From assembly GCA_965248695.1 (NCBI GenBank), contig CBDFKD010000002.1, positions 1,248,001 to 1,312,000 of the forward strand: a DNA stretch of 64,000 nucleotides, read 5' to 3'. Position numbers and translations under genes: made by a program. Source of the stretch: Acidobacteriota bacterium. Its GTDB lineage: Bacteria > Acidobacteriota > UBA890 > WLXD01. Every line of letters starts with the position of its first letter. The first letter of the stretch is position 1. Shown here one piece after another: positions 1 through 64,000 of the stretch. Below the pieces are notes generated by a model that saw nothing but the letters and a program-made list of their open reading frames with translations, ran no database searches and was not told the origin of the DNA.

Positions 1-155
1 GCGCCTCGGTGCCCGGATTGCCCGGATGCTGGTCGCAAGGATCCGACGAGCTCGAGGCGTTGGAGAGCATCAAGGTCGCAGTGCGGGAGTACCTAGAGGT
101 CGTTGCCGATCTCACGGAGGGCGCCGACGTGCGCGAGATCGAGATCGCTGTCTAG
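1..155 (+). CDS. hicB: HicB-family antitoxin, 5' end outside the window
   Basis: Frame 3 reads ASVPGLPGCWSQGSDELEALESIKVAVREYLEVVADLTEGADVREIEIAV*, with the HicB PxLPGCxSQG..EAL..I..A signature. Not in the ORF track. Confidence 0.85.
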   Translation, partial: ASVPGLPGCWSQGSDELEALESIKVAVREYLEVVADLTEGADVREIEIAV

Positions 156-158
156 GCG

Positions 159-275
159 ATGCCCAAGATCCCCGGTGTCAGCCACAAGCGCGCCAACCTA
201 ATCAACGCATTTACGATGGGCGGAATTGCGCGCGATGCCGGCTTGACTCCCGACGAATTCAAGAAGCTTCTCTAG
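159..275 (+). pseudogene. hicA: HicA toxin with an in-frame internal deletion (38 aa)
   Basis: MPKIPGVSHKRANLINAFTMGGIARDAGLTPDEFKKLL* keeps HicA-like N- and C-termini but lacks the central beta-strand region with the G-x-H motif. Starts 3 nt after the hicB stop. Confidence 0.75.
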
Positions 276-292
276 CTCATGAGCTCCGGAGT

Positions 293-385
293 CTACGGGT
301 GCCGCGAGTAGACGCGGCCGATGCGGAAGCCGAAGAACTCGGAGTCCCAGGGCAGCGGCTCGATGCTTCGGGAACGAGGGCTCAT
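293..385 (-). pseudogene. N-terminal remnant of a WecD/RffC-like dTDP-fucosamine acetyltransferase
   Basis: ATG overlaps the wecE stop (ATGA). Reads MSPRSRSIEPLPWDSEFFGFRIGRVYSRHP*, matching the LxWDSxFFG start of WecD-like GNATs, and stops after 30 aa. Confidence 0.65.
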
Positions 386-1536
386 GGCACAAATTCCAGG
401 ATCGACTCGATCACGGCGTGCTGATCGGACTCCGACAGGTCGTTGTAGAAGGGTAACCGCAACAGGCGGTCGGCGACCGACTCGGTTACCGGGCAGTCCC
501 CTTCCCTGCCGCCCGTGCGCTGGCCCATGGGCGAGAGGTTGAGCGGAAGGTAATGAAACACAGCGTAGATGCCCAGGGCGCGCAGGTGCTCGATGAGCCT
601 CGCACGCTGCTGCGGCTCGGGCAGGACGATCCAGTACAGGTGGTACGCCTGATCGCATCCGTCGGGCACGGTGGGGCGGCGGACGTCGTGAGTGGCAGCC
701 CAGTCGCCCAGGGCGGAGTCGTAGTGTTCCCAGATGGCGCGGCGGGCAGCCTGGATGCGCTCGTGCGCCTGCAGCTGCGCGAGCAGGAATGCCGCCAGGA
801 TCTCCGACGGCGGGTAGCTCGAGCCCAGGTCGACCCAGGTGTACTTGTCGACCTCGCCGCGGAAGAAGCGCGCCCGGTCGGTGCCCTTCTCGCGGATGAT
901 CTCGGCGCGGTCGACCAGGTCGGGATCGTTGACCACCAGCGCCCCGCCCTCCCCACAGGTGAAGTTCTTGGTGGAGTGGAAGCTCAGGGTCGACATGCGG
1001 CCGAGGGTGCCGAGGGGGCGGCCATTGTAGGCGCCCAGCAGGCCGTGGGCGTTGTCTTCGATCACGTCGAGGCTGTGGCGGAAGGCAATCTGCTCGATGG
1101 TGTCCATCTCACAAGCCACACCGCCGTAGTGCACCGGCACGATGGCGCGGGTTTGCGGGCCGATGAGCGGCTCGAGCTTGGTCTCGTCGAGGTTGAGGGT
1201 GTCGGGGCGGATATCGACGAAGCGCGGCACCGCACCGCGCAGGGCAAAGGCATTGGCAGTGGAGACGAAGGTGAACGACGGCATGATGATCTCGTCGCCC
1301 GGCTGCAAGTTGAGCAGCAGCGCGCTCATCTCCAGCGCGTGAGTGCACGAGGTGGTGAGCATGACGCGCCGGTCGCCACCGAGGAGCTGCTCGAGCAGCT
1401 GCTCGCACTGGCGGCCGTACTCGCCGTTGCCGACGATCTGCCCGGCCTCGATGGCGGCGCCGATGTTGTCGAGCTCGGCACCCGCCAGCGCTGTGCGGTT
1501 GAAGGGAATCTGGAAGGGCGGGCCGTCGGCCGTCAT
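382..1536 (-). CDS. wecE: dTDP-4-amino-4,6-dideoxygalactose transaminase (DegT/DnrJ family)
   Basis: Motifs TTSCTHALEM, SFTFVSTANAF, IEDNAH, SFHSTKN (PLP lysine), EKGTDR..FFRGEVDKYTWVD.GSSY. Confidence 0.93.
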   Translation of the reverse strand: MTADGPPFQIPFNRTALAGAELDNIGAAIEAGQIVGNGEYGRQCEQLLEQLLGGDRRVMLTTSCTHALEMSALLLNLQPGDEIIMPSFTFVSTANAFALRGAVPRFVDIRPDTLNLDETKLEPLIGPQTRAIVPVHYGGVACEMDTIEQIAFRHSLDVIEDNAHGLLGAYNGRPLGTLGRMSTLSFHSTKNFTCGEGGALVVNDPDLVDRAEIIREKGTDRARFFRGEVDKYTWVDLGSSYPPSEILAAFLLAQLQAHERIQAARRAIWEHYDSALGDWAATHDVRRPTVPDGCDQAYHLYWIVLPEPQQRARLIEHLRALGIYAVFHYLPLNLSPMGQRTGGREGDCPVTESVADRLLRLPFYNDLSESDQHAVIESILEFVP

Positions 1537-1587
1537 GGAAGCGCTCAGGGGCGAGGTCGGGCGGGGCTCGGGCGACGATGCCCGGGA

Positions 1588-1604
1588 GCGGCATTCTACA
1601 ACCG
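1588..1604 (-). promoter_or_regulatory. Putative -10 element upstream of wecE; exact 17-bp copy at 4091-4107
   Basis: The minus strand reads CGGTTGTAGAATGCCGC, containing TAGAAT about 55 nt upstream of the wecE ATG. Confidence 0.45.
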
Positions 1605-1758
1605 CGTTGCGGCGGCCGACTTCAGGCCCAGATCAGGAACGTTCGGCGTACCTGCTTGCCAGCCATGAGATCCGCACGTAGAGCTGCTTTCAGCGATTCG
1701 TAAGGTGTTTTCGGTTCTTCCTAAGGAGTTGTGATCGGGCTCCCGGCATCGTGCCGGC

Positions 1759-3338
1759 ATGAGCAAACCAAATCCAGAACAGACCGTCAGTTCCAGCCGA
1801 GCAATCCACACCGACGCCTTGATCATCGGATCCGGTTTCGGTGGAGCCGCACCGGCCTTGCGCTTGGCCGAAGCCGGCCTTCGCGTGCACGTGGTGGAGA
1901 GGGGGCCGCGAATCGGCGCAGGGCAGATCCGTCGGACACAAGATCCGAACTACCTGCGCGAGCACATTCGAAGCACCGGAGGCGACGAGATAAGCCTCAC
2001 CCATGTGAACGCCTATGGGGGTGCCGCGCCGTTCTACGAGATGGTGTCGCTACGATCGCCGGCCGCAGCTTTCCGTCAGCGATCGGAGACGGGAACGCGG
2101 CTGTGGCCGGACGGCCTGGATCGCGCCGCACTCGACCTCTACTACGCCCGCGCCGAGCAGACCATGGGCGTACGGCAGCTCGAAAGCAACCGGATCCCGA
2201 AGACCGGTCAGGTGTTCGCGCAGTTGATGCAGGATGCCGGCCACGATTGCACGCGTCTGCCGATGGCGATTGGCAACTGTGTCGGCTCGGGGTTCTGTGT
2301 GACCGGCTGTGTATTCGGCGCGAAGCGCGGACCGGATATGACGTACCTGCCGCGGGCAGAGGCGGCCGGCGCCGAGATTCGCACGGGTTGGGTGGCGCGA
2401 GCCATCCGGCCGCTTCGCGGCGCCGAGGACGCACCTGGCGGCGGACCGATCGAGGACGTTCCCTACCGCTATGACGTGGTGTGCGTCGAAGCCGATGCCG
2501 ATCCGGCTCGCTACCGACGCGTTACATATCGGACCAAGTTGCTGATCCTGGCCTCGGGCACTGTTGGAACCGCAGGTCTCCTGTTGCGCAACCGGGACAC
2601 GTTGCGGCACATGAGTCGGCATGTCGGTCGCAACGTTGCCCTCAACGTCAGCTCGAAGGTAGTGGCGTTGCTGCCCTCGTCGTACCCCGATGTGGACAAC
2701 TTCAGCGGCCAGTCGATCCCAGGGGTCGTCAGCTACTCGTTGCTCGAATCGCACGGCATCGTGACCTTCCCGGCCAAACCGCTGCCGGTGCAGTTGCTGG
2801 CTTCGGCTCGCTTGCGCGTAGAGGCGGAGGAGCATCGCGGCGAGTACTGGGGACCCGACAACGTGGCGTTCATGAAACGGTACCGTCGCCGAGCGCTCGT
2901 TCTGGTCGGCCTGGCGGTGGCGCCGCCGCTGGCGGAGATCCGCTGCCGCCCGGGCGAAGGGGTGCAACCGGACAAGCTGAGCGTTCGCGTTCAGAGCGAG
3001 TTGGCGCTCGAAGTGATGCAGCGACGCTGCGGGAGTTGCTGCGCAGTGCCGGATGCCAGCTCGTCGACTTGACGCTGACGAAGCTGGACGGATCGGCGAA
3101 AGGGAAGCGCCAGTTCGGTGGTGCGCACCACGTCGGTTCGTGCCGCATGGGTGCCTCCGCCGCCGAAGGCGCGGTGGACAGCGCCGGCGAACTGTTCGGG
3201 CATCCCGGGATTCATGTCACGGACGGGTCGGCGATCCCGGCCGCGCCCGGCGTTAACCCGAGCCTCACGATTCTCGCCAACGCGGAGCGCATCGCCGAGA
3301 CGCTTTGTGCTCGCTACACGACCGGAGAGAGAACATGA
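1759..3338 (+). pseudogene. GMC-family FAD oxidoreductase (cholesterol-oxidase-like), frameshifted near 2990-3030
   Basis: ORF 1759-3072 has IIGSGFGG..VVERG and the C..SGFCVTGC..GAK motif. The C-terminal GMC motifs (AHHVGSCRMG, TDGSAIP..GVNPSLTILANAERIA) are in another frame ending at 3338. May be a real frameshift or a sequencing error. Confidence 0.8.
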
Positions 3339-3970
3339 TCGTCGCCGACACTCCGCTGGAACGACCGAACCGCGCACATCGATCGGTCGAACTGACCCCG
3401 CTAGATCGGCGCCGGGCGCTGGCCCTCCTGGGCATGGCAGTGGCCGGGCTGGCGGCGCCAGGTTGCCTCGTATTGGACCGCGTCTTGTCGCGCTATCGCG
3501 GCATGCTGCGCGACGACCGACCCTTGGAAGAAGCCGTGTATCGGGGTTTCGTCGACGCCGTTATCCCGGGACTCGACACGAGAACACTCGACTCGCCGAA
3601 CCTGGTACGAGTGTTCTTCGACGAGGATCTGCCGTTCGCTGACTATCACCTCGACATGTCAGCGCACCTGTGCAAGTCAGCAGCGAAGCACTGTGACGAG
3701 TGGCGCTACCATACGCTGAACCCAGAGCGCCGCCGCGAGGTCATCCGACGAGGCATCGAGTCGGGCGGGCTTGTGCAGCGCCTCTACGAGGGAACGGTGT
3801 TCATCACCCAGGTGGCGACCTACGCCAACATCTACGATGATGCGCGCGGTTGCCGGTTGATCGACTACGAAGGCACCTCCGGCAAGCTCGACTGGAGGCG
3901 GATGTCGTACCCGGATCTGCCGGATCGCTACGCCGCCGACATTCGCTGCCCGGGCGGACAGCCTGGCTAG
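3335..3970 (+). CDS. Tat-signal partner subunit of the GMC oxidoreductase (gluconate 2-dehydrogenase subunit-3-like)
   Basis: ATGA overlap with the GMC gene; DRRRALALLG twin-arginine signal; FVDAVIPG motif. Confidence 0.55.
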   Translation: MIVADTPLERPNRAHRSVELTPLDRRRALALLGMAVAGLAAPGCLVLDRVLSRYRGMLRDDRPLEEAVYRGFVDAVIPGLDTRTLDSPNLVRVFFDEDLPFADYHLDMSAHLCKSAAKHCDEWRYHTLNPERRREVIRRGIESGGLVQRLYEGTVFITQVATYANIYDDARGCRLIDYEGTSGKLDWRRMSYPDLPDRYAADIRCPGGQPG

Positions 3971-4194
3971 GCCTGGCTCGCGACTCGTCGCTAGCAGGCG
4001 GCCAGCTCGTACTTGATACCGGCGCCGTCCACCTCCCGCGCCAGCTCGGCGACCTCGATCACCTGCCGTATGTGACCGGATCGACCGAGGGCGGCATTCT
4101 ACAACCGTGGGGCGACCGGAAACCTTCGGTGCAGCAGCTGCAAACTCAGTATTGAAAATGATGCGCTCCTTTCTTCCGCGTTAGGGTCCCCTGC

Positions 4195-5946
4195 ATGATC
4201 GGCGAGACACTCGGTAAGTACCGCATCGACGCCAAGCTCGGCGCCGGCGGCATGGCGCGCGTATTCCGCGCCCGTCACGTGCACCTGGAGCGCGAGGTGG
4301 CGATCAAGCTGCTGCACGCGCACCTGTCCGACGACGAGGCGCTGCGCGAGCGCTTCCTGCGCGAGGCACAGGCAATTGCCACGCTGCGGCGTCCCGGCAT
4401 CGTGCAGATCTACGACTTCGATGTGGACGACGGGGTGTGCTACATCGCCATGGAGTTTCTGAGCGGCGAGAGCCTCGAGGAGCGCGCGGCGGAGCGTGCC
4501 GTGGATGGTCGGGCGTCCTTCGCGGTCGACGAGGCGCTGCAGATCATCATGTCGGTGGGGGTGGCGCTGGCGCACGCGCATCGGGCCGGCATCGTGCACC
4601 GCGACGTGAAGCCGTCGAACGTCATGCTCACCGACGACGGCCGAACGGTGCTGACCGACTTCGGCCTCGCCACGGTGCTCGATCAGACGCGCATGACGGT
4701 GGAGGGCAGTTCGGCCGGCACGCCGTCGTACATGGCGCCGGAGCAGGCAATGGGCGAGCGCGGCGATCACCGCGCCGACATCTATTCCCTCGGCATCATG
4801 GCCTACGAGCTGCTCGCCGGAGAGCGGCCGTTCCAGTCGGAGACGCTGGCGGGGATGCTCCACAAGCACCTGCAGGAGGCGCCGCCGCCGCTGAGGCCGA
4901 AGGTGCCGGGGCTGGCGCCGCACATCGTCGAGACGATCGAGCGGGCGCTCGCCAAGCGGCCGGAGGATCGCTTCGGCTCGGTAGACGAGATGGTGGCAAC
5001 GCTCAAAGGCGTGCTGCTCGGCGCGCCAACCGGCAGCGCCGACGATGCGACCACGGTCACCGATTACGCCGCCACGGCGCCGGCGATGTCGACCCGTGAG
5101 ATCGCCGCTGCAGTCGGCGGCACCGACGCCGGTCGTGGTGCCGGCGGGGACCGCGTGGCGTCGCGTCAACGGCTGATCATCGGCGTGGCGGCGTTGGTGC
5201 TGGCGGTGGTGGCCGGCTGGTGGGCGCTGGGGAACCTGGCGGCGACGAGCGGCGCGCCTGCCGAGCTCACCGACGACCCGGAGGCGGTGCCATCGATGGT
5301 GGCGCCCGCCGAGCCCGAGATTCCGTCGATGGCGCCGATGCCGCCGTGGACGGATGCTTTTGACGACAATACCCACGAGTGGGACCTGAGCACCGGACCG
5401 GTGTCGCGCTCGATGGTCGACGGCGCCTACCAGATCGAGCTGCGGGTGGGCGGCCAGGCGGTCTCGTCCACGGCGCACGGCGGTGGCCATTTCGGTGACC
5501 TGCAGTTTTCCAGCGACGCCAGCCTCGCCGAGGGTCAGCCAGAGAGCGGCTACGGGCTGGTGTTCCGGCGCGTCGACGAGCGCAACTACTACGTGTTCGC
5601 GGTCAACGGGCTGGGACAGTGGAGCGTGTGGGCGCTGGAGGCCGGCGCCTGGCGCGAGCTGCGCGGTCTGGCACAGCCGTGGACCGACCATGAGGCGATT
5701 CGGCGCGACGGCACCAACCGGCTCGCCGTGAAGGCTCTCGGCAACATGATCACGGTGACGGCCAACGACGTGGAGCTCGGTACGGTAGCCGACGAGACCT
5801 TTGTCGAAGGCTACCTCGGCTACTATGCGGCCTCTTCGCGCAGCGCCGGCAGCCCGTTGACCCGGGCGCGCTTCGACAATGCCAGGGTCGAGCCACTGAA
5901 GATCGACGCCGACGCACCGTCGATGGTGGCCAAGCCGGAGCGCTAA
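4195..5946 (+). CDS. Hanks-type Ser/Thr kinase with a TM helix and an extracellular beta-rich domain
   Basis: LGAGGMARV, VAIK, HRDVKPSN, DFG and YMAPE motifs; hydrophobic segment LIIGVAALVLAVVAGWW. Confidence 0.93.
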   Translation: MIGETLGKYRIDAKLGAGGMARVFRARHVHLEREVAIKLLHAHLSDDEALRERFLREAQAIATLRRPGIVQIYDFDVDDGVCYIAMEFLSGESLEERAAERAVDGRASFAVDEALQIIMSVGVALAHAHRAGIVHRDVKPSNVMLTDDGRTVLTDFGLATVLDQTRMTVEGSSAGTPSYMAPEQAMGERGDHRADIYSLGIMAYELLAGERPFQSETLAGMLHKHLQEAPPPLRPKVPGLAPHIVETIERALAKRPEDRFGSVDEMVATLKGVLLGAPTGSADDATTVTDYAATAPAMSTREIAAAVGGTDAGRGAGGDRVASRQRLIIGVAALVLAVVAGWWALGNLAATSGAPAELTDDPEAVPSMVAPAEPEIPSMAPMPPWTDAFDDNTHEWDLSTGPVSRSMVDGAYQIELRVGGQAVSSTAHGGGHFGDLQFSSDASLAEGQPESGYGLVFRRVDERNYYVFAVNGLGQWSVWALEAGAWRELRGLAQPWTDHEAIRRDGTNRLAVKALGNMITVTANDVELGTVADETFVEGYLGYYAASSRSAGSPLTRARFDNARVEPLKIDADAPSMVAKPER

Positions 5947-6043
5947 CCGCCGCACTCGTCGAGCGCTGAGGGGCTCGGGAGCGATACACTCAGGTTCGCT
6001 GGCGCGGGGGTCGCCAGCAGCACTTTCAGAGGCGATCCTGGCA

Positions 6044-7360
6044 ATGCGAACCAGAGCGATCCTGCTTTCCTGCCTGCTGGCTACGGTCGGCGGCTGCGCC
6101 CGGCAGCCGCCCGGCGGCATCGTGCTGGTGGTGATCGACACGTTGCGGGCCGACCACATGAGCCTGCACGGCTACGAGCGCCCGACGACGCCGCGCATCG
6201 ACGAGCTGGCCGCCAGCGGCAGCGTGTTCGAGCGCGCCTACTCGGCCTCCTCATGGACCCTGCCCGGCACCGCCAGCATCCTCACGGGTCTGTATCCCAG
6301 CGCCCATGGGGCCGGCACGTCGGATCATCGACGGATTCGTCAGGGCGTGCTCACGCTGGCGCAGTACCTGTCTGGGGCGGGCTTCTCCACCGGCGCGGTG
6401 GTGAACGTGTCGTTCCTGAGCCCGAAGTTCGGTATGGCGACCGGGTTCGATAGCTACAACCTGGCTTCGGCGACCGCCAACGATCTGCGACTCGCCGATG
6501 AGAGCCTCGACGATGCCCTCGAGTGGCTCGATCTGCGCGATCCGTCGCGGCCCTTCTTCTTGCTGCTGCACGTATTCGACGTGCACCATCAGTACTTCGC
6601 CCCGGAACCGGCACGCGGGGCGTTCACCCAGGTGTTCGCCGATCGCTACGGCGACACGCTGGGCAGCGTCGAGAGCCGTCTGGCGGCGGAGCAATCGCAG
6701 GACGTGGAGTTCTTGAAGGCGGCCTACGACGAGGAGATCCTCGCCGTCGATGCGCAGATCGGACGGCTATTCGAGGCCCTGCAACAACGCGACCTGCGCG
6801 ACACTACCTGGGTGGCGCTGACCTCCGACCACGGGGAGGCGTTCCGCGGGGAGCACTACCACCAGGGGCACGGCCGCTCGCTGTACAACGAAGTAATGCG
6901 GGTGCCGTTGATCCTCTGGGGCCCCGGAGTTCCGGCCGGGGCGCGATACGAGGAACCGGTATCTACGGTGGACATCGTGCCGACTCTGCTCGACGCCGCA
7001 CAGCTGGAAGTTCCCGACCTTTCGGGTGGCTCCCTGCTACCGCTGCTGGCCGGTGGGGCGGCACCCGAGCGCCCGATCTATGCGCGCAGCAACTACTACG
7101 GCATCGAGCTGGAGGCGATCGTCGACTGGCCCTACAAGATGGTGGTCAACCGCACCGCCCGCTCGCCGGCAATCTACGACCTCAGCACAGACCCCGGCGA
7201 GCTCGTGCCGCTCCACGATCCTGACAATGCGCGGCTAACCCGCAGGGCCCGACGTCTGCAGCGTCAGATGCGCGAGCTACGCCGCGACCGCGAGGGCAGC
7301 GCCGTGGAGCTGTCGCCGGAGCTCGAGCGTCAGCTGCGAGCGCTCGGCTATATCCAGTAG
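6044..7360 (+). CDS. Sulfatase/alkaline-phosphatase-superfamily lipoprotein
   Basis: Lipobox [27 protein letters not shown]-terminal LRALGYIQ. Confidence 0.88.
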
Positions 7361-7377
7361 CCCGAATCCCGTAAGTA

Positions 7378-7519
7378 GTCGGTGGCGAATACCCTCCGGC
7401 AGGACCTTGATGGCGACATCACGATCCAGCGTCGTATCGCGTGCTCGGTACACCTGCCCCATCCCGCCTTCACCGAGCGGGGCGAGGATCTCGTAGTGGC
7501 CGAGCGTCTTGCCGATCAT
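7378..7519 (-). pseudogene. N-terminal remnant of a second Ser/Thr kinase
   Basis: TGATG coupling to the upstream kinase. Reads [42 protein letters not shown], then VFATD in a shifted frame, then similarity ends. Confidence 0.8.
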
Positions 7520-10161
7520 CAGGAGCCGTCCGTCGGCACTAGCTGGTTCAGCTCGTCGAACCAGTTGAGCACCAGGTGCGGCTGCGCCGGCTCGGTGGGC
7601 GCCAAGGCAATCACGAACCGCAGCGTCGAAGACACGTCCCACTCGCTTCCCACTCCCTCCACGACGAGTTCAGCCGTTGATGTCGTGAGGTCGTTTCCCT
7701 CGATCACGTCGACGACGAACACGCGGTCGCCGGATTGGTAAAAGAGCTGCTGCCCGTTGTCGGACCAGCGAGGACGTGTGCCGCCGGTCGTCGTGACTTT
7801 CCATTCGTACGCGGCCGGCCCTGCCGGATAGGGTGTGACGTAGATCTCCGAGCGTCCCGTTCTGTCGGACGCGAAGGCCAGATGCCGCCCATCGGGGGAA
7901 AAGCTCGGAGTCTCCTCGTCGGCAGTTGACGTCAGGAACGGGGTCCCGCCGTCGGAGGCGTCGATGGGGTACACCCAGACGTCGCGACTATGGTCGGAAC
8001 TTTGAGTCACGGCGAGCACATCGTCCGGCGACCATGAGAGGTTCTGTTTATAGTCGGGCCCGACGACGACTTCGCGCTCCGGACCGCTACCGTTAGCAGC
8101 GCGGACAAAGACGTCGCCGGAGCCGAGCCGCTCCGACACATACGCCACCCGACTCCCGTCCGGCGAGAAGACAGGGTAGTGATCCCAGCCAGCACCCTGA
8201 CCGATGGGAACACGGTCTTCGCGTACCAGATCGTGCACCCAGACCTCCTCGCCCTCGACAGGGTCGACGATCGCCGAGGCAACATGTCGCCCGTCGGGCG
8301 ACAGGGCGATGTCCTGGTACTCCACTTCGGGGTCGCCGATCGGACGTATGCCGTCGTCGAAGTCGATGCGGATCAGGCGTCCTCGCGGTGCGAGCGCACG
8401 CGTCAGATACGCTAGCGACCCGTCGGCGGTAAAGGCGTAGGCGGCGGTCCCCTGCGCTGCGTTGGTCAGTACGTTGTCGAGCACCTGGACGGACTCGCCG
8501 ACGGCCAGCGTCTCCGGGTCGAAAGGAGCTGCCATCAGCACGTTCTCACGCACGTAGATCAGATGTCCGCTGGGGGCGAAGCTCGGCGCGAAGCCACGGC
8601 CAACTAGCAAGGTTCGACGCCCAGTCGACAACGACCGGACCGCGATTCGCCAGTCTGTATCCCAGAACCCGTGCAGCACGTGATCCCCGTCCGGTAGCAA
8701 GGACGCAAAGCTGTGCCCGATCTCGTCGTCCTGGAGCCCCAGCAGCGGCGCCGGCGTTCCACCTGACGCGGGGACGTGCCGCACCATGCCGCCGAACCCA
8801 GTGGAAAACAGAATCGTGTCCCCGGTTGTCCAAGAAACGGAGGTGACTCGTTCGGTGATCGCCCCCGGGATAGCTTCCGGCCGGCCTCCTCCCTGGGGGA
8901 CCAGGGTTAGGCGGTTGTTGACCGCGTAGAAGCCCAGCTGGCCCGAAGGAGAGTAGAAGGGCGCGACGCCGCCGTCGGTGCCGGGAATCGGCTCGATGTC
9001 GCCGGTACTCAGATCGAGGACCTGCAATGAGCTGCCTTCCGTTGCGAACACGAGTCTTTGCCCATCCGGTGAGATTGCGATCTTCGAGTTCTCGTTGTGC
9101 GGGCGCTCATACACCCCCTCGACCGTCGCCAGAGCAAGATGCCGCGTTGGGCTCGTGTCCGGAGCTGTATCAGGCGAGCGCGTAAGCAACACGGTCATCA
9201 CGGCCGCGAGCGCGGCAGCCGCGACACCGATCGCCAGATGTGACAACCCGAGCTTCCGCTCTGAGTCGGGGGCCCTCGTTGCCACGCCAGTCGTCCCGGC
9301 GCGCACATCGACGCTCAGGCGGCGAAGGTCGACGGCGAGGTCGGCCGCCGACTGATAGCGGTGTGCGCGGTCCTTGGCCAGGCACTTGGAGACGATCCAT
9401 TGAAGCTGTGCCGGCGCATCGGCTGCCACTTCCGTCACCGGAGTCGGTTCCGCGTGCCCGATACGGTGCAGTGTGTCGTGCAGGCTTTCGCCAGCGAACG
9501 GCGGTATGCCGGACACCGTCTCGTAGAGCACGCAGCCGCAGGCGAACAGATCGGCGCGATGATCGATCTCCACCGTTCCGTCGACCTGTTCGGGCGCCAT
9601 GTACCCGGCGGTACCCATCACCTGCCCGGCCACAGTGCCGACCATCGTCGGCGACTGCGTGGCACCGCCTTCCCCTGCGCTGGAGACCTCGATCAGCTTT
9701 GCCAGTCCGAAATCCAAGACTTTGGCGTGCCGTTCCCCGGTGACGAAGATGTTCTCGGGCTTGATATCCCGGTGAACGATCCCCGCTGCGTGCGCGGCGG
9801 CGAGTGCCTCGGCGATCTGGGTGGTGAAGTCGAGAGCCTTGGGCAGCGGGAGTGCGCCTCGCCTGAGTGGCTCGCGCAGCGTCTCGCCCTCCAGGTACTC
9901 CTGCACCATGAAATGGGTGCCGTCCTCGGTGCCGACATCGAAGACCGACGCTATGTGCGGATGGTTCAGAGCGGCGGCAGCGCGGGCCTCCTGCTCGAAG
10001 CGGGCCAGTCGCTCGGGGTCAGAGGCAAACTCGGCGGGCAGCACCTTGATGGCCACCTTGCGGCCCAAGCGCGTGTCCTGTGCCAGGTACACCACGCCCA
10101 TACCGCCAGCACCGAGCTGCTCGGTGATCTCGTAGGGGCCTAGTTTGGTGCCGGGTTCCAT
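7519..10161 (-). CDS. Ser/Thr kinase with TM helix and C-terminal TolB/PD40 beta-propellers
   Basis: [28 protein letters not shown]; repeated (F/W)SPDG motifs. Confidence 0.93.
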
Positions 10162-10268
10162 GGCGCTGCCAGACGGAGGTAGATGAGCGCCTGAAGCCTA
10201 TCTCTGAGGCTCGCGAGGGTCCACGGGAGGACGCAGTACCGGTGCGGATCGAGTAAAACGGCGAGTAA

Positions 10269-10554
10269 TCAGGACTCGGCCGCACGCCGCGAGCGCCGGA
10301 GGGCGAGCACGCACATGCCGGCGACAAGCACCACGCTGGTGGCGACCAGCGCCATCGAGACGGTGTTGGCGATCGACATCGGGAACGTCAGCCAGCCCAA
10401 CGCAGACCCCAGCCCGGCGAGCACGAAGGCCCAGCCGCCGAAGCGTCGATAGGCCTGGCCCTTGGCTGGTTCGCAGCGCTCGTTCGACAACGGCCTGAGG
10501 ATCTTGGGAATGACGTTGCCGAAGGATGAGCGAGCGCTTGATGGTCATTGTCAT
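10269..10554 (-). pseudogene. Membrane partner of SdpR (SdpI-like) with an out-of-frame internal deletion
   Basis: ATGA-coupled start MTMTIKRSLIL joins, in another frame, FGNVIPKILRP...RRFGGWAFVLAGL...SMALVATSVVLV, typical of small membrane proteins downstream of SdpR. Confidence 0.55.
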
Positions 10555-10865
10555 GCCTCCTTGTTGCCTGTGTCACTGGCCGGGCGGTTGTCCTTACCCA
10601 GCTCGAGCTCCAGACCGAACACCTGGGTGAACCCCATGAGCGCTTCCTCGAGCACCGACATCTGCAGTCGGTACGTGATGCTCGTGCCCTGCCGGGTCGC
10701 GTCCACCAGGCCGGCCTCGCGCAGCACCGCGAAGTGAGCCGACATCGTCGGTTTGGAGAGCGTGAATTGATCGGCCAGCTCGCCCGCCGTCATCGGGCGT
10801 CGCCGCAGAAGCTGCAGCACGCGACGCCGTGTCGGATCAGAGAGGGCCTTGAAGACTTTGTTCAT
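10551..10865 (-). CDS. ArsR/SmtB-family autorepressor, SdpR-like
   Basis: VFKALSDPTRRRVLQLL..MTAGELADQF.LSKPTMSAHFAVLREAGLV...SVLEE. Confidence 0.9.
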   Translation of the reverse strand: MNKVFKALSDPTRRRVLQLLRRRPMTAGELADQFTLSKPTMSAHFAVLREAGLVDATRQGTSITYRLQMSVLEEALMGFTQVFGLELELGKDNRPASDTGNKEA

Positions 10866-10900
10866 GATTAGATAATTCGCTAATCATCTAATCATGTCAA
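10863..10900 (-). promoter_or_regulatory. Promoter with an 11-bp inverted-repeat operator for the SdpR-like gene (probably leaderless)
   Basis: CATGATTAGAT-N12-ATCTAATCATG is a perfect inverted repeat (10863-10896). Minus-strand TTGACA at 10900-10895. Confidence 0.7.
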
Positions 10901-10906
10901 GTCGAC

Positions 10907-12919
10907 CTACCGGGACGGCATCTCGTCCGTAATGGAGGTTCTTCGCCGGTCGCGGCTTCGAACGACGAGCTGCTCGCGGACCGCTCGATGCGCCTCGTCG
11001 ATGGCTGCGTCCGTGTGCGAGGAGGCAGCGGCATCGGAGTTGGCGATCGAAATTCGACCGAATCGCCGCCTGCCGATGACGCACGGCCGATCGTCGGGGG
11101 CGAACAGCGCCCACTCGATCGGATCGTCCAGGGTGTTGTAGTGATAGGCAGGACCGTGCGGCCAGCGATTCACTGTGATCGCTTCGATGTCCCGGGCCGG
11201 GTCGAAACCCCCACTCTGTAGGGTTCGACCGAGTTGGTCCCGGATGTTGCGCTCGAAGGTCTCGAAGGTGGTGGCCAACAGATCCGCTCGCCCGATGCGA
11301 TGCTGCTCCTTCTTCGGGAGTCCAGGGGCACAAGGCACCCTGGTCATGTGCAGGATCATCGGGTCGTCAGGCGACCGGGAAGGCTCGTAGTCACCGAACT
11401 GTATCGACCGGCCGAGGTTGGCGCCGCTGTGGTACATCCCCGGAGCGGTCACACTCGAGATGCCCAGGTTCGTGAAGGCGGTCCAATTTCGGATGAGGAC
11501 GTTGGTGTAGACGAGGGGCATCTTGACGCCATACTTGAGCGCCACCTTCTGCTCGTCGGACATCTCGGGGCATAGGTGCGGGATGACCCCGTTGTAGCAC
11601 CCCATCACACAGTGATCCGCCCGTACCTTCTCGGCCTTGCCGCCGCGCACATAAGTGATCTCGACCCCGCGGGCGGCGTCGGGATCGCCCAGGTGCCGGG
11701 CGGAGACCACCATGCTGTTGAGACGAATTCGGGCATCGGAGCCGGCGCGGTCGATGCGGTCGTACGCCAGGCGCGAGGTCATCGAGTCTTCCTGCGAGGT
11801 GCCCGGAAGCGCGTCGGGAATCATCGCACGAACCAGCAACCGGGCCACCGTCGCGTTGCCGTCGGGAAAGTGGATGTTCGGTCCTGTGTTCCACTCGCTC
11901 TCACGACCATGTTGTCCGCCCCCGATGTGGCTGAGGGGGCTCACGCGGGGGAAGGGCTCGAGGTTCATCCCCTGGAAGCCGGGATAGCCCAGGACCCATC
12001 CATAGAGCGCCGGTTGGCCGTCGATGCCGACGCAGAACCTGCCCTTCGGTAGGTCATCGAAGAACGCGATCACATCGGGGTGCACCTTGGCGAGGTCGAG
12101 GAGGAAGTCCCGATAACTGATCCGGGCCAGGCGCTCCTTCTTGTCGGCATCCGACAGTCCGGGCATATAGTCCGGGTTCGCACCGTCATCGTAGAGCCGC
12201 GCGATGTCCCGCCGCGCCTCCGGAGACAGCGGGGTCTGTGCGAGCCAATCGGCCCATCCGCGACCCCCGGATTCCCCTCCGCGTCCCATCAACAGCCGAT
12301 CCTCGCCGAACACCTCTTTGGCGAAGAACGTGGCGCTACCGAGTCCCAGCGATCCGTAGAACCCCCTGCCTGCGGTGCTGGCGGCAATCGCACTTTCCAC
12401 GTCGATGCCGATCGCTGCGAGGAGCGTCTGGGACACGGCGCTGTATTGGCCCACGGACTCGACCTCGTAGGTACCGCCGTTGAGCATCAGCGTACGGCCT
12501 CGATAGGTCATCTCGTTGCGCGTGGCATGGCCACCGAAGTCATCGTGGTTGTCGAGCACCAGCACACGTGCGCCGGGACCAGCCGAGGTCAGGAAGAAAT
12601 AGGCTGCCGAGAGCCCGCTCAGCCCCCCTCCGACCACCACCAGATCGTAGCTTTCACGCGTGTCGGCGACATCGGTCCATGTGTTCCCGTCGCGGAGCGC
12701 ATGGGCGACCTCGAACGAACCGGGGTGACTTCCGCGCATTCCAGTCAGGGCCGGTGGATAGTATTCCTGCGCCCGGGACCCATAGGGCGTGCCCTCGCGT
12801 GCTGACAGCCAGCCAGGTGCGATCAGCGACCCCCCGACGGCAACCCCCACGCCGTTGACGAAATCGCGCCGGCTGATATCCCGGTGCATCCCGAGATCAC
12901 GATCCCCACTCCTGGACAT
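10907..12919 (-). CDS. Spermidine dehydrogenase-like FAD oxidoreductase, Tat-exported
   Basis: ISRRDFVNG Tat motif, YYPPALTGMRGSHPGSFEVAH, VVVGGGLSG, DNHDDFGGHA, ITVNRWPHG. Confidence 0.85.
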   Translation of the reverse strand: MSRSGDRDLGMHRDISRRDFVNGVGVAVGGSLIAPGWLSAREGTPYGSRAQEYYPPALTGMRGSHPGSFEVAHALRDGNTWTDVADTRESYDLVVVGGGLSGLSAAYFFLTSAGPGARVLVLDNHDDFGGHATRNEMTYRGRTLMLNGGTYEVESVGQYSAVSQTLLAAIGIDVESAIAASTAGRGFYGSLGLGSATFFAKEVFGEDRLLMGRGGESGGRGWADWLAQTPLSPEARRDIARLYDDGANPDYMPGLSDADKKERLARISYRDFLLDLAKVHPDVIAFFDDLPKGRFCVGIDGQPALYGWVLGYPGFQGMNLEPFPRVSPLSHIGGGQHGRESEWNTGPNIHFPDGNATVARLLVRAMIPDALPGTSQEDSMTSRLAYDRIDRAGSDARIRLNSMVVSARHLGDPDAARGVEITYVRGGKAEKVRADHCVMGCYNGVIPHLCPEMSDEQKVALKYGVKMPLVYTNVLIRNWTAFTNLGISSVTAPGMYHSGANLGRSIQFGDYEPSRSPDDPMILHMTRVPCAPGLPKKEQHRIGRADLLATTFETFERNIRDQLGRTLQSGGFDPARDIEAITVNRWPHGPAYHYNTLDDPIEWALFAPDDRPCVIGRRRFGRISIANSDAAASSHTDAAIDEAHRAVREQLVVRSRDRRRTSITDEMPSR

Positions 12920-13064
12920 ACGTCCTCCGGTTCTCTAATGCGGGAACTGCGCGGAACGCCGGCTTTTCTCAGTCGGGCCTTATAGTATCCATTGCTCTGC
13001 GGTGTAGGGAAGTGATCTGGAGCTTCTACGGCTCGTGCCGACGGACCCGTAGCGGGAGACAGCG

Positions 13065-14303
13065 GTGGACAGGCGCGCGTTACTCAAGACCGGTGGCATG
13101 GCGGCGCTCGGTCTCGGTGTGGGTGGGTGTGCGGGGCGCGCGCCAAGGCCCAACGACCCGCCGAGGCTCAGAGTCAACCTCGCACCTGTCGAAGCCTCCT
13201 GGGATCGGGTTATCCGCACCACGGTCGGGTTGCGTCCGCACCGGCCCTCCGGGTTCGTGCTCAGGGCTCAGAAGCTCGACGCCAAGACCGTCATCCACAA
13301 CTACGGCCACGGTGGAGCCGGCCACTCGATCGGTTGGGGTACGGCCGAACTGGCGGCCGAGATCGCGATGGAGCACGGCGACCGGCGCGCGGCAGTCATC
13401 GGCTGCGGCACCGTTGGGCTGACCACGGCGCGGCAGCTGCAGCGGCGCGGCTTCGACGTGACCATCTACGCCAAGTCGGTGCCTCCAGACACAACCTCCA
13501 ACAAGGCTCTGGCCGCCTTCACGCCGACGTCCGGGCTGATTGACGGGAACCGGCGCACGCCGGAATGGGATGCGCAGTTCCGGCGCGCTGCGGAGATCGC
13601 GTACGAGCAGCTGCAGCTGCTGGTGGGCCGCGGCTACGGAGTCTCGTGGAGCAACATCTACGGGATGATGAACGAGCCGCCGGCAGCGCCGGAGGGACGT
13701 TCGCTCTCACCGTTGCGGCCCGCGTCCTTGCGAACGGGCCCGGTAGTGCTGCAGCCCGGTGAGCACCCGTTCCCGTCCAGGTTCGCCACCCGCAGCCCGT
13801 GGCTCCTGATCGAGCCCGCGATCTACCTGGAGTCGCTAGTGCGCGACGTTCTCCTCTTCAGCGGCCGCATCGTGATTCGCCAGTTTGCGACGTCGCGAGA
13901 TCTGATGTCGCTGCGCGAGTCGCTCATCGTCAACTGCACCGGGCTCGGGGCGCGCGAGCTCTTCAAGGACGACGAGCTGATCCCGCTGAAGGGCCAGCTC
14001 ACCATGCTGGTGCCTCAGCCCGAGGTCGACTACGCGACGTTCGGTGGCGTGCCCGGCAGCCCGAACGCGCGCGGCGGGTTCGTCCACATGGCGCCGCGCA
14101 GCGACGGCATCGCGCTCGGTGGCACGAGCGAAGAGGGCGTCTGGGATCTCGAGCCGGACGAGGCGGCGCGGCGTCGGATCGTCGAGAGCCACATCGAGCT
14201 GTTCGAGGCGATGCGAACGCAGAGCTCCACGCCCGTCGTGCGGCCGCCGTCGGCGCCCGCCAGGGCTCCGGCGCTCGAAAGCTTCTACGATCTCGAGTCC
14301 TAA
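13065..14303 (+). CDS. D-amino-acid-oxidase-family FAD oxidoreductase, Tat lipoprotein
   Basis: DRRALLK..GGC signal; HNYGHGGAG, VIGCGTVG, VNCTGLGAREL, LKGQL. Confidence 0.85.
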   Translation: MDRRALLKTGGMAALGLGVGGCAGRAPRPNDPPRLRVNLAPVEASWDRVIRTTVGLRPHRPSGFVLRAQKLDAKTVIHNYGHGGAGHSIGWGTAELAAEIAMEHGDRRAAVIGCGTVGLTTARQLQRRGFDVTIYAKSVPPDTTSNKALAAFTPTSGLIDGNRRTPEWDAQFRRAAEIAYEQLQLLVGRGYGVSWSNIYGMMNEPPAAPEGRSLSPLRPASLRTGPVVLQPGEHPFPSRFATRSPWLLIEPAIYLESLVRDVLLFSGRIVIRQFATSRDLMSLRESLIVNCTGLGARELFKDDELIPLKGQLTMLVPQPEVDYATFGGVPGSPNARGGFVHMAPRSDGIALGGTSEEGVWDLEPDEAARRRIVESHIELFEAMRTQSSTPVVRPPSAPARAPALESFYDLES

Positions 14304-14327
14304 CAGGCCGTATTTGCTGGGGTCCGG

Positions 14328-16784
14328 CTACTGGATGTACCCGAGGGCGCGTAGCCTGGAGCGTTCCGCCTCGGTAAGCCCCTCGCCGCTATCCGGCTCG
14401 ACCCGTGTTGCGAGCGTGGCCTCGTGCCAGGTGGCGAGCTCCTCGGACAACTGGGTTACCACGTCCGGGTTATCAGACCCGACGTCGACCTGGTCCATGG
14501 GATCTTCCAGATAGTCGAACAGCTCGTACTCGGCCTTGCCCTCGGGGCGGGTGTAGTTGTGCACCAGCTTCCAGCCGTCGGCGACGATGACGCGCTGCTC
14601 GACCTCGTCGTCGAGCGGCTCGTCGGAATCGATCGAGGCACGCTCGGCGAACGCCGGACGCGGCAGCCAGCCGAGCCCGGTGGGCGCATCCGGACGCGCC
14701 ATGAGCGGCAACAGGCTCTGACCCTGCGCCTGCGCCGGCACCGACAGACGGGACAGCTCCAGCAGCGTCGGGTATACGTTGATCGACTCGACCACGGTGT
14801 CGTCGCGCGCCGCGGGAATACGACCCGGCCACGAGAACATCAGCGGCACGTTGAGGTGCTCGCCGTATGCGTCCCAGCCGTGGAAGTGCTTGCCGTGCTC
14901 GAGAAACGCCTCGCCATGATCGCTCATGAAGACGATCAGGGTGTCGTCGGCGATGCCGAGGCCCTCGAGGCGATGCAACAGTCGGCCGACCTCGGCGTCC
15001 ATTGCCTTGATGGAAGCGTCGTACCAGTCGAGCTCGGTGTCCACAAAGACGTCGGGGTCGATCTCGGCCGCCGCCAACTGCGCCGATGTCGGCATGACGT
15101 CGCCGCGCATGTGGTCGTCGGTGATGTGCTCGGCCACCGACTCCATGCGCTCGCGATGCGCCGCGATCTCGTCCGGGTCGACGTAGAGAGTGTCGTACGG
15201 CGCGTAGGGCTCGAACGGGCTGTGCGGATCGAACACGTGCAGGAAAACGAAGAAGGGCGACTCGTGGTGCAGGTCGAGCCAGTCGAGCAACCGGTCGGTG
15301 AACGTGCGTGCGGTCTTGGCCTCGGAATGGCCGAGATCGCCGATCGATGCCGTCTCATGGAGCACCTCGACTCCCTGGTGCAGGTTGGTCAGCTGCCCGG
15401 TGAACGGCACCGACGAGGTATGGAAAGTGGCGTAGCCGGCCGCCTGGTAGACCTCCTCGAGGGTCGTTACCGAGGCTGGCAGCCGGTGGATGATGTCGGT
15501 GATGCCGTGCGCGGTGGGATACAGCGAGGTCAGGATCGACGGCACCGAGACCTTCGTCCAGGCACCCTGTGACACGGTGTGGGTGAAGACCGTGCCGCCG
15601 GCGGCCAGGCCTGCCAGGTTGGGGGCGTTGTCGCGCTCGCCGCCATGCCAGGGAAGCCGGTCGCGGCGCAGCGTGTCGGCGAGTATCAGAATGACGCCGC
15701 GCGGCGGTTCGGCGTCGCCGACCAGCTCGGTACGCGCCTCGCTAGCCGTCGTCGTGCGTGCTTGGTCGCCGCGCTGGCGCACCACTGGCGTACCCCAGTA
15801 GGCGATCGCTCCGTCGTTGTCGGCCCGCGTGCTCAGCGTGAGCTCGACACGCTGGCCGGCGAGCGCGCTCAGGTCCACCGGCTTGGTTTCCCATCGGTCC
15901 GGGGTCGTGACCGTATGGCGCAGAAGCGTTTGATCGCCGACCGACACGACGAAGGTCACCGGTCCCTTCTCGATGGTGCCGAGGTTGAGCTCCAGCCAGG
16001 GTCGGCTCGGAACGTCGACCGAAAACTGGATGCTCTCCGGCGCCCGCGAAACGATGGTCTCGCGGTAGATCTCGGCCAGCCCCTGCCAGCCGATCCCCGA
16101 TGGAATGGAGCTCAGATGCTCCCGGCGTGAGATCAGGCGGATCGACTCGATGGCGAACTCGGCGTCGGCAACGTCGCTCGGCCGTACCGCCAGGTGCCGG
16201 ATGGCCCCCAACGACACCGTGCCCATGAAGTTGGCCATGCCGCGGCTGAGGGTGAGCGTCTCGGCCTCGTCGCCGGGGGTGATGTCGACCATGACCGCCA
16301 TGGTGCGCTGCTGGGTGGCGGCATTGAGCACCACCTCGTCGTCGATCTCGGGCGCGAACACGAAGTTGAATCCGGTGTTGGTGCCAGCCGAAAGGCGCAC
16401 CCGGACCTCGGCGGAGTGGAACGACCCGTCGAGGCCGGCATCCTCCGGCACCGGGAGATGGATGAACCCGAGCTCGCCGGTGGTGCGACCCACCAGCGCG
16501 CCGTCACGCACTGCCAGCCCCTCGATCTGCTGCATGGCGCGGGCGCCGAGGAGCGCATCCGTGTCGCCGCCGCCCGGCAACGTACCGGCGCTGAAATCCC
16601 ACACCATCGGGTCGGCAGCCGCGACCGTCGGTGTTCCGGTGATCGCCGCCTCGTCGACGACATCGACCAGGCGAATCGTGGCCGGCCCCGCATCGCCGCC
16701 ACCAGCGCAGGCGGGGACGGTGGCAGCGATCAGCACGAGCAGGAACGGGCTACGGACGCGAGTCGGGAGCAAGGCGGGCCTCAT
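14328..16784 (-). CDS. Sulfatase-superfamily lipoprotein with N-terminal beta domains
   Basis: ADTLRRD, AWTKVSVPS, DPHSPF, SDHGE, C-terminal LRALGYIQ. Confidence 0.87.
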   Translation of the reverse strand: MRPALLPTRVRSPFLLVLIAATVPACAGGGDAGPATIRLVDVVDEAAITGTPTVAAADPMVWDFSAGTLPGGGDTDALLGARAMQQIEGLAVRDGALVGRTTGELGFIHLPVPEDAGLDGSFHSAEVRVRLSAGTNTGFNFVFAPEIDDEVVLNAATQQRTMAVMVDITPGDEAETLTLSRGMANFMGTVSLGAIRHLAVRPSDVADAEFAIESIRLISRREHLSSIPSGIGWQGLAEIYRETIVSRAPESIQFSVDVPSRPWLELNLGTIEKGPVTFVVSVGDQTLLRHTVTTPDRWETKPVDLSALAGQRVELTLSTRADNDGAIAYWGTPVVRQRGDQARTTTASEARTELVGDAEPPRGVILILADTLRRDRLPWHGGERDNAPNLAGLAAGGTVFTHTVSQGAWTKVSVPSILTSLYPTAHGITDIIHRLPASVTTLEEVYQAAGYATFHTSSVPFTGQLTNLHQGVEVLHETASIGDLGHSEAKTARTFTDRLLDWLDLHHESPFFVFLHVFDPHSPFEPYAPYDTLYVDPDEIAAHRERMESVAEHITDDHMRGDVMPTSAQLAAAEIDPDVFVDTELDWYDASIKAMDAEVGRLLHRLEGLGIADDTLIVFMSDHGEAFLEHGKHFHGWDAYGEHLNVPLMFSWPGRIPAARDDTVVESINVYPTLLELSRLSVPAQAQGQSLLPLMARPDAPTGLGWLPRPAFAERASIDSDEPLDDEVEQRVIVADGWKLVHNYTRPEGKAEYELFDYLEDPMDQVDVGSDNPDVVTQLSEELATWHEATLATRVEPDSGEGLTEAERSRLRALGYIQ

Positions 16785-16884
16785 GTCGGAAGGATCTCGA
16801 TCAGCGGAACTCAGGCCGGATATTCAACCATGCTTACATTGACGCCATACCCCGTAGTCCACGCCGCACTGGGAGAGTGCTGAA

Positions 16885-17346
16885 ATGGAAACATGGTCCG
16901 GTGGTTGCCAATGCGGCGAGACACGATATGAAGTCGTGCACGCGGACGTTCTGACGCTCGTTTGCTGCCATTGCCGCGAATGCCAGCGGCAATCCTCCAG
17001 CGCCTTCGGAATGTCCATGATTCTGCCCCGCTCAGCTTTCAGGCTGACACGCGGGAACTTGTCGTCGTGGGAGCGTCCGAGAGATCTTGGTGGCCCAATC
17101 AACCGGGCGAATTTCTGCCCGACCTGCGGTGTGCGGATTTTCCATGATGGCGGCGCTGCAAGCCCGGAGATCTGTGTGAAGGCCGGATCGCTGGACGACA
17201 CGAGCGTCCTGGAGCCAGTCGCCCACCTGTGGACCAAGCGTGCCCAACCTTGGATCCACCTGCCGGACGACGTCCCGCGTTACGACGACGAGCCTCAAAC
17301 CGAGGCCGAGCTGAATGTCGCCTATCGGGATAGGAACAGTCGCTAG
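16885..17346 (+). CDS. GFA/Mss4-like zinc protein
   Basis: GGCQCG, CHCRECQR and FCPTCG motifs. Confidence 0.9.
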   Translation: METWSGGCQCGETRYEVVHADVLTLVCCHCRECQRQSSSAFGMSMILPRSAFRLTRGNLSSWERPRDLGGPINRANFCPTCGVRIFHDGGAASPEICVKAGSLDDTSVLEPVAHLWTKRAQPWIHLPDDVPRYDDEPQTEAELNVAYRDRNSR

Positions 17347-17474
17347 CCACATGAGCTCATGACCAGGACGATACGACCGATCCAGGGTGATCTGGACGGT
17401 TGCCTCCGCGGCTGGCCCGTGCGTACAGTCGGACCCCACCTACGCAGATCTCGACCCGAAGCAGCGAGGAATCC

Positions 17475-18284
17475 ATGCAGATTCGACCGTCCGGAATCGT
17501 GTTTGCCACGGCGGCTGTGCTGGGACTCGTGGCCGGGCTGGCCCTGGGCGTCGGCCCGGTCACCGCCGGGCCCCTTCCCGCCGGCGAAGGCGAGACGTTC
17601 TTCACCGCTCGGGTGCTTCCCGAGCTCGAGGCCAACGGCTGCAGCAACTGCCACATTCCTGCCGCCGGCTATGTGCATCCGGCGGTGAGCTACGCTGAGC
17701 TGCTCCCGTTTCTCGCCATGGGTCGGGCGGCAGACAACAACGTCCTGGTGCAGAAGATGGCCAACTTGCGGAGCTTCCGCCCCGACCGGCCGGCGCACAT
17801 CGGCGGGCAACGTTGCGAGAGCCTCGCGGCCGAGCCCTGCCAGAGCATCATGGCCTGGTGGGAGGTGGAGTTCGGAGCTGACCCTCAGGCCGGCGGCGAG
17901 AGCCACGGCGAGGTCATCGGCATCGTCGATGTCGTCACTACCGCGCCCGACGATGTCGCCACCTACCCCTTCGAGGACTCACCACGGTGGCGGGTGACCG
18001 GAAGCCGGCGGCCGCAGACTGCAGACCGCGACGACTTCCTGTCGTCCGACGGCGCCTTCCATGTGGGCTACAGCCAGTACGACACCATGACGCTGGAGAT
18101 CGACGACTGGCCATGGGACGAGCTTATGTTCCTCATCGAGGGTCAGGTGGAGATCACCGATCTGGGCGGTGTCACCAAGACCTACGGGCCCGGGGACATG
18201 CTGGTGATGCCGCGTGGGTTCTCGGGAACCTGGAAGCAGCTCGGGCCGATCAAGAAGATCTCCGCCAGCTACGGAACGGAATAG
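17475..18284 (+). CDS. Secreted protein: N-terminal CxxCH heme-c motif domain fused to a EutQ/DUF861-like cupin
   Basis: RBS GAGGAA and ATG at 17475; signal peptide; CSNCH; C-terminal WPWDELMFLIEGQVEITD..G....GPGD...PRGFSGTW. Confidence 0.7.
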   Translation: MQIRPSGIVFATAAVLGLVAGLALGVGPVTAGPLPAGEGETFFTARVLPELEANGCSNCHIPAAGYVHPAVSYAELLPFLAMGRAADNNVLVQKMANLRSFRPDRPAHIGGQRCESLAAEPCQSIMAWWEVEFGADPQAGGESHGEVIGIVDVVTTAPDDVATYPFEDSPRWRVTGSRRPQTADRDDFLSSDGAFHVGYSQYDTMTLEIDDWPWDELMFLIEGQVEITDLGGVTKTYGPGDMLVMPRGFSGTWKQLGPIKKISASYGTE

Positions 18285-18288
18285 GCAC

Positions 18289-19773
18289 ATGCGACGCCGC
18301 GATCTGATCAGGGGTATCGGCGTGGTCAGTGCCGGCGCGGCGCTGGGTGTGCCGCCGGCGCGGGCGGCGATCCCCGGGCGTGTGACGCTGGTTCGAGACA
18401 CCTCGATCGCGGCCTTCTCGTCGCCCGGCGCGCCGCCGAGCGCGGTGGTGGTGGGCGCCGGGATCGCCGGCATGAGCGCCGCATGGGAGCTGCAGCAGGC
18501 AGGGTTCCAGGTCACCGTGCTAGAGAAGGCGTCGATCGCCGGCGGGCGCATGACCGATGAGTTCATCGGTCCGATTTACACCAACCCTCACGCCGGCGGT
18601 GTGTTCGGTGCCAGCACCGAGATGTACGCCCTCGCCGACCAGGTAGGCACCTCGCTCAGCGGCTCGGTGCCGTACGACGAGGGGCTGATCGAGAGCGGCC
18701 ACGGCACCTATTCGCACGGCCTCCGCTTCCACTTGTCGGAGATCCTCAACGTGCCCGGGCTCAGCGACGAGACCAAGCGTCGCCTGCCCTCCTTGCTGCC
18801 CGATCTGGCCGAGATCCGTGCCCGCGTCGACCCCTGCCTGCTGGCCACCGGCGCCGATCTCGACGACGAGAGCATGCACGACTATTGCGTGCGCAAGCTC
18901 GGGGCGCAGGGCGCGCAGGAGTTGCTGGATCTGTGGATCGACCCGGTGTTCGACGCCTGGGGGTTCGAGCCGCACAACACCTCGCGCGTGGCGATCCTGT
19001 CGTGGTTCTCACACCAGGAGGCGTCCTTCATGGTCCCCGACGAGGGGATCGGCGTGCTCACCCGCAAGCTCGCAACGCTGCTGGACGTTCGCCTCGACAC
19101 CACGGTCATGCGGATCTCCGCCCCGGACAGCGCCGGGCGCCACACTGTGCACTATCTGCGGCCCGACGGGGTCCGCACGTCGGTCACTCCCGACGTCGTG
19201 GTCTGTGCCGTCGAGGGCCGCTACTCGCAGCCCATGCTCGAGGAGCTGACGCCGGCCCAGCGCGCGCTTCTGGATCGCGTGTTCTTCACCAAGTACGCCT
19301 ACGTCGTCTACTTGCTGCACCCGCGGCATGCGCCGGCGGAGCCCTCCGGTGGACGCTACATCCCCGACCATCCCGACCCGCTGAAGCAACGCGTCTACAG
19401 CTGGGAGGCCTACCCGGCGTATCCGGGTGATCGACAGCAACGACCAGGCATCTCGGTGGGGCTGTCGCGCCGCGAGACATTCCGGTGGAGCGCGGCGAAC
19501 GTGCCGTTGCCGGACTACTGCCTGCCGCTGGCAAAGAGCTTCTATCCCGTGCTCACGCCGGAGATGGTCGACGACGTGGTGGTGGGAGCGGGCGACGACC
19601 TCATCTACATCCCCACCGGATTCGTGAAGCTGATGGCGGCGTTCCTCGAGGAACAGGCGCGCGAGCGGAGGGGACTGTATTTCGTCGGCGAGTATCTGAG
19701 CCATGCGCACACCGGAGGCGCCTGCGCCAGCGGCCGTACGGTGGGGCGTACGATCGTGAGCCATCGTGCTTGA
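18289..19773 (+). CDS. Tat-exported flavin amine oxidase / protoporphyrinogen-oxidase-superfamily protein
   Basis: MRRRDLIRG, VVGAGIAGMSAA..LEK...GGR, C-terminal FVGEY...GACASG. Confidence 0.8.
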   Translation: MRRRDLIRGIGVVSAGAALGVPPARAAIPGRVTLVRDTSIAAFSSPGAPPSAVVVGAGIAGMSAAWELQQAGFQVTVLEKASIAGGRMTDEFIGPIYTNPHAGGVFGASTEMYALADQVGTSLSGSVPYDEGLIESGHGTYSHGLRFHLSEILNVPGLSDETKRRLPSLLPDLAEIRARVDPCLLATGADLDDESMHDYCVRKLGAQGAQELLDLWIDPVFDAWGFEPHNTSRVAILSWFSHQEASFMVPDEGIGVLTRKLATLLDVRLDTTVMRISAPDSAGRHTVHYLRPDGVRTSVTPDVVVCAVEGRYSQPMLEELTPAQRALLDRVFFTKYAYVVYLLHPRHAPAEPSGGRYIPDHPDPLKQRVYSWEAYPAYPGDRQQRPGISVGLSRRETFRWSAANVPLPDYCLPLAKSFYPVLTPEMVDDVVVGAGDDLIYIPTGFVKLMAAFLEEQARERRGLYFVGEYLSHAHTGGACASGRTVGRTIVSHRA

Positions 19774-19808
19774 AGCCACCGTGCCTGAGCGCCCGGCGGT
19801 GACTCTCC

Positions 19809-20270
19809 CTACGCGTCGTCGGGCATGAACTCCATCGACGCCGAGTTCAGGCAGTGCCGCTTGCCGGTCGGCGGCGGGCCGTCGTCGAACACGTGGCCGA
19901 GGTGGCTGGCGCAGCGGCCGCAGCGGATCTCGGTGCGCGTCATGCCGTGACTGTGGTCCGAGTGCTCCGCAACGTGGTCCGGATCGATCGGGTCGTTGAA
20001 GCTCGGCCAGCCGGTGCCGGAGTCGAACTTGTTGTCGGACCGGTACAGCGGCAGCTCGCACAGCCCGCACACGTAGGTGCCGGTCTCCTTGTTGTCGAGG
20101 AAGCCGCCACAGAACGGCGCCTCGGTGCCGGCGCGCAGCAGCACCCGACGTTCCTCGTCGGTGAGCCTCTCGGCAAGCTCGGCGATGCGCTCGGGGCCCA
20201 GCGGGGTGATGTCGTGGCCGGAAGCGGAGCGCAGGCCAGGCTGCGTGTGTTCGGTGGTGATTTCGCTCAT
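19809..20270 (-). CDS. msrB: Peptide-methionine (R)-S-oxide reductase
   Basis: [41 protein letters not shown]. Confidence 0.95.
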
Positions 20271-20422
20271 GGTGCTCTCGCAGGAGGCGTGTTTGATCGG
20301 ACGTGATCTCCACGGTTGTCTACGCACCAACGATAGGCCACCATCCCGAACATCTCGACCCAACATCGGCTCAGAGAGGCCAACGTGAGCAACGGGCTGG
20401 TCGCAAGGTCCCGGGTAGTGTC

Positions 20423-21253
20423 CTAATTTGAACCTGCTTCGTCGATCAGCCGACCGATTGACCAAAGCGAGCCCGTCACCCCGGCTTCCATAGCGGGGGT
20501 GACTCGCAGAGTCTGGTGGATGCGCACGAAGTTATAGTGAGCGAAGTGCAGCGCCACGGCCGCGCGCAGGTTCTCGACCTTCTTGCTGAACGCGTTTGTT
20601 AGGCGAGTAAATCTGCGCATGTTCATGCGCATGGTCAGGTTCTGCCGCTCGATGTGGCTGGTGCAGATCTTGTCTGGTGCTGGCTGGCCGACGATCGCCC
20701 TGCGACGGGTGCTCGTGACGTGCGGTGGGCCGTACCTACCCGGACCGATTGGCTCGGCTTCGTAGCACTTTACGATCTGACCGTAGTCGACGTACGGACC
20801 GAATGCCTGCTCGGTCGCTTCGACGTAGGCGGCCAGGGCGTCGGAGGAAAGCTGCACGCGGTTGGCGAGGCGCGAAGCGACATCGCCCATGAACGAGGTA
20901 GCGGTTTCTAGGTCGCGCTTGCCGACGCGAAAAGCTGGGACGATCTTCGATTCCGGGTCCAGCGCAACGAACGTCCAGAAGTCACCCAAGCAGCGCGGGT
21001 CATCGGAGAGCTTTAGGTGGCGCTGTTTCTTCCCGACATAGGCCCAGATCTCATCAACCTGAATCTGCTCGCAAGGAAGGTTCTGCATCCGGTCATCCAT
21101 CGCCGCCGCGCAACCGCTCCCGACGCGGACGAGCAACCGCATGATGGTGTCGCGGTGAACGCCGGTCATGCGCTCTGTCGCGCGAATCGAGCAACCCTCG
21201 ACCAAGCATCGGATGACCGCTTCTTGCTTCTCTCGCTTCAGGACGTTAGCCAT
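20423..21253 (-). CDS. IS1-family DDE transposase (single ORF, HTH, no N-terminal Zn finger)
   Basis: [21 protein letters not shown]; [36 protein letters not shown]. The stop codon lies inside the left TIR. Confidence 0.9.
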
Positions 21254-21367
21254 GTTGTTCTCCTTAGCATGGAGAACAATCTAGCATACAGTCGGAGATT
21301 AGCCAACTTCCTGCTTGACTAAATTCGGGATTATATGCGAGATTAGTCTGGAAGTGGGGCGGACAAC

Positions 21368-21463
21368 GGAAGGTGACCCATTGGATGGTCCAGTAACGGG
21401 GTTTACACTCGGAGGGCTCGCTGTCACCGCAGCGAAGGGGTTCGACTCCCTCACCTTCCGCTA
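21368..21463 (+). tRNA. Non-canonical tRNA-like RNA with a 9/3 cloverleaf (allo-tRNA-like); anticodon arm degenerate
   Basis: Acceptor GGAAGGTGA/TCACCTTCC (9 bp), discriminator G, then CTA. T arm GGG-TTCGACT-CCC. Long variable arm TCGCTGT-CACC-GCAGCGA. D arm ATTGG-ATGGT-CCAGT. Anticodon arm CGGG-GTTTACA-CTCG. Confidence 0.7.
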
Positions 21464-21513
21464 TCAGCATCCCATGGAAGGATAAGTGTAGCATCGACAG
21501 GAGGGCCTATCGA

Positions 21514-22293
21514 ATGGCGAAATCGCGTAGTCCTCGGAAGCCGTCAATTGACTTAGAGCGCGCAGTGGAGCTGGCCACGATACTTCACAGGCAGATTCTC
21601 AATCATTCTTCCGCCAAGGAAACCGTTCTGCAGCACTGGGGATACTCGCCGAAGAGCAGCAACGGGCTTGTGGCATTCGGAGCGTTGCGTCAGTTCGGAC
21701 TGATCGACCAGAGGCGCGGCCAAGACGCGAAACTTAGCCCCTTGGCTCTCGAGATTGTGCTGGATGAGCGGCCCGATTCTCCCGAACGCGACGAAGCTGT
21801 CTGTAGGGCAGCTTTGAATCCGATACTCCACCAGGAACTGTGGAGCAAGTACGCCGGTAAGCTACCTTCAGACGCTGAAATCAAGTTGTACTTGCAGCGT
21901 GACAAGAGCTTCACTCCGAAGGGTGCCGAAGATTTCATCAGCCAGTTTAGGGCAACAATCGCATATGCTAATCTGGACGCATCGGGCAACGGGGCCGAAG
22001 AAACAAGCCCCGAGCAACGGGAGCAAGACGAGTTGATCCCTTCCGAATCATCCGCAAACAGACAGCCCGCTACGCCACCGCGCGTGCCCCTAGAGGGCGT
22101 AGCGCAGATAGACCAGGCGACCTTCCCGCTCGATGAAGGGCCAGCGGTTCTGCAATGGCCAGCTGATCTCAGTCTCGCCAGCGTCGAAGAGTTCGAGGCC
22201 TGGCTTGATCTGGTGAAGAAGAAGGTCCGCCGTGCGTCAACAGCCCGTTCACGGCAGCCGGATACTGAGGATGACCGAAGTAGCGCCGACTGA
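21514..22293 (+). CDS. Hypothetical passenger protein, possible winged-helix N-terminus
   Basis: 259-aa ORF with RBS GGAGG; RSP..PSIDLE.A...WGYS..S..G..ALRQFGLI pattern. Function unknown. Confidence 0.7.
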   Translation: MAKSRSPRKPSIDLERAVELATILHRQILNHSSAKETVLQHWGYSPKSSNGLVAFGALRQFGLIDQRRGQDAKLSPLALEIVLDERPDSPERDEAVCRAALNPILHQELWSKYAGKLPSDAEIKLYLQRDKSFTPKGAEDFISQFRATIAYANLDASGNGAEETSPEQREQDELIPSESSANRQPATPPRVPLEGVAQIDQATFPLDEGPAVLQWPADLSLASVEEFEAWLDLVKKKVRRASTARSRQPDTEDDRSSAD

Positions 22294-22573
22294 GCTACAG
22301 CGCCACGTCGAGCGGCTGCACGGCTGCCACGCAGAGCACCAGAAGGCCGTAGCCGTCCGCGAGGAATTCCAGGGAGAGGTGGCTTGGGAAGGCGCGGTCC
22401 ATATCTACAGCCTCACGGACCATCCCTCAGCGACACGCTGCTACGCGTGGTCATCGCCCGTAGAGGGCTCCGAGAATCGCCGCTTTTACGCTGTATTGCA
22501 CACGGAGAGGGTTGATTCTCCTGTGAAGGCCGTCCGGGCGGCGATCGTAAGCGACCACGGGTCGCAAGCCTGA
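22271..22573 (+). CDS. Hypothetical 100-aa passenger protein
   Basis: RBS GAGG directly before ATG 22271; MTEVAPTELQRHVERLHGC...WEGAVHIYSLTDHPSATRCYAWSS...SPVKAVRAAI. Ends 7 nt before the right TIR. Confidence 0.75.
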   Translation: MTEVAPTELQRHVERLHGCHAEHQKAVAVREEFQGEVAWEGAVHIYSLTDHPSATRCYAWSSPVEGSENRRFYAVLHTERVDSPVKAVRAAIVSDHGSQA

Positions 22574-22614
22574 TTCCCGATTCAAATTAGGACACTACCA
22601 GGTCCCGCGGTGTC

Positions 22615-25600
22615 TTGCTTGTCGGGCTGGTGATATCGTCCTCGTCGGCTACTATGCCCCGACTCGGCCAAGTGCCGGCGGCTTCGTGGTTCAGCCCACC
22701 GCACAGAGCCGCGATCGTTTCGAGCGGGGAGGAGTCCTGGGGGCACGCCGCCGGCCGCGGAATCCTGGAGAGCGAATACCACATCCGGCAACTGCCGGTG
22801 GCCGGGTATCAGAGCGCCAACCGTGCTCAGGGCTACCGCGCAATCTACGAGGCCGACGGGTTCGTTCTCGAGCCTCGTGCTCCGGTGGCCCCCGGCTGGC
22901 GCCTGCAACTCCGGCTTGCCCGTATCAGCGTCGGAGCTGCGACGCTGGTGCCCATGGTCGCGCCAACGTTCCGCGTCGACGACAACAGGCTGCGCGTGGC
23001 GCACGAGGGGTTTCACATCGACTATCGCAACGACGAAACCGGGATGCGCCAGGACTTCGTCATCAGCAGCCCGCCGCAGGAGCCAGTTGCGCGCATCATT
23101 GTGGAGCTTGCGATTGCCGGCACTCTCGACGCTGATCTTCGTTCGGCACACGAAGTCGCCTTCGTCGATCCGGCGACCGCGAAACGCGTGGTGGCGTATC
23201 GAGACCTTCAAGCCCAGGACGCCACCGGCCGACGTCTCCCCGCCAGCATGCAACTCGAGGCGCGGGAGTTGCGACTCGAGGTCGACGCCACCGGGGCGAC
23301 GTTCCCGGTTACGATCGATCCCCTCTCGACGACGTCGGTGTGGAGCACTAACGGCGTAGTAAATTCGTGGCACGGCCGCAGCGTCGCGGGCGTCGGAGAC
23401 GTCAACGGCGATGGCTACGACGACGTCCTGGTCGGCGCCCCGGAGCAGAACTTGGCCACCGGCCAGGTTTTTCTCTACAACGGAGCGGCCGACGGCAACC
23501 TGACAGTGGGATTCCAGGCCGGAGGTAACGGTCCTGGCGAGAACTTCGGGCGGAGCGTCGCCCCGGCAGGCGACTTCAACAACGACGGCTACGCCGACTT
23601 CGTCGTCGGCTATCCCGGGGGCGGGCCGGTAGGCCAAGGGATGGTCTTCGTCTACCGCGGTGGACCGGTCAGCCCTGCCTACGAGATTGCCTGGGCCGGA
23701 ATCTCGGGTCAGAACAGCCTGTTCGGTTTCAGCGTCGCCAGCGGCGATGTGAACTGCGACGGCTTCATCGACATCGCCGTCGGAGACCCGTACCTGAACG
23801 CTGGATCCGGCTTTGTGGGACGGGTGCACATTTATTTCGGCTCGGCCGGCGGCTTTCCGAGCGCCGCGGATTGGACTGCCGACGGCGACATAGCCAACCT
23901 CCAATACGGCTACTCGTTGGCCATCGCCGACGTCAACGGCGGCTGTGACGACCTGGTCGTGGGCGCGCCTGGAGGGACTGAAGGCCTCACTTCCGACGTC
24001 GACGGGTTCGTCGACATATTCGCCGGCGTAGCGGGCGGAGCGCCTGCTAGCTCGCCCTCCTGGACGCTGTCGGAGCCCGGGATCGCGAACTTCGGCAACC
24101 GTGTCGCGCCTGCCGGTGATCTCAACGGCGACGGCTACGACGAGATACTGATCTCGTGGCCGACGTACTGGGTCAACTCCTCGACAGACCAGACGGGCAC
24201 TGTGTCCGTCTACTACGGCAGCGCTTCTGGACCAATGACCGGCAGCACCTCCGTTTGGCAAGCACAGGGCCCGGTCGGGATGCAATCCCGTTTCGGCAGC
24301 GGCATTTCCACCGCCGGGGATGTCAACGGGGACGGATACGACGACATTGTCGTTGGCGCCCGCGCGGCTAACGAGGCCCACGTCTACTTCGGCTCAGCGG
24401 GGGGCCTGGCAGAGGTGCCGAATGTTTCGAGCACCGGGCCGACGTTGGCGCCGGACTGGACCGCCCAGGGGGCAGCTCCCGGAGATTGGTATGGAGATGC
24501 CGTCGCCGGTGCCGGCGACGTCAACGGCGACGGCGTCGATGATGTGCTCGTCGGAGCGCCGCACGAAAGCAGCGTGGGCAACTGGAACGGCCGCGTCTAC
24601 GTTTACTTGGGAATCCGAGTCGGTCTCCCCGCTGCCGCCGACTGGAGCTATCCCAACGGAGCCCAGAGCACGGCGGTGCTCCAGAGCCTTGACGAGGCCT
24701 TGCTGGGGTTGAGCGTCGACAACCGAGGCGACATCAACGACGACGGCTATGACGACATCGCTGTCGGCGCACCCTGGTACGACACCGGCGTCGTCGACGG
24801 CGGCGCGGTCTTCGTATTCCATGGCGGAGCCGCAGGTCCGTCGCTGAACTACAACTCCGTCAAGACGGTCACCGACGTCCCCTACGCCCACTTCGGATAC
24901 AGCGTCGCGTTCGTGCGTCAATCCGACGATGACCCGTTCGACAAGCTGCTGGTGGGAGCCCCCGACTACGACAATCGGGGCCGCGTCTACCTCTACCCGG
25001 GCTCTAGTTCCGGGTTGGTGGGCTCTCCTTCATGGGTTCGTGGAGTATCACGGCAATTCGCCAAATACGGCCACAGCGTCGCGTCCGCCGGCGATACCAA
25101 CGAGGACGGCTACGAGGACGTTATCGTCGGTGCCCCCAGCCATGATTGCTACTCCTGCAACTCGCTGACGCGGGAGGGACGGATCTACATCTACTATGGC
25201 GCTTCCTCGGGGCTGAACAGTGGCCTCGCCGAGACCCGGATCGAGGGCGATGTGAGCTACTCGCGATTCGGTCATAGTGTCGGGGCGGCCGGCGACGTCA
25301 ACGCCGACGGTGTAGACGATGTGGTCGTCGGCGCGCCCTACTACCGAAACGGGCAGTTCAGAGAGGGTCGTGGCTACGTGTTCGCCGGCGTCTCGGGCAC
25401 TGGCGTAGCAACTCCGGCGATGTGGACGGCGGAAAGCAACCAGATCATGGCCCAGTTCGGCGCCAGCGTGGCGGGAGCCGCAGACATCTTCGGCGACGGG
25501 GTCGCCGACATCGTGATCGGCGCCCCGCGATACGACCCTTCCGGGCAGTCGCGGGGCGCCGCCTTCGTGTACAGCGGCTCGGAAATCGGGCTGTGGACGG

Positions 25601-25953
25601 CGGCCGGCTCGACGATGCTCGGCTACTGGCCGACCGGGCAACTCGGGCACGCCGTGTCTGCCGCGGACGTCGACGGCGATGGCCTCGCCGACGTTGTGGT
25701 TGGCGCTCCGTACTACGAAGACGGTGAGGTCAACGAAGGAGCAACCTTCGCTTACTACGGTTCTCCTGCCGGGATCGGGCCGCTTCCCGACTGGACCATG
25801 GAGGGTGGGGCCACGTTCGCGCGATTGGGCTTTGCCCTCGTCGGGGGCGGAGACGTGAACGGCGATGGTGTGGCCGACGTCGTGCTGACTGCTCCGTCCG
25901 CGGTCGGACAGGGTCCCGGCGGGCTGCAACTGTACTTGGGCGTGGCGCGCTAG
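22615..25953 (+). CDS. FG-GAP / integrin-alpha beta-propeller repeat protein; original 5' codons (20385-20413) separated by the IS
   Basis: Many repeats of FG.SVA.AGDVNGDGYDD..VGAP. Removing the IS and one TSD restores an in-frame GTG start at 20385. Confidence 0.9.
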   Translation: MLVGLVISSSSATMPRLGQVPAASWFSPPHRAAIVSSGEESWGHAAGRGILESEYHIRQLPVAGYQSANRAQGYRAIYEADGFVLEPRAPVAPGWRLQLRLARISVGAATLVPMVAPTFRVDDNRLRVAHEGFHIDYRNDETGMRQDFVISSPPQEPVARIIVELAIAGTLDADLRSAHEVAFVDPATAKRVVAYRDLQAQDATGRRLPASMQLEARELRLEVDATGATFPVTIDPLSTTSVWSTNGVVNSWHGRSVAGVGDVNGDGYDDVLVGAPEQNLATGQVFLYNGAADGNLTVGFQAGGNGPGENFGRSVAPAGDFNNDGYADFVVGYPGGGPVGQGMVFVYRGGPVSPAYEIAWAGISGQNSLFGFSVASGDVNCDGFIDIAVGDPYLNAGSGFVGRVHIYFGSAGGFPSAADWTADGDIANLQYGYSLAIADVNGGCDDLVVGAPGGTEGLTSDVDGFVDIFAGVAGGAPASSPSWTLSEPGIANFGNRVAPAGDLNGDGYDEILISWPTYWVNSSTDQTGTVSVYYGSASGPMTGSTSVWQAQGPVGMQSRFGSGISTAGDVNGDGYDDIVVGARAANEAHVYFGSAGGLAEVPNVSSTGPTLAPDWTAQGAAPGDWYGDAVAGAGDVNGDGVDDVLVGAPHESSVGNWNGRVYVYLGIRVGLPAAADWSYPNGAQSTAVLQSLDEALLGLSVDNRGDINDDGYDDIAVGAPWYDTGVVDGGAVFVFHGGAAGPSLNYNSVKTVTDVPYAHFGYSVAFVRQSDDDPFDKLLVGAPDYDNRGRVYLYPGSSSGLVGSPSWVRGVSRQFAKYGHSVASAGDTNEDGYEDVIVGAPSHDCYSCNSLTREGRIYIYYGASSGLNSGLAETRIEGDVSYSRFGHSVGAAGDVNADGVDDVVVGAPYYRNGQFREGRGYVFAGVSGTGVATPAMWTAESNQIMAQFGASVAGAADIFGDGVADIVIGAPRYDPSGQSRGAAFVYSGSEIGLWTAAGSTMLGYWPTGQLGHAVSAADVDGDGLADVVVGAPYYEDGEVNEGATFAYYGSPAGIGPLPDWTMEGGATFARLGFALVGGGDVNGDGVADVVLTAPSAVGQGPGGLQLYLGVAR

Positions 25954-26099
25954 ATCATCAACGGTGAACGATGAACAGCGCTGACCGGGTCTGCGACTCA
26001 CTGCGCCGCCGACGGGACGGTGTCCTTCGCGTCGCCGACGCTGATCGTCAGCGCAGAAGGGTCATAGCTGAGAACGACTATCTGGCGTCGACCGACACC

Positions 26100-27413
26100 T
26101 CAGCCCCAGCGCCCGGTCAAATCTAGTAGGCGCGCGACGTCGGCGGCGTTGTTGAACAACGCCACGCCGACGCGAATCTGCCCACCGTCGACACGCAGCG
26201 ATGCCTTGATGCCGGCCTCGTCGAGCTGTCGCCGCACGGTGTCGGGATCACCACCGTGCTCGAAGGCGACGATGGCCGAGCGGTTGCCGGCAGGCGTCCA
26301 CACCGCGAAACCCTGATCGGCGAGACCGGCACGGACCGCCTGCGCCAACCCCACGGTGTGGCTCTCGATGCGATCCACGCCGACCTCGTGCAGGTAATCG
26401 AGAGCTGCGCTGAGCTGGTACACGGCGCCGAACGACATGGTGGCATAGCCGTACTTGCGACCGTCGGCGTGCAGCTCGTAGCGATGATCGGGGAGCTCGC
26501 GGGCGATGTTGAGCGAGCCGCTGCGATCGATGTCGATACGGTCCAGCAAAGCTTCGCGTACATAGAACGGCGCCACACCGTAGCCACCGAGCAACCACTT
26601 GTAGGTACCAGCGGTGAGGAAGTCGATGCCGGTCTGGCGCACGTCGATCTGCAGCATGCCGATCCCCTGAATGGCATCGGCATAGAGGTATGCGCCATGC
26701 GCATGGGCGAGGTCGGCGAGCGCTTTCAGGTCGTGCACGTAGCCGTTCTGATGCGAGACCCACGACACCGAGATCAAGCGGGTGCGGTCATCGACGAGGG
26801 CAGCGAACGCTTCCGGTGGCGCCGCTCCGTGCTCGTTGCGTGCGATGCGCAGCTCGATGCCGTGGCTGTCCTCGAGCCGCCGGTAGAGCGCGAAGGTGGT
26901 CTCGTAGTGCAGGTCGCTGATCACGACGTTGTCGCCCGGCTGCAGATTCAACGCCCGGGTAACTATGTTCTCGCCGTCGCTGGTGGCGTAGAGCACGCCG
27001 ACCTCCGACTGCGTCGCTCCGACCAGACGCGCGAACTTGGCACGCGCGGCATCCGTCTCATCGAGCATCGGCCGCAACATGACCGGATCGTGGGCCTTGG
27101 CTCTCAGAAACTCGGTGCCGCGCTCGACGACCTGTCGTGGCGAGGGGGTGATGCAGGCGGAGTTCAGGTAGGTGCCGGAATCGACGATCGGAAAGTCGGC
27201 GCGTACGCCGAGAGGGTCGTCGAGTGTCGGGGTCCGCTTCGAGGCCCGCGCCACACCAGCGGCGGGGCCGACGGCGCCAAGTGGACCCAGCAACGTCGCC
27301 GCCGACGCCGAGCCGAGAAAGCACCGTCGCGTGCTGGTCGGCGTGTCGCTGTCGTCTCCGGCGCGACCTCGCGTTGCTAACGACGGGAGCTTGTCTTCGT
27401 CGCTATCGGCCAT
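26100..27413 (-). CDS. Class V PLP aminotransferase (cysteine desulfurase/selenocysteine lyase-like) with a Tat-like leader
   Basis: YLNSA, DAIQGIG, GTYKWLLG (PLP lysine); TRRCFLG leader. Confidence 0.85.
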   Translation of the reverse strand: MADSDEDKLPSLATRGRAGDDSDTPTSTRRCFLGSASAATLLGPLGAVGPAAGVARASKRTPTLDDPLGVRADFPIVDSGTYLNSACITPSPRQVVERGTEFLRAKAHDPVMLRPMLDETDAARAKFARLVGATQSEVGVLYATSDGENIVTRALNLQPGDNVVISDLHYETTFALYRRLEDSHGIELRIARNEHGAAPPEAFAALVDDRTRLISVSWVSHQNGYVHDLKALADLAHAHGAYLYADAIQGIGMLQIDVRQTGIDFLTAGTYKWLLGGYGVAPFYVREALLDRIDIDRSGSLNIARELPDHRYELHADGRKYGYATMSFGAVYQLSAALDYLHEVGVDRIESHTVGLAQAVRAGLADQGFAVWTPAGNRSAIVAFEHGGDPDTVRRQLDEAGIKASLRVDGGQIRVGVALFNNAADVARLLDLTGRWG

Positions 27414-27443
27414 CCATCTTCACCGTCTGACTGCCTACTCTCG

Positions 27444-29672
27444 TCAATCCGTTGGCGGGCTCACCCAAACCGGAACATCCCGCTCGATCGTCACTCCCGA
27501 CACCATGTCGTTGACGTTGACCACGAAGGTGTAGAAACCGCTGGGGAGACCGGTCGGCAGCAGCGCGTTGACCAGCATCTGCGTGGCCCCGGTAGCCGGG
27601 TCGCGCATGCTTCCCACCACCTCGGCCGTGTCGAGCGCCATGGGCTCGCCCTCGGGCGGCCGTAGTCGCACGCCCACCGCCGACTGCGTCTGACCGGTGA
27701 ACGGGTTGGGCACCAGGTTGTGCACCACCAGATACAGCTGCTGCATGGAGCCGGGCGGGCCCGCGGCGCGCGCCGTGGGGGTGAGCTCGGTGTCGCCGAT
27801 AACGAACGGGTACGCAACCGGACCGTCCGCCTTGGTTGGCGGCGGTGCAGCCGGATCGATGCCGCGTACGATCAACCCGGGATGCTGCCAGTCGATCGCC
27901 ACCGGACCGGCGACCGCAAGTCCGGGCTCGGTGTAATTCGGCACGTCCGTATCGATGTTGAAGGCGCTGATTCGACCCACTTCGTTGTCGCGCACGATCA
28001 CTCGTACCTGTCGGCTACCGGCGCGCGACCACAGCAGATCGTAAAAGCGTAGCGGGAGTCCGGCGACCGGCGAGCTGCGCATCGACTCCATATCGAGGCC
28101 GACCTGCCCGTTGGACAAGTCGAGCATGGATCCGTCGTCCGCGAGCACGTAGCTGAAGATCTCCAGCTCGACGCGGTTGTCCTCACCACTACTCTCGAGA
28201 TCCTCCAGCTGTTCCCAGGGAACCTCTACCACCGTCGCCACTCGGCTCACCTCGCCGTCGCCGACGAACGGAACGGTGGTCATGTCGAACGTCATGTCGC
28301 GATCGACGATCCCCTTGGTGATGAACTCGGCGAGCTGTGCCTGTCGCTGCATCGGGTTCATGTCGGTGTATGCGATCGGCGAGGCCAGGCTCTCCGGGGC
28401 CCACGACACCTCCACATCGGACCCCGTCGTCTCGACATCGATGTCGAGGACACCGGAGTCGTCGCGCTGACGCGCGAAGGCGAGCACGTAGTAGGCGCGT
28501 GTAGAGCGCTCCAGCTCGCCGAGTGCGCTGCTGAGATCGTTGGTGTCCCAGGTAGTCGTGCCGCCAGTCTCGGCCGCGAAGGCGTTGAGCGCACTGCGCG
28601 ACGAGCCGCGCTGGTCGAAGGTACCGGCCGCGATCCCACCGGCAGCGAGACCGGCATTGCGCCCTCCGCCCACGCCACTGGGATCGACCACGTGGATGAC
28701 GGCGTCGGCAGCACGCAGCTCGTCGAAGCTGTCATCGAGCGCTGAGCGCACTTCGGCGCTACCGAAACGCTCTTCGACGTCGGAAGCGGCCAGCGCCTCG
28801 CCCGCATTGCTCTGAATGGCGGCGGTCGTGGCAGCAAGCTGATCAAGTGACTGGCCGGTGATCACCCGATCGTCGAAGCCGGTGGAAAAGAAGACGACGT
28901 GCTTGCGACCGCGGATCGCCTGCAGCATCTGACCGAGGGCTCCAACCTGTTCGGCGTAGCTCGCTACCACACCGGTGTACTGTTGAAACTCGAGCGAGGC
29001 GACGTTGCGAACCAACTCTCCGGCAACCTCGGCACCGCGGGTCGGGTCCTGATCCGGCTGCAACGCCGTCTCGAGCTCGCCGGCTATGAAGCCGGCGCGA
29101 TCGATGGTGCGGCTTGCCTGCACCAATCCGAGACCGGCGACGCCTTCGAGCACCTGTCGTCGATCGCGCGTCAGCGGCACGAGCAAACGCACCCCACTGA
29201 CCGTGGAGAAGGTCGCCACGCCCACGAGGTCGCGCTGATGCACCTGGGTCCGAATGAACTCCTGCGCCGACTGTTGGGCGGCCAGCACCCCGCGCGGCGT
29301 ATTGAATCCGACGTCGAAGAACAGTACCCACTGACGCCACGCAGCCGGCGGCATGGCGTCGAGATCGACCATGCCGCCTTCATCGCCGCGGCCCAAATCG
29401 ACCTCATAGACGGTGGTCAGTTCGCGCTCCTTGCCGTCTACGCGTAGCCGGAAATCAGAGGTCCCGAGCCGCGAGGCGAAGTTGCCCGAGCGGTCGGCCA
29501 CCGACACCTGCAACTGAACAACTTCGACGCGGCTACGGAACTGTGGCCGTTGCTGCGCCATCGATAGCGGCGCCGAGGCGACCGTCATGGTTAGGAGCGT
29601 GACTACCAGCCATCGCGTACCGATGGACAGATCACGACTGTAAGAGTTCACCAGCACGCCAGGACGTCTCAT
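27444..29672 (-). CDS. VWFA-related acidobacterial domain protein
   Basis: Signal peptide, then FRSRVEVVQLQVSVADRSG, LFFD, GRKHVVFFSTGF, AETGG, YYVLAF. Confidence 0.8.
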   Translation of the reverse strand: MRRPGVLVNSYSRDLSIGTRWLVVTLLTMTVASAPLSMAQQRPQFRSRVEVVQLQVSVADRSGNFASRLGTSDFRLRVDGKERELTTVYEVDLGRGDEGGMVDLDAMPPAAWRQWVLFFDVGFNTPRGVLAAQQSAQEFIRTQVHQRDLVGVATFSTVSGVRLLVPLTRDRRQVLEGVAGLGLVQASRTIDRAGFIAGELETALQPDQDPTRGAEVAGELVRNVASLEFQQYTGVVASYAEQVGALGQMLQAIRGRKHVVFFSTGFDDRVITGQSLDQLAATTAAIQSNAGEALAASDVEERFGSAEVRSALDDSFDELRAADAVIHVVDPSGVGGGRNAGLAAGGIAAGTFDQRGSSRSALNAFAAETGGTTTWDTNDLSSALGELERSTRAYYVLAFARQRDDSGVLDIDVETTGSDVEVSWAPESLASPIAYTDMNPMQRQAQLAEFITKGIVDRDMTFDMTTVPFVGDGEVSRVATVVEVPWEQLEDLESSGEDNRVELEIFSYVLADDGSMLDLSNGQVGLDMESMRSSPVAGLPLRFYDLLWSRAGSRQVRVIVRDNEVGRISAFNIDTDVPNYTEPGLAVAGPVAIDWQHPGLIVRGIDPAAPPPTKADGPVAYPFVIGDTELTPTARAAGPPGSMQQLYLVVHNLVPNPFTGQTQSAVGVRLRPPEGEPMALDTAEVVGSMRDPATGATQMLVNALLPTGLPSGFYTFVVNVNDMVSGVTIERDVPVWVSPPTD

Positions 29673-29692
29673 TTTCGTCGCCGAATGAGACG

Positions 29693-30136
29693 CTACTTGC
29701 GCATCGCGGCGGCGAGGGAATCGATGTAGAGGTCTACGCCGCTGCCGAGCTCGTACGCCTGGCGAGCGTCACCACCGCTGGACAGCGCGGCGATGACTTG
29801 CTGATCCCGTTCCAGAACCAGGTCGCGGAGGCTGGCCCGGGCAGCATGACTGATGGCCGCGGACGCGGTCCTGCGCCGCACGACACGCCGAGTCCGCGTG
29901 CGCCGAACCTTGCGCCGGCCATTGCCGACTTTCTTGCGCTTCTTGGTTCCGGAACGACGCTTGATCGGTACCACATATGTGGCATTGAAGCTGCGCGTCG
30001 ACTGCTTGCGCACCGACTTGTCTGCGCGCTCCGCTACCTTGCGGAAATCATCAGTCGTGGCGTCCGGGTTCTTAGCATACAGTCGCGCGACCGCTGCCTT
30101 CACTTTCTCGATAGCTGGCATGGATTCTGGCCTCAT
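29693..30136 (-). CDS. Small, highly basic hypothetical protein
   Basis: Central Lys/Arg-rich tract (KRRSGTKKRKKVGNGRRKVRRTRTRRVVRRR) between two helical-looking segments; fills the gap between genes. Confidence 0.6.
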   Translation of the reverse strand: MRPESMPAIEKVKAAVARLYAKNPDATTDDFRKVAERADKSVRKQSTRSFNATYVVPIKRRSGTKKRKKVGNGRRKVRRTRTRRVVRRRTASAAISHAARASLRDLVLERDQQVIAALSSGGDARQAYELGSGVDLYIDSLAAAMRK

Positions 30137-30342
30137 CTATGTGGGGAACTTGACGCGGTCGTGACTCGCACTACGAATAACGCCTGCTTTCAAAGAACTC
30201 ACGCGCGTCCCAAAGCCCGCCGAGTCTACGCCGGTCAGTCAGGCTCTGCAAATGCGATTTCTCTGTTGCGAACGAGGTTCGGCGCTATCGAGCGTCGATA
30301 CAATGTGCACATCGAGAAACTCTCCAAGAGGAGCGCACTGCC

Positions 30343-31800
30343 TTGCCTGATCGTCGCGCTGTTTGCGTGTGGTTGATTCTCCTGCCCGCCGGTATGTACG
30401 CCAACACATCGAACGCGTCAATGTGGCCCACGGCACAAGAAGCCAAGGAACAGATCTCGCAGGCACTCGAGTCCCGCGGCCAGCGATACGCGGAGATCGC
30501 CCAGCAGATCTGGGAGTTGGCCGAGGTCGGGTACCAGGAGGAACGCAGCTCACAGTTGCTGCAGTGGGAACTGGAGGAATCGGGTTTCGCCGTGCAAGCC
30601 GGCGTCGCCGGTATACCGACCGCGTTTGTCGCCAGCTACGGATCCGCGGAACCGGTGGTTGGAATCCTGGCGGAATTCGACGCGCTGCCCGGACTGTCGC
30701 AGGCCGCCGTGCCCGAGCGTCAGGCGCTGGAGTCAGACGCCGGCCACGCGTGCGGCCATCATCTGTTCGGCACCGCCTCGACCGGGGCGGCGATCGCGGT
30801 GCGCGATTGGCTCGCGGCGACCGGCGCCAGCGGCACCATTCGTCTGTATGGGACTCCGGCGGAGGAGGGCGGTGCCGGCAAGGTCTATATCGCACGGGCG
30901 GGACTATTCGACGATGTCGACGTGGCGCTGCACTGGCACCCCGCCGACCGCAATGACGCCAGCCCCGGTAACAGTCTGGCCAACAAGTCGGCAAAGTTTC
31001 GCTTCCATGGCCAGTCGACGCACGCCGCGGCGGCGCCCGAACGTGGCCGATCGGCGCTCGACGGAGTGGAGGCCATGAACCACATGGTCAACCTGATGCG
31101 CGAGCACGTACCGCAGGAAACACGCATTCATTACGTGATCACACACGGTGGGCGCGCCCCGAATGTGGTACCCGAGTTCGCCGAGGTCTACTACTACGTC
31201 CGTCATCCGGACGTGGCAACCGCCAAGGAGCTTTTCGATCGGGTGGCTCAGGCCGCAGAGGGAGCTGCTCTGGGCACCGGCACCCGGTTGGAGTACGAGA
31301 TCATTCACGGCATTTACAACCTGCTGCCCAACGAGACCCTCGGGCGACTGATGGACTCCAACCTCCGACGGCTCGGCGGGGTCACCTACGACGATCGTGA
31401 GCGCGAGTTCGCCGAGATGATCCGTCCGACTCTCGGTGCCACTGACATCGCCATGGGGTCGGAAGAGGAGATCCAGCCGTTCGAGATCAAGGACGGCGGT
31501 GGCTCGACCGATGTCGGCGACATCAGCTGGCTGGTTCCGACCGCCGGGCTCGATGCCGCGACCTGGGTACCGGGAACCTCGGCGCACTCCTGGCAGGCTG
31601 TCGCGGCGGGCGGCACCAGCATCGGCACCAAGGGCATGTTGCTGGCGGCGGAGACCCTGGCATGGACGGCGGTGGATCTGTTTCTCGACCCGTCTCAGGT
31701 AGCCGCCGCCCGTGAGGAATTAGAGCGCCGGCGCGGCGCGGACTTTGTCTATGAGGCGCTCGTCGGCGACCGTGATCCGCCGCTCGACTACCGTCAGTAG
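30343..31800 (+). CDS. M20 amidohydrolase (AbgB-like p-aminobenzoyl-glutamate hydrolase)
   Basis: AEFDALPG, GHACGHHL, GTPAEEGG, GRSALDGVE, GSTDVGD.SW. Start codon uncertain. Confidence 0.88.
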   Translation: MPDRRAVCVWLILLPAGMYANTSNASMWPTAQEAKEQISQALESRGQRYAEIAQQIWELAEVGYQEERSSQLLQWELEESGFAVQAGVAGIPTAFVASYGSAEPVVGILAEFDALPGLSQAAVPERQALESDAGHACGHHLFGTASTGAAIAVRDWLAATGASGTIRLYGTPAEEGGAGKVYIARAGLFDDVDVALHWHPADRNDASPGNSLANKSAKFRFHGQSTHAAAAPERGRSALDGVEAMNHMVNLMREHVPQETRIHYVITHGGRAPNVVPEFAEVYYYVRHPDVATAKELFDRVAQAAEGAALGTGTRLEYEIIHGIYNLLPNETLGRLMDSNLRRLGGVTYDDREREFAEMIRPTLGATDIAMGSEEEIQPFEIKDGGGSTDVGDISWLVPTAGLDAATWVPGTSAHSWQAVAAGGTSIGTKGMLLAAETLAWTAVDLFLDPSQVAAAREELERRRGADFVYEALVGDRDPPLDYRQ

Positions 31801-31842
31801 CGACGTGCGCACGGCAGGCTCGCCGGGTGACAATGGAGCACA

Positions 31843-33135
31843 TTGTCCCCTGACAACCAGCGCTCGCGAATGAACGGAGCCCAAGCAGGCGCGCGGCGCG
31901 CCGTGATCGCGCTGGCACTGATCAGCGCAGTAGGCCCGAGCTCGGTAGCGGTACCGACGGTGGACAGTGATCGGCTGACCGTCGAGGCATACGCAGCCGG
32001 GCTGCAGGCACCGACCGGTTTCGCGTTTCTGGGCAACGACGACGTGCTCGTGATCGAGAAGAACACCGGCCGCGTTCGGCGCATACGCGATGGCCGGGTT
32101 GGCAACGCCGTCCTCGATCTGCGCGTCAGCACCGCCAGTGAGCGCGGCGGCCTGGGCATCGAGCTCAGCCCCGACTTCGCCGACGACGGCTTGGTGTACA
32201 TCTACTACTCGGCCGCCGTCGCCGGCGACAACAGCGGATGGACGGAGAACCTGGTTGTGCGCTACCGCTGGAACGGCCGTCGCCTAGTGTCGCCAACCGT
32301 GCTGCTGCGATTCTCGAACCGCACTGAACAGGCGAACGGCCCCAACCATGATGGTGGCACGCTGCGCTTCGGCCCCGACGGTTACCTGTACGGCCAGGTG
32401 GGCGACCTGAATCGCGGACGCTTCGACGATCCGCGCATCGAACAGAACACCGGCGACAGCTCCTCGGCCGAGGTGGGCGGAATCTTCCGTGTCGACGGCG
32501 ACGGCAACGTCCCGACCGACAACCCGTTCGCCACCCATGCGGTGGCATCGGTGCGCAAATGGTTCGTCTACGGCGTCCGCAACGGCTTCGGCCTGGCTTT
32601 CGACAGCCTCACGAATCGCCTCTGGTTCACCGAGAACGGCCCCGAAGTGTACGACGAGATCAACATCGCCGAATCCGGCATGAATAGCGGCTGGCTGCCG
32701 CTGATGGGGCCGGATTCCCGAGACGCGCGCTTCGGCGCCAACGGCAACAACGCCTTCGATGCCGCCGATCTGGTGATGCTTCCCGGTTCCGTTTATCGCG
32801 ACCCGATGTTCTCCTGGCTGGATCCTGTGGGCGTGACAGCAATGGTGTTCCTGCGTACCGACACCTTCCCGCGTGCGCTCCGCGACCGTCTGGTGGTGGG
32901 CGACACCAACACCGGCGATCTGTACCTGTTCCGACCGCGCGGCAGAAAACGCAGCGCCCTCAAGCTGGCCGGTGCAGTGCGGGACCGGGTCGCGGACACT
33001 GAGCTGGAACGTCAGATCAACCGCTGGGGAAGCGACTTCGGCATCGTTACCGATATGCGCATCGGGCCTGACGAAAACCTCTACGTGCTCGACCTCACCA
33101 CCGGCACCCTGTGGCGCATTCGCCCCGCCGATTGA
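31843..33135 (+). CDS. PQQ-dependent sugar dehydrogenase (GSDH beta-propeller)
   Basis: ERGGLG, NHDGG.LRFGPDG.LY..VGD, DNPF, YGVRN.FG, ENGP..DEIN. Confidence 0.88.
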   Translation: MSPDNQRSRMNGAQAGARRAVIALALISAVGPSSVAVPTVDSDRLTVEAYAAGLQAPTGFAFLGNDDVLVIEKNTGRVRRIRDGRVGNAVLDLRVSTASERGGLGIELSPDFADDGLVYIYYSAAVAGDNSGWTENLVVRYRWNGRRLVSPTVLLRFSNRTEQANGPNHDGGTLRFGPDGYLYGQVGDLNRGRFDDPRIEQNTGDSSSAEVGGIFRVDGDGNVPTDNPFATHAVASVRKWFVYGVRNGFGLAFDSLTNRLWFTENGPEVYDEINIAESGMNSGWLPLMGPDSRDARFGANGNNAFDAADLVMLPGSVYRDPMFSWLDPVGVTAMVFLRTDTFPRALRDRLVVGDTNTGDLYLFRPRGRKRSALKLAGAVRDRVADTELERQINRWGSDFGIVTDMRIGPDENLYVLDLTTGTLWRIRPAD

Positions 33136-33325
33136 GCCCACCGGGCCGGCTGAGCGACGGCCATGCCGATAATCCGAGCCAAATGCGGCCGGAATACGGT
33201 GAAAGCGATGATCTCCAGGTGGTCCGCGGACGGTACGTGTCGTAGATTCTCCGCAGGAAAAAGTGCCGCTCGCCACAAGTGCGTGATGATTCCGGCCTGT
33301 GCACCGGGCGGGACGAGCAATATCC

Positions 33326-35215
33326 ATGAGCGACTCATCCACCTTCGGGCGCTACACGACAAGCAGGATCCTGGGCCGCGGGGCCATGGGCGTAGTGTAT
33401 GCGGCGGTGGATCCGGTGATCGGTCGCAACGTCGCGCTGAAGATGATCCGCGACGACTACGGCACCACCGAGAGCGCCGAGATCACGTCGCGATTCGAGC
33501 GCGAGTTCCAGACTGCCGGCAAGTTGTCGCACCCCAACATCGTCCCGATCTACGACGTCGGGCGCGAGGGCGATGCCTGGTACATCGCCATGGAGCTGGT
33601 GGAAGGGGTGAGCCTCGAGGACATCCTCGCCGAGGGGCCGACTCCGATCGCCAAGAGCCTCAACATCATTGCCGGCATCGCCGCCGCTCTGGATCACTCG
33701 CACGATCTCGGAGTGGTGCATCGCGACATCAAGCCGGCCAACATCCTGGTAACCACGAGCGGCGTCCCCAAGGTGACCGACTTCGGCGTGGCGAAGCTGT
33801 CTGGCAATACGATGACGGCCGCCGGGAGCATCCTCGGCACCCCGGCATATATGTCGCCGGAGCAGGCACGCGGCGAGATCCTCGCCGGCGCGTCCGACCA
33901 GTTCTCGCTGGCGGTCATGTCCTACCAGCTGCTCACCGGCACGAAGCCCTTCGACGGCGATGCTCCCACCACCGTGATGTTCAAGATCGTCAGCGATGAG
34001 CCGGCAACGCCGAGTTCCCTGAACACGGAGCTGCCAGCGTCGATCGATGCCGTGCTCTTACGCGCCATGCACAAGGAGGCCGAGCACCGATACAGCGGCT
34101 GCGTGCAGTTCGCCGATGCGCTGAGGTCGGCCTGGGGAATGGACACCGACGCCACGGTGGCCTCGGTGGCGCCGGTCGCGGCGCCGAAGACAAAGAAAGC
34201 GTCCGCGATGCCGATGATCGCGGTCGGCGCGGGCCTGGTGGCGGTGTTGGTTTTCGTCGGATGGTTCGCGATGGGCGGCCGCGATTCCGGACCCATCGAC
34301 GCCACCGATACCGGGACCGACACGACGGCAGCGTCGGGAGCGCCGGCCAGCGGACAACCGGCCGCGCCGCAACCGGTCACCGGTGACCCGAGCGCCGATC
34401 CCACAGCCAGCGCGCCCGTCGAGCCCGTGGCGGGAGCGGATGGCGAAGCCGATCTGAGCACCCCGGTGCCAGGCGCCGACGACGACGCCGGCGACGGCGT
34501 GCCCGCCGATGCCGAGCCACAAGCAGCCGAGGTGGCTACGCCCGCGCCGATGGCCGGCGAGCCGTTCACCGTCACCAGCCAACCACCCGGCGCCACCGTG
34601 AGCCTGGACGGAACCGAAGTCGGGTCGACGCCCCACGAGTTTGAGATGCTGCCCGACACTCGCTACACGCTGCAGCTGTCGCTGGATGGCTACACGCCTG
34701 CGGGCTGGGCATTCGCGGCCGACGATCTGAGCGCCGCGCAACGCGCCTCGGCCACACTGCACTTCCCGATGCAGCCCGATGTCGAGCCGGGTACCGTGAC
34801 GGTCGATGCCGACTACCCGGTTTCCGCCACGGCGCGCCCGACCGGCGGAGGACAGACACGGCGGTTCAACGCGTCCACCGTGTTGGAATTGACGCTGCCT
34901 CCCGGATCGTGGGTAGTCACCCTGTCGGCACCTGAGGTGTTCCTGTCCCAGCAGTCGACGGTGAGCGTGGCCAGCGGCGAGACCCGTCGACTCAGTGCCC
35001 CGGCCACGGCCGACGTGCAGGTAGCGGCGGCTCCGGGCAATTGCCGCGTCAGCATCGACGGCCGCTTCGTCGACGCGACGCCGTTTCAGGTACGGCTGAC
35101 CGCCGGAGACCACGAGTTTCTGTTCGAGTGGCCAGCCAGTGGCGATGCGCTCACCGTCAACGAGCGCATCGTCCGCGACGGGCAGCGCGTATTCGCCACC
35201 GCGCCGCAACAGTGA
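33326..35215 (+). CDS. Ser/Thr kinase with TM helix, acidic linker and PEGA domains
   Basis: LGRGAMGVV, HRDIKPAN, DFG, YMSPE; SQPPGATVSLDG..VGSTP PEGA repeats. Confidence 0.92.
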   Translation: MSDSSTFGRYTTSRILGRGAMGVVYAAVDPVIGRNVALKMIRDDYGTTESAEITSRFEREFQTAGKLSHPNIVPIYDVGREGDAWYIAMELVEGVSLEDILAEGPTPIAKSLNIIAGIAAALDHSHDLGVVHRDIKPANILVTTSGVPKVTDFGVAKLSGNTMTAAGSILGTPAYMSPEQARGEILAGASDQFSLAVMSYQLLTGTKPFDGDAPTTVMFKIVSDEPATPSSLNTELPASIDAVLLRAMHKEAEHRYSGCVQFADALRSAWGMDTDATVASVAPVAAPKTKKASAMPMIAVGAGLVAVLVFVGWFAMGGRDSGPIDATDTGTDTTAASGAPASGQPAAPQPVTGDPSADPTASAPVEPVAGADGEADLSTPVPGADDDAGDGVPADAEPQAAEVATPAPMAGEPFTVTSQPPGATVSLDGTEVGSTPHEFEMLPDTRYTLQLSLDGYTPAGWAFAADDLSAAQRASATLHFPMQPDVEPGTVTVDADYPVSATARPTGGGQTRRFNASTVLELTLPPGSWVVTLSAPEVFLSQQSTVSVASGETRRLSAPATADVQVAAAPGNCRVSIDGRFVDATPFQVRLTAGDHEFLFEWPASGDALTVNERIVRDGQRVFATAPQQ

Positions 35216-36717
35216 GCGCCGCCGTTCGAACCTTGGTGGCGCTCGCGCTCATGGCATCGACGGCACCTGCCACGACAGCTCTCGAAGGGAGCCACGCAGC
35301 CGGGCAGGCCGACGTGGCGGTCCAACGGCTGCTGGACCGAGCACAACAGCTGGCAGACGGCGATCCCGAAAGCGCGATCCGCGAGGCCACCGTTCTTGTA
35401 GAGCAGTTCCCGGCCTCCGACCTCGTCGACGAGGCCTTGTTGCTGATCGCCGACAGCCACGCTGCGCTCGACAACCACGCCGCCGCCCGCGAATCCGCCG
35501 AACGCATCATCAACTCGCACCCGCGTACCGCCAGCGCCGCCGCCGCGACAGTGATCGTGGCGCGCTACGACATCGACGCCTCCAGGTCGATGGACCAGTT
35601 GCGGACCGTGCGCGAGGCACTATCGCGCCTGCCGGTGCTGTTCGACGCAGTGACGTTCCCGCGACTAGAGGCACGTGCCGCGGCAATGGTGCTGAGCGGC
35701 GACATCAGCCTGCGTCTGCTGGAAATCGATGTTGCCGAGGGCGAGTTCGCTGCCGCCATGGAGCCCGGGGTCAGCGGCGTGTGGCTGGCGCGCGCCCACG
35801 CCGGGCTCGGGCGGGCCTTGCTTCGGAGCGGCGAGTGGGAGGCGGCAGCGACGCTGCTGCAGCGCAGCGCGGCCGAAATACCGTCGGCGCGCTCACTGCT
35901 GTCGCTGATCCACCGACATCGCCTCGGTCCCACCGCAGCCGCATGGCGACGCTCGCGCACGCTGGTGAGCGCCGGTGGACGGCTCGACGAGCCGATCGGA
36001 ATCGCGGCGTCCGAACAGGGTGACCTGCTGGTCATAGATGAGGGCGGGCCCTTCGGGGCGCGCCTGCGCGCCGATGGCAGCGTCGCAAGTCGACAGAACC
36101 CACTCGCCGGAGCAATGAGGCCGTGGTTCGGTCCTGCCGGCATCGCTTACGTCGTGCTTCGTCGCTCGATTCTGGCGCCGTTCATCCGCGATCGTCAGAC
36201 GTTCACGACGCGTGAGAACGGTCGCTCGCAAGAGATCGACAACATCGTCGCGGCAGCGCATGGCCCCCTCGGCGGGCTCCTGGTGGCGCACGACGACGGC
36301 GACAAGCTGTCCCGCTTTGATCCCAGCGGCGCCTACGTATCGATGCCTCTCGGCAGTCGACGCTTCAAGATCGTCGACATCGATGTCGACTCTCAGGGGC
36401 GCTTCCTGCTTCTCGACCGCCGCAACAAATCCGTTCTCGCCCTGGACCCCGCGGACAATGTCTCGACGCTGGTGAGCGCCTCGGAGTGGGGACGGCCGGA
36501 GGCGCTGGCGCTTGATGCACTGGGCAACGTCTACACGCTCGACCGAGACAGCAAGCGCATCGACGTGTATTCGAGTGCCGGAACGCGCCTGGCGCGCTTC
36601 GGGCCCGGGCTTCCCGGCGGTACAGAGCTGGACGACCCACGAGACCTGGCGGTCGACGGCAGCGGCAACGTCTACGTCGCCGATCGCGGCAACTCCGTGG
36701 TGGTGGTGCTGCAATGA
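35212..36717 (+). CDS. Secreted TPR + NHL-repeat protein
   Basis: GTGA overlap; signal peptide; TPR-like helices (EQFPAS..DEALL); NHL motifs (PRDLAVDGSGNVYVADRGN). Confidence 0.8.
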   Translation: MSAAVRTLVALALMASTAPATTALEGSHAAGQADVAVQRLLDRAQQLADGDPESAIREATVLVEQFPASDLVDEALLLIADSHAALDNHAAARESAERIINSHPRTASAAAATVIVARYDIDASRSMDQLRTVREALSRLPVLFDAVTFPRLEARAAAMVLSGDISLRLLEIDVAEGEFAAAMEPGVSGVWLARAHAGLGRALLRSGEWEAAATLLQRSAAEIPSARSLLSLIHRHRLGPTAAAWRRSRTLVSAGGRLDEPIGIAASEQGDLLVIDEGGPFGARLRADGSVASRQNPLAGAMRPWFGPAGIAYVVLRRSILAPFIRDRQTFTTRENGRSQEIDNIVAAAHGPLGGLLVAHDDGDKLSRFDPSGAYVSMPLGSRRFKIVDIDVDSQGRFLLLDRRNKSVLALDPADNVSTLVSASEWGRPEALALDALGNVYTLDRDSKRIDVYSSAGTRLARFGPGLPGGTELDDPRDLAVDGSGNVYVADRGNSVVVVLQ

Positions 36718-38966
36718 GCTGTTTCAGTAGGCGGCATCGGTGGATCGGCGCGATCCTCGGAGGTATCGAAGGTGGCCGTCCCGCTGCCTGGATACTGTCG
36801 CTGGTGTTCGTGCTCGCTACCGTTGCGTCAGTGCTCCCCGGCGCTCAGGCCAACGCTCGCGAGATCGAGCCTCAAGACCCCGAGACGTCGTCGGCACAGA
36901 CGACCGGTGCGGACCCACTGGCCGAGATCGAGGCAATGCTCGATCGCGGCGTGGCGCTGTTCAACTCTGCCGACCAGCCCGACTCGATCGGTGTGTTCGG
37001 CGAGCTCATCGCGCGAGTCGATGCCCTCGCACCGGGCGTCGACGCGCTGCCCGCTCTGGCGCGCGGGCTGTCGTACCGGGCGCAGGCGCGCTTCAACCTC
37101 GGCGAGGAGGCCGACGCGGACGCCGATATGCGGCGGCTCCTGCAAGTGGCGCCGCGCACACGCCTCGATCCGACCCTCGTTTCGCCCAAGCTCATCGAGC
37201 TGTTTGACGCCCTGCGCGCCGAGATCGTGGGCGAGGTGGCGCTGGTGCTGTATCCAGAGGCAGCGCGCGTCGTTGTCGATGGCCGCGAGATCGAGACTAC
37301 GCTCGAGGCGATCGCCCTTGCCGAGGGCACGCACACACTGAGCGTGCAGATGCTCGGTCATACCGGACATCAGCGGCAGATCGAGATCGCGGCGGGCGAA
37401 ACCCTGACGGTGGATGTAACGCTGGAGCGCTCCAGCGCGATCGTCACGGTACGAACGGACGCGCCCGGTGCCAGTGTCACCGTCGATGGGCGCGCCGTTG
37501 GCGAAACAGTGAGTGCGGATCCAGACGACCCGGCAGCCGCCGGTGGGGCCACGCTCAGCTTTGATGGACTGGACGCTGGTACACACAACATCGAGATCAC
37601 CCGAGAAGGGTACCGGCCTCACAGTGGCCAAATTACTGTCGAGGATCTGGTCGAGTACCGCCTGGATCCGGTTGCCCTACGACGCACGGTGGGCATCGTC
37701 GTGATTCAGCGAATCCCATCAGATGCAGACCTGCGGATCGACGACCGCTCCGTCGATACGTCCGCTGCCGCCGGTGTGCTCGAGGTGGAGCTGGTCCCTG
37801 GCGTTCACACGATATCCATCGACGGCGGTAGCCTGGGATCGTTCAGCACCGATGTCGAGGTCATCGATCGCGACCGTCATGAGGTCGACGTCGAGCTGCG
37901 ACCGTCGGTGTACTTCCTCGGCGTCGTGGGCGACGACGGGGTCGGGCGCGCCACGGTCGTCGAGGCGCTCGAGCCAGTGCTCGCCTCGGGACGGTGGAAC
38001 CAGCTGGCGCTGCCGCCGCTCGACAGCGCCGCGCTCAGCGGGACCGGACTGCAAATCGATGCGCTGCGCACACAGGCAAGGGGGGACGGACCCCGCGGAG
38101 CCCATTGGCGATTCCAGGCGACCCAGCAACAACTCGACGGCCGCACGCCGGCATCGCTGTACGTGTTCGCGGTGCTGTCCGACGACCTGGTCGCTACCCA
38201 CGCCGAGATCTGGACCTTCCCGGGTGGACCGGGGCCGGCGTTCGGCGATCAGATCCGGGTGGCGCTGAACGATAGCGCCAGCATCGCCGCACGCGTCGAC
38301 GCGGAGCTACTCGGCGGGGGCACGACATTCACGCGCCCGTGGCTGGGCGCCGACTTCATCGACAGCTTGACCACGACCGGGGCAGTGGCACTGAGCGTCA
38401 GTCCGACAGGGCCGGCGGCAGCCGCGGGGCTCAGCCCGGGTGACGTGGTGATGGCCGTGGATGGGACGGCGATTTCCAATACCGCCGAGCTGCAACAAGC
38501 GCTCGATAGTCTGGCAATCGGGGCGCGTGTAGAACTTGCCCTGGCCAACGGCAGCGTCTCCGTCTCGCTGGCACGCTCGGCGCAAATCATCGACCCCGAT
38601 TCGGCGCGCTCGCCGTTCGCCAGCGTCCTGATCGCGGTGCGCCAGATGCGTGCCGTCGGCGACGATACAGTGCCTGAGTGGGTGCTGGCGCTGAACGAAG
38701 CGGCTATCCTGCTGCGCGCTGGGGAGTGGGAGCAGGTGGTGCGCCTTCTGCGACCGTTGCAGGTGCCCGAGCGGGCCGGCGTTGGAGCGAGCATGGCGAG
38801 CTACTGGCTCGGCCTGGCGTTGTCGGAGCTCGGATCCGACTATGCCAGCCTCGCCAGCGATTCCTTCGAGCGCGCCGCGGCAGATCGCGACGGGCGCTTG
38901 TTGCACGACGACGGCCCACTGGTGTGGCCGTTGGCCCGAGCCCGGGCGCGCCGGTTGCAGCGCTAG
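36714..38966 (+). CDS. TPR + PEGA + PDZ domain protein
   Basis: ATGA overlap; PGASVTVDG PEGA repeats; PDZ segment WLG...GPAAAAGLSPGDVVMAVDG; terminal TPR-like helices. Confidence 0.78.
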   Translation: MSCFSRRHRWIGAILGGIEGGRPAAWILSLVFVLATVASVLPGAQANAREIEPQDPETSSAQTTGADPLAEIEAMLDRGVALFNSADQPDSIGVFGELIARVDALAPGVDALPALARGLSYRAQARFNLGEEADADADMRRLLQVAPRTRLDPTLVSPKLIELFDALRAEIVGEVALVLYPEAARVVVDGREIETTLEAIALAEGTHTLSVQMLGHTGHQRQIEIAAGETLTVDVTLERSSAIVTVRTDAPGASVTVDGRAVGETVSADPDDPAAAGGATLSFDGLDAGTHNIEITREGYRPHSGQITVEDLVEYRLDPVALRRTVGIVVIQRIPSDADLRIDDRSVDTSAAAGVLEVELVPGVHTISIDGGSLGSFSTDVEVIDRDRHEVDVELRPSVYFLGVVGDDGVGRATVVEALEPVLASGRWNQLALPPLDSAALSGTGLQIDALRTQARGDGPRGAHWRFQATQQQLDGRTPASLYVFAVLSDDLVATHAEIWTFPGGPGPAFGDQIRVALNDSASIAARVDAELLGGGTTFTRPWLGADFIDSLTTTGAVALSVSPTGPAAAAGLSPGDVVMAVDGTAISNTAELQQALDSLAIGARVELALANGSVSVSLARSAQIIDPDSARSPFASVLIAVRQMRAVGDDTVPEWVLALNEAAILLRAGEWEQVVRLLRPLQVPERAGVGASMASYWLGLALSELGSDYASLASDSFERAAADRDGRLLHDDGPLVWPLARARARRLQR

Positions 38967-39040
38967 CTCTCGGAGACGATCCGGATCGATTCTCGTATCG
39001 GTCTAGGGGACTGCCCTTCTTCAGCCACGGATAACTTCGC

Positions 39041-39093
39041 TTGACGTGCGAGGTGGGACCCCACTAGTCTGGTTTCCAGAATATCCGGAAACC
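39041..39093 (+). promoter_or_regulatory. Putative promoter and operator for padR-ADOP
   Basis: TTGACG-N18-TAGTCT, followed by inverted repeat GGTTTCC-N9-GGAAACC. Confidence 0.45.
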
Positions 39094-39137
39094 GGAAGAG
39101 TGAGATTCTTCGCCGCCCGGCAAGAGGAGTCCGACTG

Positions 39138-39476
39138 ATGGGTAATGAAACCCTGCCGCTCACTCCGCGTGTACTGCTGATCCTGTGGGCGCTGGAGTCG
39201 GGACCGCTGCACGGGTACCGATTGCTACAGGAGATCGAGGAGCGCGGCCGCGGGCGAGTATCCATCGGACCGGCGTCGCTCTACGAGTCCATCCAGACAC
39301 TGCGGCAGCGTGGCTGGATCGAGCCGGCCGAGGCGCCCGACGACGCCGACAGCCGGCGACGCTACTTCCAGCTCGCTGCAGCTGGCCGATCGGTTCTAGT
39401 GGCCGAGGCCCGACGTCTGTCCGATCTGGTTGACGATCTGCGGCTCGCCGGCGTGATCGACTCGGGCAAGATCTGA
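39138..39476 (+). CDS. PadR-family transcriptional regulator
   Basis: LILWAL..GPLHGY...GPASLY......GWI...RRRYFQL...GR..L. Confidence 0.9.
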   Translation: MGNETLPLTPRVLLILWALESGPLHGYRLLQEIEERGRGRVSIGPASLYESIQTLRQRGWIEPAEAPDDADSRRRYFQLAAAGRSVLVAEARRLSDLVDDLRLAGVIDSGKI

Positions 39477-42166
39477 TGCGCGCTCGCGCCTTCCTGTGCA
39501 ATTTGTCGCTGCGGGCGCTGCCGGCGCCCCTGCGCCGGGAACACGGCGCCGACATAACGGATCTCTATCTCGAGCGACAACGTCAGGCGCGTCGCCGAGG
39601 CCGGGCCGCGGCGGCGCGGTATTCGTTGTTGGCGTTCGTCGACTTGCTGGGCTCCGCCGCTCGAACCCGGTTCCGCCGCCGGGAGGCGCCGGCCCACCTC
39701 GCCCGATTGAACGACTCTCCCCTGAGCTCATGGACCCCTGAGATGCTTCTACGCGACCTGAACTTCGGTATTCGCACGCTCCTGCATCGCCCCGGATTCA
39801 CCGCCGTGGTGCTGATCACGCTGGGCCTGGGGATCGGCGCCAACGCCATCATCTACTCCGCGATCGACAACATCGTGCTCAACCCGTTCGACTTCCCGGA
39901 GCCTGATCGGACCGTCGCCATCGGGGTCGAATACCCGCGCTTGGGGCAACCACTGGGATTCTTCGAGGTGATCTCGCCGCCCGAGTACAACGACATCCTC
40001 GAACAGACGACGGCGTTCGAGCGCACGGCCGCATTCGACATCGGCAATCGACAGATCACCGGCGGCGACATTCCGCAGAATCTGCGTACCGGATTCTGGT
40101 GGGGCGATCCGCTGCGGGTGCTGGGCATGAGCCCGGTGCACGGGCGCTTCTTCTCGGCCGATGAGATTCGCCAACAGGCACCGCTGGCGCTGGTGAGCAA
40201 CCGGGTGTTCGAGTCACGTTTCGCCGGCGACCCCGCGATCGTCGGGCAGACGATCCAGATCAACGGCGTCGACCACACGCTGCTCGGCGTCTTCCCGACG
40301 CCGGCGGTGGTCTACGGGATCGATCTGTGGACGCCAATGTGGGCGCAGCCGGAAGACTTCACTCGCACCCGTCGGCAGATGAACGTCGTCGCCCGGCTCG
40401 GCGACGACGTCACGCTGACGCAGGCGAACGCCGAGCTCGAGGCAGTCGCACGCCGCACCGAGCTCGAGTACGGCGACCAGCACGACGAGTATGTCGGCTG
40501 GCGTCTGGAGACCATGACCTGGACCGACGCCAACGTCCGCACCCTCAAGCCCACCGCCTTCGTGCTCATGGGAACGGTGTCGTTCGTGCTGCTGTTGGTG
40601 TGCGCCAACGTCGCCAGCCTGCTGCTGTCACGCTCCTCGAGTCGTCGCCGAGAGATCGCGGTGCGCGCGGCACTGGGTGCCGGCCGTGCCCGGATCGTGC
40701 GGCAGCTGCTGTCCGAGAGCCTGCTGATGGCCGTGCTCGGCGGTGCCGTCGGGCTGGCGCTCGCCTGGGTCGGGCTGCAGTGGCTGGTAGCCAACACACC
40801 GGCACCGTTGTTGCCCACCACGCGGCCAATCGGCCTGAACCTGCGAGCGCTCTACTACACCGGCTTCGTATCGGTGCTTGCCGGCGTGCTCTTCGGTATC
40901 GTGCCGGCCCTGCAGTCGGCGCGCTTCGACCTGCACGGGACGCTCACCGAGAGTGGGCGCTCCACCGGCGGTCGCTCGCGCCGGCGGCTACACGGCGTGT
41001 TCGTCGCCGTCGAGGTGGCGCTGGCGCTGATGCTGTTGACCGGTGCCGGAATGTTCATCCACAGCTTCGCGCGCCTACAGCGAGTCGACCCCGGTATGGA
41101 CGTCGACAACGTCCTGACCATGCGACTCACGCTTCCCTGGGAGAAGTTCGAGGGTGAAGCGATTGCCAACTTCTTCGTCGACCTCGCCGACCGCGTGGAA
41201 AATATTCCCGGAGTCCGCAGCGCCGCGTCGGGATCGCAGTTCGCGCCGATCGGGTTCATCCGACAACGGTTCGCCATCGATGGACAGGCGGTCGCCGACG
41301 AGTCGGAGCTGCCCAACGCGCTGCTGACCATCGCCACCGCCGACTACTTCGAGACCCTCGGCATCCCGTTACGAACCGGCCGCTTCTTCGACAGCGGCGA
41401 CCTGCCTGGCACCCAAACGGTGACGGTGATCAACCAGACCCTGGCGACGCGCACCTTCGGCGACGAGCCCGCGGTCGGCAAGCGCATCAAGCTCGGCGCC
41501 CCGGACGACGAGGAGCGCCCGTGGCTCACGGTCGTCGGTGTGGTTGGCGACACCAAGAACAACGGCCTGGCGGCGCCGGTGCAACCCGAGCTGTTCGTCG
41601 GCCTGCGACAGGTGAACGGCGTGTTCAACCAGCTGTACCTGCTGGTGCGAACCGAGGCCGAGCCGCGCGCGCTGTTGCCGCAGATCAGACAGGCGGTAGC
41701 AGATCTGGATCCAGAGCAACCGATCTACGGCATTCGAACAGTAGACGAGGCCTTCGCCCAGGGCTTCGCCATGGAGGGGTTCGCGCTGAGAATGCTGACG
41801 GCGTTCTCGGTCCTCGCGCTGGTACTCGCCGCGGTAGGCATTTCCGGCGTGGTGGCATTCGCAGTGAGTGAGCGGTCGCGCGAGATCGGTGTACGTATGG
41901 CGCTGGGCGCGGTCGGCTCGGAGGTGCGTCGCCTGGTAGTGCGGCAAGCGCTGCTCCCGGTGGCCATCGGCGCGGTGATCGGTCTGGGGTTGTCGATGGC
42001 GCTCGGGCAGGCTCTATCAAGCATCCTCTTCGAGGTCGGGATGGGCGATCCGACGACGATGCTCGGCGTGGCCATTGTGCTCGGCCTGGTGGCGGCGGCA
42101 GCCGGCTACCTGCCCGCCCGACGAGCCAGCCGCATCGACCCGGTAGCGGCATTGCGAGCGGAGTAG
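39476..42166 (+). CDS. ADOP-family duplicated ABC permease (MacB/FtsX repeats)
   Basis: RDLNFGIRTL..PGFTAV...LGLGIGAN; CANVASLLL..RRREIAVRAALGA; C-terminal PARRASRIDPVAALRAE. Confidence 0.92.
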   Translation: MRARAFLCNLSLRALPAPLRREHGADITDLYLERQRQARRRGRAAAARYSLLAFVDLLGSAARTRFRRREAPAHLARLNDSPLSSWTPEMLLRDLNFGIRTLLHRPGFTAVVLITLGLGIGANAIIYSAIDNIVLNPFDFPEPDRTVAIGVEYPRLGQPLGFFEVISPPEYNDILEQTTAFERTAAFDIGNRQITGGDIPQNLRTGFWWGDPLRVLGMSPVHGRFFSADEIRQQAPLALVSNRVFESRFAGDPAIVGQTIQINGVDHTLLGVFPTPAVVYGIDLWTPMWAQPEDFTRTRRQMNVVARLGDDVTLTQANAELEAVARRTELEYGDQHDEYVGWRLETMTWTDANVRTLKPTAFVLMGTVSFVLLLVCANVASLLLSRSSSRRREIAVRAALGAGRARIVRQLLSESLLMAVLGGAVGLALAWVGLQWLVANTPAPLLPTTRPIGLNLRALYYTGFVSVLAGVLFGIVPALQSARFDLHGTLTESGRSTGGRSRRRLHGVFVAVEVALALMLLTGAGMFIHSFARLQRVDPGMDVDNVLTMRLTLPWEKFEGEAIANFFVDLADRVENIPGVRSAASGSQFAPIGFIRQRFAIDGQAVADESELPNALLTIATADYFETLGIPLRTGRFFDSGDLPGTQTVTVINQTLATRTFGDEPAVGKRIKLGAPDDEERPWLTVVGVVGDTKNNGLAAPVQPELFVGLRQVNGVFNQLYLLVRTEAEPRALLPQIRQAVADLDPEQPIYGIRTVDEAFAQGFAMEGFALRMLTAFSVLALVLAAVGISGVVAFAVSERSREIGVRMALGAVGSEVRRLVVRQALLPVAIGAVIGLGLSMALGQALSSILFEVGMGDPTTMLGVAIVLGLVAAAAGYLPARRASRIDPVAALRAE

Positions 42167-42186
42167 CCAGCATCCCCCGCGGCTCG

Positions 42187-43062
42187 CTAGTCTCCGACAG
42201 GACGCGCCCTCAGGCTCAGCAGCCACAGGTCCGCATCCCGCGGTTCGAGCGTCAGCGCGTCGACACGTTGGCGGATGCGGTCGGCCGCCACCGTCAGACG
42301 ACACCGATACGGTCCCGCCTCGTCAACGCCGGCGATCGCCTCCTGCGAGTCCGAATCGCACTCGAAGGCTCCCTCCGGCAGCGCGACGCGATTCCACTCC
42401 ACTCCCGTGTTGCCAGGATCGCCGGCGGCGACCAGGAAGACGAGCTCGACCTCGTACGCCGGGCCCGGGCGCAGCGACAGGAACACCCCCGTATGGATCC
42501 CCAGTTGCCTGCCTCTGCGGCGGTCGGGAGGCGACCAGCCGCGGCCAAGCGAACGGGCTGATGCTGCGCGGCTGAAATCGATGCTCACGTTGCGCCGGCT
42601 CTCCGTGGGTCGTTGGCCACGGTACAAATGCGTTGCAGACGCATCGTCCGCCTGGCCTCCGAGTTGCCGGATCCAGTCGAAGCGTTGCGGCGGCATACCT
42701 GCTGCGTCGGGCGCCGGCCCCAGGATCCAGTCGTAGAAGTCGAGCCGCAGCGTCGGATCCGACAGGGTGGCACCCAGGTCGCCGACTCGATCGACGCCGC
42801 CGAGCCAGGCGTTGTCGCCCAGCAGTGTCGCATCGGCGAGCGTCCAATCTTCAGCGCGCACGCTGCTCCGCAGCCAGGGGTCGTCACCAGTCTCGGTGGC
42901 GGGCGGTTCCTCAGGCGGTGTTTCGACCGTTGCAGGCGTACAACTCGGGCTCATCAGCATGAGCGAGACCGCGACCGGCACGGCAACGGATGCCGGCACC
43001 CGCCGTTGTCGCCATCTGCGCTGGATATCGAGCGTCGTCAACTTGCCTGCCCCGGAGGCCAC
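42187..43062 (-). CDS. Hypothetical exported protein
   Basis: Long ORF filling the gap, with a hydrophobic leader followed by Cys (SPSC). Start uncertain. Confidence 0.5.
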   Translation of the reverse strand: MASGAGKLTTLDIQRRWRQRRVPASVAVPVAVSLMLMSPSCTPATVETPPEEPPATETGDDPWLRSSVRAEDWTLADATLLGDNAWLGGVDRVGDLGATLSDPTLRLDFYDWILGPAPDAAGMPPQRFDWIRQLGGQADDASATHLYRGQRPTESRRNVSIDFSRAASARSLGRGWSPPDRRRGRQLGIHTGVFLSLRPGPAYEVELVFLVAAGDPGNTGVEWNRVALPEGAFECDSDSQEAIAGVDEAGPYRCRLTVAADRIRQRVDALTLEPRDADLWLLSLRARPVGD

Positions 43063-43187
43063 TCAGGCCACCGCTTCCGCCGAACGCGCCGCGCACCGGC
43101 GTCGACCGCCGATCGGCGCGGCGCTACTCTAGTCACCCGAGTCAGGACACTATCAGTCTCTCTTGAAGCGCGGACCCCGAGACGAGC

Positions 43188-43616
43188 ATGCGCATCGCCA
43201 TCGCCGCCGACCACGGCGGCTACGAGCTCAAGGAGCACGTCAAGCTCCGCCTGCAGGCGCAGGGCCACGTCGTCGAGGACTACGGCGTGCACGACACCAA
43301 CCCCGCCGACTACGCCGACGTCGGCCGCCCGGCGGCGCGCGCAGTGGCGCACGGCAAGGCCGATCGCGCCGTGCTCATCGACACCGTCGGCATCGCCATG
43401 TGCATGGTCGCCAACCGCATCGGCTTCGTGCGCGCGGCAATGTGCAACAACCCCCACACCGCGACGATGGCGCGCGAGCACAACGACGCCAACGTGCTGT
43501 GCCTGGGCGGCGGCATGATCGGCCGGACGATGGCCGACAGCGTGCTGAGGGCCTTCCTGGAGACCGAGTTCGGTGGAGGCCGCCATCAGCGACGGGTCGA
43601 CAAGATCGAGCCCTAG
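43188..43616 (+). CDS. rpiB: Ribose-5-phosphate isomerase B family
   Basis: IAADHGG..LK, DY, ANR, AREHNDANVLCLG, FGGGRHQRRVDKI. The usual CGTG motif reads DTVG. Confidence 0.88.
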   Translation: MRIAIAADHGGYELKEHVKLRLQAQGHVVEDYGVHDTNPADYADVGRPAARAVAHGKADRAVLIDTVGIAMCMVANRIGFVRAAMCNNPHTATMAREHNDANVLCLGGGMIGRTMADSVLRAFLETEFGGGRHQRRVDKIEP

Positions 43617-43727
43617 CCCGCTCGCCTACTCCACGTCCTTGCTCAGCACAGCGATCTTCTTCAGAAGCGCAACCCCGTTGACGTTCCAGACGTGTACTGG
43701 ACGAAAAGCCCGTATGCCCGATCGGGC

Positions 43728-43756
43728 TTGACTCGATATGCCATATCAGGCATAGT
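43728..43756 (+). promoter_or_regulatory. Promoter with palindromic operator of a TA operon
   Basis: TTGACT-N17-CATAGT overlapping TATGCC-N6-GGCATA. Confidence 0.6.
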
Positions 43757-43767
43757 CACTCTACGCT

Positions 43768-43868
43768 GCACGACGAGCGAGTAGACAAGCCTTTAGTCAT
43801 CCTGAGCGGTGAGATCAGTACAGCTCGACCAAGCCAAGAGACTGCTGCGGGAATACGACACGGACTGA
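43768..43868 (+). pseudogene. RelE/Gp49-like toxin remnant with a large internal deletion
   Basis: VDKPLVILSGEI (N-terminus) is joined out of frame to LDQAKRLLREYDTD* (C-terminus), directly upstream of the HTH antitoxin. Confidence 0.6.
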
Positions 43869-43883
43869 CAACGGAGGTTAACG

Positions 43884-44195
43884 ATGCCGCTTAGTGCCAA
43901 AAAGACGGCTCGAATCGATGCGATGGGTGGGCGAGTTGCCACCGTCGAGGAGTGGCTCGACCTCACGCCAGAGGAAGTCGCGGTGATCGACATGAAGATC
44001 CGCCTGGGAGAGGAGTTCAAAGCTCGACGCAGAAAGAGGAAGCTTTCTCAGGAGCGCGTCGCCAAGATCCTGAAGACCAGCCAGGGCAGAGTATCGAAGC
44101 TGGAGAAGGGCCGGGCTACGCTGGATCAGTTGGCGCGGTCGGTGCTCGCGTTGGGCGGCTCCACGAAAGAGGTGGGTCGGGCGATCTCAGGTTGA
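43884..44195 (+). CDS. XRE/HTH antitoxin-like regulator
   Basis: RBS GGAGG; TVEEWLDLTPEE...KLSQERVAKILKTSQGRVSKLEKG. Confidence 0.85.
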   Translation: MPLSAKKTARIDAMGGRVATVEEWLDLTPEEVAVIDMKIRLGEEFKARRRKRKLSQERVAKILKTSQGRVSKLEKGRATLDQLARSVLALGGSTKEVGRAISG

Positions 44196-44245
44196 TGAAC
44201 GCGTGCCTTTGCTGTTCGCCGGCACGTGTACAGCGCGCTCGCCTT

Positions 44246-44304
44246 CAGGACGACCTTCATCTGATCCACTCCGCCAGGACGACACTCATCAGCGACTGCT
44301 ACGG
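44246..44304 (-). repeat. Fragments of the brnA 3' end immediately after the higA stop
   Basis: 44262-44304 matches 46778-46820 at 40/43 nt; 44246-44261 matches 46791-46806 exactly. Confidence 0.85.
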
Positions 44305-44622
44305 CTACGCCGCCCCCGATGGTCGCCGGTGACGTCGGATGCGACGTAGCTGACTCTTTTCGCTCTTCTGCGCCCAATACAGGTCCCAGCGCAGTTGCAG
44401 GTTCATCCAGAACCCGGCTGACATGTCGAAGAACCTGGCCAGTCGTAGCGCCGTGCTCGGGGTCACGCCGCGTCGTCCATTGACCAGCTCGTTGATCCGT
44501 TGGTACGGAACGTGGATCGCGTCGGCGAGTTGTCGCTGGGTGATCCCCATCGGAACCAAGAACTCTTCGAGCAGCATCTCTCCCGGGTGAGTGGGCGCGC
44601 GCTGTGTCGGGACTCTGACCAT
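44305..44622 (-). CDS. higA: HigA-family antitoxin
   Basis: PTHPGEMLLEEFL.P.GITQ..LA.AI.V..QRINEL....RGVTPSTALRLA.FF..S..FWMNLQ. Confidence 0.93.
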   Translation of the reverse strand: MVRVPTQRAPTHPGEMLLEEFLVPMGITQRQLADAIHVPYQRINELVNGRRGVTPSTALRLARFFDMSAGFWMNLQLRWDLYWAQKSEKSQLRRIRRHRRPSGAA

Positions 44623-44633
44623 TGCCTCAGTAC

Positions 44634-44927
44634 CTAGTGATAGTCAACGATCTCGACGTCCGAGGGACCGCCTTCGGTCCAGTTGAAGCAGATCCTGAAC
44701 TGCTGATTGACGCGTATGCTGTGCTGGCCCTTGCGGTTGGCCTTCAGAACCTCGAGCTTGTTCCCGGGCGGCACGGCCAGGTCGGAGATCGCGGACGCCG
44801 AATCGAGCTGGTCCAGTTTCCGTCGTGCCACGATCCAGAGTTGACTCGGGCAGCATTTCCGGGCCGCTTTCGTCGAGCGACCGTTGAAAACATCTTCGAC
44901 CCCCGAACTCTGGAACGACCGAATCAC
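44634..44927 (-). CDS. higB: HigB/RelE-family toxin
   Basis: IRSF...ARRKLDQLD....DL.VPPGNKLE.LK..RKGQHSIRVNQQFRICF.W....DVEIVDYH. Confidence 0.93.
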   Translation of the reverse strand: MIRSFQSSGVEDVFNGRSTKAARKCCPSQLWIVARRKLDQLDSASAISDLAVPPGNKLEVLKANRKGQHSIRVNQQFRICFNWTEGGPSDVEIVDYH

Positions 44928-45002
44928 CGTAACATGATAGCACGGCTCCCACGCTATCGACGAGATGGGTTTGGCGCGCCCGCGCTCAACGCGGCGTTTC
45001 TC

Positions 45003-45722
45003 TCACTGTTCGGTGTCGATCATGAGTCGGAGGGTTGCTTGACCGTCTCCTGCTCTCTCAATCCGGCGCCATGCAGGATGGCTCAGATCCAGGAGCTCTT
45101 TCCGGCGGCGGAGCCAGGTTCGCTCGGTTGAGCGCAGATCTGCTCGGGCTCTGAAGGGGTCGCTCACGAGTGACAGGAGGAACGCGAGATCTCGGCGCTG
45201 TGCGTCAGGCAGATCGTCTACGGCCACCGCTCGCGCCTTGATCAGGATCGCTCCGAGCAGATTGGGCCTGGGAATCTGGCCGGCCACATCACCGCAGCGA
45301 ACATCGACTGTCTCGGAACGCCTGAGAGCCTGTGAGCCACCCGGCACCTCGACGGTTCGGGCGCCTCCGACGGTCCTGAGCGCCGCGAGACCCCGCAACC
45401 CATCAGGCGCTAGTACATCCACGGCAGTGTCGTTGCGCAGGAAGCGGTGCCCTATGTTATTCGCGCCAGCCCCTTCGAAGCGGTAGCCGGCGTCCAGCAG
45501 GGTCTGGGCGAGCGCCTTGGGAGCGCCGCGAAGGAGGCGTGCCCCGGCGAGAACGTCGATGTCGGTACTTGCCCGGAGTGGCTCGACCCCGTTCTCGAAC
45601 CCGTGCAGCTCAACCATCTGGGCGCCGATAAGAGTCCAGGGAGCGCGAAAGACGTCGCTCAGATGAATCGCCGCTTGCCACAGGCGGGCCCGGCGGTCGT
45701 CGTCAGTCGGCAGCTCGATCAT
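45003..45722 (-). CDS. Nucleotidyltransferase-fold putative toxin (AbiEii-like)
   Basis: WTLIGAQMV.LH....R.STDIDV (G[A/S/G]...DxD), VDVL, L.KA; overlaps the upstream HTH gene. Confidence 0.7.
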   Translation of the reverse strand: MIELPTDDDRRARLWQAAIHLSDVFRAPWTLIGAQMVELHGFENGVEPLRASTDIDVLAGARLLRGAPKALAQTLLDAGYRFEGAGANNIGHRFLRNDTAVDVLAPDGLRGLAALRTVGGARTVEVPGGSQALRRSETVDVRCGDVAGQIPRPNLLGAILIKARAVAVDDLPDAQRRDLAFLLSLVSDPFRARADLRSTERTWLRRRKELLDLSHPAWRRIERAGDGQATLRLMIDTEQ

Positions 45723-46401
45723 CGCGCAGCTGATGGATCAGGCTCTTGCCGGCGCGTCGGGCTCGACTGTCGACCGACTCCATGAGGTCGAGGGCAACGA
45801 CCACCGGGCTGAGAAAACCGTCTCTCAGCGGCAGTCGGCCCATGTCGTCGACGGCGTGCAGGACGACATTCCCATCGCCGTCGGGAGACAGGGCATAGCG
45901 CTGCTCGAGCGCGGGCAGCTCATCGCGGCCGACGTAGGCCTCCAACTCGTTTCGACCGAGGACATCGACGTTGTAGTTGTCGGCAGCGCTGATTCCGCTA
46001 CGAGCTAGTGATCGATCCGAAGCTAGGCGGCCCAGCAGCCCACGATGTACGTGGCAACGGTTCACCGATGCCCGGCGCCGCAGTCGAGGAGCCAGCTGCA
46101 CGAGTTGATCCTCTCGTAGCCGCTGACGGAACCGAGAGAGCTGCCACCTGCTCACCCAGTTCACAGCGTGCCCTTCCCAGAGGTTCAGCAACGCCCAAGC
46201 ACTGGTCTCGTCGTATGGCCGACCGGGGGACGGACGCAGGCTTTGCTGTCGCTCCAGACTCCAAGCGTCGATAAACCACCGGCCGGCGATCTTGCTACCT
46301 CGCAAATCACCTTGGCGAAGTAGTTGATGGATCTGCGAGTGATGAACGCGCAGCCGCTGCGCGGCATCCGAGACTGCGATTGGGACCGATAGTGGAGCCA
46401 T
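45703..46401 (-). CDS. HTH DNA-binding putative antitoxin (excisionase-like HTH plus AbiEi-like C-terminus)
   Basis: VSDAAQRLRVHHSQIHQLLRQGDL.G.KIAGRWFI; SGISAA; VALDL.ES...R..RAG. Confidence 0.65.
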   Translation of the reverse strand: MAPLSVPIAVSDAAQRLRVHHSQIHQLLRQGDLRGSKIAGRWFIDAWSLERQQSLRPSPGRPYDETSAWALLNLWEGHAVNWVSRWQLSRFRQRLREDQLVQLAPRLRRRASVNRCHVHRGLLGRLASDRSLARSGISAADNYNVDVLGRNELEAYVGRDELPALEQRYALSPDGDGNVVLHAVDDMGRLPLRDGFLSPVVVALDLMESVDSRARRAGKSLIHQLRDDRAAD

Positions 46402-46439
46402 AGGAAGAACCGTGAAGTTTCGCCTAGATTCAAAGAGAT

Positions 46440-46474
46440 TGCAGGAATTATATAGTTATCTATATATTTCTGCA
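46440..46474. promoter_or_regulatory. AT-rich near-perfect palindrome upstream of the HTH/NTase pair
   Basis: TGCAGGAATTATATAG-TTAT-CTATATATTTCTGCA. Confidence 0.6.
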
Positions 46475-46530
46475 CAACTCGCTCATAGAAATTGATCTAG
46501 TCACACCATGGTGCGGCGTCGGTCGATATC

Positions 46531-46752
46531 TTGTTCTTGACGATTATGTGCGTGCTGCGACTTGCCGAGCGAGAAGAGGTCGTGATCACACGTCACGGCC
46601 GTCCCGCCGGGGTATTGGTCGGGTTTGGAACCGAGGACGACTGGTTCGATTGTCAGCTGGAGAATGATCCGCGCTTCCTGGCGCGAATCGAGAAGGCTCG
46701 ACATAGCCTCGCCCAGGGCAAGAGCACGAAGCTCGAGGACCTGGACTTGTAA
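46531..46752 (+). pseudogene. Phd/YefM antitoxin lacking its N-terminus; no toxin partner
   Basis: LRLAEREEVVITRHGRPAGVLVGF..EDDWF...LENDPRFLARIEKAR. The first ~15 aa of the family are missing. Confidence 0.7.
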
Positions 46753-46757
46753 CAGCG

Positions 46758-47015
46758 TCAGGCGGCGGACTGTCGTTTGATCCACTCCGCCAGGACGACC
46801 TTCATCAGCGACTGGTACGGAACATCGCGCCGATTGGCCTCCCGCTTGAGCTCGTCCAGCAGCCAACTCGGCATGCGCATCGTGACCCGCGACGTAGACG
46901 GTTTCAGAGCGGGGAACACCGCCGGGCGCGGCTTGCCGAAGTCCACGAACTGCTCGAGGCGATCCGCTTGGCTCTCGAGGTACGCCGCCTCGTCATGCTT
47001 TGTCATCGTACCCAT
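46758..47015 (-). CDS. BrnA/CopG-like RHH antitoxin
   Basis: FPALKPSTSRVTMRMPSWLLDELKREANRRDVPYQSLMKVVLAE. Confidence 0.85.
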   Translation of the reverse strand: MGTMTKHDEAAYLESQADRLEQFVDFGKPRPAVFPALKPSTSRVTMRMPSWLLDELKREANRRDVPYQSLMKVVLAEWIKRQSAA

Positions 47016-47287
47016 CTCCTGTACTTGCGCTTCGTCGTCCAGGCGGTAGTCGGTCGGATCCGATCCTCCCGAACCGTGAACGGCACGGTGATGTGTCGAC
47101 CATCGTCGGTAAGGCCAATCAGCCAGAAGCGCGGTTCGGCCTCCGAGTGTTGTCGGTCGGGAAAGTAGGTACCGCGACCGTTCAGGAACGCGCTTTCGAC
47201 ATCGGCAATGGTGAATCCCCGAGACTCGATCTCGCTGTGATTGGCCGTGTCCCAGTCGAAGCCGGACATCGAGTCCATGTTCAGCAT
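47003..47287 (-). CDS. brnT: BrnT-family ribonuclease toxin
   Basis: GFDWD..N......G.T..DVESAF.......D..HSEAEPRF.LIG.T..GR.I.V.FTVR...IR. The C-terminus (PTTAW) is somewhat divergent. Confidence 0.8.
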   Translation of the reverse strand: MLNMDSMSGFDWDTANHSEIESRGFTIADVESAFLNGRGTYFPDRQHSEAEPRFWLIGLTDDGRHITVPFTVREDRIRPTTAWTTKRKYRRWVR

Positions 47288-47369
47288 GTACTTAAGATAG
47301 CATGTTGGTCATGTACCGCCCAACGAGTTCGACAGCCATCAGGGGCGGTGCACGATCTTCTTCAGGACC

Positions 47370-47405
47370 GTTGACAACTCCCAACAAGTGTTGCAACTTG
47401 TCAAC
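47370..47405 (+). promoter_or_regulatory. Promoter/operator directly before a probably leaderless ATG
   Basis: GTTGACAA-N20-TTGTCAAC inverted repeat containing TTGACA; ATG at 47407. Confidence 0.6.
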
Positions 47406-47406
47406 A

Positions 47407-47649
47407 ATGCCGAGGAATCGTCATCCGAAGAAGGAGATCGAGGCTGCGCTATCTGATGCAGAGGCCGCAGGATGGCGCGTGGAAGCAACCGCGTCGGGCC
47501 ATCGGTGGCGCGTGATGCGATGCCCTGAGGGCACTCGCGCGGGTTGTCAGGTGTCGATCTGGTCGACGCCGCGGAATGCCGGCAATCATGCCGCGCAGCT
47601 TAGAAGAGCTATCGATCGTTGCAGTCACTTTCGACGGGAGAATCGATGA
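47407..47649 (+). CDS. HicA-like small putative toxin
   Basis: MPRNRHPKKEIEAAL..AE..GWRVE...GH.W....C.......SIWSTPRN..NHA..LRR....C. Confidence 0.65.
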   Translation: MPRNRHPKKEIEAALSDAEAAGWRVEATASGHRWRVMRCPEGTRAGCQVSIWSTPRNAGNHAAQLRRAIDRCSHFRRENR

Positions 47650-48188
47650 CGGTTCATCGCTTCACGCTGATCGTCCAGGGGCCCGACCTGCAGGCGGAGA
47701 ACTGTGTCGACGCCCTGTTTGACGCAGGGTGCGACGATGCGGCCGTAGGGCGGGTCGCGGGCACCCAGTACCTGGACTTCGATCGGGAAGCGGAGTCGCT
47801 GGCGGACGCCGTCTTCGAAGCGACCCGCGCGATCGAGTCCGCTGTGCCAGGAGCCTGCGTCGTGCAGGTGGAGCCGGATGATCTAGTCACCATGGCCGAT
47901 ATCGCCAGGCGTACGGGCAGAACCCGCGAGAGCGTGAGACTGTTGGTGAGAGGACAGCGTGGCCCAGGGGGCTTCCCCTCGCCTGCAACGCATTTCAGGA
48001 CCCGTAACCGCATGTGGCATTGGCAGGACGCCGCCGCGTGGTTCGCCACAGTGTTCGGGGACTCCGACGAGACCGACTCGGCAGTGACGAGCTTCATCGC
48101 CGCTTTCAACGCAGGGTTACGGCTGCGTCGCGCCGAGAGCGCGCTCGAAGACAGCGAGCGCCAACGGATCCGCGAGTTGGTCGGGTGA
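47646..48188 (+). CDS. Putative antitoxin with C-terminal HTH
   Basis: ATGA overlap; DALFDAGCDDA, FDREAES, DLVTMADIARRTGRTRESVRLL..G.RGPGGFP.P. Confidence 0.75.
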   Translation: MTVHRFTLIVQGPDLQAENCVDALFDAGCDDAAVGRVAGTQYLDFDREAESLADAVFEATRAIESAVPGACVVQVEPDDLVTMADIARRTGRTRESVRLLVRGQRGPGGFPSPATHFRTRNRMWHWQDAAAWFATVFGDSDETDSAVTSFIAAFNAGLRLRRAESALEDSERQRIRELVG

Positions 48189-48253
48189 CGAACGCAACAT
48201 TCGACTTGTGACACGGCTGCGATAGCCCCGCGGAGTACGGTGATGCGACCAGC

Positions 48254-48365
48254 TCAGGCGGCGGACTGTCGTTTGATCCACTCCGCCAGGAGGTTCATCC
48301 AGAACCCGGCTGACATGTCGAAGAACCTGGCCAGTCGCAGCGCCGTGCTCGGGGTCACGCCGCGT
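48254..48365 (-). repeat. Chimeric duplicated remnant: internal higA segment fused to the brnA 3' end
   Basis: 48254-48291 equals 46758-46795 (38/38 nt); 48291-48365 matches 44399-44473 (74/75 nt). Confidence 0.9.
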
Positions 48366-48541
48366 GAAGCCGGCTACGCTACGCTTCGCCGGCTCCAACA
48401 ATCTCTTGCCAGCACCGATTCTATGAGTTACGAAGTGGCCTCAACACTTGGGGGCAGGTCAGTGGGAACACAGCGGGCGATGGGGCACTCGGACATCTTG
48501 GTATCGCCTTCCGAAAAACCCAAGCGTGGCGTGGGCGTTAC

Positions 48542-49678
48542 GTGAACGACCAGTACACTCGCCCGGAGTTCGAACACGGCGAAGTTGCCGCGGTCGGCGT
48601 CTTGATTGCCAACCTGGGTACGCCCGACGCTCCCACGGCCAAGGCGCTGAGGCCCTACCTGCACCAGTTTCTCCGCGACCGGAGGGTGATCGAGCTGCCT
48701 CGCTGGCGCTGGCTGCCAATCCTGTACATGTTCGTGCTGACCCTGCGGCCGCGACGCTCAGCGGCGCTCTACTCCAAGGTGTGGACCGACGAGGGCTCGC
48801 CGTTGCTGGTGATCGGGCGCCGTCAGGCGGCGGCGCTGCAGCAGACGCTCGCCGCCGAGCTCGGTGACGGCGTGCATGTCGCCCTGGGAATGGGCTATGG
48901 GACTCCCTCGGTCGGCGACGCACTCGCCGAGCTGCGTAGCAAGAGCTGCCGTCGCATTGTCGTGTTGCCGCTGTACCCGCAGTACTCCGGTACCACCACG
49001 GGGTCCACCTTCGATGCGCTCTTCGCCGAGCTGCGCAGCTGGCGCTGGGTTCCGGAGGTGCGAACGATCAACGCTTACCACGACGATCCCGGCTACGTCG
49101 CCGCGATCGCCAGCTCTATCCGCGAGCTGTGGGACCGTGACGGCGAGCCCGAGCGGCTGCTGTTCTCGTTCCATGGCATTCCGCTCCGCTACGTGACCAA
49201 TGGCGATCCCTACCACTGCCAGTGCCACAAGACCGGCCGGCTGGTGGCCGCGGCGCTCGGTATCAGCGAGGAGCGCTATGTGGTCGCCTACCAGTCTCGC
49301 TTCGGTCGTGAGGAGTGGATCAAGCCGACCACCGACGTAACCGTGCGAGCGATGGCCGCTTCCGGCGTCAAGAGCCTCGACGTCGTCTGTCCGGGCTTTT
49401 CGGCCGACTGCCTCGAGACGCTCGAGGAGATCGATGGTGAGAACCGCGAGGTGTTCGAGGACAACGGAGGCCAGACATTCCGTTTCATTCCCTGTCTCAA
49501 CGAGCGGCCCGACCACATCCGTGCGCTTGCTGATCTGGTGGCCCGCCAGCTGAGCGGTTGGGTTGCGCCCTTGGGAGCCGATCGAGAGCCCGAGGAAGCC
49601 GAGGCACGCGCCTCGAAGCAACGGGCCGATCGGCTAATCGCCAGCGATGTTCGCGCCGACGCCGGCTATGGCTCATGA
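48542..49678 (+). CDS. hemH: Ferrochelatase
   Basis: NLGTP, LPLYPQYS..TTGS, LFSFHGIP, YQSRFG.EEW..P, GFSADCLETLEEI, IPCLN. Confidence 0.95.
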   Translation: MNDQYTRPEFEHGEVAAVGVLIANLGTPDAPTAKALRPYLHQFLRDRRVIELPRWRWLPILYMFVLTLRPRRSAALYSKVWTDEGSPLLVIGRRQAAALQQTLAAELGDGVHVALGMGYGTPSVGDALAELRSKSCRRIVVLPLYPQYSGTTTGSTFDALFAELRSWRWVPEVRTINAYHDDPGYVAAIASSIRELWDRDGEPERLLFSFHGIPLRYVTNGDPYHCQCHKTGRLVAAALGISEERYVVAYQSRFGREEWIKPTTDVTVRAMAASGVKSLDVVCPGFSADCLETLEEIDGENREVFEDNGGQTFRFIPCLNERPDHIRALADLVARQLSGWVAPLGADREPEEAEARASKQRADRLIASDVRADAGYGS

Positions 49679-49759
49679 CAGTCCCATGACGCAGTGGGCG
49701 ACTCTGCCTGTTAGAACATGCGGTCGTATATGAAATCACCACACTTCCACCACGGCCTG

Positions 49760-50542
49760 CTAGTCGGCTGGGCGAGGCAATATACCCCCGGGACGGCCGA
49801 AGTGTGGCACTGCGTCGGGTGCCTCTCGAGGGTCGACGAAGCCGCCGGCCGAGACGCTGTAGTAGAGGCAGCCGATCTGGTCGGCGGGCCGTGATGCCAC
49901 GAAGGGTTCGACCGTATCGAGCGCCCCCAGCCACTCATGCTTCAACGCCGGCAGATCGACAGGCTCGGCGAGATCGAGACGCGCCAGGTCTTCCTTCCGG
50001 ACGCGACCGCGTCTTCTGAGGAGCTCGAGCAGTGACAGCGGCGTGAACCCTGGGTCCTTGCCGCAAGCTGCCCAGCACAGAGCTCCGAGAAGGAGAACGC
50101 TGCGATGAAAATGCAGGATGTCCAAGACATCACGCGGCTCGTCGCGGCCCGCGAGCGCGAGCGTCTTGTTGACGGCGAGATCGATCGGATGAAGAACGAA
50201 CCCGACCCGCTCGTCGCGCACCGTGGGCATGAACCGCCAGGCGGAGTCGCGTGCCCATTCGACCTTGGTCGCCAGATCATCCCGGCGCACGATGGCGCGG
50301 ATGTAGCCCGGTTGGTTCACGTCGACATCGACTGAATACCCGGCTTCGGCCAGCGAATCGCTATCGGCAGCGAACGCGTCCGCGACACGCGATTCCGAAT
50401 CGTGGAAGTAGTCCAGATCGTTGCTGAATCGCGTCGTGTTCGGCTCGATCAGAATGGCGGCGCCGCCCGCAAGATAGGAGTCGAAGGTGCGATTACGGGA
50501 CAGCAGGCGAGCGAGCTCGGCCTGGTAGTCGGTTAGCGGCAC
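49760..50542 (-). CDS. AbiEii-like nucleotidyltransferase putative toxin
   Basis: YLAGGAA......R.S.DLDYF; DLAVNK.LALAGRDEPRD.LD. Confidence 0.75.
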   Translation of the reverse strand: MPLTDYQAELARLLSRNRTFDSYLAGGAAILIEPNTTRFSNDLDYFHDSESRVADAFAADSDSLAEAGYSVDVDVNQPGYIRAIVRRDDLATKVEWARDSAWRFMPTVRDERVGFVLHPIDLAVNKTLALAGRDEPRDVLDILHFHRSVLLLGALCWAACGKDPGFTPLSLLELLRRRGRVRKEDLARLDLAEPVDLPALKHEWLGALDTVEPFVASRPADQIGCLYYSVSAGGFVDPREAPDAVPHFGRPGGILPRPAD

Positions 50543-50799
50543 AGCTTCGTCGAGACCTCCCAGGCATCGCGGCCACCGTGCCGGCGGAGTCGATCAGCGA
50601 CCCAGGCCACGTCGGATGCCCCGACGACGTACTGCGGATCGAACGACCAGAAGCACACGGGGTGGAATCGTCGGTACGCTCGGCGCGCCTCACGCACCTG
50701 CACCATCCGCCGCGCTGTTTCCGAGTCCAGCCGGCGACGGCTCCTACGACCGCCGCGACGGCCGATCTCTGCCAGGTAGCGTCGTACGGCTTGATTCAT
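50533..50799 (-). CDS. Small putative antitoxin of the NTase pair
   Basis: 88 aa, overlaps the NTase start; YLAEIGRRGG, CFWS, LRRHGGRDAW. Confidence 0.65.
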   Translation of the reverse strand: MNQAVRRYLAEIGRRGGRRSRRRLDSETARRMVQVREARRAYRRFHPVCFWSFDPQYVVGASDVAWVADRLRRHGGRDAWEVSTKLCR

Positions 50800-50804
50800 G
50801 TAGC

Positions 50805-50825
50805 TATCATAACCAGGTTATGATA
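50805..50825. promoter_or_regulatory. Perfect palindromic operator
   Basis: TATCATAACC-A-GGTTATGATA, 5 nt upstream of the ATG at 50799. Confidence 0.7.
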
Positions 50826-50917
50826 ATCCTACAAGACTTCAAGATGGCAGTCGGAATGACTCGAAGCGCGAAGTGGGATGAGCTGGAGCGCCTAGTCGCA
50901 GCGAAGGGACTCGGCCC

Positions 50918-51184
50918 TCAATAGGAATCGCCGCGCGGAAGGATGGCGTAGATGTAGAGCACCCTTGACTCCCGGTCCGGCGTCCCGAGCACTCGGCAGC
51001 CACCAACTCGGATCCGAACGTCTCCCTTGAGCTTGCCGGTCAGGGGTCGGACGCGAAGGTGTTGCAGCGGCTGTTCCGCGCCTTGGAGATCACGCAGGGT
51101 CTGCTTGATTCGTCGTCGGGTTGGCGCGTCGAGCCTCAGGTACTGCTTCTCGGCCGACGGCTTGACCTCAATCCGCCAGCTCAT
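50918..51184 (-). CDS. RelE/ParE-family toxin
   Basis: MSWRIEVKPSAEKQYLRLD..TRRRI...L.......V.PLTG.LKG..RIRVG..RV.......IYAILPRGDSY. Confidence 0.85.
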   Translation of the reverse strand: MSWRIEVKPSAEKQYLRLDAPTRRRIKQTLRDLQGAEQPLQHLRVRPLTGKLKGDVRIRVGGCRVLGTPDRESRVLYIYAILPRGDSY

Positions 51185-51407
51185 CGAGCGGCTTGCCCTG
51201 GGCGCCAGCGTCCACTTCTTCCTTACCGCGGACGATGATCTCGACCCAATCGGGTCTCGAAAGCAGGTCTAGCGTTTCCTGATGCCTCTCGATGTACTCG
51301 TCGATGAGCCCCGAGAGGATCTCCTTCATCTCGATCTTCTCGATCCCGGCGATGATCCTCAGGATGTCCCGTTTCTCTGCCGGGATACGCACGGTTGCTG
51401 TCGACAT
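51168..51407 (-). CDS. Antitoxin partner of RelE (RHH-like N-terminus)
   Basis: MSTATVRIPAEKRDILRIIA....ETLDLLS.P....I..G..E...G.GK.LDEL; overlaps the toxin start. Confidence 0.75.
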   Translation of the reverse strand: MSTATVRIPAEKRDILRIIAGIEKIEMKEILSGLIDEYIERHQETLDLLSRPDWVEIIVRGKEEVDAGAQGKPLDELAD

Positions 51408-51424
51408 AGCTCGCTCCCCCAACA

Positions 51425-51464
51425 AGGCTACTGGTAGCCTGAGCTACTAGGCGCCTAGTGTCAA
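51425..51464 (-). promoter_or_regulatory. Promoter with tandem palindromic operators
   Basis: AGGCTAC-TG-GTAGCCT (51425-51440) and ACTAGGCGCCTAGT (51446-51459); minus-strand TTGACA at 51464-51459. Confidence 0.65.
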
Positions 51465-51541
51465 CAGGTATCGATCGCAAATGCTCGTCGCGCGGGAGGC
51501 GCTAAGGGGGATTGCCGCTTGCCACAGGGCGTCGGCGGCGC

Positions 51542-51820
51542 CTAGGAAGCTGCTTCTCCCTGTGCTCCCGGGGGATCGTTGTTCCTCATCCTTCGCGCGA
51601 CGGCCTCGATCACGGCTGGGGATAGGTCCGCGGAGTAGAGTCGGATCAGCAGCTGTTCCCGACTCCCGGCTGCTGGCGCCGAGCCGGCCTGGGCGCCCGC
51701 CCGGCTGAGCTCGCAGGCGGCCGAGAACATGCCACTGGCCATACGAATTCGCGCCTCGGGACCGAGCGATCGGAGCTTGGCCCGCAGGATCTGCTCGACC
51801 TCGCGGGATGTGTCTCTCAT
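51542..51820 (-). CDS. Small helical partner of the nucleotidyltransferase
   Basis: ATGA overlap; MRDTSREVE....LRSL.PE.RIRMA..M...A..L..AG....L..RLY. Confidence 0.65.
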   Translation of the reverse strand: MRDTSREVEQILRAKLRSLGPEARIRMASGMFSAACELSRAGAQAGSAPAAGSREQLLIRLYSADLSPAVIEAVARRMRNNDPPGAQGEAAS

Positions 51821-52362
51821 GGCCGGAGTTGCTCCAGCGAGTCCGAAACGCCGAGGTGATGGGCCCATCGCGTCATGTACTCGTGATCCAGCTCCTTAGC
51901 CGCCGACAACAGATCGCGAACGTCCCGTTCTTGTAGCTCGGAGGGTGACACCGCAATCCAGCAGAGCTTCGAAAGAACAAGGTCCTCGGGGGTGACGAAC
52001 GCCACGGCCTCCCCGCAGATCGTGAGTCGCCGCCGGCGGTTGAATTCCTTGCGCCGGTACGTTTCGTCGCCACGCACCACGAAGTCGGCCTTGATCACCC
52101 ACTCCGTGTGAATGATGTTGAAGATCGATCGATCGCGGACAGCGTCGCGCACGGCGTCGGGGTGGATATAGCAGTCTGCTTCGAAGAGCGCGACCACCCT
52201 GCCGACATCGCCCGCGTCGAGCTGCACGACCAGATCGATGTCGCGCGTCATGCGGGGTGTTGCGTACGCCGCCAGGGCCATGGATCCGGTCACCATGTAG
52301 GGAATCCCGGCCGAGTCCAAACGTTGGGCGAGCAGCAACAAGAAGCGGAGTTGATCGTCCAC
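51817..52362 (-). CDS. Nucleotidyltransferase-family protein (putative TA component)
   Basis: YMVTGSMA...Y..PRMTRDIDLV; KADF; TPEDLVLSKL.W; Q.RDV. Confidence 0.8.
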   Translation of the reverse strand: MDDQLRFLLLLAQRLDSAGIPYMVTGSMALAAYATPRMTRDIDLVVQLDAGDVGRVVALFEADCYIHPDAVRDAVRDRSIFNIIHTEWVIKADFVVRGDETYRRKEFNRRRRLTICGEAVAFVTPEDLVLSKLCWIAVSPSELQERDVRDLLSAAKELDHEYMTRWAHHLGVSDSLEQLRP

Positions 52363-52641
52363 GCCCGCAGGCTAGCATGACCTCCCGTCGGCGCCCGAAC
52401 GATGCGGTGCGCGGCCTTATTGCACCGCAGCCACTTGAGGGGCTGTGTGGCGCGTCAACCCCGTAGCACCTCGCGGTGCTCGCACCGATCGCCCTGCTGG
52501 CGTATTGCACGCCGCTGCTGAGCACATTGAGCTTCTGAGGCGTACCTCGTCGGCAACGTTCCAGACAGATGACCCCTGGATCCATTCTTCGGTGGCAGGT
52601 CAGGGATCGCCGCAGACCAATCGATTGGGGACTGCGTCAGC

Positions 52642-53441
52642 TCATTCCTCCACATTCGCGCAGATCACGTACACGCGGAGCTTCCATTCGGGGCGAAGCC
52701 GCTGTTGTTCTGGGCGTTGGTCAACCAACCGGAGCCATCGAACCTCGGCTGAAAATAGGTGGCCCGGCCATCCAGGATGGCGCTGGTGTCATCCAGCACA
52801 CCCCAGCCGGCACCGAGTGCCTTCTTGCCGCCGGGGCAGTCCACCCGCAGCTGCTTGCTGACGTCGGCATTGACCGCAGTTTCGTCGAACACCACCTCGT
52901 AGCCGGTTACGCCGTCGGCTCCCGGGGCTCCGGGTGGGCCCGGAGCGCCGTCGTCACCATCGGCTCCGGGGGGACCCTCTGGGCCCTCCTCGTTCCAGCT
53001 GATCTGCGTATCGCGGGCATTGCAGGTCGTGGCCGGCTCGGTGCCGATGGCGACCTTCTTGATGGCACCGTTCGGCCTCAAGCAGCCCGTGTACACATCG
53101 GCCCTGGATCCGGCGACCGTGCCCCCGGGGCCGACGCTGACATGGAAGTCGGCCGAGCGATCGTCGGCCGTGCGCACCGTGAGCAGGTAGGTGCCGGTCG
53201 ATATCTCATCCGGCAGCCGCGCCCTCACCACCGAGCGCGTGAAATGGGCCACCTCGAGCGGCTTGCCTTCGAGGGTAACGGCCGGCTCTCCGCTGTGGTC
53301 GAACCGCGCCCCCACAATCAGCAGGCTTCTGCCGTTCGGCGACTGCTTGACGCTCAGAATCAGCGGCTTGTCGTCGGCATAGAGGTTCGGTGCCGACAGG
53401 AGGCAAAGAATGACACCGACGATGAGGCTACGTTTGGTCAT
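52642..53441 (-). CDS. Secreted protein with a short collagen-like G-x-y tract; -1 frameshift near the C-terminus
   Basis: Signal peptide; GPEGPPGADGDDGAPGPPGAPGADG; CPGGKKALGAG. Adding one base in the homopolymer run near 52690 restores FAPEWKLRVYVICANVEE*. Confidence 0.7.
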
Positions 53442-53576
53442 CGTTGACCTCCAGGTGCGTTCTTGACTGGGTGTCGCCGATCTCGAAGCGACGCGCGTTC
53501 ACTGACCGGTGGCATTAAACACCATGCCGAACCCGCCTACGCGGGCATGCCGCACCCAGATCACGCATCAGCTACG

Positions 53577-54803
53577 CTATTCGGTGACCTCGGCCAACCC
53601 ACATGCATTGCGACACGGATCGAGCTGCAGCGCGCTCGCAAGTCGTTGTAGCGCCTCTTCGGCCGCCTTCCGGTCGCGTGCTACGACCGGCTGGCGCTCG
53701 TAGTGTTCGGCCAGCACGTTGAGCCGCCCGGCCTTTCGGTCGGCCTTTAGATCGATACGGCCGATGAGGCGATCGCCGGCGAGCACCGGCAGGCAGTAGT
53801 AGCCGAACTCGCGTTGCGGCGCCGGCTTGTAGATTTCCAACAGCTGGCGGAAGCCGAAAAGCAGCTCGGTGCGCGTGCGGTCCCACAACAGCGGATCGAA
53901 GGGCGACAGCATCAGACCACGGTCGCGACGCGGACGGGTCGATTGCAGTGTCGCGGCGGCTTCGAGGTCGACCGGCCGGATCCAGCCCGGCTTGCGGACG
54001 TCGGGTCCCTCGAGGCGACACGCCACGATCCTGCGGCGCTCGCACAGGCGCTCCAGCGACGCAGTGATCTCGGGGCGCATGTTCCGCAGGCGCCAGGTCG
54101 CGGCCAGCGTGCCGGTGGTGGCCCATCCGTGGGCAGAAAGCGCCCGCAGCAGCAGGGTGTCGATCGACTCCTCGCGCTCGGCCGGATCGGCACGCACTGC
54201 CTCAGGAATCACCCGCTCGGCCAGATCATACTCGCGCTGGAAGCCCACGCGGCGGCTGACCGCGACGTCGCCGCGCGACCACAGCGCCGAGAGCACCTTC
54301 TTGGCGACGCTGAGCTGCCACCAGCCACCGCGGCTCGATACCTGTTCGAAGTCGCCGCCGCGCTGCGAGCCCTGATCGCGCAGCTGATCGAGGATGGCAC
54401 CGGCGACGCGCGGGTGCTCGCCGAGAAGATCGCCCCACCAGGGGTGGACGTTGTAGTGGCGACGACGAAACTCGAAGTGCCGATACAGCTCCATCGGAAT
54501 CCAGCTGGCCTCGTGGCCCCAGTACTCGAACAGCGGCTCGCCCGGCGCCAGCAACGATTCGCCAAGTTCCGGCGAAGCACCGTCGAGCCGCGACATGAGC
54601 ACCAGCGAGTGGCTGCGGGCGCCGGTGATGCAGACGGTGTCGAGCTGCAGGTAGCCGAAACGCCGTATGACGGCGCCGGCCGCGTCGCGGGCGCGTCGCC
54701 CACGACCCGCTGCCCGGGTAGGCAGCCCGGTGCGCTCGGGCCGCAGCAGCCCAGCGCGCGCCACTGCCAATCGCCGCGCGGCGGGAACAGAGATCGTTTC
54801 CAA
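53577..54803 (-). CDS. YcaQ-like winged-helix DNA crosslink glycosylase (HTH_42)
   Basis: YLQLDTV (QxD), FEYWGHEAS, LSPFDPLLWDR.R...FGF...EIY.P...R.FGYY.LP.L. Confidence 0.88.
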   Translation of the reverse strand: METISVPAARRLAVARAGLLRPERTGLPTRAAGRGRRARDAAGAVIRRFGYLQLDTVCITGARSHSLVLMSRLDGASPELGESLLAPGEPLFEYWGHEASWIPMELYRHFEFRRRHYNVHPWWGDLLGEHPRVAGAILDQLRDQGSQRGGDFEQVSSRGGWWQLSVAKKVLSALWSRGDVAVSRRVGFQREYDLAERVIPEAVRADPAEREESIDTLLLRALSAHGWATTGTLAATWRLRNMRPEITASLERLCERRRIVACRLEGPDVRKPGWIRPVDLEAAATLQSTRPRRDRGLMLSPFDPLLWDRTRTELLFGFRQLLEIYKPAPQREFGYYCLPVLAGDRLIGRIDLKADRKAGRLNVLAEHYERQPVVARDRKAAEEALQRLASALQLDPCRNACGLAEVTE

Positions 54804-54950
54804 GCCGGCCCTCGTACGGGAAGCCCGCTTCCCGGTCTGGTTAACTAGTGCTAGTGGCCTGCAACAGAGTCTCGGTGCACGAAGTAGAGTTCCAGGGAGA
54901 GACGCGTCTACGCTATCCGAGATGGACGACGCGAGCTGGAGAGATCACTG

Positions 54951-56144
54951 ATGGACGATCAAATGGCCGGTCCGCGGCAGCTGTTCCTGTATCCGCTGCT
55001 GGTCGGACTGGTGCTCGGCGCCGGGTTCTTCCTCGGCCTCGGCTGGACGGCAGGAACGGCGCAACCCGAGGCCCAGCCGGCCGCCCAGCCCGCTTCCCGG
55101 CCAGGGGACACGCCAGCAACGTTGCCGGTTGGCCAGCCAACTGCTAGCGCCCAGCGAGTGATCCCGCGCGGCGACCTGGCATCGTCGGAACTATCGACTA
55201 TCGAGCTCTTCCAGGGGTCCTCGCCTTCGGTCGTCTACATCACGTCGCTCACCGACCGCCGCAACCTTTGGACGCTCGGTGTAACGCGCATCGATCCCGG
55301 AACCGGGTCGGGGTTCGTGTGGGATCAGAACGGCAACATCGTCACCAACTGGCACGTGGTCCAGGGAGCAGCAGCGGCGCGCGTGACCCTGGCCGATCAG
55401 TCCCAGTGGGACGCCCGGCTGGTCGGGGCCGCTCCCGAGAAGGACCTCGCCGTTCTGCACATCGATGCGCCGGGACAACAGCTACAACCGATTTCGCTCG
55501 GCACCTCCGATGATCTGCTCGTGGGCCAGAGCGTCTACGCCATCGGCAACCCGTTCGGGCTCGATTCGACGCTCACCACCGGCGTAATCAGCGCGCTCGG
55601 CCGCGAGATCAACTCGCAGGTAACCGGCGCCGAGATCCGCAACGTCATTCAGACCGACGCTGCGATCAATCCGGGCAACTCGGGCGGGCCGTTGCTCGAC
55701 AGCGCCGGGAGGCTGATCGGCGTCAACACATCGATCGTCAGCCCCTCGGGCGCCTATGCTGGCGTCGGCTTCGCCATCCCTGCCGACACCGTGCGCTGGG
55801 TAGTACGCGACCTGATCCGCTTCGGTCAGCTGCAGCGCCCCAGCTTGGGCATCGAGCCGCTGGCAATCAGCCCCCGGCGACTGGGCGTCGCCGGCGTGGT
55901 GGTACGCAGCGTCGACGAGGGTGGCGCCGCCGAACAGGCGGGTCTGCAACCCACCTACCGGGCGCGCAACGGGCGCATCATGCTGGGTGACATCATCACC
56001 GACATCGACGGCACCCCGATCGCCAGCTGGGGCGACATACTGCAGACCCTCGAACTGCGACAGGCAGGCGAAGTCGTCGCGGTGCTGTTCATTCGCGACG
56101 GCGAGCAGCAGCAAGCTCAGGTAAGGCTGCAGCCGCCACAATAG
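54951..56144 (+). CDS. HtrA/Deg-like trypsin serine protease with PDZ domain
   Basis: GSGF, TNWHVV, DLAVL, IQTDAAINPGNSGGPL; C-terminal PDZ. Confidence 0.93.
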   Translation: MDDQMAGPRQLFLYPLLVGLVLGAGFFLGLGWTAGTAQPEAQPAAQPASRPGDTPATLPVGQPTASAQRVIPRGDLASSELSTIELFQGSSPSVVYITSLTDRRNLWTLGVTRIDPGTGSGFVWDQNGNIVTNWHVVQGAAAARVTLADQSQWDARLVGAAPEKDLAVLHIDAPGQQLQPISLGTSDDLLVGQSVYAIGNPFGLDSTLTTGVISALGREINSQVTGAEIRNVIQTDAAINPGNSGGPLLDSAGRLIGVNTSIVSPSGAYAGVGFAIPADTVRWVVRDLIRFGQLQRPSLGIEPLAISPRRLGVAGVVVRSVDEGGAAEQAGLQPTYRARNGRIMLGDIITDIDGTPIASWGDILQTLELRQAGEVVAVLFIRDGEQQQAQVRLQPPQ

Positions 56145-56217
56145 TGAGTAGTGGTATCTTGCGCACGCAACTGGAAGTAGAGCGTTGATCGGTCTGGTTA
56201 CAACGCGAAGGTAACGG

Positions 56218-57372
56218 ATGAAATCCCGGCAGACCGTCGACGTTCTGGTGATCGGCGGAGGCATCATCGGGCTGGCCAGCGCCTACGAGAACCTCCGTCG
56301 CGGGCACAGCGTGCTGCTAGTGGAGAAGGTCCGTCTCGGGGCCGGCGCCACCCATGTCGCCGCCGGCATGCTTGCGGGCGCCGCCGAAGCGGAACCGACA
56401 CAACAGGCGATGGTGCGGCTGGCGGTCGACAGCCTGAAGCGGTACGCGGAATTCGTCGGTGCGGTGGAGTCCGACTCGGGGCTACAGTGCGGCTACGACA
56501 CCACCGGGACCCTGCTGGTGGCGCTGGATCAGGATCACCTCGAGCATCTGCGACACGGCGCCGCCGAGCACGAGCGACTGGGCCTGCATTGCGAACAGCT
56601 CGACGCCGAGGAGATCAGGCGGCGCGAGCCCAGGCTAAGCCCCAAGGTGGTGGGCGGGTTCGCGGCCGATGAAGATCTACAGGTAGATCCGCGCGCTCTG
56701 GCGCGCGCCCTGGCGGTGGCAGTAGAGGCCCGCGGTGGCATCCTGGTGTGGCCGGCGGAGGTGCTCGAACTGCAGTCGGATGGACGCTGGAGAGCCGTGG
56801 TCGAGGTGCCAGGCAACCGCCTGGAGGTGAGCGCCGAGCGCGTGATCGTCGCCGCCGGCGCCTGGACCCGCGACGCTGCCGCGGCCTGCGAGAAGCTCCC
56901 GCTGCGCCCGGTCAAGGGCCAGGTGTTGCGACTACGCGGCGAGCGCCTGCTGGACCGCGTCATCCGCACACCCGACGTCTACATTCTGCCGCGCGCTTCC
57001 GGCGAGCTGGTGATCGGCGCCAGCAGCGAAGAGCAGGGGTTCGACACCAGGGCGGCCGCGGGTCCGGTGATGGAGCTGCTATACAGCGCCTGGCGCGCGC
57101 TGCCGGGAATCTACGAGCTCGAGCTCGACGAGGTCTGTGTCGGGTTCCGCCCGGCGCTGCGCGACCATCTGCCGGCGATCGGCGCCACCGAACAGGAGGG
57201 GCTGTACGTTGCCACTGGCCACTATCGCAATGGCATCCTGCTGGCGCCAGCAACCGCGGTGCTGCTGGCCGACTTGATGGACGGTGGCGATCCGGAGCTG
57301 CTCAAGGGGCTGGAGCCCGGACGCTTCGCGCCTTCAGGGGCCAAGGAGGATACGATTGCGCGCCAGGGTTAA
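56218..57372 (+). CDS. thiO: Glycine oxidase
   Basis: IGGGIIG, AAGML, RPVKGQ, GHYRNGILLAP; lies upstream of thiS-thiG. Confidence 0.9.
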   Translation: MKSRQTVDVLVIGGGIIGLASAYENLRRGHSVLLVEKVRLGAGATHVAAGMLAGAAEAEPTQQAMVRLAVDSLKRYAEFVGAVESDSGLQCGYDTTGTLLVALDQDHLEHLRHGAAEHERLGLHCEQLDAEEIRRREPRLSPKVVGGFAADEDLQVDPRALARALAVAVEARGGILVWPAEVLELQSDGRWRAVVEVPGNRLEVSAERVIVAAGAWTRDAAAACEKLPLRPVKGQVLRLRGERLLDRVIRTPDVYILPRASGELVIGASSEEQGFDTRAAAGPVMELLYSAWRALPGIYELELDEVCVGFRPALRDHLPAIGATEQEGLYVATGHYRNGILLAPATAVLLADLMDGGDPELLKGLEPGRFAPSGAKEDTIARQG

Positions 57373-57556
57373 CGGCACCGAGCGCGAGCTGAGCCCGGGG
57401 ACGAGCGTCGGCGCGCTGGTGAGCGAGATGGCGACCGATGCCAAGGCGGTGGCGGTGGCGCTCAACCGTGCCGTGATCCCGCGGCGGGAGTGGGACACCG
57501 TGTGCGTGACGGAGGGCGACGACGTCGAGATCATCGCCCCATTCCACGGAGGCTGA
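57356..57556 (+). CDS. thiS: Sulfur carrier protein
   Basis: RBS AAGGAGG and TTG start; VNG...AVALN..VIPR..W.....GDDVEI...GG C-terminus. Confidence 0.9.
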
Positions 57557-57557
57557 A

Positions 57558-58334
57558 GTGAGCCCGGACGGCTTGCGAATCGGCGACCTGGGGCTGCACT
57601 CGCGCGTGTTGCTGGGGTCGGCGATGTACCCGAGCACCCAGGTGATGCTCGACTGTATCGCCGCCTCGGGCACCGAGATCGTTACCGTGGCTTTGCGCCG
57701 CGTCAGCCCGGGTGCAGAAGGCGAATCACTCTACGAGCTGCTCCGTGACGCCGGTGTTCACATCCTGCCCAACACCGCCGGCTGCTACACCGCCGAGGAC
57801 GCCGTACTCACCGCCCAGCTCGGTCGCGAGGCGATCGGCACGGATCTCGTGAAGCTCGAGGTCATCGCCGATGATCAGACTCTGCTGCCCGACGCCGTGG
57901 GGCTGTTGCGGGCGGCTGAGGACCTGGTGCGCGACGGCTTCGCGGTGCTTCCCTACACCAACGACGATCCGGTGCTGGCGCGCAAGCTCGAGGACGTCGG
58001 CTGCGCCGCGATCATGCCGCTGGCGGCGCCCATTGGCTCGGGCCTGGGGGTACGCAACCCGCACAACCTCGGCCTGATCAAGGAACGCGCCACGGTTCCG
58101 GTGATCGTCGACGCCGGTTTGGGCACTGCCTCGGACGTCGCCATCGTCTTCGAGCTCGGCTGCGACGGTGTCCTGCTCAACTCCGCTATCGCCCGCGCCG
58201 GCGACCCGGTGATGATGGCAGGCGCGGTAGCGGCTGCCGCCCGCGCCGGGCGCGAGGCGTTCGGTGCCCGACGCATGCCCCGCAAGCGTCACGCCGAGGC
58301 GTCGACACCGGTCAAGGGAACACCTTGGCAATAG
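57558..58334 (+). CDS. thiG: Thiazole synthase
   Basis: [30 protein letters not shown]. Confidence 0.95.
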
Positions 58335-58960
58335 GAGGCCGCGACACGCCGCGGCTGTATCTGATCGCCGATCACGAGGTGTGCGGCAGTACCGAACAAT
58401 GGCTGGATCGCATCGCGGAAGCCGTTGCGGCGATACCCGATCGGTTCCCGGCGGCACTGCAGCTACGCGCCAAGGAGCTCACCGAGCTCAACCGCGCGGC
58501 GGTCGTCGAGGCTGCCCTGGATCGACTCGGCAACTCGTCGGTGCCGGTGTTCGTCAACGGCAGCGAGATCGACGCCGGCAGCGCCCGCGCGCGCGGAATC
58601 CACTGGCCGGAGAGCTGCATTCCAACCCGGCCACAGCCCGTGCCGGTCGGGTTTCGCCGCGCTGCTTCGATCCACTCGCTTGATGCCGCACGGCACGCGG
58701 CGGTGGCGGGCGCCGAGTTCGGCGTGTTCGCACCGGTATTCGACCCCGGATCCAAGCCCGGACAGGGACGCGGAATCGACGCGCTGCGCGAGCTCACCGA
58801 GTCGGTGGATCTGCCGGTGCTGGCGCTGGGTGGGGTCGGCGCCGAACAGGTCGCCGATTGCCTGCTGGCAGGCGCCGCTGGCGTAGCGGTGGTGAGCGCC
58901 GTGTTCAGCGCCGACGATTCCGGCGCCGCCGTGCGCCAGCTAGCCGACGCCCTTGGCTAG
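58325..58960 (+). CDS. thiE: Thiamine-phosphate synthase / TenI-like
   Basis: LYLIAD, QLRAK, SIHS, PVF...[17 protein letters not shown]. Confidence 0.75.
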
Positions 58961-59026
58961 CAGGCCGTGGTGAAAGTGCGGTGGGTCTGGCGACAGGGTT
59001 TTGCGAGGCGCAGGCCTGCTAGCCGC

Positions 59027-61147
59027 ATGCTCCGACGGTTGACGATCGTCCTATGGGCGTCGGTAGCCCTGGGTGCGTGTGAGACGGAACCGGCACACTC
59101 ACCGCTCAACGAGTTGATGGTCGCGGAGGATGGTCGCGGCGCCACCGAAGACGACCTGCGCACGCTGCGCAATGCTGCCGGCGCATCGGAAACCACCTTG
59201 CGGCGCGCCGCCGCGCGCGCCCTCGGCCGCCTCGAGCGCGCTGACCTGTTGCCCGACATCCTGCCGCTGCTGGAGGATCCCGAGGCCGGCGTTCGCGCCG
59301 TCGCCGCCACTGCCGTGGGGCAGGCGCTGAGCCGGGGTGCGGGCGCAGCTGGATTCGAGATATTGCGCCGCCGTATGAGCACCGATCCGGATGCCGTCGC
59401 GGCGGGCGCAGCGGCCACCTCGATCGGCCGATTGGGTTACACCGCTGAGTCCGAGATCAATGCGGCCCAATCGGCGCTCTCGAGCTTCGCAAGCGGAGCG
59501 CTGGCCGCGCTGGCGGCTTCCGACGAGGCCGGATTGGGTGGCGACGATCCGATCACGCGGCTGCACGGTGCCTTGCGTGGCCTGGAGGCTCTGTTCCGGC
59601 TGCGCCCTGATCACGCTGCGGCACCCGAGCTCGAGGCGCTGCTCACCGAGCTATCGTCTCTCGGCCGAGACGATGCTGCGAATACAGCCCGCGGCCAGGT
59701 GCGGTTGCTCGCAGTGGCCGCCCTGGTCAACGCTGGCGCGCCTCTCTCTGACGATCTCCTGTTCGCCCTGCAACGCGATCCCCGCGTAGGTGTCCGCCGC
59801 CTCGCGGCCGGCGTCATCGGCGCGTCGCGCGACTATGGTTCGCTGCTGCTGGCGCGGGCGTTGCAGGACTCCGAAGCGCGTGTGCGGTATGGACTGCTCG
59901 CAGCGCTGAGCCGGCGAGCGCCAGAGCGCGGCGCCTGCTCGCGATTGCTCGCCGGGTTGCGCGACCAGGTGGCCACCATACGACTGCTGACGATCGACGC
60001 GCTTCCCGGCTGCGATGGAGCGACCGCCACGCTACGCCGGATCGTCGCCGACGTCGCCGATTCAGACACCGCAACCTGGCACGAGCCGGCACACGCACTC
60101 GCAACATTGGCATCGACAGACCCTACCGAGGCACGCTCGCCCGCTGAGGGTGCGAGCGTCCATCCCATCTGGCAGGTGCGCATGTACGCGGCCCGCGCCG
60201 CGGCGACCGCGGGCTGGGTCGACCTGCTGCGGGTGCTGGCGGCCGACGAAAATGCCAACGTGGCGGCAGCGGCGGTTGCCGGGTTGAGCGCCCACGCCAG
60301 CCGCGACGGCGATGACCTCTACCTCGAAGCACTCGCAAGCGACGATGGACAGCTGCTGATGGCTGCTGCGGCGGCGCTGGGAAACCGATCGTCGGCAGAC
60401 GAGTCGCCGGCGGGCGATTCTTCGGCAGGCCGGGCGACGGCGACACAACATCTGCTGGAGACACTGGAGCGCGTTACCGGCTTCGAGCGCCAGACGTCGC
60501 GGGATCCGCGCCGAGCGCTGTTGGCGACGATCGGCATCGTGGGCGAGCCTACCAACGCCGGAGCCGTCGTTCCCTACCTGCGGGATTTCGATGCCGTCGT
60601 CGCCTCGACCGCCGCCGACATTCTCCAGCGCTGGACCGGTCAGCGGCCAACGATCGATCCGCAGTCGCTACCGCCCGCTCCGTTCCCCACCGCCGAAGAG
60701 CTCGACGAGATCGACAACTCGCGTGCCGTGGTACGCATGCAAACGGGCGGCGAGATCGTCCTGCGCCTGTTGCCGCTCGAGGCGCCTGGCAACACGGCGC
60801 GCTTCGTGCGGCTGGCGCGACAAGGCTACCTCGACGGCCTCACGTTCCACCGCGTGGTGCCGAACTTCGTGATCCAGGGCGGCAGCCCGGGCGCCAACGA
60901 GTACGCCGGGGATGGCCCCTACACCCGCGACGAGATCACCGCCCGTTCGCATCTGCGCGGCACGGTCGGCATTTCGACACGCGGACGCGATACCGGCGAC
61001 GCTCAGATCTTCATTAACCTGATCGACAACCTGCGGCTCGACTTCAACTACACGATCATCGGCGAGGTAATCGCAGGTATGGATGTGGTGGACGGCATTC
61101 TGGAGGGGGCGATCATCGACTCGGTACGCGTCGAGCGGCGACGCTGA
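59027..61147 (+). CDS. HEAT-repeat lipoprotein with a C-terminal cyclophilin-type PPIase
   Basis: Lipobox LGAC; HEAT repeats; FHRVVPNFVIQGG, GRDTGDAQIFINL. Confidence 0.88.
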   Translation: MLRRLTIVLWASVALGACETEPAHSPLNELMVAEDGRGATEDDLRTLRNAAGASETTLRRAAARALGRLERADLLPDILPLLEDPEAGVRAVAATAVGQALSRGAGAAGFEILRRRMSTDPDAVAAGAAATSIGRLGYTAESEINAAQSALSSFASGALAALAASDEAGLGGDDPITRLHGALRGLEALFRLRPDHAAAPELEALLTELSSLGRDDAANTARGQVRLLAVAALVNAGAPLSDDLLFALQRDPRVGVRRLAAGVIGASRDYGSLLLARALQDSEARVRYGLLAALSRRAPERGACSRLLAGLRDQVATIRLLTIDALPGCDGATATLRRIVADVADSDTATWHEPAHALATLASTDPTEARSPAEGASVHPIWQVRMYAARAAATAGWVDLLRVLAADENANVAAAAVAGLSAHASRDGDDLYLEALASDDGQLLMAAAAALGNRSSADESPAGDSSAGRATATQHLLETLERVTGFERQTSRDPRRALLATIGIVGEPTNAGAVVPYLRDFDAVVASTAADILQRWTGQRPTIDPQSLPPAPFPTAEELDEIDNSRAVVRMQTGGEIVLRLLPLEAPGNTARFVRLARQGYLDGLTFHRVVPNFVIQGGSPGANEYAGDGPYTRDEITARSHLRGTVGISTRGRDTGDAQIFINLIDNLRLDFNYTIIGEVIAGMDVVDGILEGAIIDSVRVERRR

Positions 61148-61150
61148 CGA

Positions 61151-63157
61151 TCAGTAGCGGTAGCCGAGCAGATTCCAGTACCACAGCTGCCACAGCGTGG
61201 CCACGAACGCGATGGTCAGCAAGGTGTACACGACGCGCGCCAGGAAACCACCGGAACCCCGGCGCCACAGCCTGATGGCGAAGTAGATCGCCGCCAGCAC
61301 CACGGGGATCGCCAGCAGCGGCAAGGTCAAGGCGGCCGGAAGCAGCGGTCCAACGCCGAACACGATCTGATTGGGGTCGCTGAGCAGCGACCCCAACATC
61401 GCGCCGAAGGCCAGAAATAACGCGCTGCCGAGCCAGCCGGTGACCTTGGTCAGCAGCGGTATGCGCCGCTCCGGCGGCAGTGTGTAACCGTGCTTGCGGC
61501 GCAGCAATGCGGCGGCTGGCCATAGCAAGGTGGCGCCGACAAAGAGCACCAGCGAGCACACCAGGATGAGCGCGTGGAACGACGGGTCGCCGGCCAGGCC
61601 GACGCGCTCGAACGCGATCACCGGTACCCAGCCCAAGAACAGGTGGGTGATCTCGCCGTCGGCGCTCTCGCGAAAGGCAATATGCCGCTGGCCGTGTTGC
61701 TCGCGGAAGGTCAAGGGCGCCACCTCAATCCAGCGCGTAGCGCCCGTGGCTTCGCTGGTAAGCGCCTCGCCGTCCTCGCTGACGCTCACCTCCGCGACAC
61801 CGACCGCCGCCAGCTTTGCCAGCGTCCGGTGCGAGTAGCGAACGGCTCGATACTGGCCCGCAAAGCGCTGGCCACGTTCAGCGAAGTCGTCTGGCGCGTC
61901 GATCTCGGCCGGATCATCGGCCGGGAAGTACTCGTTCATGAATGCCGCGTACACCTCGCTGGCCACGCCGCCGCCGTTGACGCTGTTGAACGACACGAAC
62001 ACGCCGGTCCCGTGGTCGGGAAGCAGCCCCATGTCGGAATGGAACCAGAGCGTGTCGCCACCGTGGCCCAGGACACGCTCGCCGTTCATGCTCATCTCGT
62101 AGAAGCCGTGCGCCATCGGGTGCATCTGTTCGGCGTGGCGGAACAGCTCGCCCTGCATCTGTGCCGCCGTCGACTCGTCGAGAATCCGCGTCTCGTCGAT
62201 CACTCCAAGCTGCAGGTGGGCGATCATGAAACGCGCCATATCCGCGGCGGTGGCACCGGCCGCCCCCACCGGTGCGAGCGGCACGAACTCGAAGTCCTCC
62301 TGGTCAAATGCGGTGCCATTCCAGCTGTAACCCAGCGACATCACCGCATCGAGCGCGGCCGGAAACGGCTGTCTGAAGGTCGTGTGGGTCATGCCGAGCG
62401 GCTCGATGATGTGACGCTCGACATATTCGTCCCAGGACAGCCCCGACACCTCCTCGACGATGAGGGCCGCGAGACCGGTGCCATGATTGGAGTAGGACGA
62501 CAGCTCGCCGGGCGGCCGCACACGAGCCGGCAGCTCGCGCTGCAGGATCGTCTCGAGCGGGGCCAGGGCGGTGTCGTCGCGGGCGAACAGCCCGATCACC
62601 TGATCCTCGAAGCCCGGCGTGTGGGTCATCAGATGTCGGACGCGAACAGGCTCGTCGTAGGTGGCCGGTACCTCGACATCGGTCAGGTAGTCGTTGACAT
62701 CGGCGTCGAGACCGATGCGTCCCTGCTGCACGAGCTGCATGATCGCGGTCCACACGAAGAGCTTGGAGATCGAGCCAATGCGAAACAAGGTCTCGTTGGC
62801 GCTCACCCGGCGACGCTCGTCGACGTCGGCGAAGCCGTAGCCCTTGGCCAGCAGCACCGCGCCGTCCCGTACCACGGCAGCGGTGGCACCGGCGATGTTG
62901 TTCGCGTCGAGGTGGGCCGCCATGAGGCCGTCGAAGAACGCCTCCACGTGTGCCGGATCTACCGGACTGCGTACGGCGACAGGCTCTGTGTGCTCGACCT
63001 CTGCCACCTCCGGCAGCGCGCCGTCTTGGGCCACTGCCTCGGACGGACAGGTGACCGAGACGACGACTAGCCAGAGGACTCCAGCGATCACTCGGCGCAT
63101 CAAAGGCCACCTCCGCGATTCGGTTCGATCGGTGCCGCGCACAGGATGCGGCGTCAC
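61151..63157 (-). CDS. Serine hydrolase (class C beta-lactamase-like) with C-terminal TM helices
   Basis: FRIGSISK (SxxK), LMTHTPG, YSN, GHGGD; several C-terminal hydrophobic helices. Confidence 0.9.
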   Translation of the reverse strand: MTPHPVRGTDRTESRRWPLMRRVIAGVLWLVVVSVTCPSEAVAQDGALPEVAEVEHTEPVAVRSPVDPAHVEAFFDGLMAAHLDANNIAGATAAVVRDGAVLLAKGYGFADVDERRRVSANETLFRIGSISKLFVWTAIMQLVQQGRIGLDADVNDYLTDVEVPATYDEPVRVRHLMTHTPGFEDQVIGLFARDDTALAPLETILQRELPARVRPPGELSSYSNHGTGLAALIVEEVSGLSWDEYVERHIIEPLGMTHTTFRQPFPAALDAVMSLGYSWNGTAFDQEDFEFVPLAPVGAAGATAADMARFMIAHLQLGVIDETRILDESTAAQMQGELFRHAEQMHPMAHGFYEMSMNGERVLGHGGDTLWFHSDMGLLPDHGTGVFVSFNSVNGGGVASEVYAAFMNEYFPADDPAEIDAPDDFAERGQRFAGQYRAVRYSHRTLAKLAAVGVAEVSVSEDGEALTSEATGATRWIEVAPLTFREQHGQRHIAFRESADGEITHLFLGWVPVIAFERVGLAGDPSFHALILVCSLVLFVGATLLWPAAALLRRKHGYTLPPERRIPLLTKVTGWLGSALFLAFGAMLGSLLSDPNQIVFGVGPLLPAALTLPLLAIPVVLAAIYFAIRLWRRGSGGFLARVVYTLLTIAFVATLWQLWYWNLLGYRY

Positions 63158-63247
63158 TTCCGCCCATACAAGCTGCGGCGGCCCGGGGATCCACTGGTGC
63201 CGCCGCCGAGATCCCGGTGGTGGCCGGAATCTCCGGTGGCAGCTCGG

Positions 63248-63760
63248 TCAGAGCCCGGCGTCACGACACTGCTGCAATCCGTTGCCCGCGTGTAGCAGCA
63301 GCTTGCGATCGCTCTCCTGTTCGAGCAACGACTCGAAGACCTTCACCGCCCGCGGATCGGGTCCGCCTGAGGCCAACATGATGGTCGCCATGCGACGTAC
63401 GCGGATGCTGTCGTCGTTTTCGATGCGTTGAATCAGCAGCGGGACCACGTCGATGGGGTTTTCGCCCTCCTTGCATCGATCGCACGCGAGCGAGTGCACC
63501 GCCCACATGCGCACCTGACTCTTGGGATCGTGCAGCAGCGGTACCAGCAGCTCGAGCGACGCGGTATCGGCATGATGGTCGAGGTAGATGGCGCACCAGC
63601 GCCTTACTTGCCAGCGTCCGTCGCTGAGGCCCTGGCGGATCGCCGGTAGGGCATCGGCGCCGAGAGCGTCGAGCGCCACGTAGGCCTCCCACCGGGAATC
63701 GCTCTCGGCGAATCGGTCGACGAACTGCGCGGCACGCTCGTGGGTCTGGATGTTCTGCAT
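63248..63760 (-). CDS. HEAT-repeat protein
   Basis: RBS GGAG before ATG 63760; repeats L.D..WQVRRWCA, LHDPKSQVR..AV.SL.CDRCK, DDSIRVRR.A. Confidence 0.75.
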   Translation of the reverse strand: MQNIQTHERAAQFVDRFAESDSRWEAYVALDALGADALPAIRQGLSDGRWQVRRWCAIYLDHHADTASLELLVPLLHDPKSQVRMWAVHSLACDRCKEGENPIDVVPLLIQRIENDDSIRVRRMATIMLASGGPDPRAVKVFESLLEQESDRKLLLHAGNGLQQCRDAGL

Positions 63761-64000
63761 CTCTGCTCTCCTCGGCCGGTCAGAACCCGGCGCCATTCGA
63801 GCGGCAGACCCGGCTCGAGAATCGAAAAAGGCCACGCGCTCGCTCCACAGATCAACCGAGGCCGCCAAAACGTTGCTGGCGGGCCGACGGTCGATGGAGT
63901 GAGCGCGGGGCCAACCCCGCGCGCACAGATGTGCGAAAAGATTGTCGGGTCTCCGGCGCCGCGTCAAGCTCCCTCGGTGGGCAGGCGGGAGGGACACGAG

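Follow-up and report, generated by a model that had tools for sequence, protein, structure and literature searches.

Introduction

A tRNA-shaped gene carried inside a bacterial transposon raises two questions, namely whether a mobile element is spreading a tRNA that reads a stop codon and what the element gains from it. Such a gene lies in the window analysed here, a stretch of 64,000 nucleotides from a soil-type Acidobacteriota genome, in which the first-pass annotation had noticed a noncanonical 9/3 tRNA-like RNA. Most of what is known of the RNAs that it resembles, the allo-tRNAs, comes from metagenome fragments, and their main use is as a chassis for genetic-code engineering; their natural role has been open since their description in 2017. 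The window holds an intact 9/3 allo-tRNA with a UUA anticodon in a near-complete genome, inside a freshly inserted and precisely bounded IS1-family element; since this element is accompanied by a series of sister elements, both questions become directly testable. If the RNA decodes, leaky stop codons or reassigned codons could arise naturally through horizontal transfer of the elements. The evidence set out below leads us to regard the segment 21368-21460, with a probability of roughly 0.9, as a real (9/3) allo-tRNA gene that selection maintains, with the anticodon UUA and carried as cargo of an IS1-family element.

Fold and detection of the gene

Inspection of the sequence found a 93-nt cloverleaf at 21368-21460 on the plus strand, reaching the discriminator G and displaying every feature listed in the first-pass annotation (Table 1); the 9/3 architecture proposed there, with its 9-bp acceptor stem, 3-bp T stem, long variable arm and discriminator G, is borne out by the sequence as well as by covariation. 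The minimum free energy of the segment is -39.9 kcal/mol (z = -2.2), and two of 200 shuffled sequences fold as well. The approximately five extra nucleotides that precede the variable arm correspond to GAGGG (21412-21416), the GGG of which is complementary to the CCC linker; the resulting helix encloses the D and anticodon hairpins and gives rise to a five-helix layout. The D arm of the window copy can be drawn with 5 bp and a 5-nt loop or with 6 bp and a 3-nt loop, while its relatives display 6 bp and a tetraloop NGGU. The anticodon stem comprises only four Watson-Crick pairs, flanked by conserved purine-purine oppositions (RA / RA) that could extend the anticodon stack to six layers. The trailer CTA that follows the discriminator G at 21460, initially noted as replacing CCA, is no defect in this host: CCA is found at the 3' end of only ten of the 59 tRNA genes called by ARAGORN, and the other 49 lack an encoded CCA, the usual tail being discriminator-C-T, as in the allo-tRNA. 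The four long tRNA-Ser genes of the host also carry G73.

Table 1. Features of the IS1-family element and of its allo-tRNA gene, in positions of the window
Feature	Position	Strand	Remarks
Left target-site duplication copy AGGTCCCG, 8 bp	20406..20413		Identical octamer directly after the right inverted repeat
Left terminal inverted repeat GGTAGTGTCCTAATTTGAA, 19 nt	20414..20432	+	Perfect match to right repeat
IS1-family transposase, 276 aa	20423..21253	-	TAG stop within left inverted repeat
Hairpin TTGTTCTCC/GGAGAACAA, 9 bp	21255..21279	-	Overlaps transposase ribosome-binding site
Weak sigma-70-like promoter candidate TTGACT, 18 nt, GAGATT	21315..21344	+	8/12 consensus positions
(9/3) allo-tRNA body, 93 nt	21368..21460	+	Trailer CTA at 21461-21463
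Acceptor stem, 9 bp, perfect	GGAAGGTGA 21368-21376 with TCACCTTCC 21451-21459	+	Read in the sequence
CCC linker	21377..21379	+	Complementary to GGG 21414-21416, giving an extra 3-bp helix; in the MFE fold
D hairpin AUUGG-AUGGU-CCAGU	21380..21394	+	D loop AUGGU with GG
Anticodon arm, stem CGGG/CUCG, loop GUUUACA	21397..21411	+	Anticodon UUA 21403-21405; C37 = 21406
Variable arm, 7 bp, loop CACC	21418..21435	+	21418-21424 with 21429-21435
T arm, 3-bp stem GGG/CCC, loop UUCGACU	21438..21450	+	GGG 21438-21440, loop 21441-21447, CCC 21448-21450
Conserved spacer, tRNA to first passenger ORF	21464..21513	+	96% identical to G005 copy
Passenger ORF, 259 aa, unknown family	21514..22293	+	N-terminal part winged-helix-like
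Passenger ORF, 100 aa, unknown family	22271..22573	+	Travels with the transposase lineage
Right terminal inverted repeat	22581..22599	-	19-nt perfect match to left repeat
Right target-site duplication copy AGGTCCCG	22600..22607		Read in the sequence

The gene is visible only to relaxed thresholds or to a purpose-built model. ARAGORN calls no gene in the window at its default settings and a tRNA-Stop(tta) at 21368-21461 when relaxed to 95% thresholds. No Rfam family matches the window at its gathering threshold; the tRNA-Sec model (RF01852) aligns from end to end with 28.8 bits, below its gathering score of 47 (E = 7.8e-4 on 351 nt and 0.003 genome-wide), and gives the relative L055 47.7 bits. 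On a model built for the family the window copy reaches 100.8 bits, the best score in the family being 107.3. This model finds matches in 39 of 151 genomes of the phylum, a tally that takes in one match from the unpublished genome G057, which is used for no other claim. Most of the family-model matches, at 43-56 bits, look selC-like, and of seven in this range tested with ARAGORN six were selC and one was tRNA-Ser.

That the gene might be a variant selC or a misread ordinary tRNA-Ser is suggested by tRNA-Sec being its best Rfam family and by the resemblance of its T arm and 3' acceptor to those of tRNA-Ser(UGA) and selC of the phylum. This is hardly credible in view of the sub-threshold tRNA-Sec score, the anticodon UUA in place of UCA and the 9/3 rather than 8/5 fold, on which selC identity was rejected, and of the presence elsewhere in the genome of the host's own selC (70.2 bits) and of four normal tRNA-Ser genes. 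An ordinary class II tRNA-Ser was rejected as well, given that ARAGORN forces a 7/5 frame only with mismatches and then gives a stop anticodon. The checks with ARAGORN and a selC model that had been proposed at the outset yielded no intact standard 7/5 or 8/5 gene.

The carrier element

The suggestion that the gene lies inside a transposon proved correct: a transposase, 19-bp perfect inverted repeats and an 8-bp target duplication bound it within a 2186-bp IS1-family element (20414-22599). The transposase matches the Pfam family DDE_Tnp_IS1 (PF03400) with 37.1 bits (cut-off 24.1), and its best NCBIfam match is transpos_IS1, at 70.5 bits and below the cut-off of 100. A hairpin overlapping its ribosome-binding site probably exerts translational control of the transposase. 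The promoter candidate precedes the start of the tRNA by about 24 nt and has a counterpart in the homologue L055 (TTGACA-17-TAGATT at the corresponding place); a consensus promoter scan called no sites, this candidate included.

The N-terminal part of the 259-aa passenger protein looks like a winged helix. Neither this protein nor the 100-aa one has a match in Pfam, NCBIfam or PADLOC, toxin and antitoxin families included, and profile searches of the PDB with both returned nothing below E 0.5. Foldseek against the PDB gave best E values of 0.03 for the 259-aa and 0.37 for the 100-aa protein, and VIA-align a best Z of 5.6, which leaves neither protein with a clear structural match.

BLAST found the element as a single copy within its own genome and, among 401 genomes of the phylum, one real relative, G005; in 18 other genomes the match was confined to the T arm of tRNA-Ser or selC, or to short chance stretches. 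The other IS1-like copies of the genome were also searched for flanking inverted repeats, of which none proved convincing. Other irregular tRNA-like genes sit beside IS1-like transposases of the same genome.

Covariation and choice of register

Fourteen distinct homologues were recovered, 13 of which were aligned. As the first-pass annotation had asked, stem covariation was examined, and the stems do covary: 94.8% of the 403 pair cells of the 13 homologues form pairs, compared with 77.3% after shuffling (none of 500 shuffles being as high) and 47-52% in slid registers, and compensatory change affects both sides at 24 of the 32 pairs. With a MAFFT-only alignment of nine sequences, 91.5% of cells pair versus 83.2% when shuffled, and 13 of the 32 pairs change on both sides. 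The predicted 9/3 fold is backed by this covariation in all six helices. The ninth acceptor pair forms in ten of 13 sequences with three pair types (UA 6, AU 3, GC 1, other 3), while the pair required by an 8/4 fold forms in four of 11 (GU 3, UA 1, other 7, gaps 2), for which reason the 8/4 alternative was rejected. All six pairs of the D hairpin change on both sides in the family, the variable arm pairs in 97.7% of cells, and the T stem is GAG/CUC in L128. The extra helix is CG/CG/CG in 10-11 of the 12 sequences that have bases at these positions; in L055, the one sequence on which its covariation rests, it is UCG/CGA.

The anticodon stem covaries too, pair 34-48 being CG in four sequences, AU in three, GC in two and UA in two. 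Because this 4-bp stem closes the 7-nt loop N-U-U-U-A-C-A, the anticodon is UUA, as had been preferred on pairing, and not UAC, a register that the fixed loop rejects. The loop N-UUUACA recurs in eight of the 14 distinct sequences, 52-95% identical to the window copy where measured and found by an anticodon-free pattern or via neighbouring proteins. Close relatives carry the anticodons UUA, CUA, UCU, UAU and CAA, and all UUA-type members have C37. L058, the UAU member, falls within the same covariance family, has the same CCC/GGG helix and sits in the same kind of IS1 element. The CCC/GGG pairing, the 4-bp anticodon stem flanked by purine oppositions and C37 are the traits of a subfamily. G1-C72, G2-C71 and A3-U70 are kept in 13 of 13 homologues and G73 in 14 of 14 distinct sequences; the family also keeps the T loop UUCNANU, the GG of the D loop and a 12-bp acceptor branch.

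Sister elements and conservation

Homologous allo-tRNAs occur within IS1-type elements at six further independent insertions, with inverted repeats and 8-9-bp duplications, so that the family persists at seven independent insertions in several phyla. The cargo of the sister elements varies and includes a ClpP-like protease, an OMP-decarboxylase-like gene and a toxin-antitoxin pair. The last, a Gp49/DUF891 toxin with an HTH_3 antitoxin, lies 170 nt from the allo-tRNA in the G026 element, making this at least one such element with a toxin of the RelE/Gp49 type. The 259-aa ORF is absent from a second architecture of elements.

The arrangement of these genes bears on the possibility that the RNA works in cis, as a compact promoter with an RNase P/RNase Z site that would define where the passenger or transposase mRNA begins and shield it from outside transcription. 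In the window, G005, L055 and L077 the 259-aa ORF directly follows the tRNA on the same strand, the 50-nt spacer between them is highly conserved and no terminator-like site was called on the plus strand across 20350-22700; in L054, L058, L123 and L057 it is the transposase that has a tRNA-like gene upstream, in its own orientation. On the other hand, the allo-tRNA is flipped in L054 and L058 relative to the window arrangement, and in G026, G072 and G233 it converges on the neighbouring operon with no gene downstream of it. Processing of the passenger operon, one of the roles initially envisaged, is therefore not its general role, and where the gene is free-standing and convergent it could act only in trans. 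RNase P requires only an acceptor/T minihelix, and a cis module fails to explain the conserved anticodon loop, D hairpin and variable arm. We consider this explanation unlikely.

Compared with the copy in the congeneric G005, the tRNA is 94.8% identical and an adjacent spacer 51.6%; all of the tRNA differences that G005 and contigs from two other studies display fall in loops or convert G.U to G-C. This pattern argues that the allo-tRNA is under purifying selection, and makes the decaying copy considered in the first-pass annotation unlikely; the series of sister elements shows that the RNA moves with the transposase. A hitch-hiking or decaying copy devoid of present function would account for a G.U in the window copy where its relatives have G-C, for its scores below ARAGORN default and Rfam gathering thresholds and for the presence of the tRNA at only five of the 15 occurrences of the 100-aa ORF in 401 genomes of the phylum, and the text of PMC5389517 describes an allo-tRNA(UAU) pseudogene that overlaps a transposon-related ORF. 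With all helices intact, a family-model score near the best, conservation far above that of the flanking spacer and persistence across the seven insertions, such a copy is nevertheless very improbable.

Proposed function

The most likely function, which we put forward tentatively, is that of a serine-accepting weak ochre suppressor acting in trans. The allo-tRNA would be transcribed inside the element, its 5' end would be trimmed at 21368 by RNase P and CCA would be added by the host CCA-adding enzyme, as for most tRNAs of the genome. The host seryl-tRNA synthetase would charge the RNA via the long variable arm and G73, and the product would be a weak serine-inserting suppressor of UAA and perhaps, by U34 wobble, of UAG. 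Among the stop codons, UAA seems to be the one used least in this host of 65% G+C (TAA in 189 of 2678 long open frames, a crude count). The features that a working tRNA would need (acceptor pairs, G73, T loop, D-loop GG and 12-bp branch) are invariant or kept. According to the text of Mukai et al. (2017; PMC5389517), 9/3 allo-tRNAs undergo processing, accept serine or alanine and are used by E. coli ribosomes, natural-UUA species being among those tested, after conversion to CUA, and G73 or U73 is argued to be a serine-type identity; the UUA species tested there have G3:U70, while the window has A3-U70.

Several observations weigh against a suppressor. Elongator tRNAs almost always have a purine at position 37, and readers of U-starting codons a modified A37; with C37 in all UUA-type members, their decoding may therefore be poor. 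The 4-pair anticodon stem with its purine-purine flanks, the extra CCC/GGG helix and the membership of a UAU species in the subfamily also speak against it, as do the stop codons: TAA accounts for four of the 18 stops in genes of UUA-bearing elements, being neither avoided nor enriched, and no in-frame stop needing suppression was found in any gene of the element.

Some of these observations favour the main rival explanation, a somewhat less probable one, in which a non-decoding tRNA-shaped RNA serves the element as a regulator, as a decoy or antidote for a tRNA- or ribosome-directed toxin or as part of an addiction module, while its synthesis and processing, and perhaps also charging, would still be those of a tRNA. 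The subfamily as a whole keeps C37, the short anticodon stem and the extra helix, the loop UUUACA, being strictly conserved, might serve for recognition and not as an anticodon, TAA is not avoided, and the G026 element has its toxin and antitoxin close to the allo-tRNA. An inactive transposon-associated allo-tRNA(UAU) group is also described in the text of PMC5389517. However, the acceptor pairs, G73, variable arm and 12-bp branch suit charging and delivery by EF-Tu, and a decoy or regulator has no obvious need for all of them; the anticodon switches among close relatives fit rare-codon decoding better than a fixed protein-binding site; and no partner protein was found, the two passenger ORFs being without an informative match and the larger one missing from the second architecture.

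A broader reading, conceivable although doubtful, is that allo-tRNAs for stop or rare codons are a dedicated working part of a cross-phylum IS1-family lineage, used in trans for the benefit of the element. This benefit might possibly be a mistranslation-based addiction or stress switch, or an antidote to ribosome-dependent mRNA-cutting RelE/Gp49 toxins, and the reading would extend to the irregular tRNA-like genes that sit next to IS1-like transposases in the genome. Were it true, a transposon family would be mobilizing tRNAs that alter the genetic code between bacteria.

Comparison with known systems

IS1 elements have ends of consensus GGnnnTG, and a passenger-bearing IS1 subgroup exists. 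The element of the window resembles such carriers in its DDE_Tnp_IS1 transposase, in repeats that begin with GGTAGTG, in the 8-9-bp duplications and in the variable cargo, and differs from them in that a tRNA-type gene is a recurrent cargo. With bacterial tRNA-Sec (selC, RF01852) the RNA shares an acceptor/T branch of 12-13 bp, a long variable arm, G73 and apparently a long D stem, in contrast to its 9/3 fold (8/5 in tRNA-Sec), its anticodon UUA (UCA), its score of 28.8 bits (gathering score 47) and the separate selC of the host.

The RNA belongs to the (9/3) allo-tRNA class already in the literature (PMC5389517). The text of that report already describes 9/3 allo-tRNAs with UUA anticodons, from Acidobacteria among others, and a link of allo-tRNAs to transposable elements and toxin-antitoxin systems. 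The window copy has in common with them the 9-bp acceptor and 3-bp T stems, the long variable arm, the discriminator G, the sub-threshold tRNA-Sec match, the acidobacterial host and the UUA anticodon, and its family shares the neighbourhood of mobile elements and toxin-antitoxin genes. The D arm is described there as tRNA-Sec-like with a long stem and a tetraloop, which the D hairpin of the window copy, with its 5 or 6 bp, may approach. The anticodon stem is described there as longer than canonical; in the window copy the purine-purine oppositions could bring the stack to six layers. It is against this published text, the Figures S5 and S6 and sequence lists of which may show both the subfamily and the CCC/GGG helix, that the stem of four Watson-Crick pairs, the CCC/GGG helix and C37 of the window stand out. 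A five-stem junction is published for the allo-tRNA(UAU) group, which L058 resembles as a UAU member of the same covariance family in an IS1 element; unlike that group, as its text describes it, the window copy has UUA and all helices intact. Its carrier also differs from those in the published text in being exactly bounded as an IS1-family element, by inverted repeats and a target duplication. Literature searches for papers joining allo-tRNA with transposase, or IS1 family insertion sequence with tRNA-like, returned none. What the present analysis adds is the defined IS1-family carrier, the six further insertions, the subfamily traits and a CCA-less tail that is normal for the host.

Fold and family of the allo-tRNA

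The cloverleaf that the first-pass annotation had placed at 21368-21463, with its 9-bp acceptor stem, 3-bp T stem, long variable arm, GG-containing D loop and discriminator G followed by CTA, agrees with the sequence in every one of these elements. Its minimum-free-energy fold has an energy of -39.9 kcal/mol (z = -2.2). The ARAGORN run proposed in that annotation returned no tRNA gene in the window at default settings but a tRNA-Stop(tta) at 21368-21461 at 95% thresholds. The window has no Rfam match at gathering thresholds; at E-value thresholds the tRNA-Sec model aligned end to end with 21368-21459 (E = 7.8e-4 on 351 nt, 0.003 genome-wide), but scored 28.8 bits, short of the gathering score of 47. 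That the gene is selC or a tRNA-Ser is scarcely credible. From the single sequence alone, the case for a tRNA is suggestive but not strong.

Features of the allo-tRNA and its element, with identity to the copy in the congeneric genome G005
Feature	Position	Strand	Sequence or detail	Identity
Allo-tRNA	21368-21460	+		94.8%
Acceptor stem	21368-21376 with 21451-21459	+	GGAAGGTGA with TCACCTTCC, perfect pairing	
CCC/GGG helix	21377-21379 with 21414-21416	+		
Anticodon	21403-21405	+	UUA, in loop G-U-U-U-A-C-A	
Variable arm	21418-21435	+	7 bp	
T stem	21438-21440 with 21448-21450	+	GGG with CCC, loop TTCGACT	
D loop		+	contains GG	
Discriminator	21460	+	G, then CTA	
Candidate promoter	21315-21344	+	TTGACT-18-GAGATT	
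Transposase gene	20423-21253	-		93.6%
Transposase hairpin	21255-21279	-	TTGTTCTCC/GGAGAACAA, 9 bp	
Transposase-tRNA spacer				51.6% (43 gap columns)
Spacer after tRNA			50 nt	96%
259-aa ORF	21514-22293	+		74.1%
100-aa ORF	22271-22573	+		86.1%
Inverted repeats	20414-20432 and 22581-22599		GGTAGTGTCCTAATTTGAA, 19 nt, perfect	
Direct repeat	20406-20413 and 22600-22607		AGGTCCCG, flanks the inverted repeats	
Target duplication, L051/G005			GAC[C/T]GGGC	
Target duplication, L055			CGACGACG	
Target duplication, L054			GCCTGTTC	
Target duplication, L058			TATTTTTC	
Target duplication, G026			GCGTCCCG	
Target duplication, G072			AATTCAACC	

The host genome carries a single copy, and a copy in the congeneric genome G005 is 95% identical to it. 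A collection scan with a pattern for the variable and T arms only, leaving the anticodon free, matched eight metagenome stretches and one viral contig, adding six distinct sequences once duplicates had been removed (L076 = L080, L078 = L079, L083 = L055). A covariance model trained on nine sequences found further members beside homologues of the neighbouring proteins, at the loci L058 and L054 and in the genomes G072, G026 and G233, the last with GAG/CUC in place of GGG/CCC as its T stem. Beyond the pattern-limited scans, the search took in two samples from a single phylum, of 401 and 151 genomes, and frequencies are therefore valid for these samples only; the family-model tally over the 151 genomes takes in one match from an unpublished genome, G057, which enters no other result.

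Covariation among homologues, the check suggested at the outset, was found. When 13 distinct sequences are aligned by fitting to the model, 94.8% of 403 cells are paired; shuffling gives 77.3%, with none of 500 shuffles reaching the observed value, and slid registers give 47-52%. Both partners vary in 24 of the 32 pairs. Since this alignment leans towards the model, the count was repeated on a plain MAFFT alignment of nine sequences, giving 91.5% pairing against 83.2% in shuffles (0/500 as high) and 48-54% in slid registers, with two-sided changes in 13/32 pairs. The search pattern dictates the variable arm and T stem in that set, which makes both uninformative, and most of the signal comes from the acceptor stem (six of nine pairs compensatory). 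Across the 13 sequences the ninth pair of the acceptor stem is UA in 6, AU in 3, GC in 1 and unpaired in 3, whereas the rival 8/4 pair is GU 3, UA 1, unpaired in 7 and gapped in 2; the fold is therefore 9/3, as originally proposed, and the 8/4 fold is rejected.

Anticodon and subfamily signature

Two anticodon registers, UUA and UAC, had been left standing. Covariation in the 4-bp stem around the 7-nt loop (its outer pair being CG 4, AU 3, GC 2, UA 2) fixes the anticodon as UUA and rules out the UAC register. Among 14 distinct sequences (the 13 aligned and locus L128), the anticodons are UUA in eight, CUA in two, CAA in two, and UCU and UAU in one each; C occupies position 37 in every UUA member and in the UCU member. 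Four Watson-Crick pairs make up the anticodon stem, with conserved purine-purine oppositions flanking them. The supposedly extra bases preceding the variable arm read R-A-G-G-G, and their GGG is complementary to, and in the minimum-free-energy fold paired with, the CCC that follows the acceptor stem. Of the 12 sequences with letters there, 10-11 have exactly these triplets. The helix is conserved, with covariation support from a single sequence, L055 (UCG/CGA), and the layout of the subfamily is five-helix.

An IS1-family carrier

The ORF divergent from the allo-tRNA exceeds the Pfam cut-off for an IS1 transposase domain; its top NCBIfam match, transpos_IS1, stays below the NCBIfam cut-off. 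The inverted repeats enclose the allo-tRNA, bearing out its placement inside a transposon, in an element of 2186 bp that also holds the transposase and, on the strand opposite to it, the 259-aa ORF and the overlapping 100-aa ORF. Six further insertions, from sources including Acidobacteriota, a Thermodesulfobacteriota MAG and a Pirellulales MAG, have like repeats and 8-9-bp target duplications around an allo-tRNA. In one architecture the transposase diverges from allo-tRNA, 259-aa ORF and 100-aa ORF, the tRNA being flipped in L054 and L058; in the other, the transposase is followed by the 100-aa ORF and a small ORF, ribbon-helix-helix-like by eye only, and the allo-tRNA converges on this operon, with more cargo beyond it. 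The cargo varies, including a ClpP-like SDH protease (L055), an OMP-decarboxylase-family gene (L054) and, in G026 (L137, 8494-9496), a Gp49/DUF891 toxin (RelE/HigB-type) with an HTH_3 antitoxin within the same IS1 element, the toxin gene starting 170 nt from the allo-tRNA(UUA) in divergent orientation. The allo-tRNA is an optional component, present at 5 of 15 places with the 100-aa ORF (13 of 401 phylum genomes).

The first-pass annotation had also raised a processing signal for the passenger genes. The flipped and convergent arrangements speak against a role in cis, as a processing or promoter module, which appears improbable.

Some features of the carriers are recorded alongside. The transposase hairpin includes the Shine-Dalgarno sequence immediately before the start codon ATG (21253-21251), is kept in G005 with one change, and looks like the ribosome-binding-site-sequestering control of other insertion sequences, to which it may be analogous. 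In G072 (L136, 3195-3241) a second IS end, with three mismatches to the repeat, lies 9 nt past the right end of the element, which suggests tandem or nested insertions. In G334 (L133, 791-1423), group II intron domains (RF02001, 122.9 bits; RF01998; RF00029) adjoin parts of a sister element in which the 100-aa ORF is truncated and the transposase split.

Selection and possible function

Comparison with G005 gives signs that the allo-tRNA may be under selection. The two tRNAs differ at five positions: a G.U pair of the anticodon stem is G-C in G005, and three bases of the variable loop and one of the T loop are changed. Relatives of the tRNA-ORF region in contigs of two other studies, which, being contigs, indicate presence and not expression, also have G-C for that G.U, together with differences in the D loop and one in the variable loop. 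A functionless hitch-hiking copy, the decaying copy of the original proposal, is weakened by this pattern (94.8% for the tRNA versus 51.6% for the upstream spacer) and by the score of the window copy on the family model (100.8 bits; family best 107.3), and is decidedly improbable.

G1-C72, G2-C71 and A3-U70 are invariant (13/13), and G73 occurs in all 14 distinct sequences, as in the four long tRNA-Ser genes of the host. Serine identity has been argued from a long variable arm and G73 or U73, and 9/3 allo-tRNAs, including natural UUA species after conversion to CUA, were processed, charged and used in Escherichia coli, according to the text of Mukai et al. (2017; PMC5389517). The CTA trailer stands, but not as an oddity: only 10 of the 59 called host tRNA genes end in an encoded CCA, the usual tail being discriminator-C-T, and its absence is the host norm. 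Stops of six-frame open frames of at least 400 codons in the host are TGA 1456, TAG 1033 and TAA 189, a crude count that includes non-coding frames.

The gene is conserved, has the shape of a 9/3 tRNA with a UUA loop, is mobile as IS1 cargo and is placed compatibly with action in trans. Our tentative reading, with a probability of about 0.42 as a whole, is that it would be transcribed within the element, possibly from the weak candidate promoter upstream (uncalled by the promoter scan; L055 has a better candidate, TTGACA-17-TAGATT), matured by RNase P and CCA addition, serylated, and active as a weak ochre suppressor. Efficient decoding is opposed by C37, abnormal for a tRNA, and by the short anticodon stem with the extra CCC/GGG helix. 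It also counts against efficient decoding that the genes of UUA-bearing elements showed no TAA avoidance (TAA closes 4 of 18) and no in-frame stop needing a suppressor. A non-decoding tRNA-like RNA in the service of the element is the main alternative, somewhat less probable than the suppressor.

Other tRNA-like genes near related elements

Four other loci of the host genome have a clear IS1-like transposase homologue (46-60% identical, one a fragment): L006/L008 (C1:914-2050), L005/L007 (C2:5220443-5221579), L004 (C2:2238653-2239808) and C2:1400778-1401892. No inverted repeats were found around these four copies. Each lies within ~1 kb of an irregular ARAGORN 'tRNA' of 75-76 nt with a Ser GGA or CGA anticodon and no long variable arm, two of them upstream of the transposase on the same strand. 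At L003 (C2:5219337-5219416), 80 nt match window 20574-20653, part of the transposase gene, with 100% identity and correspond to a fifth, short transposase match (35 aa, C2:5219315-5219419), near further odd tRNA calls (Arg(cct), 72 nt; Ala(tgc), 87 nt); a separate 80-nt contig of run X1 spans the same stretch. The host also has two selC-like genes, one intact with 70.2 bits, the other scoring 44.9 bits, under the gathering threshold, with damage in the acceptor and D arm but an identical 3' half (L033/L088, C2:4678307-4678404; L031/L086, C2:5559422-5559519).

Two loci of the first architecture that have no allo-tRNA, L123 (G264, ~2750-2880) and L057 (~1557-1640), have between transposase and 259-aa ORF, in the orientation of the transposase, a similar class-I-like tRNA-shaped sequence that ends in CCA; CUUUACAC recurs in the L057 copy. 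Several 259-aa ORF homologues of other phyla (upstream regions L054-L075) lie ~150-300 nt from an opposite-strand tRNA or tRNA-like sequence, for example a normal tRNA-Ala (L056) or partial or irregular ones (L061, L066, L075), the relaxed ARAGORN calls there being without false-positive control.

Comparison with known allo-tRNAs

In the library searched, no paper joined allo-tRNA to transposase, or IS1-family insertion sequence to tRNA-like, and the supplements of PMC5389517 may overlap. What this analysis adds is the precise IS1-family carrier and its target duplications, its repeated occurrence in seven insertions, the two architectures, with the 100-aa and 259-aa ORFs as companions, and the conserved signature of CCC/GGG and C37. 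The RNA itself has the 9/3 fold that defines the (9/3) allo-tRNAs, together with serine-type features. It belongs to an already known class, because 9/3 species with UUA anticodons, acidobacterial hosts, an association with transposable elements and with toxin-antitoxin systems, and polycistrons of irregular tRNAs all stand in the texts of PMC5389517 and the 2020 review PMC7609411. Similar to those polycistrons of suppressor-like tRNAs, a metagenome contig (L079, 895-1196) has three tRNA-type genes in tandem, the first an allo-tRNA with UCU and the others class II tRNAs with UUA and CUA anticodons, both A37. The five-helix layout may correspond to the 'possible five-stem-junction structures' that PMC5389517 mentions for the UAU group.
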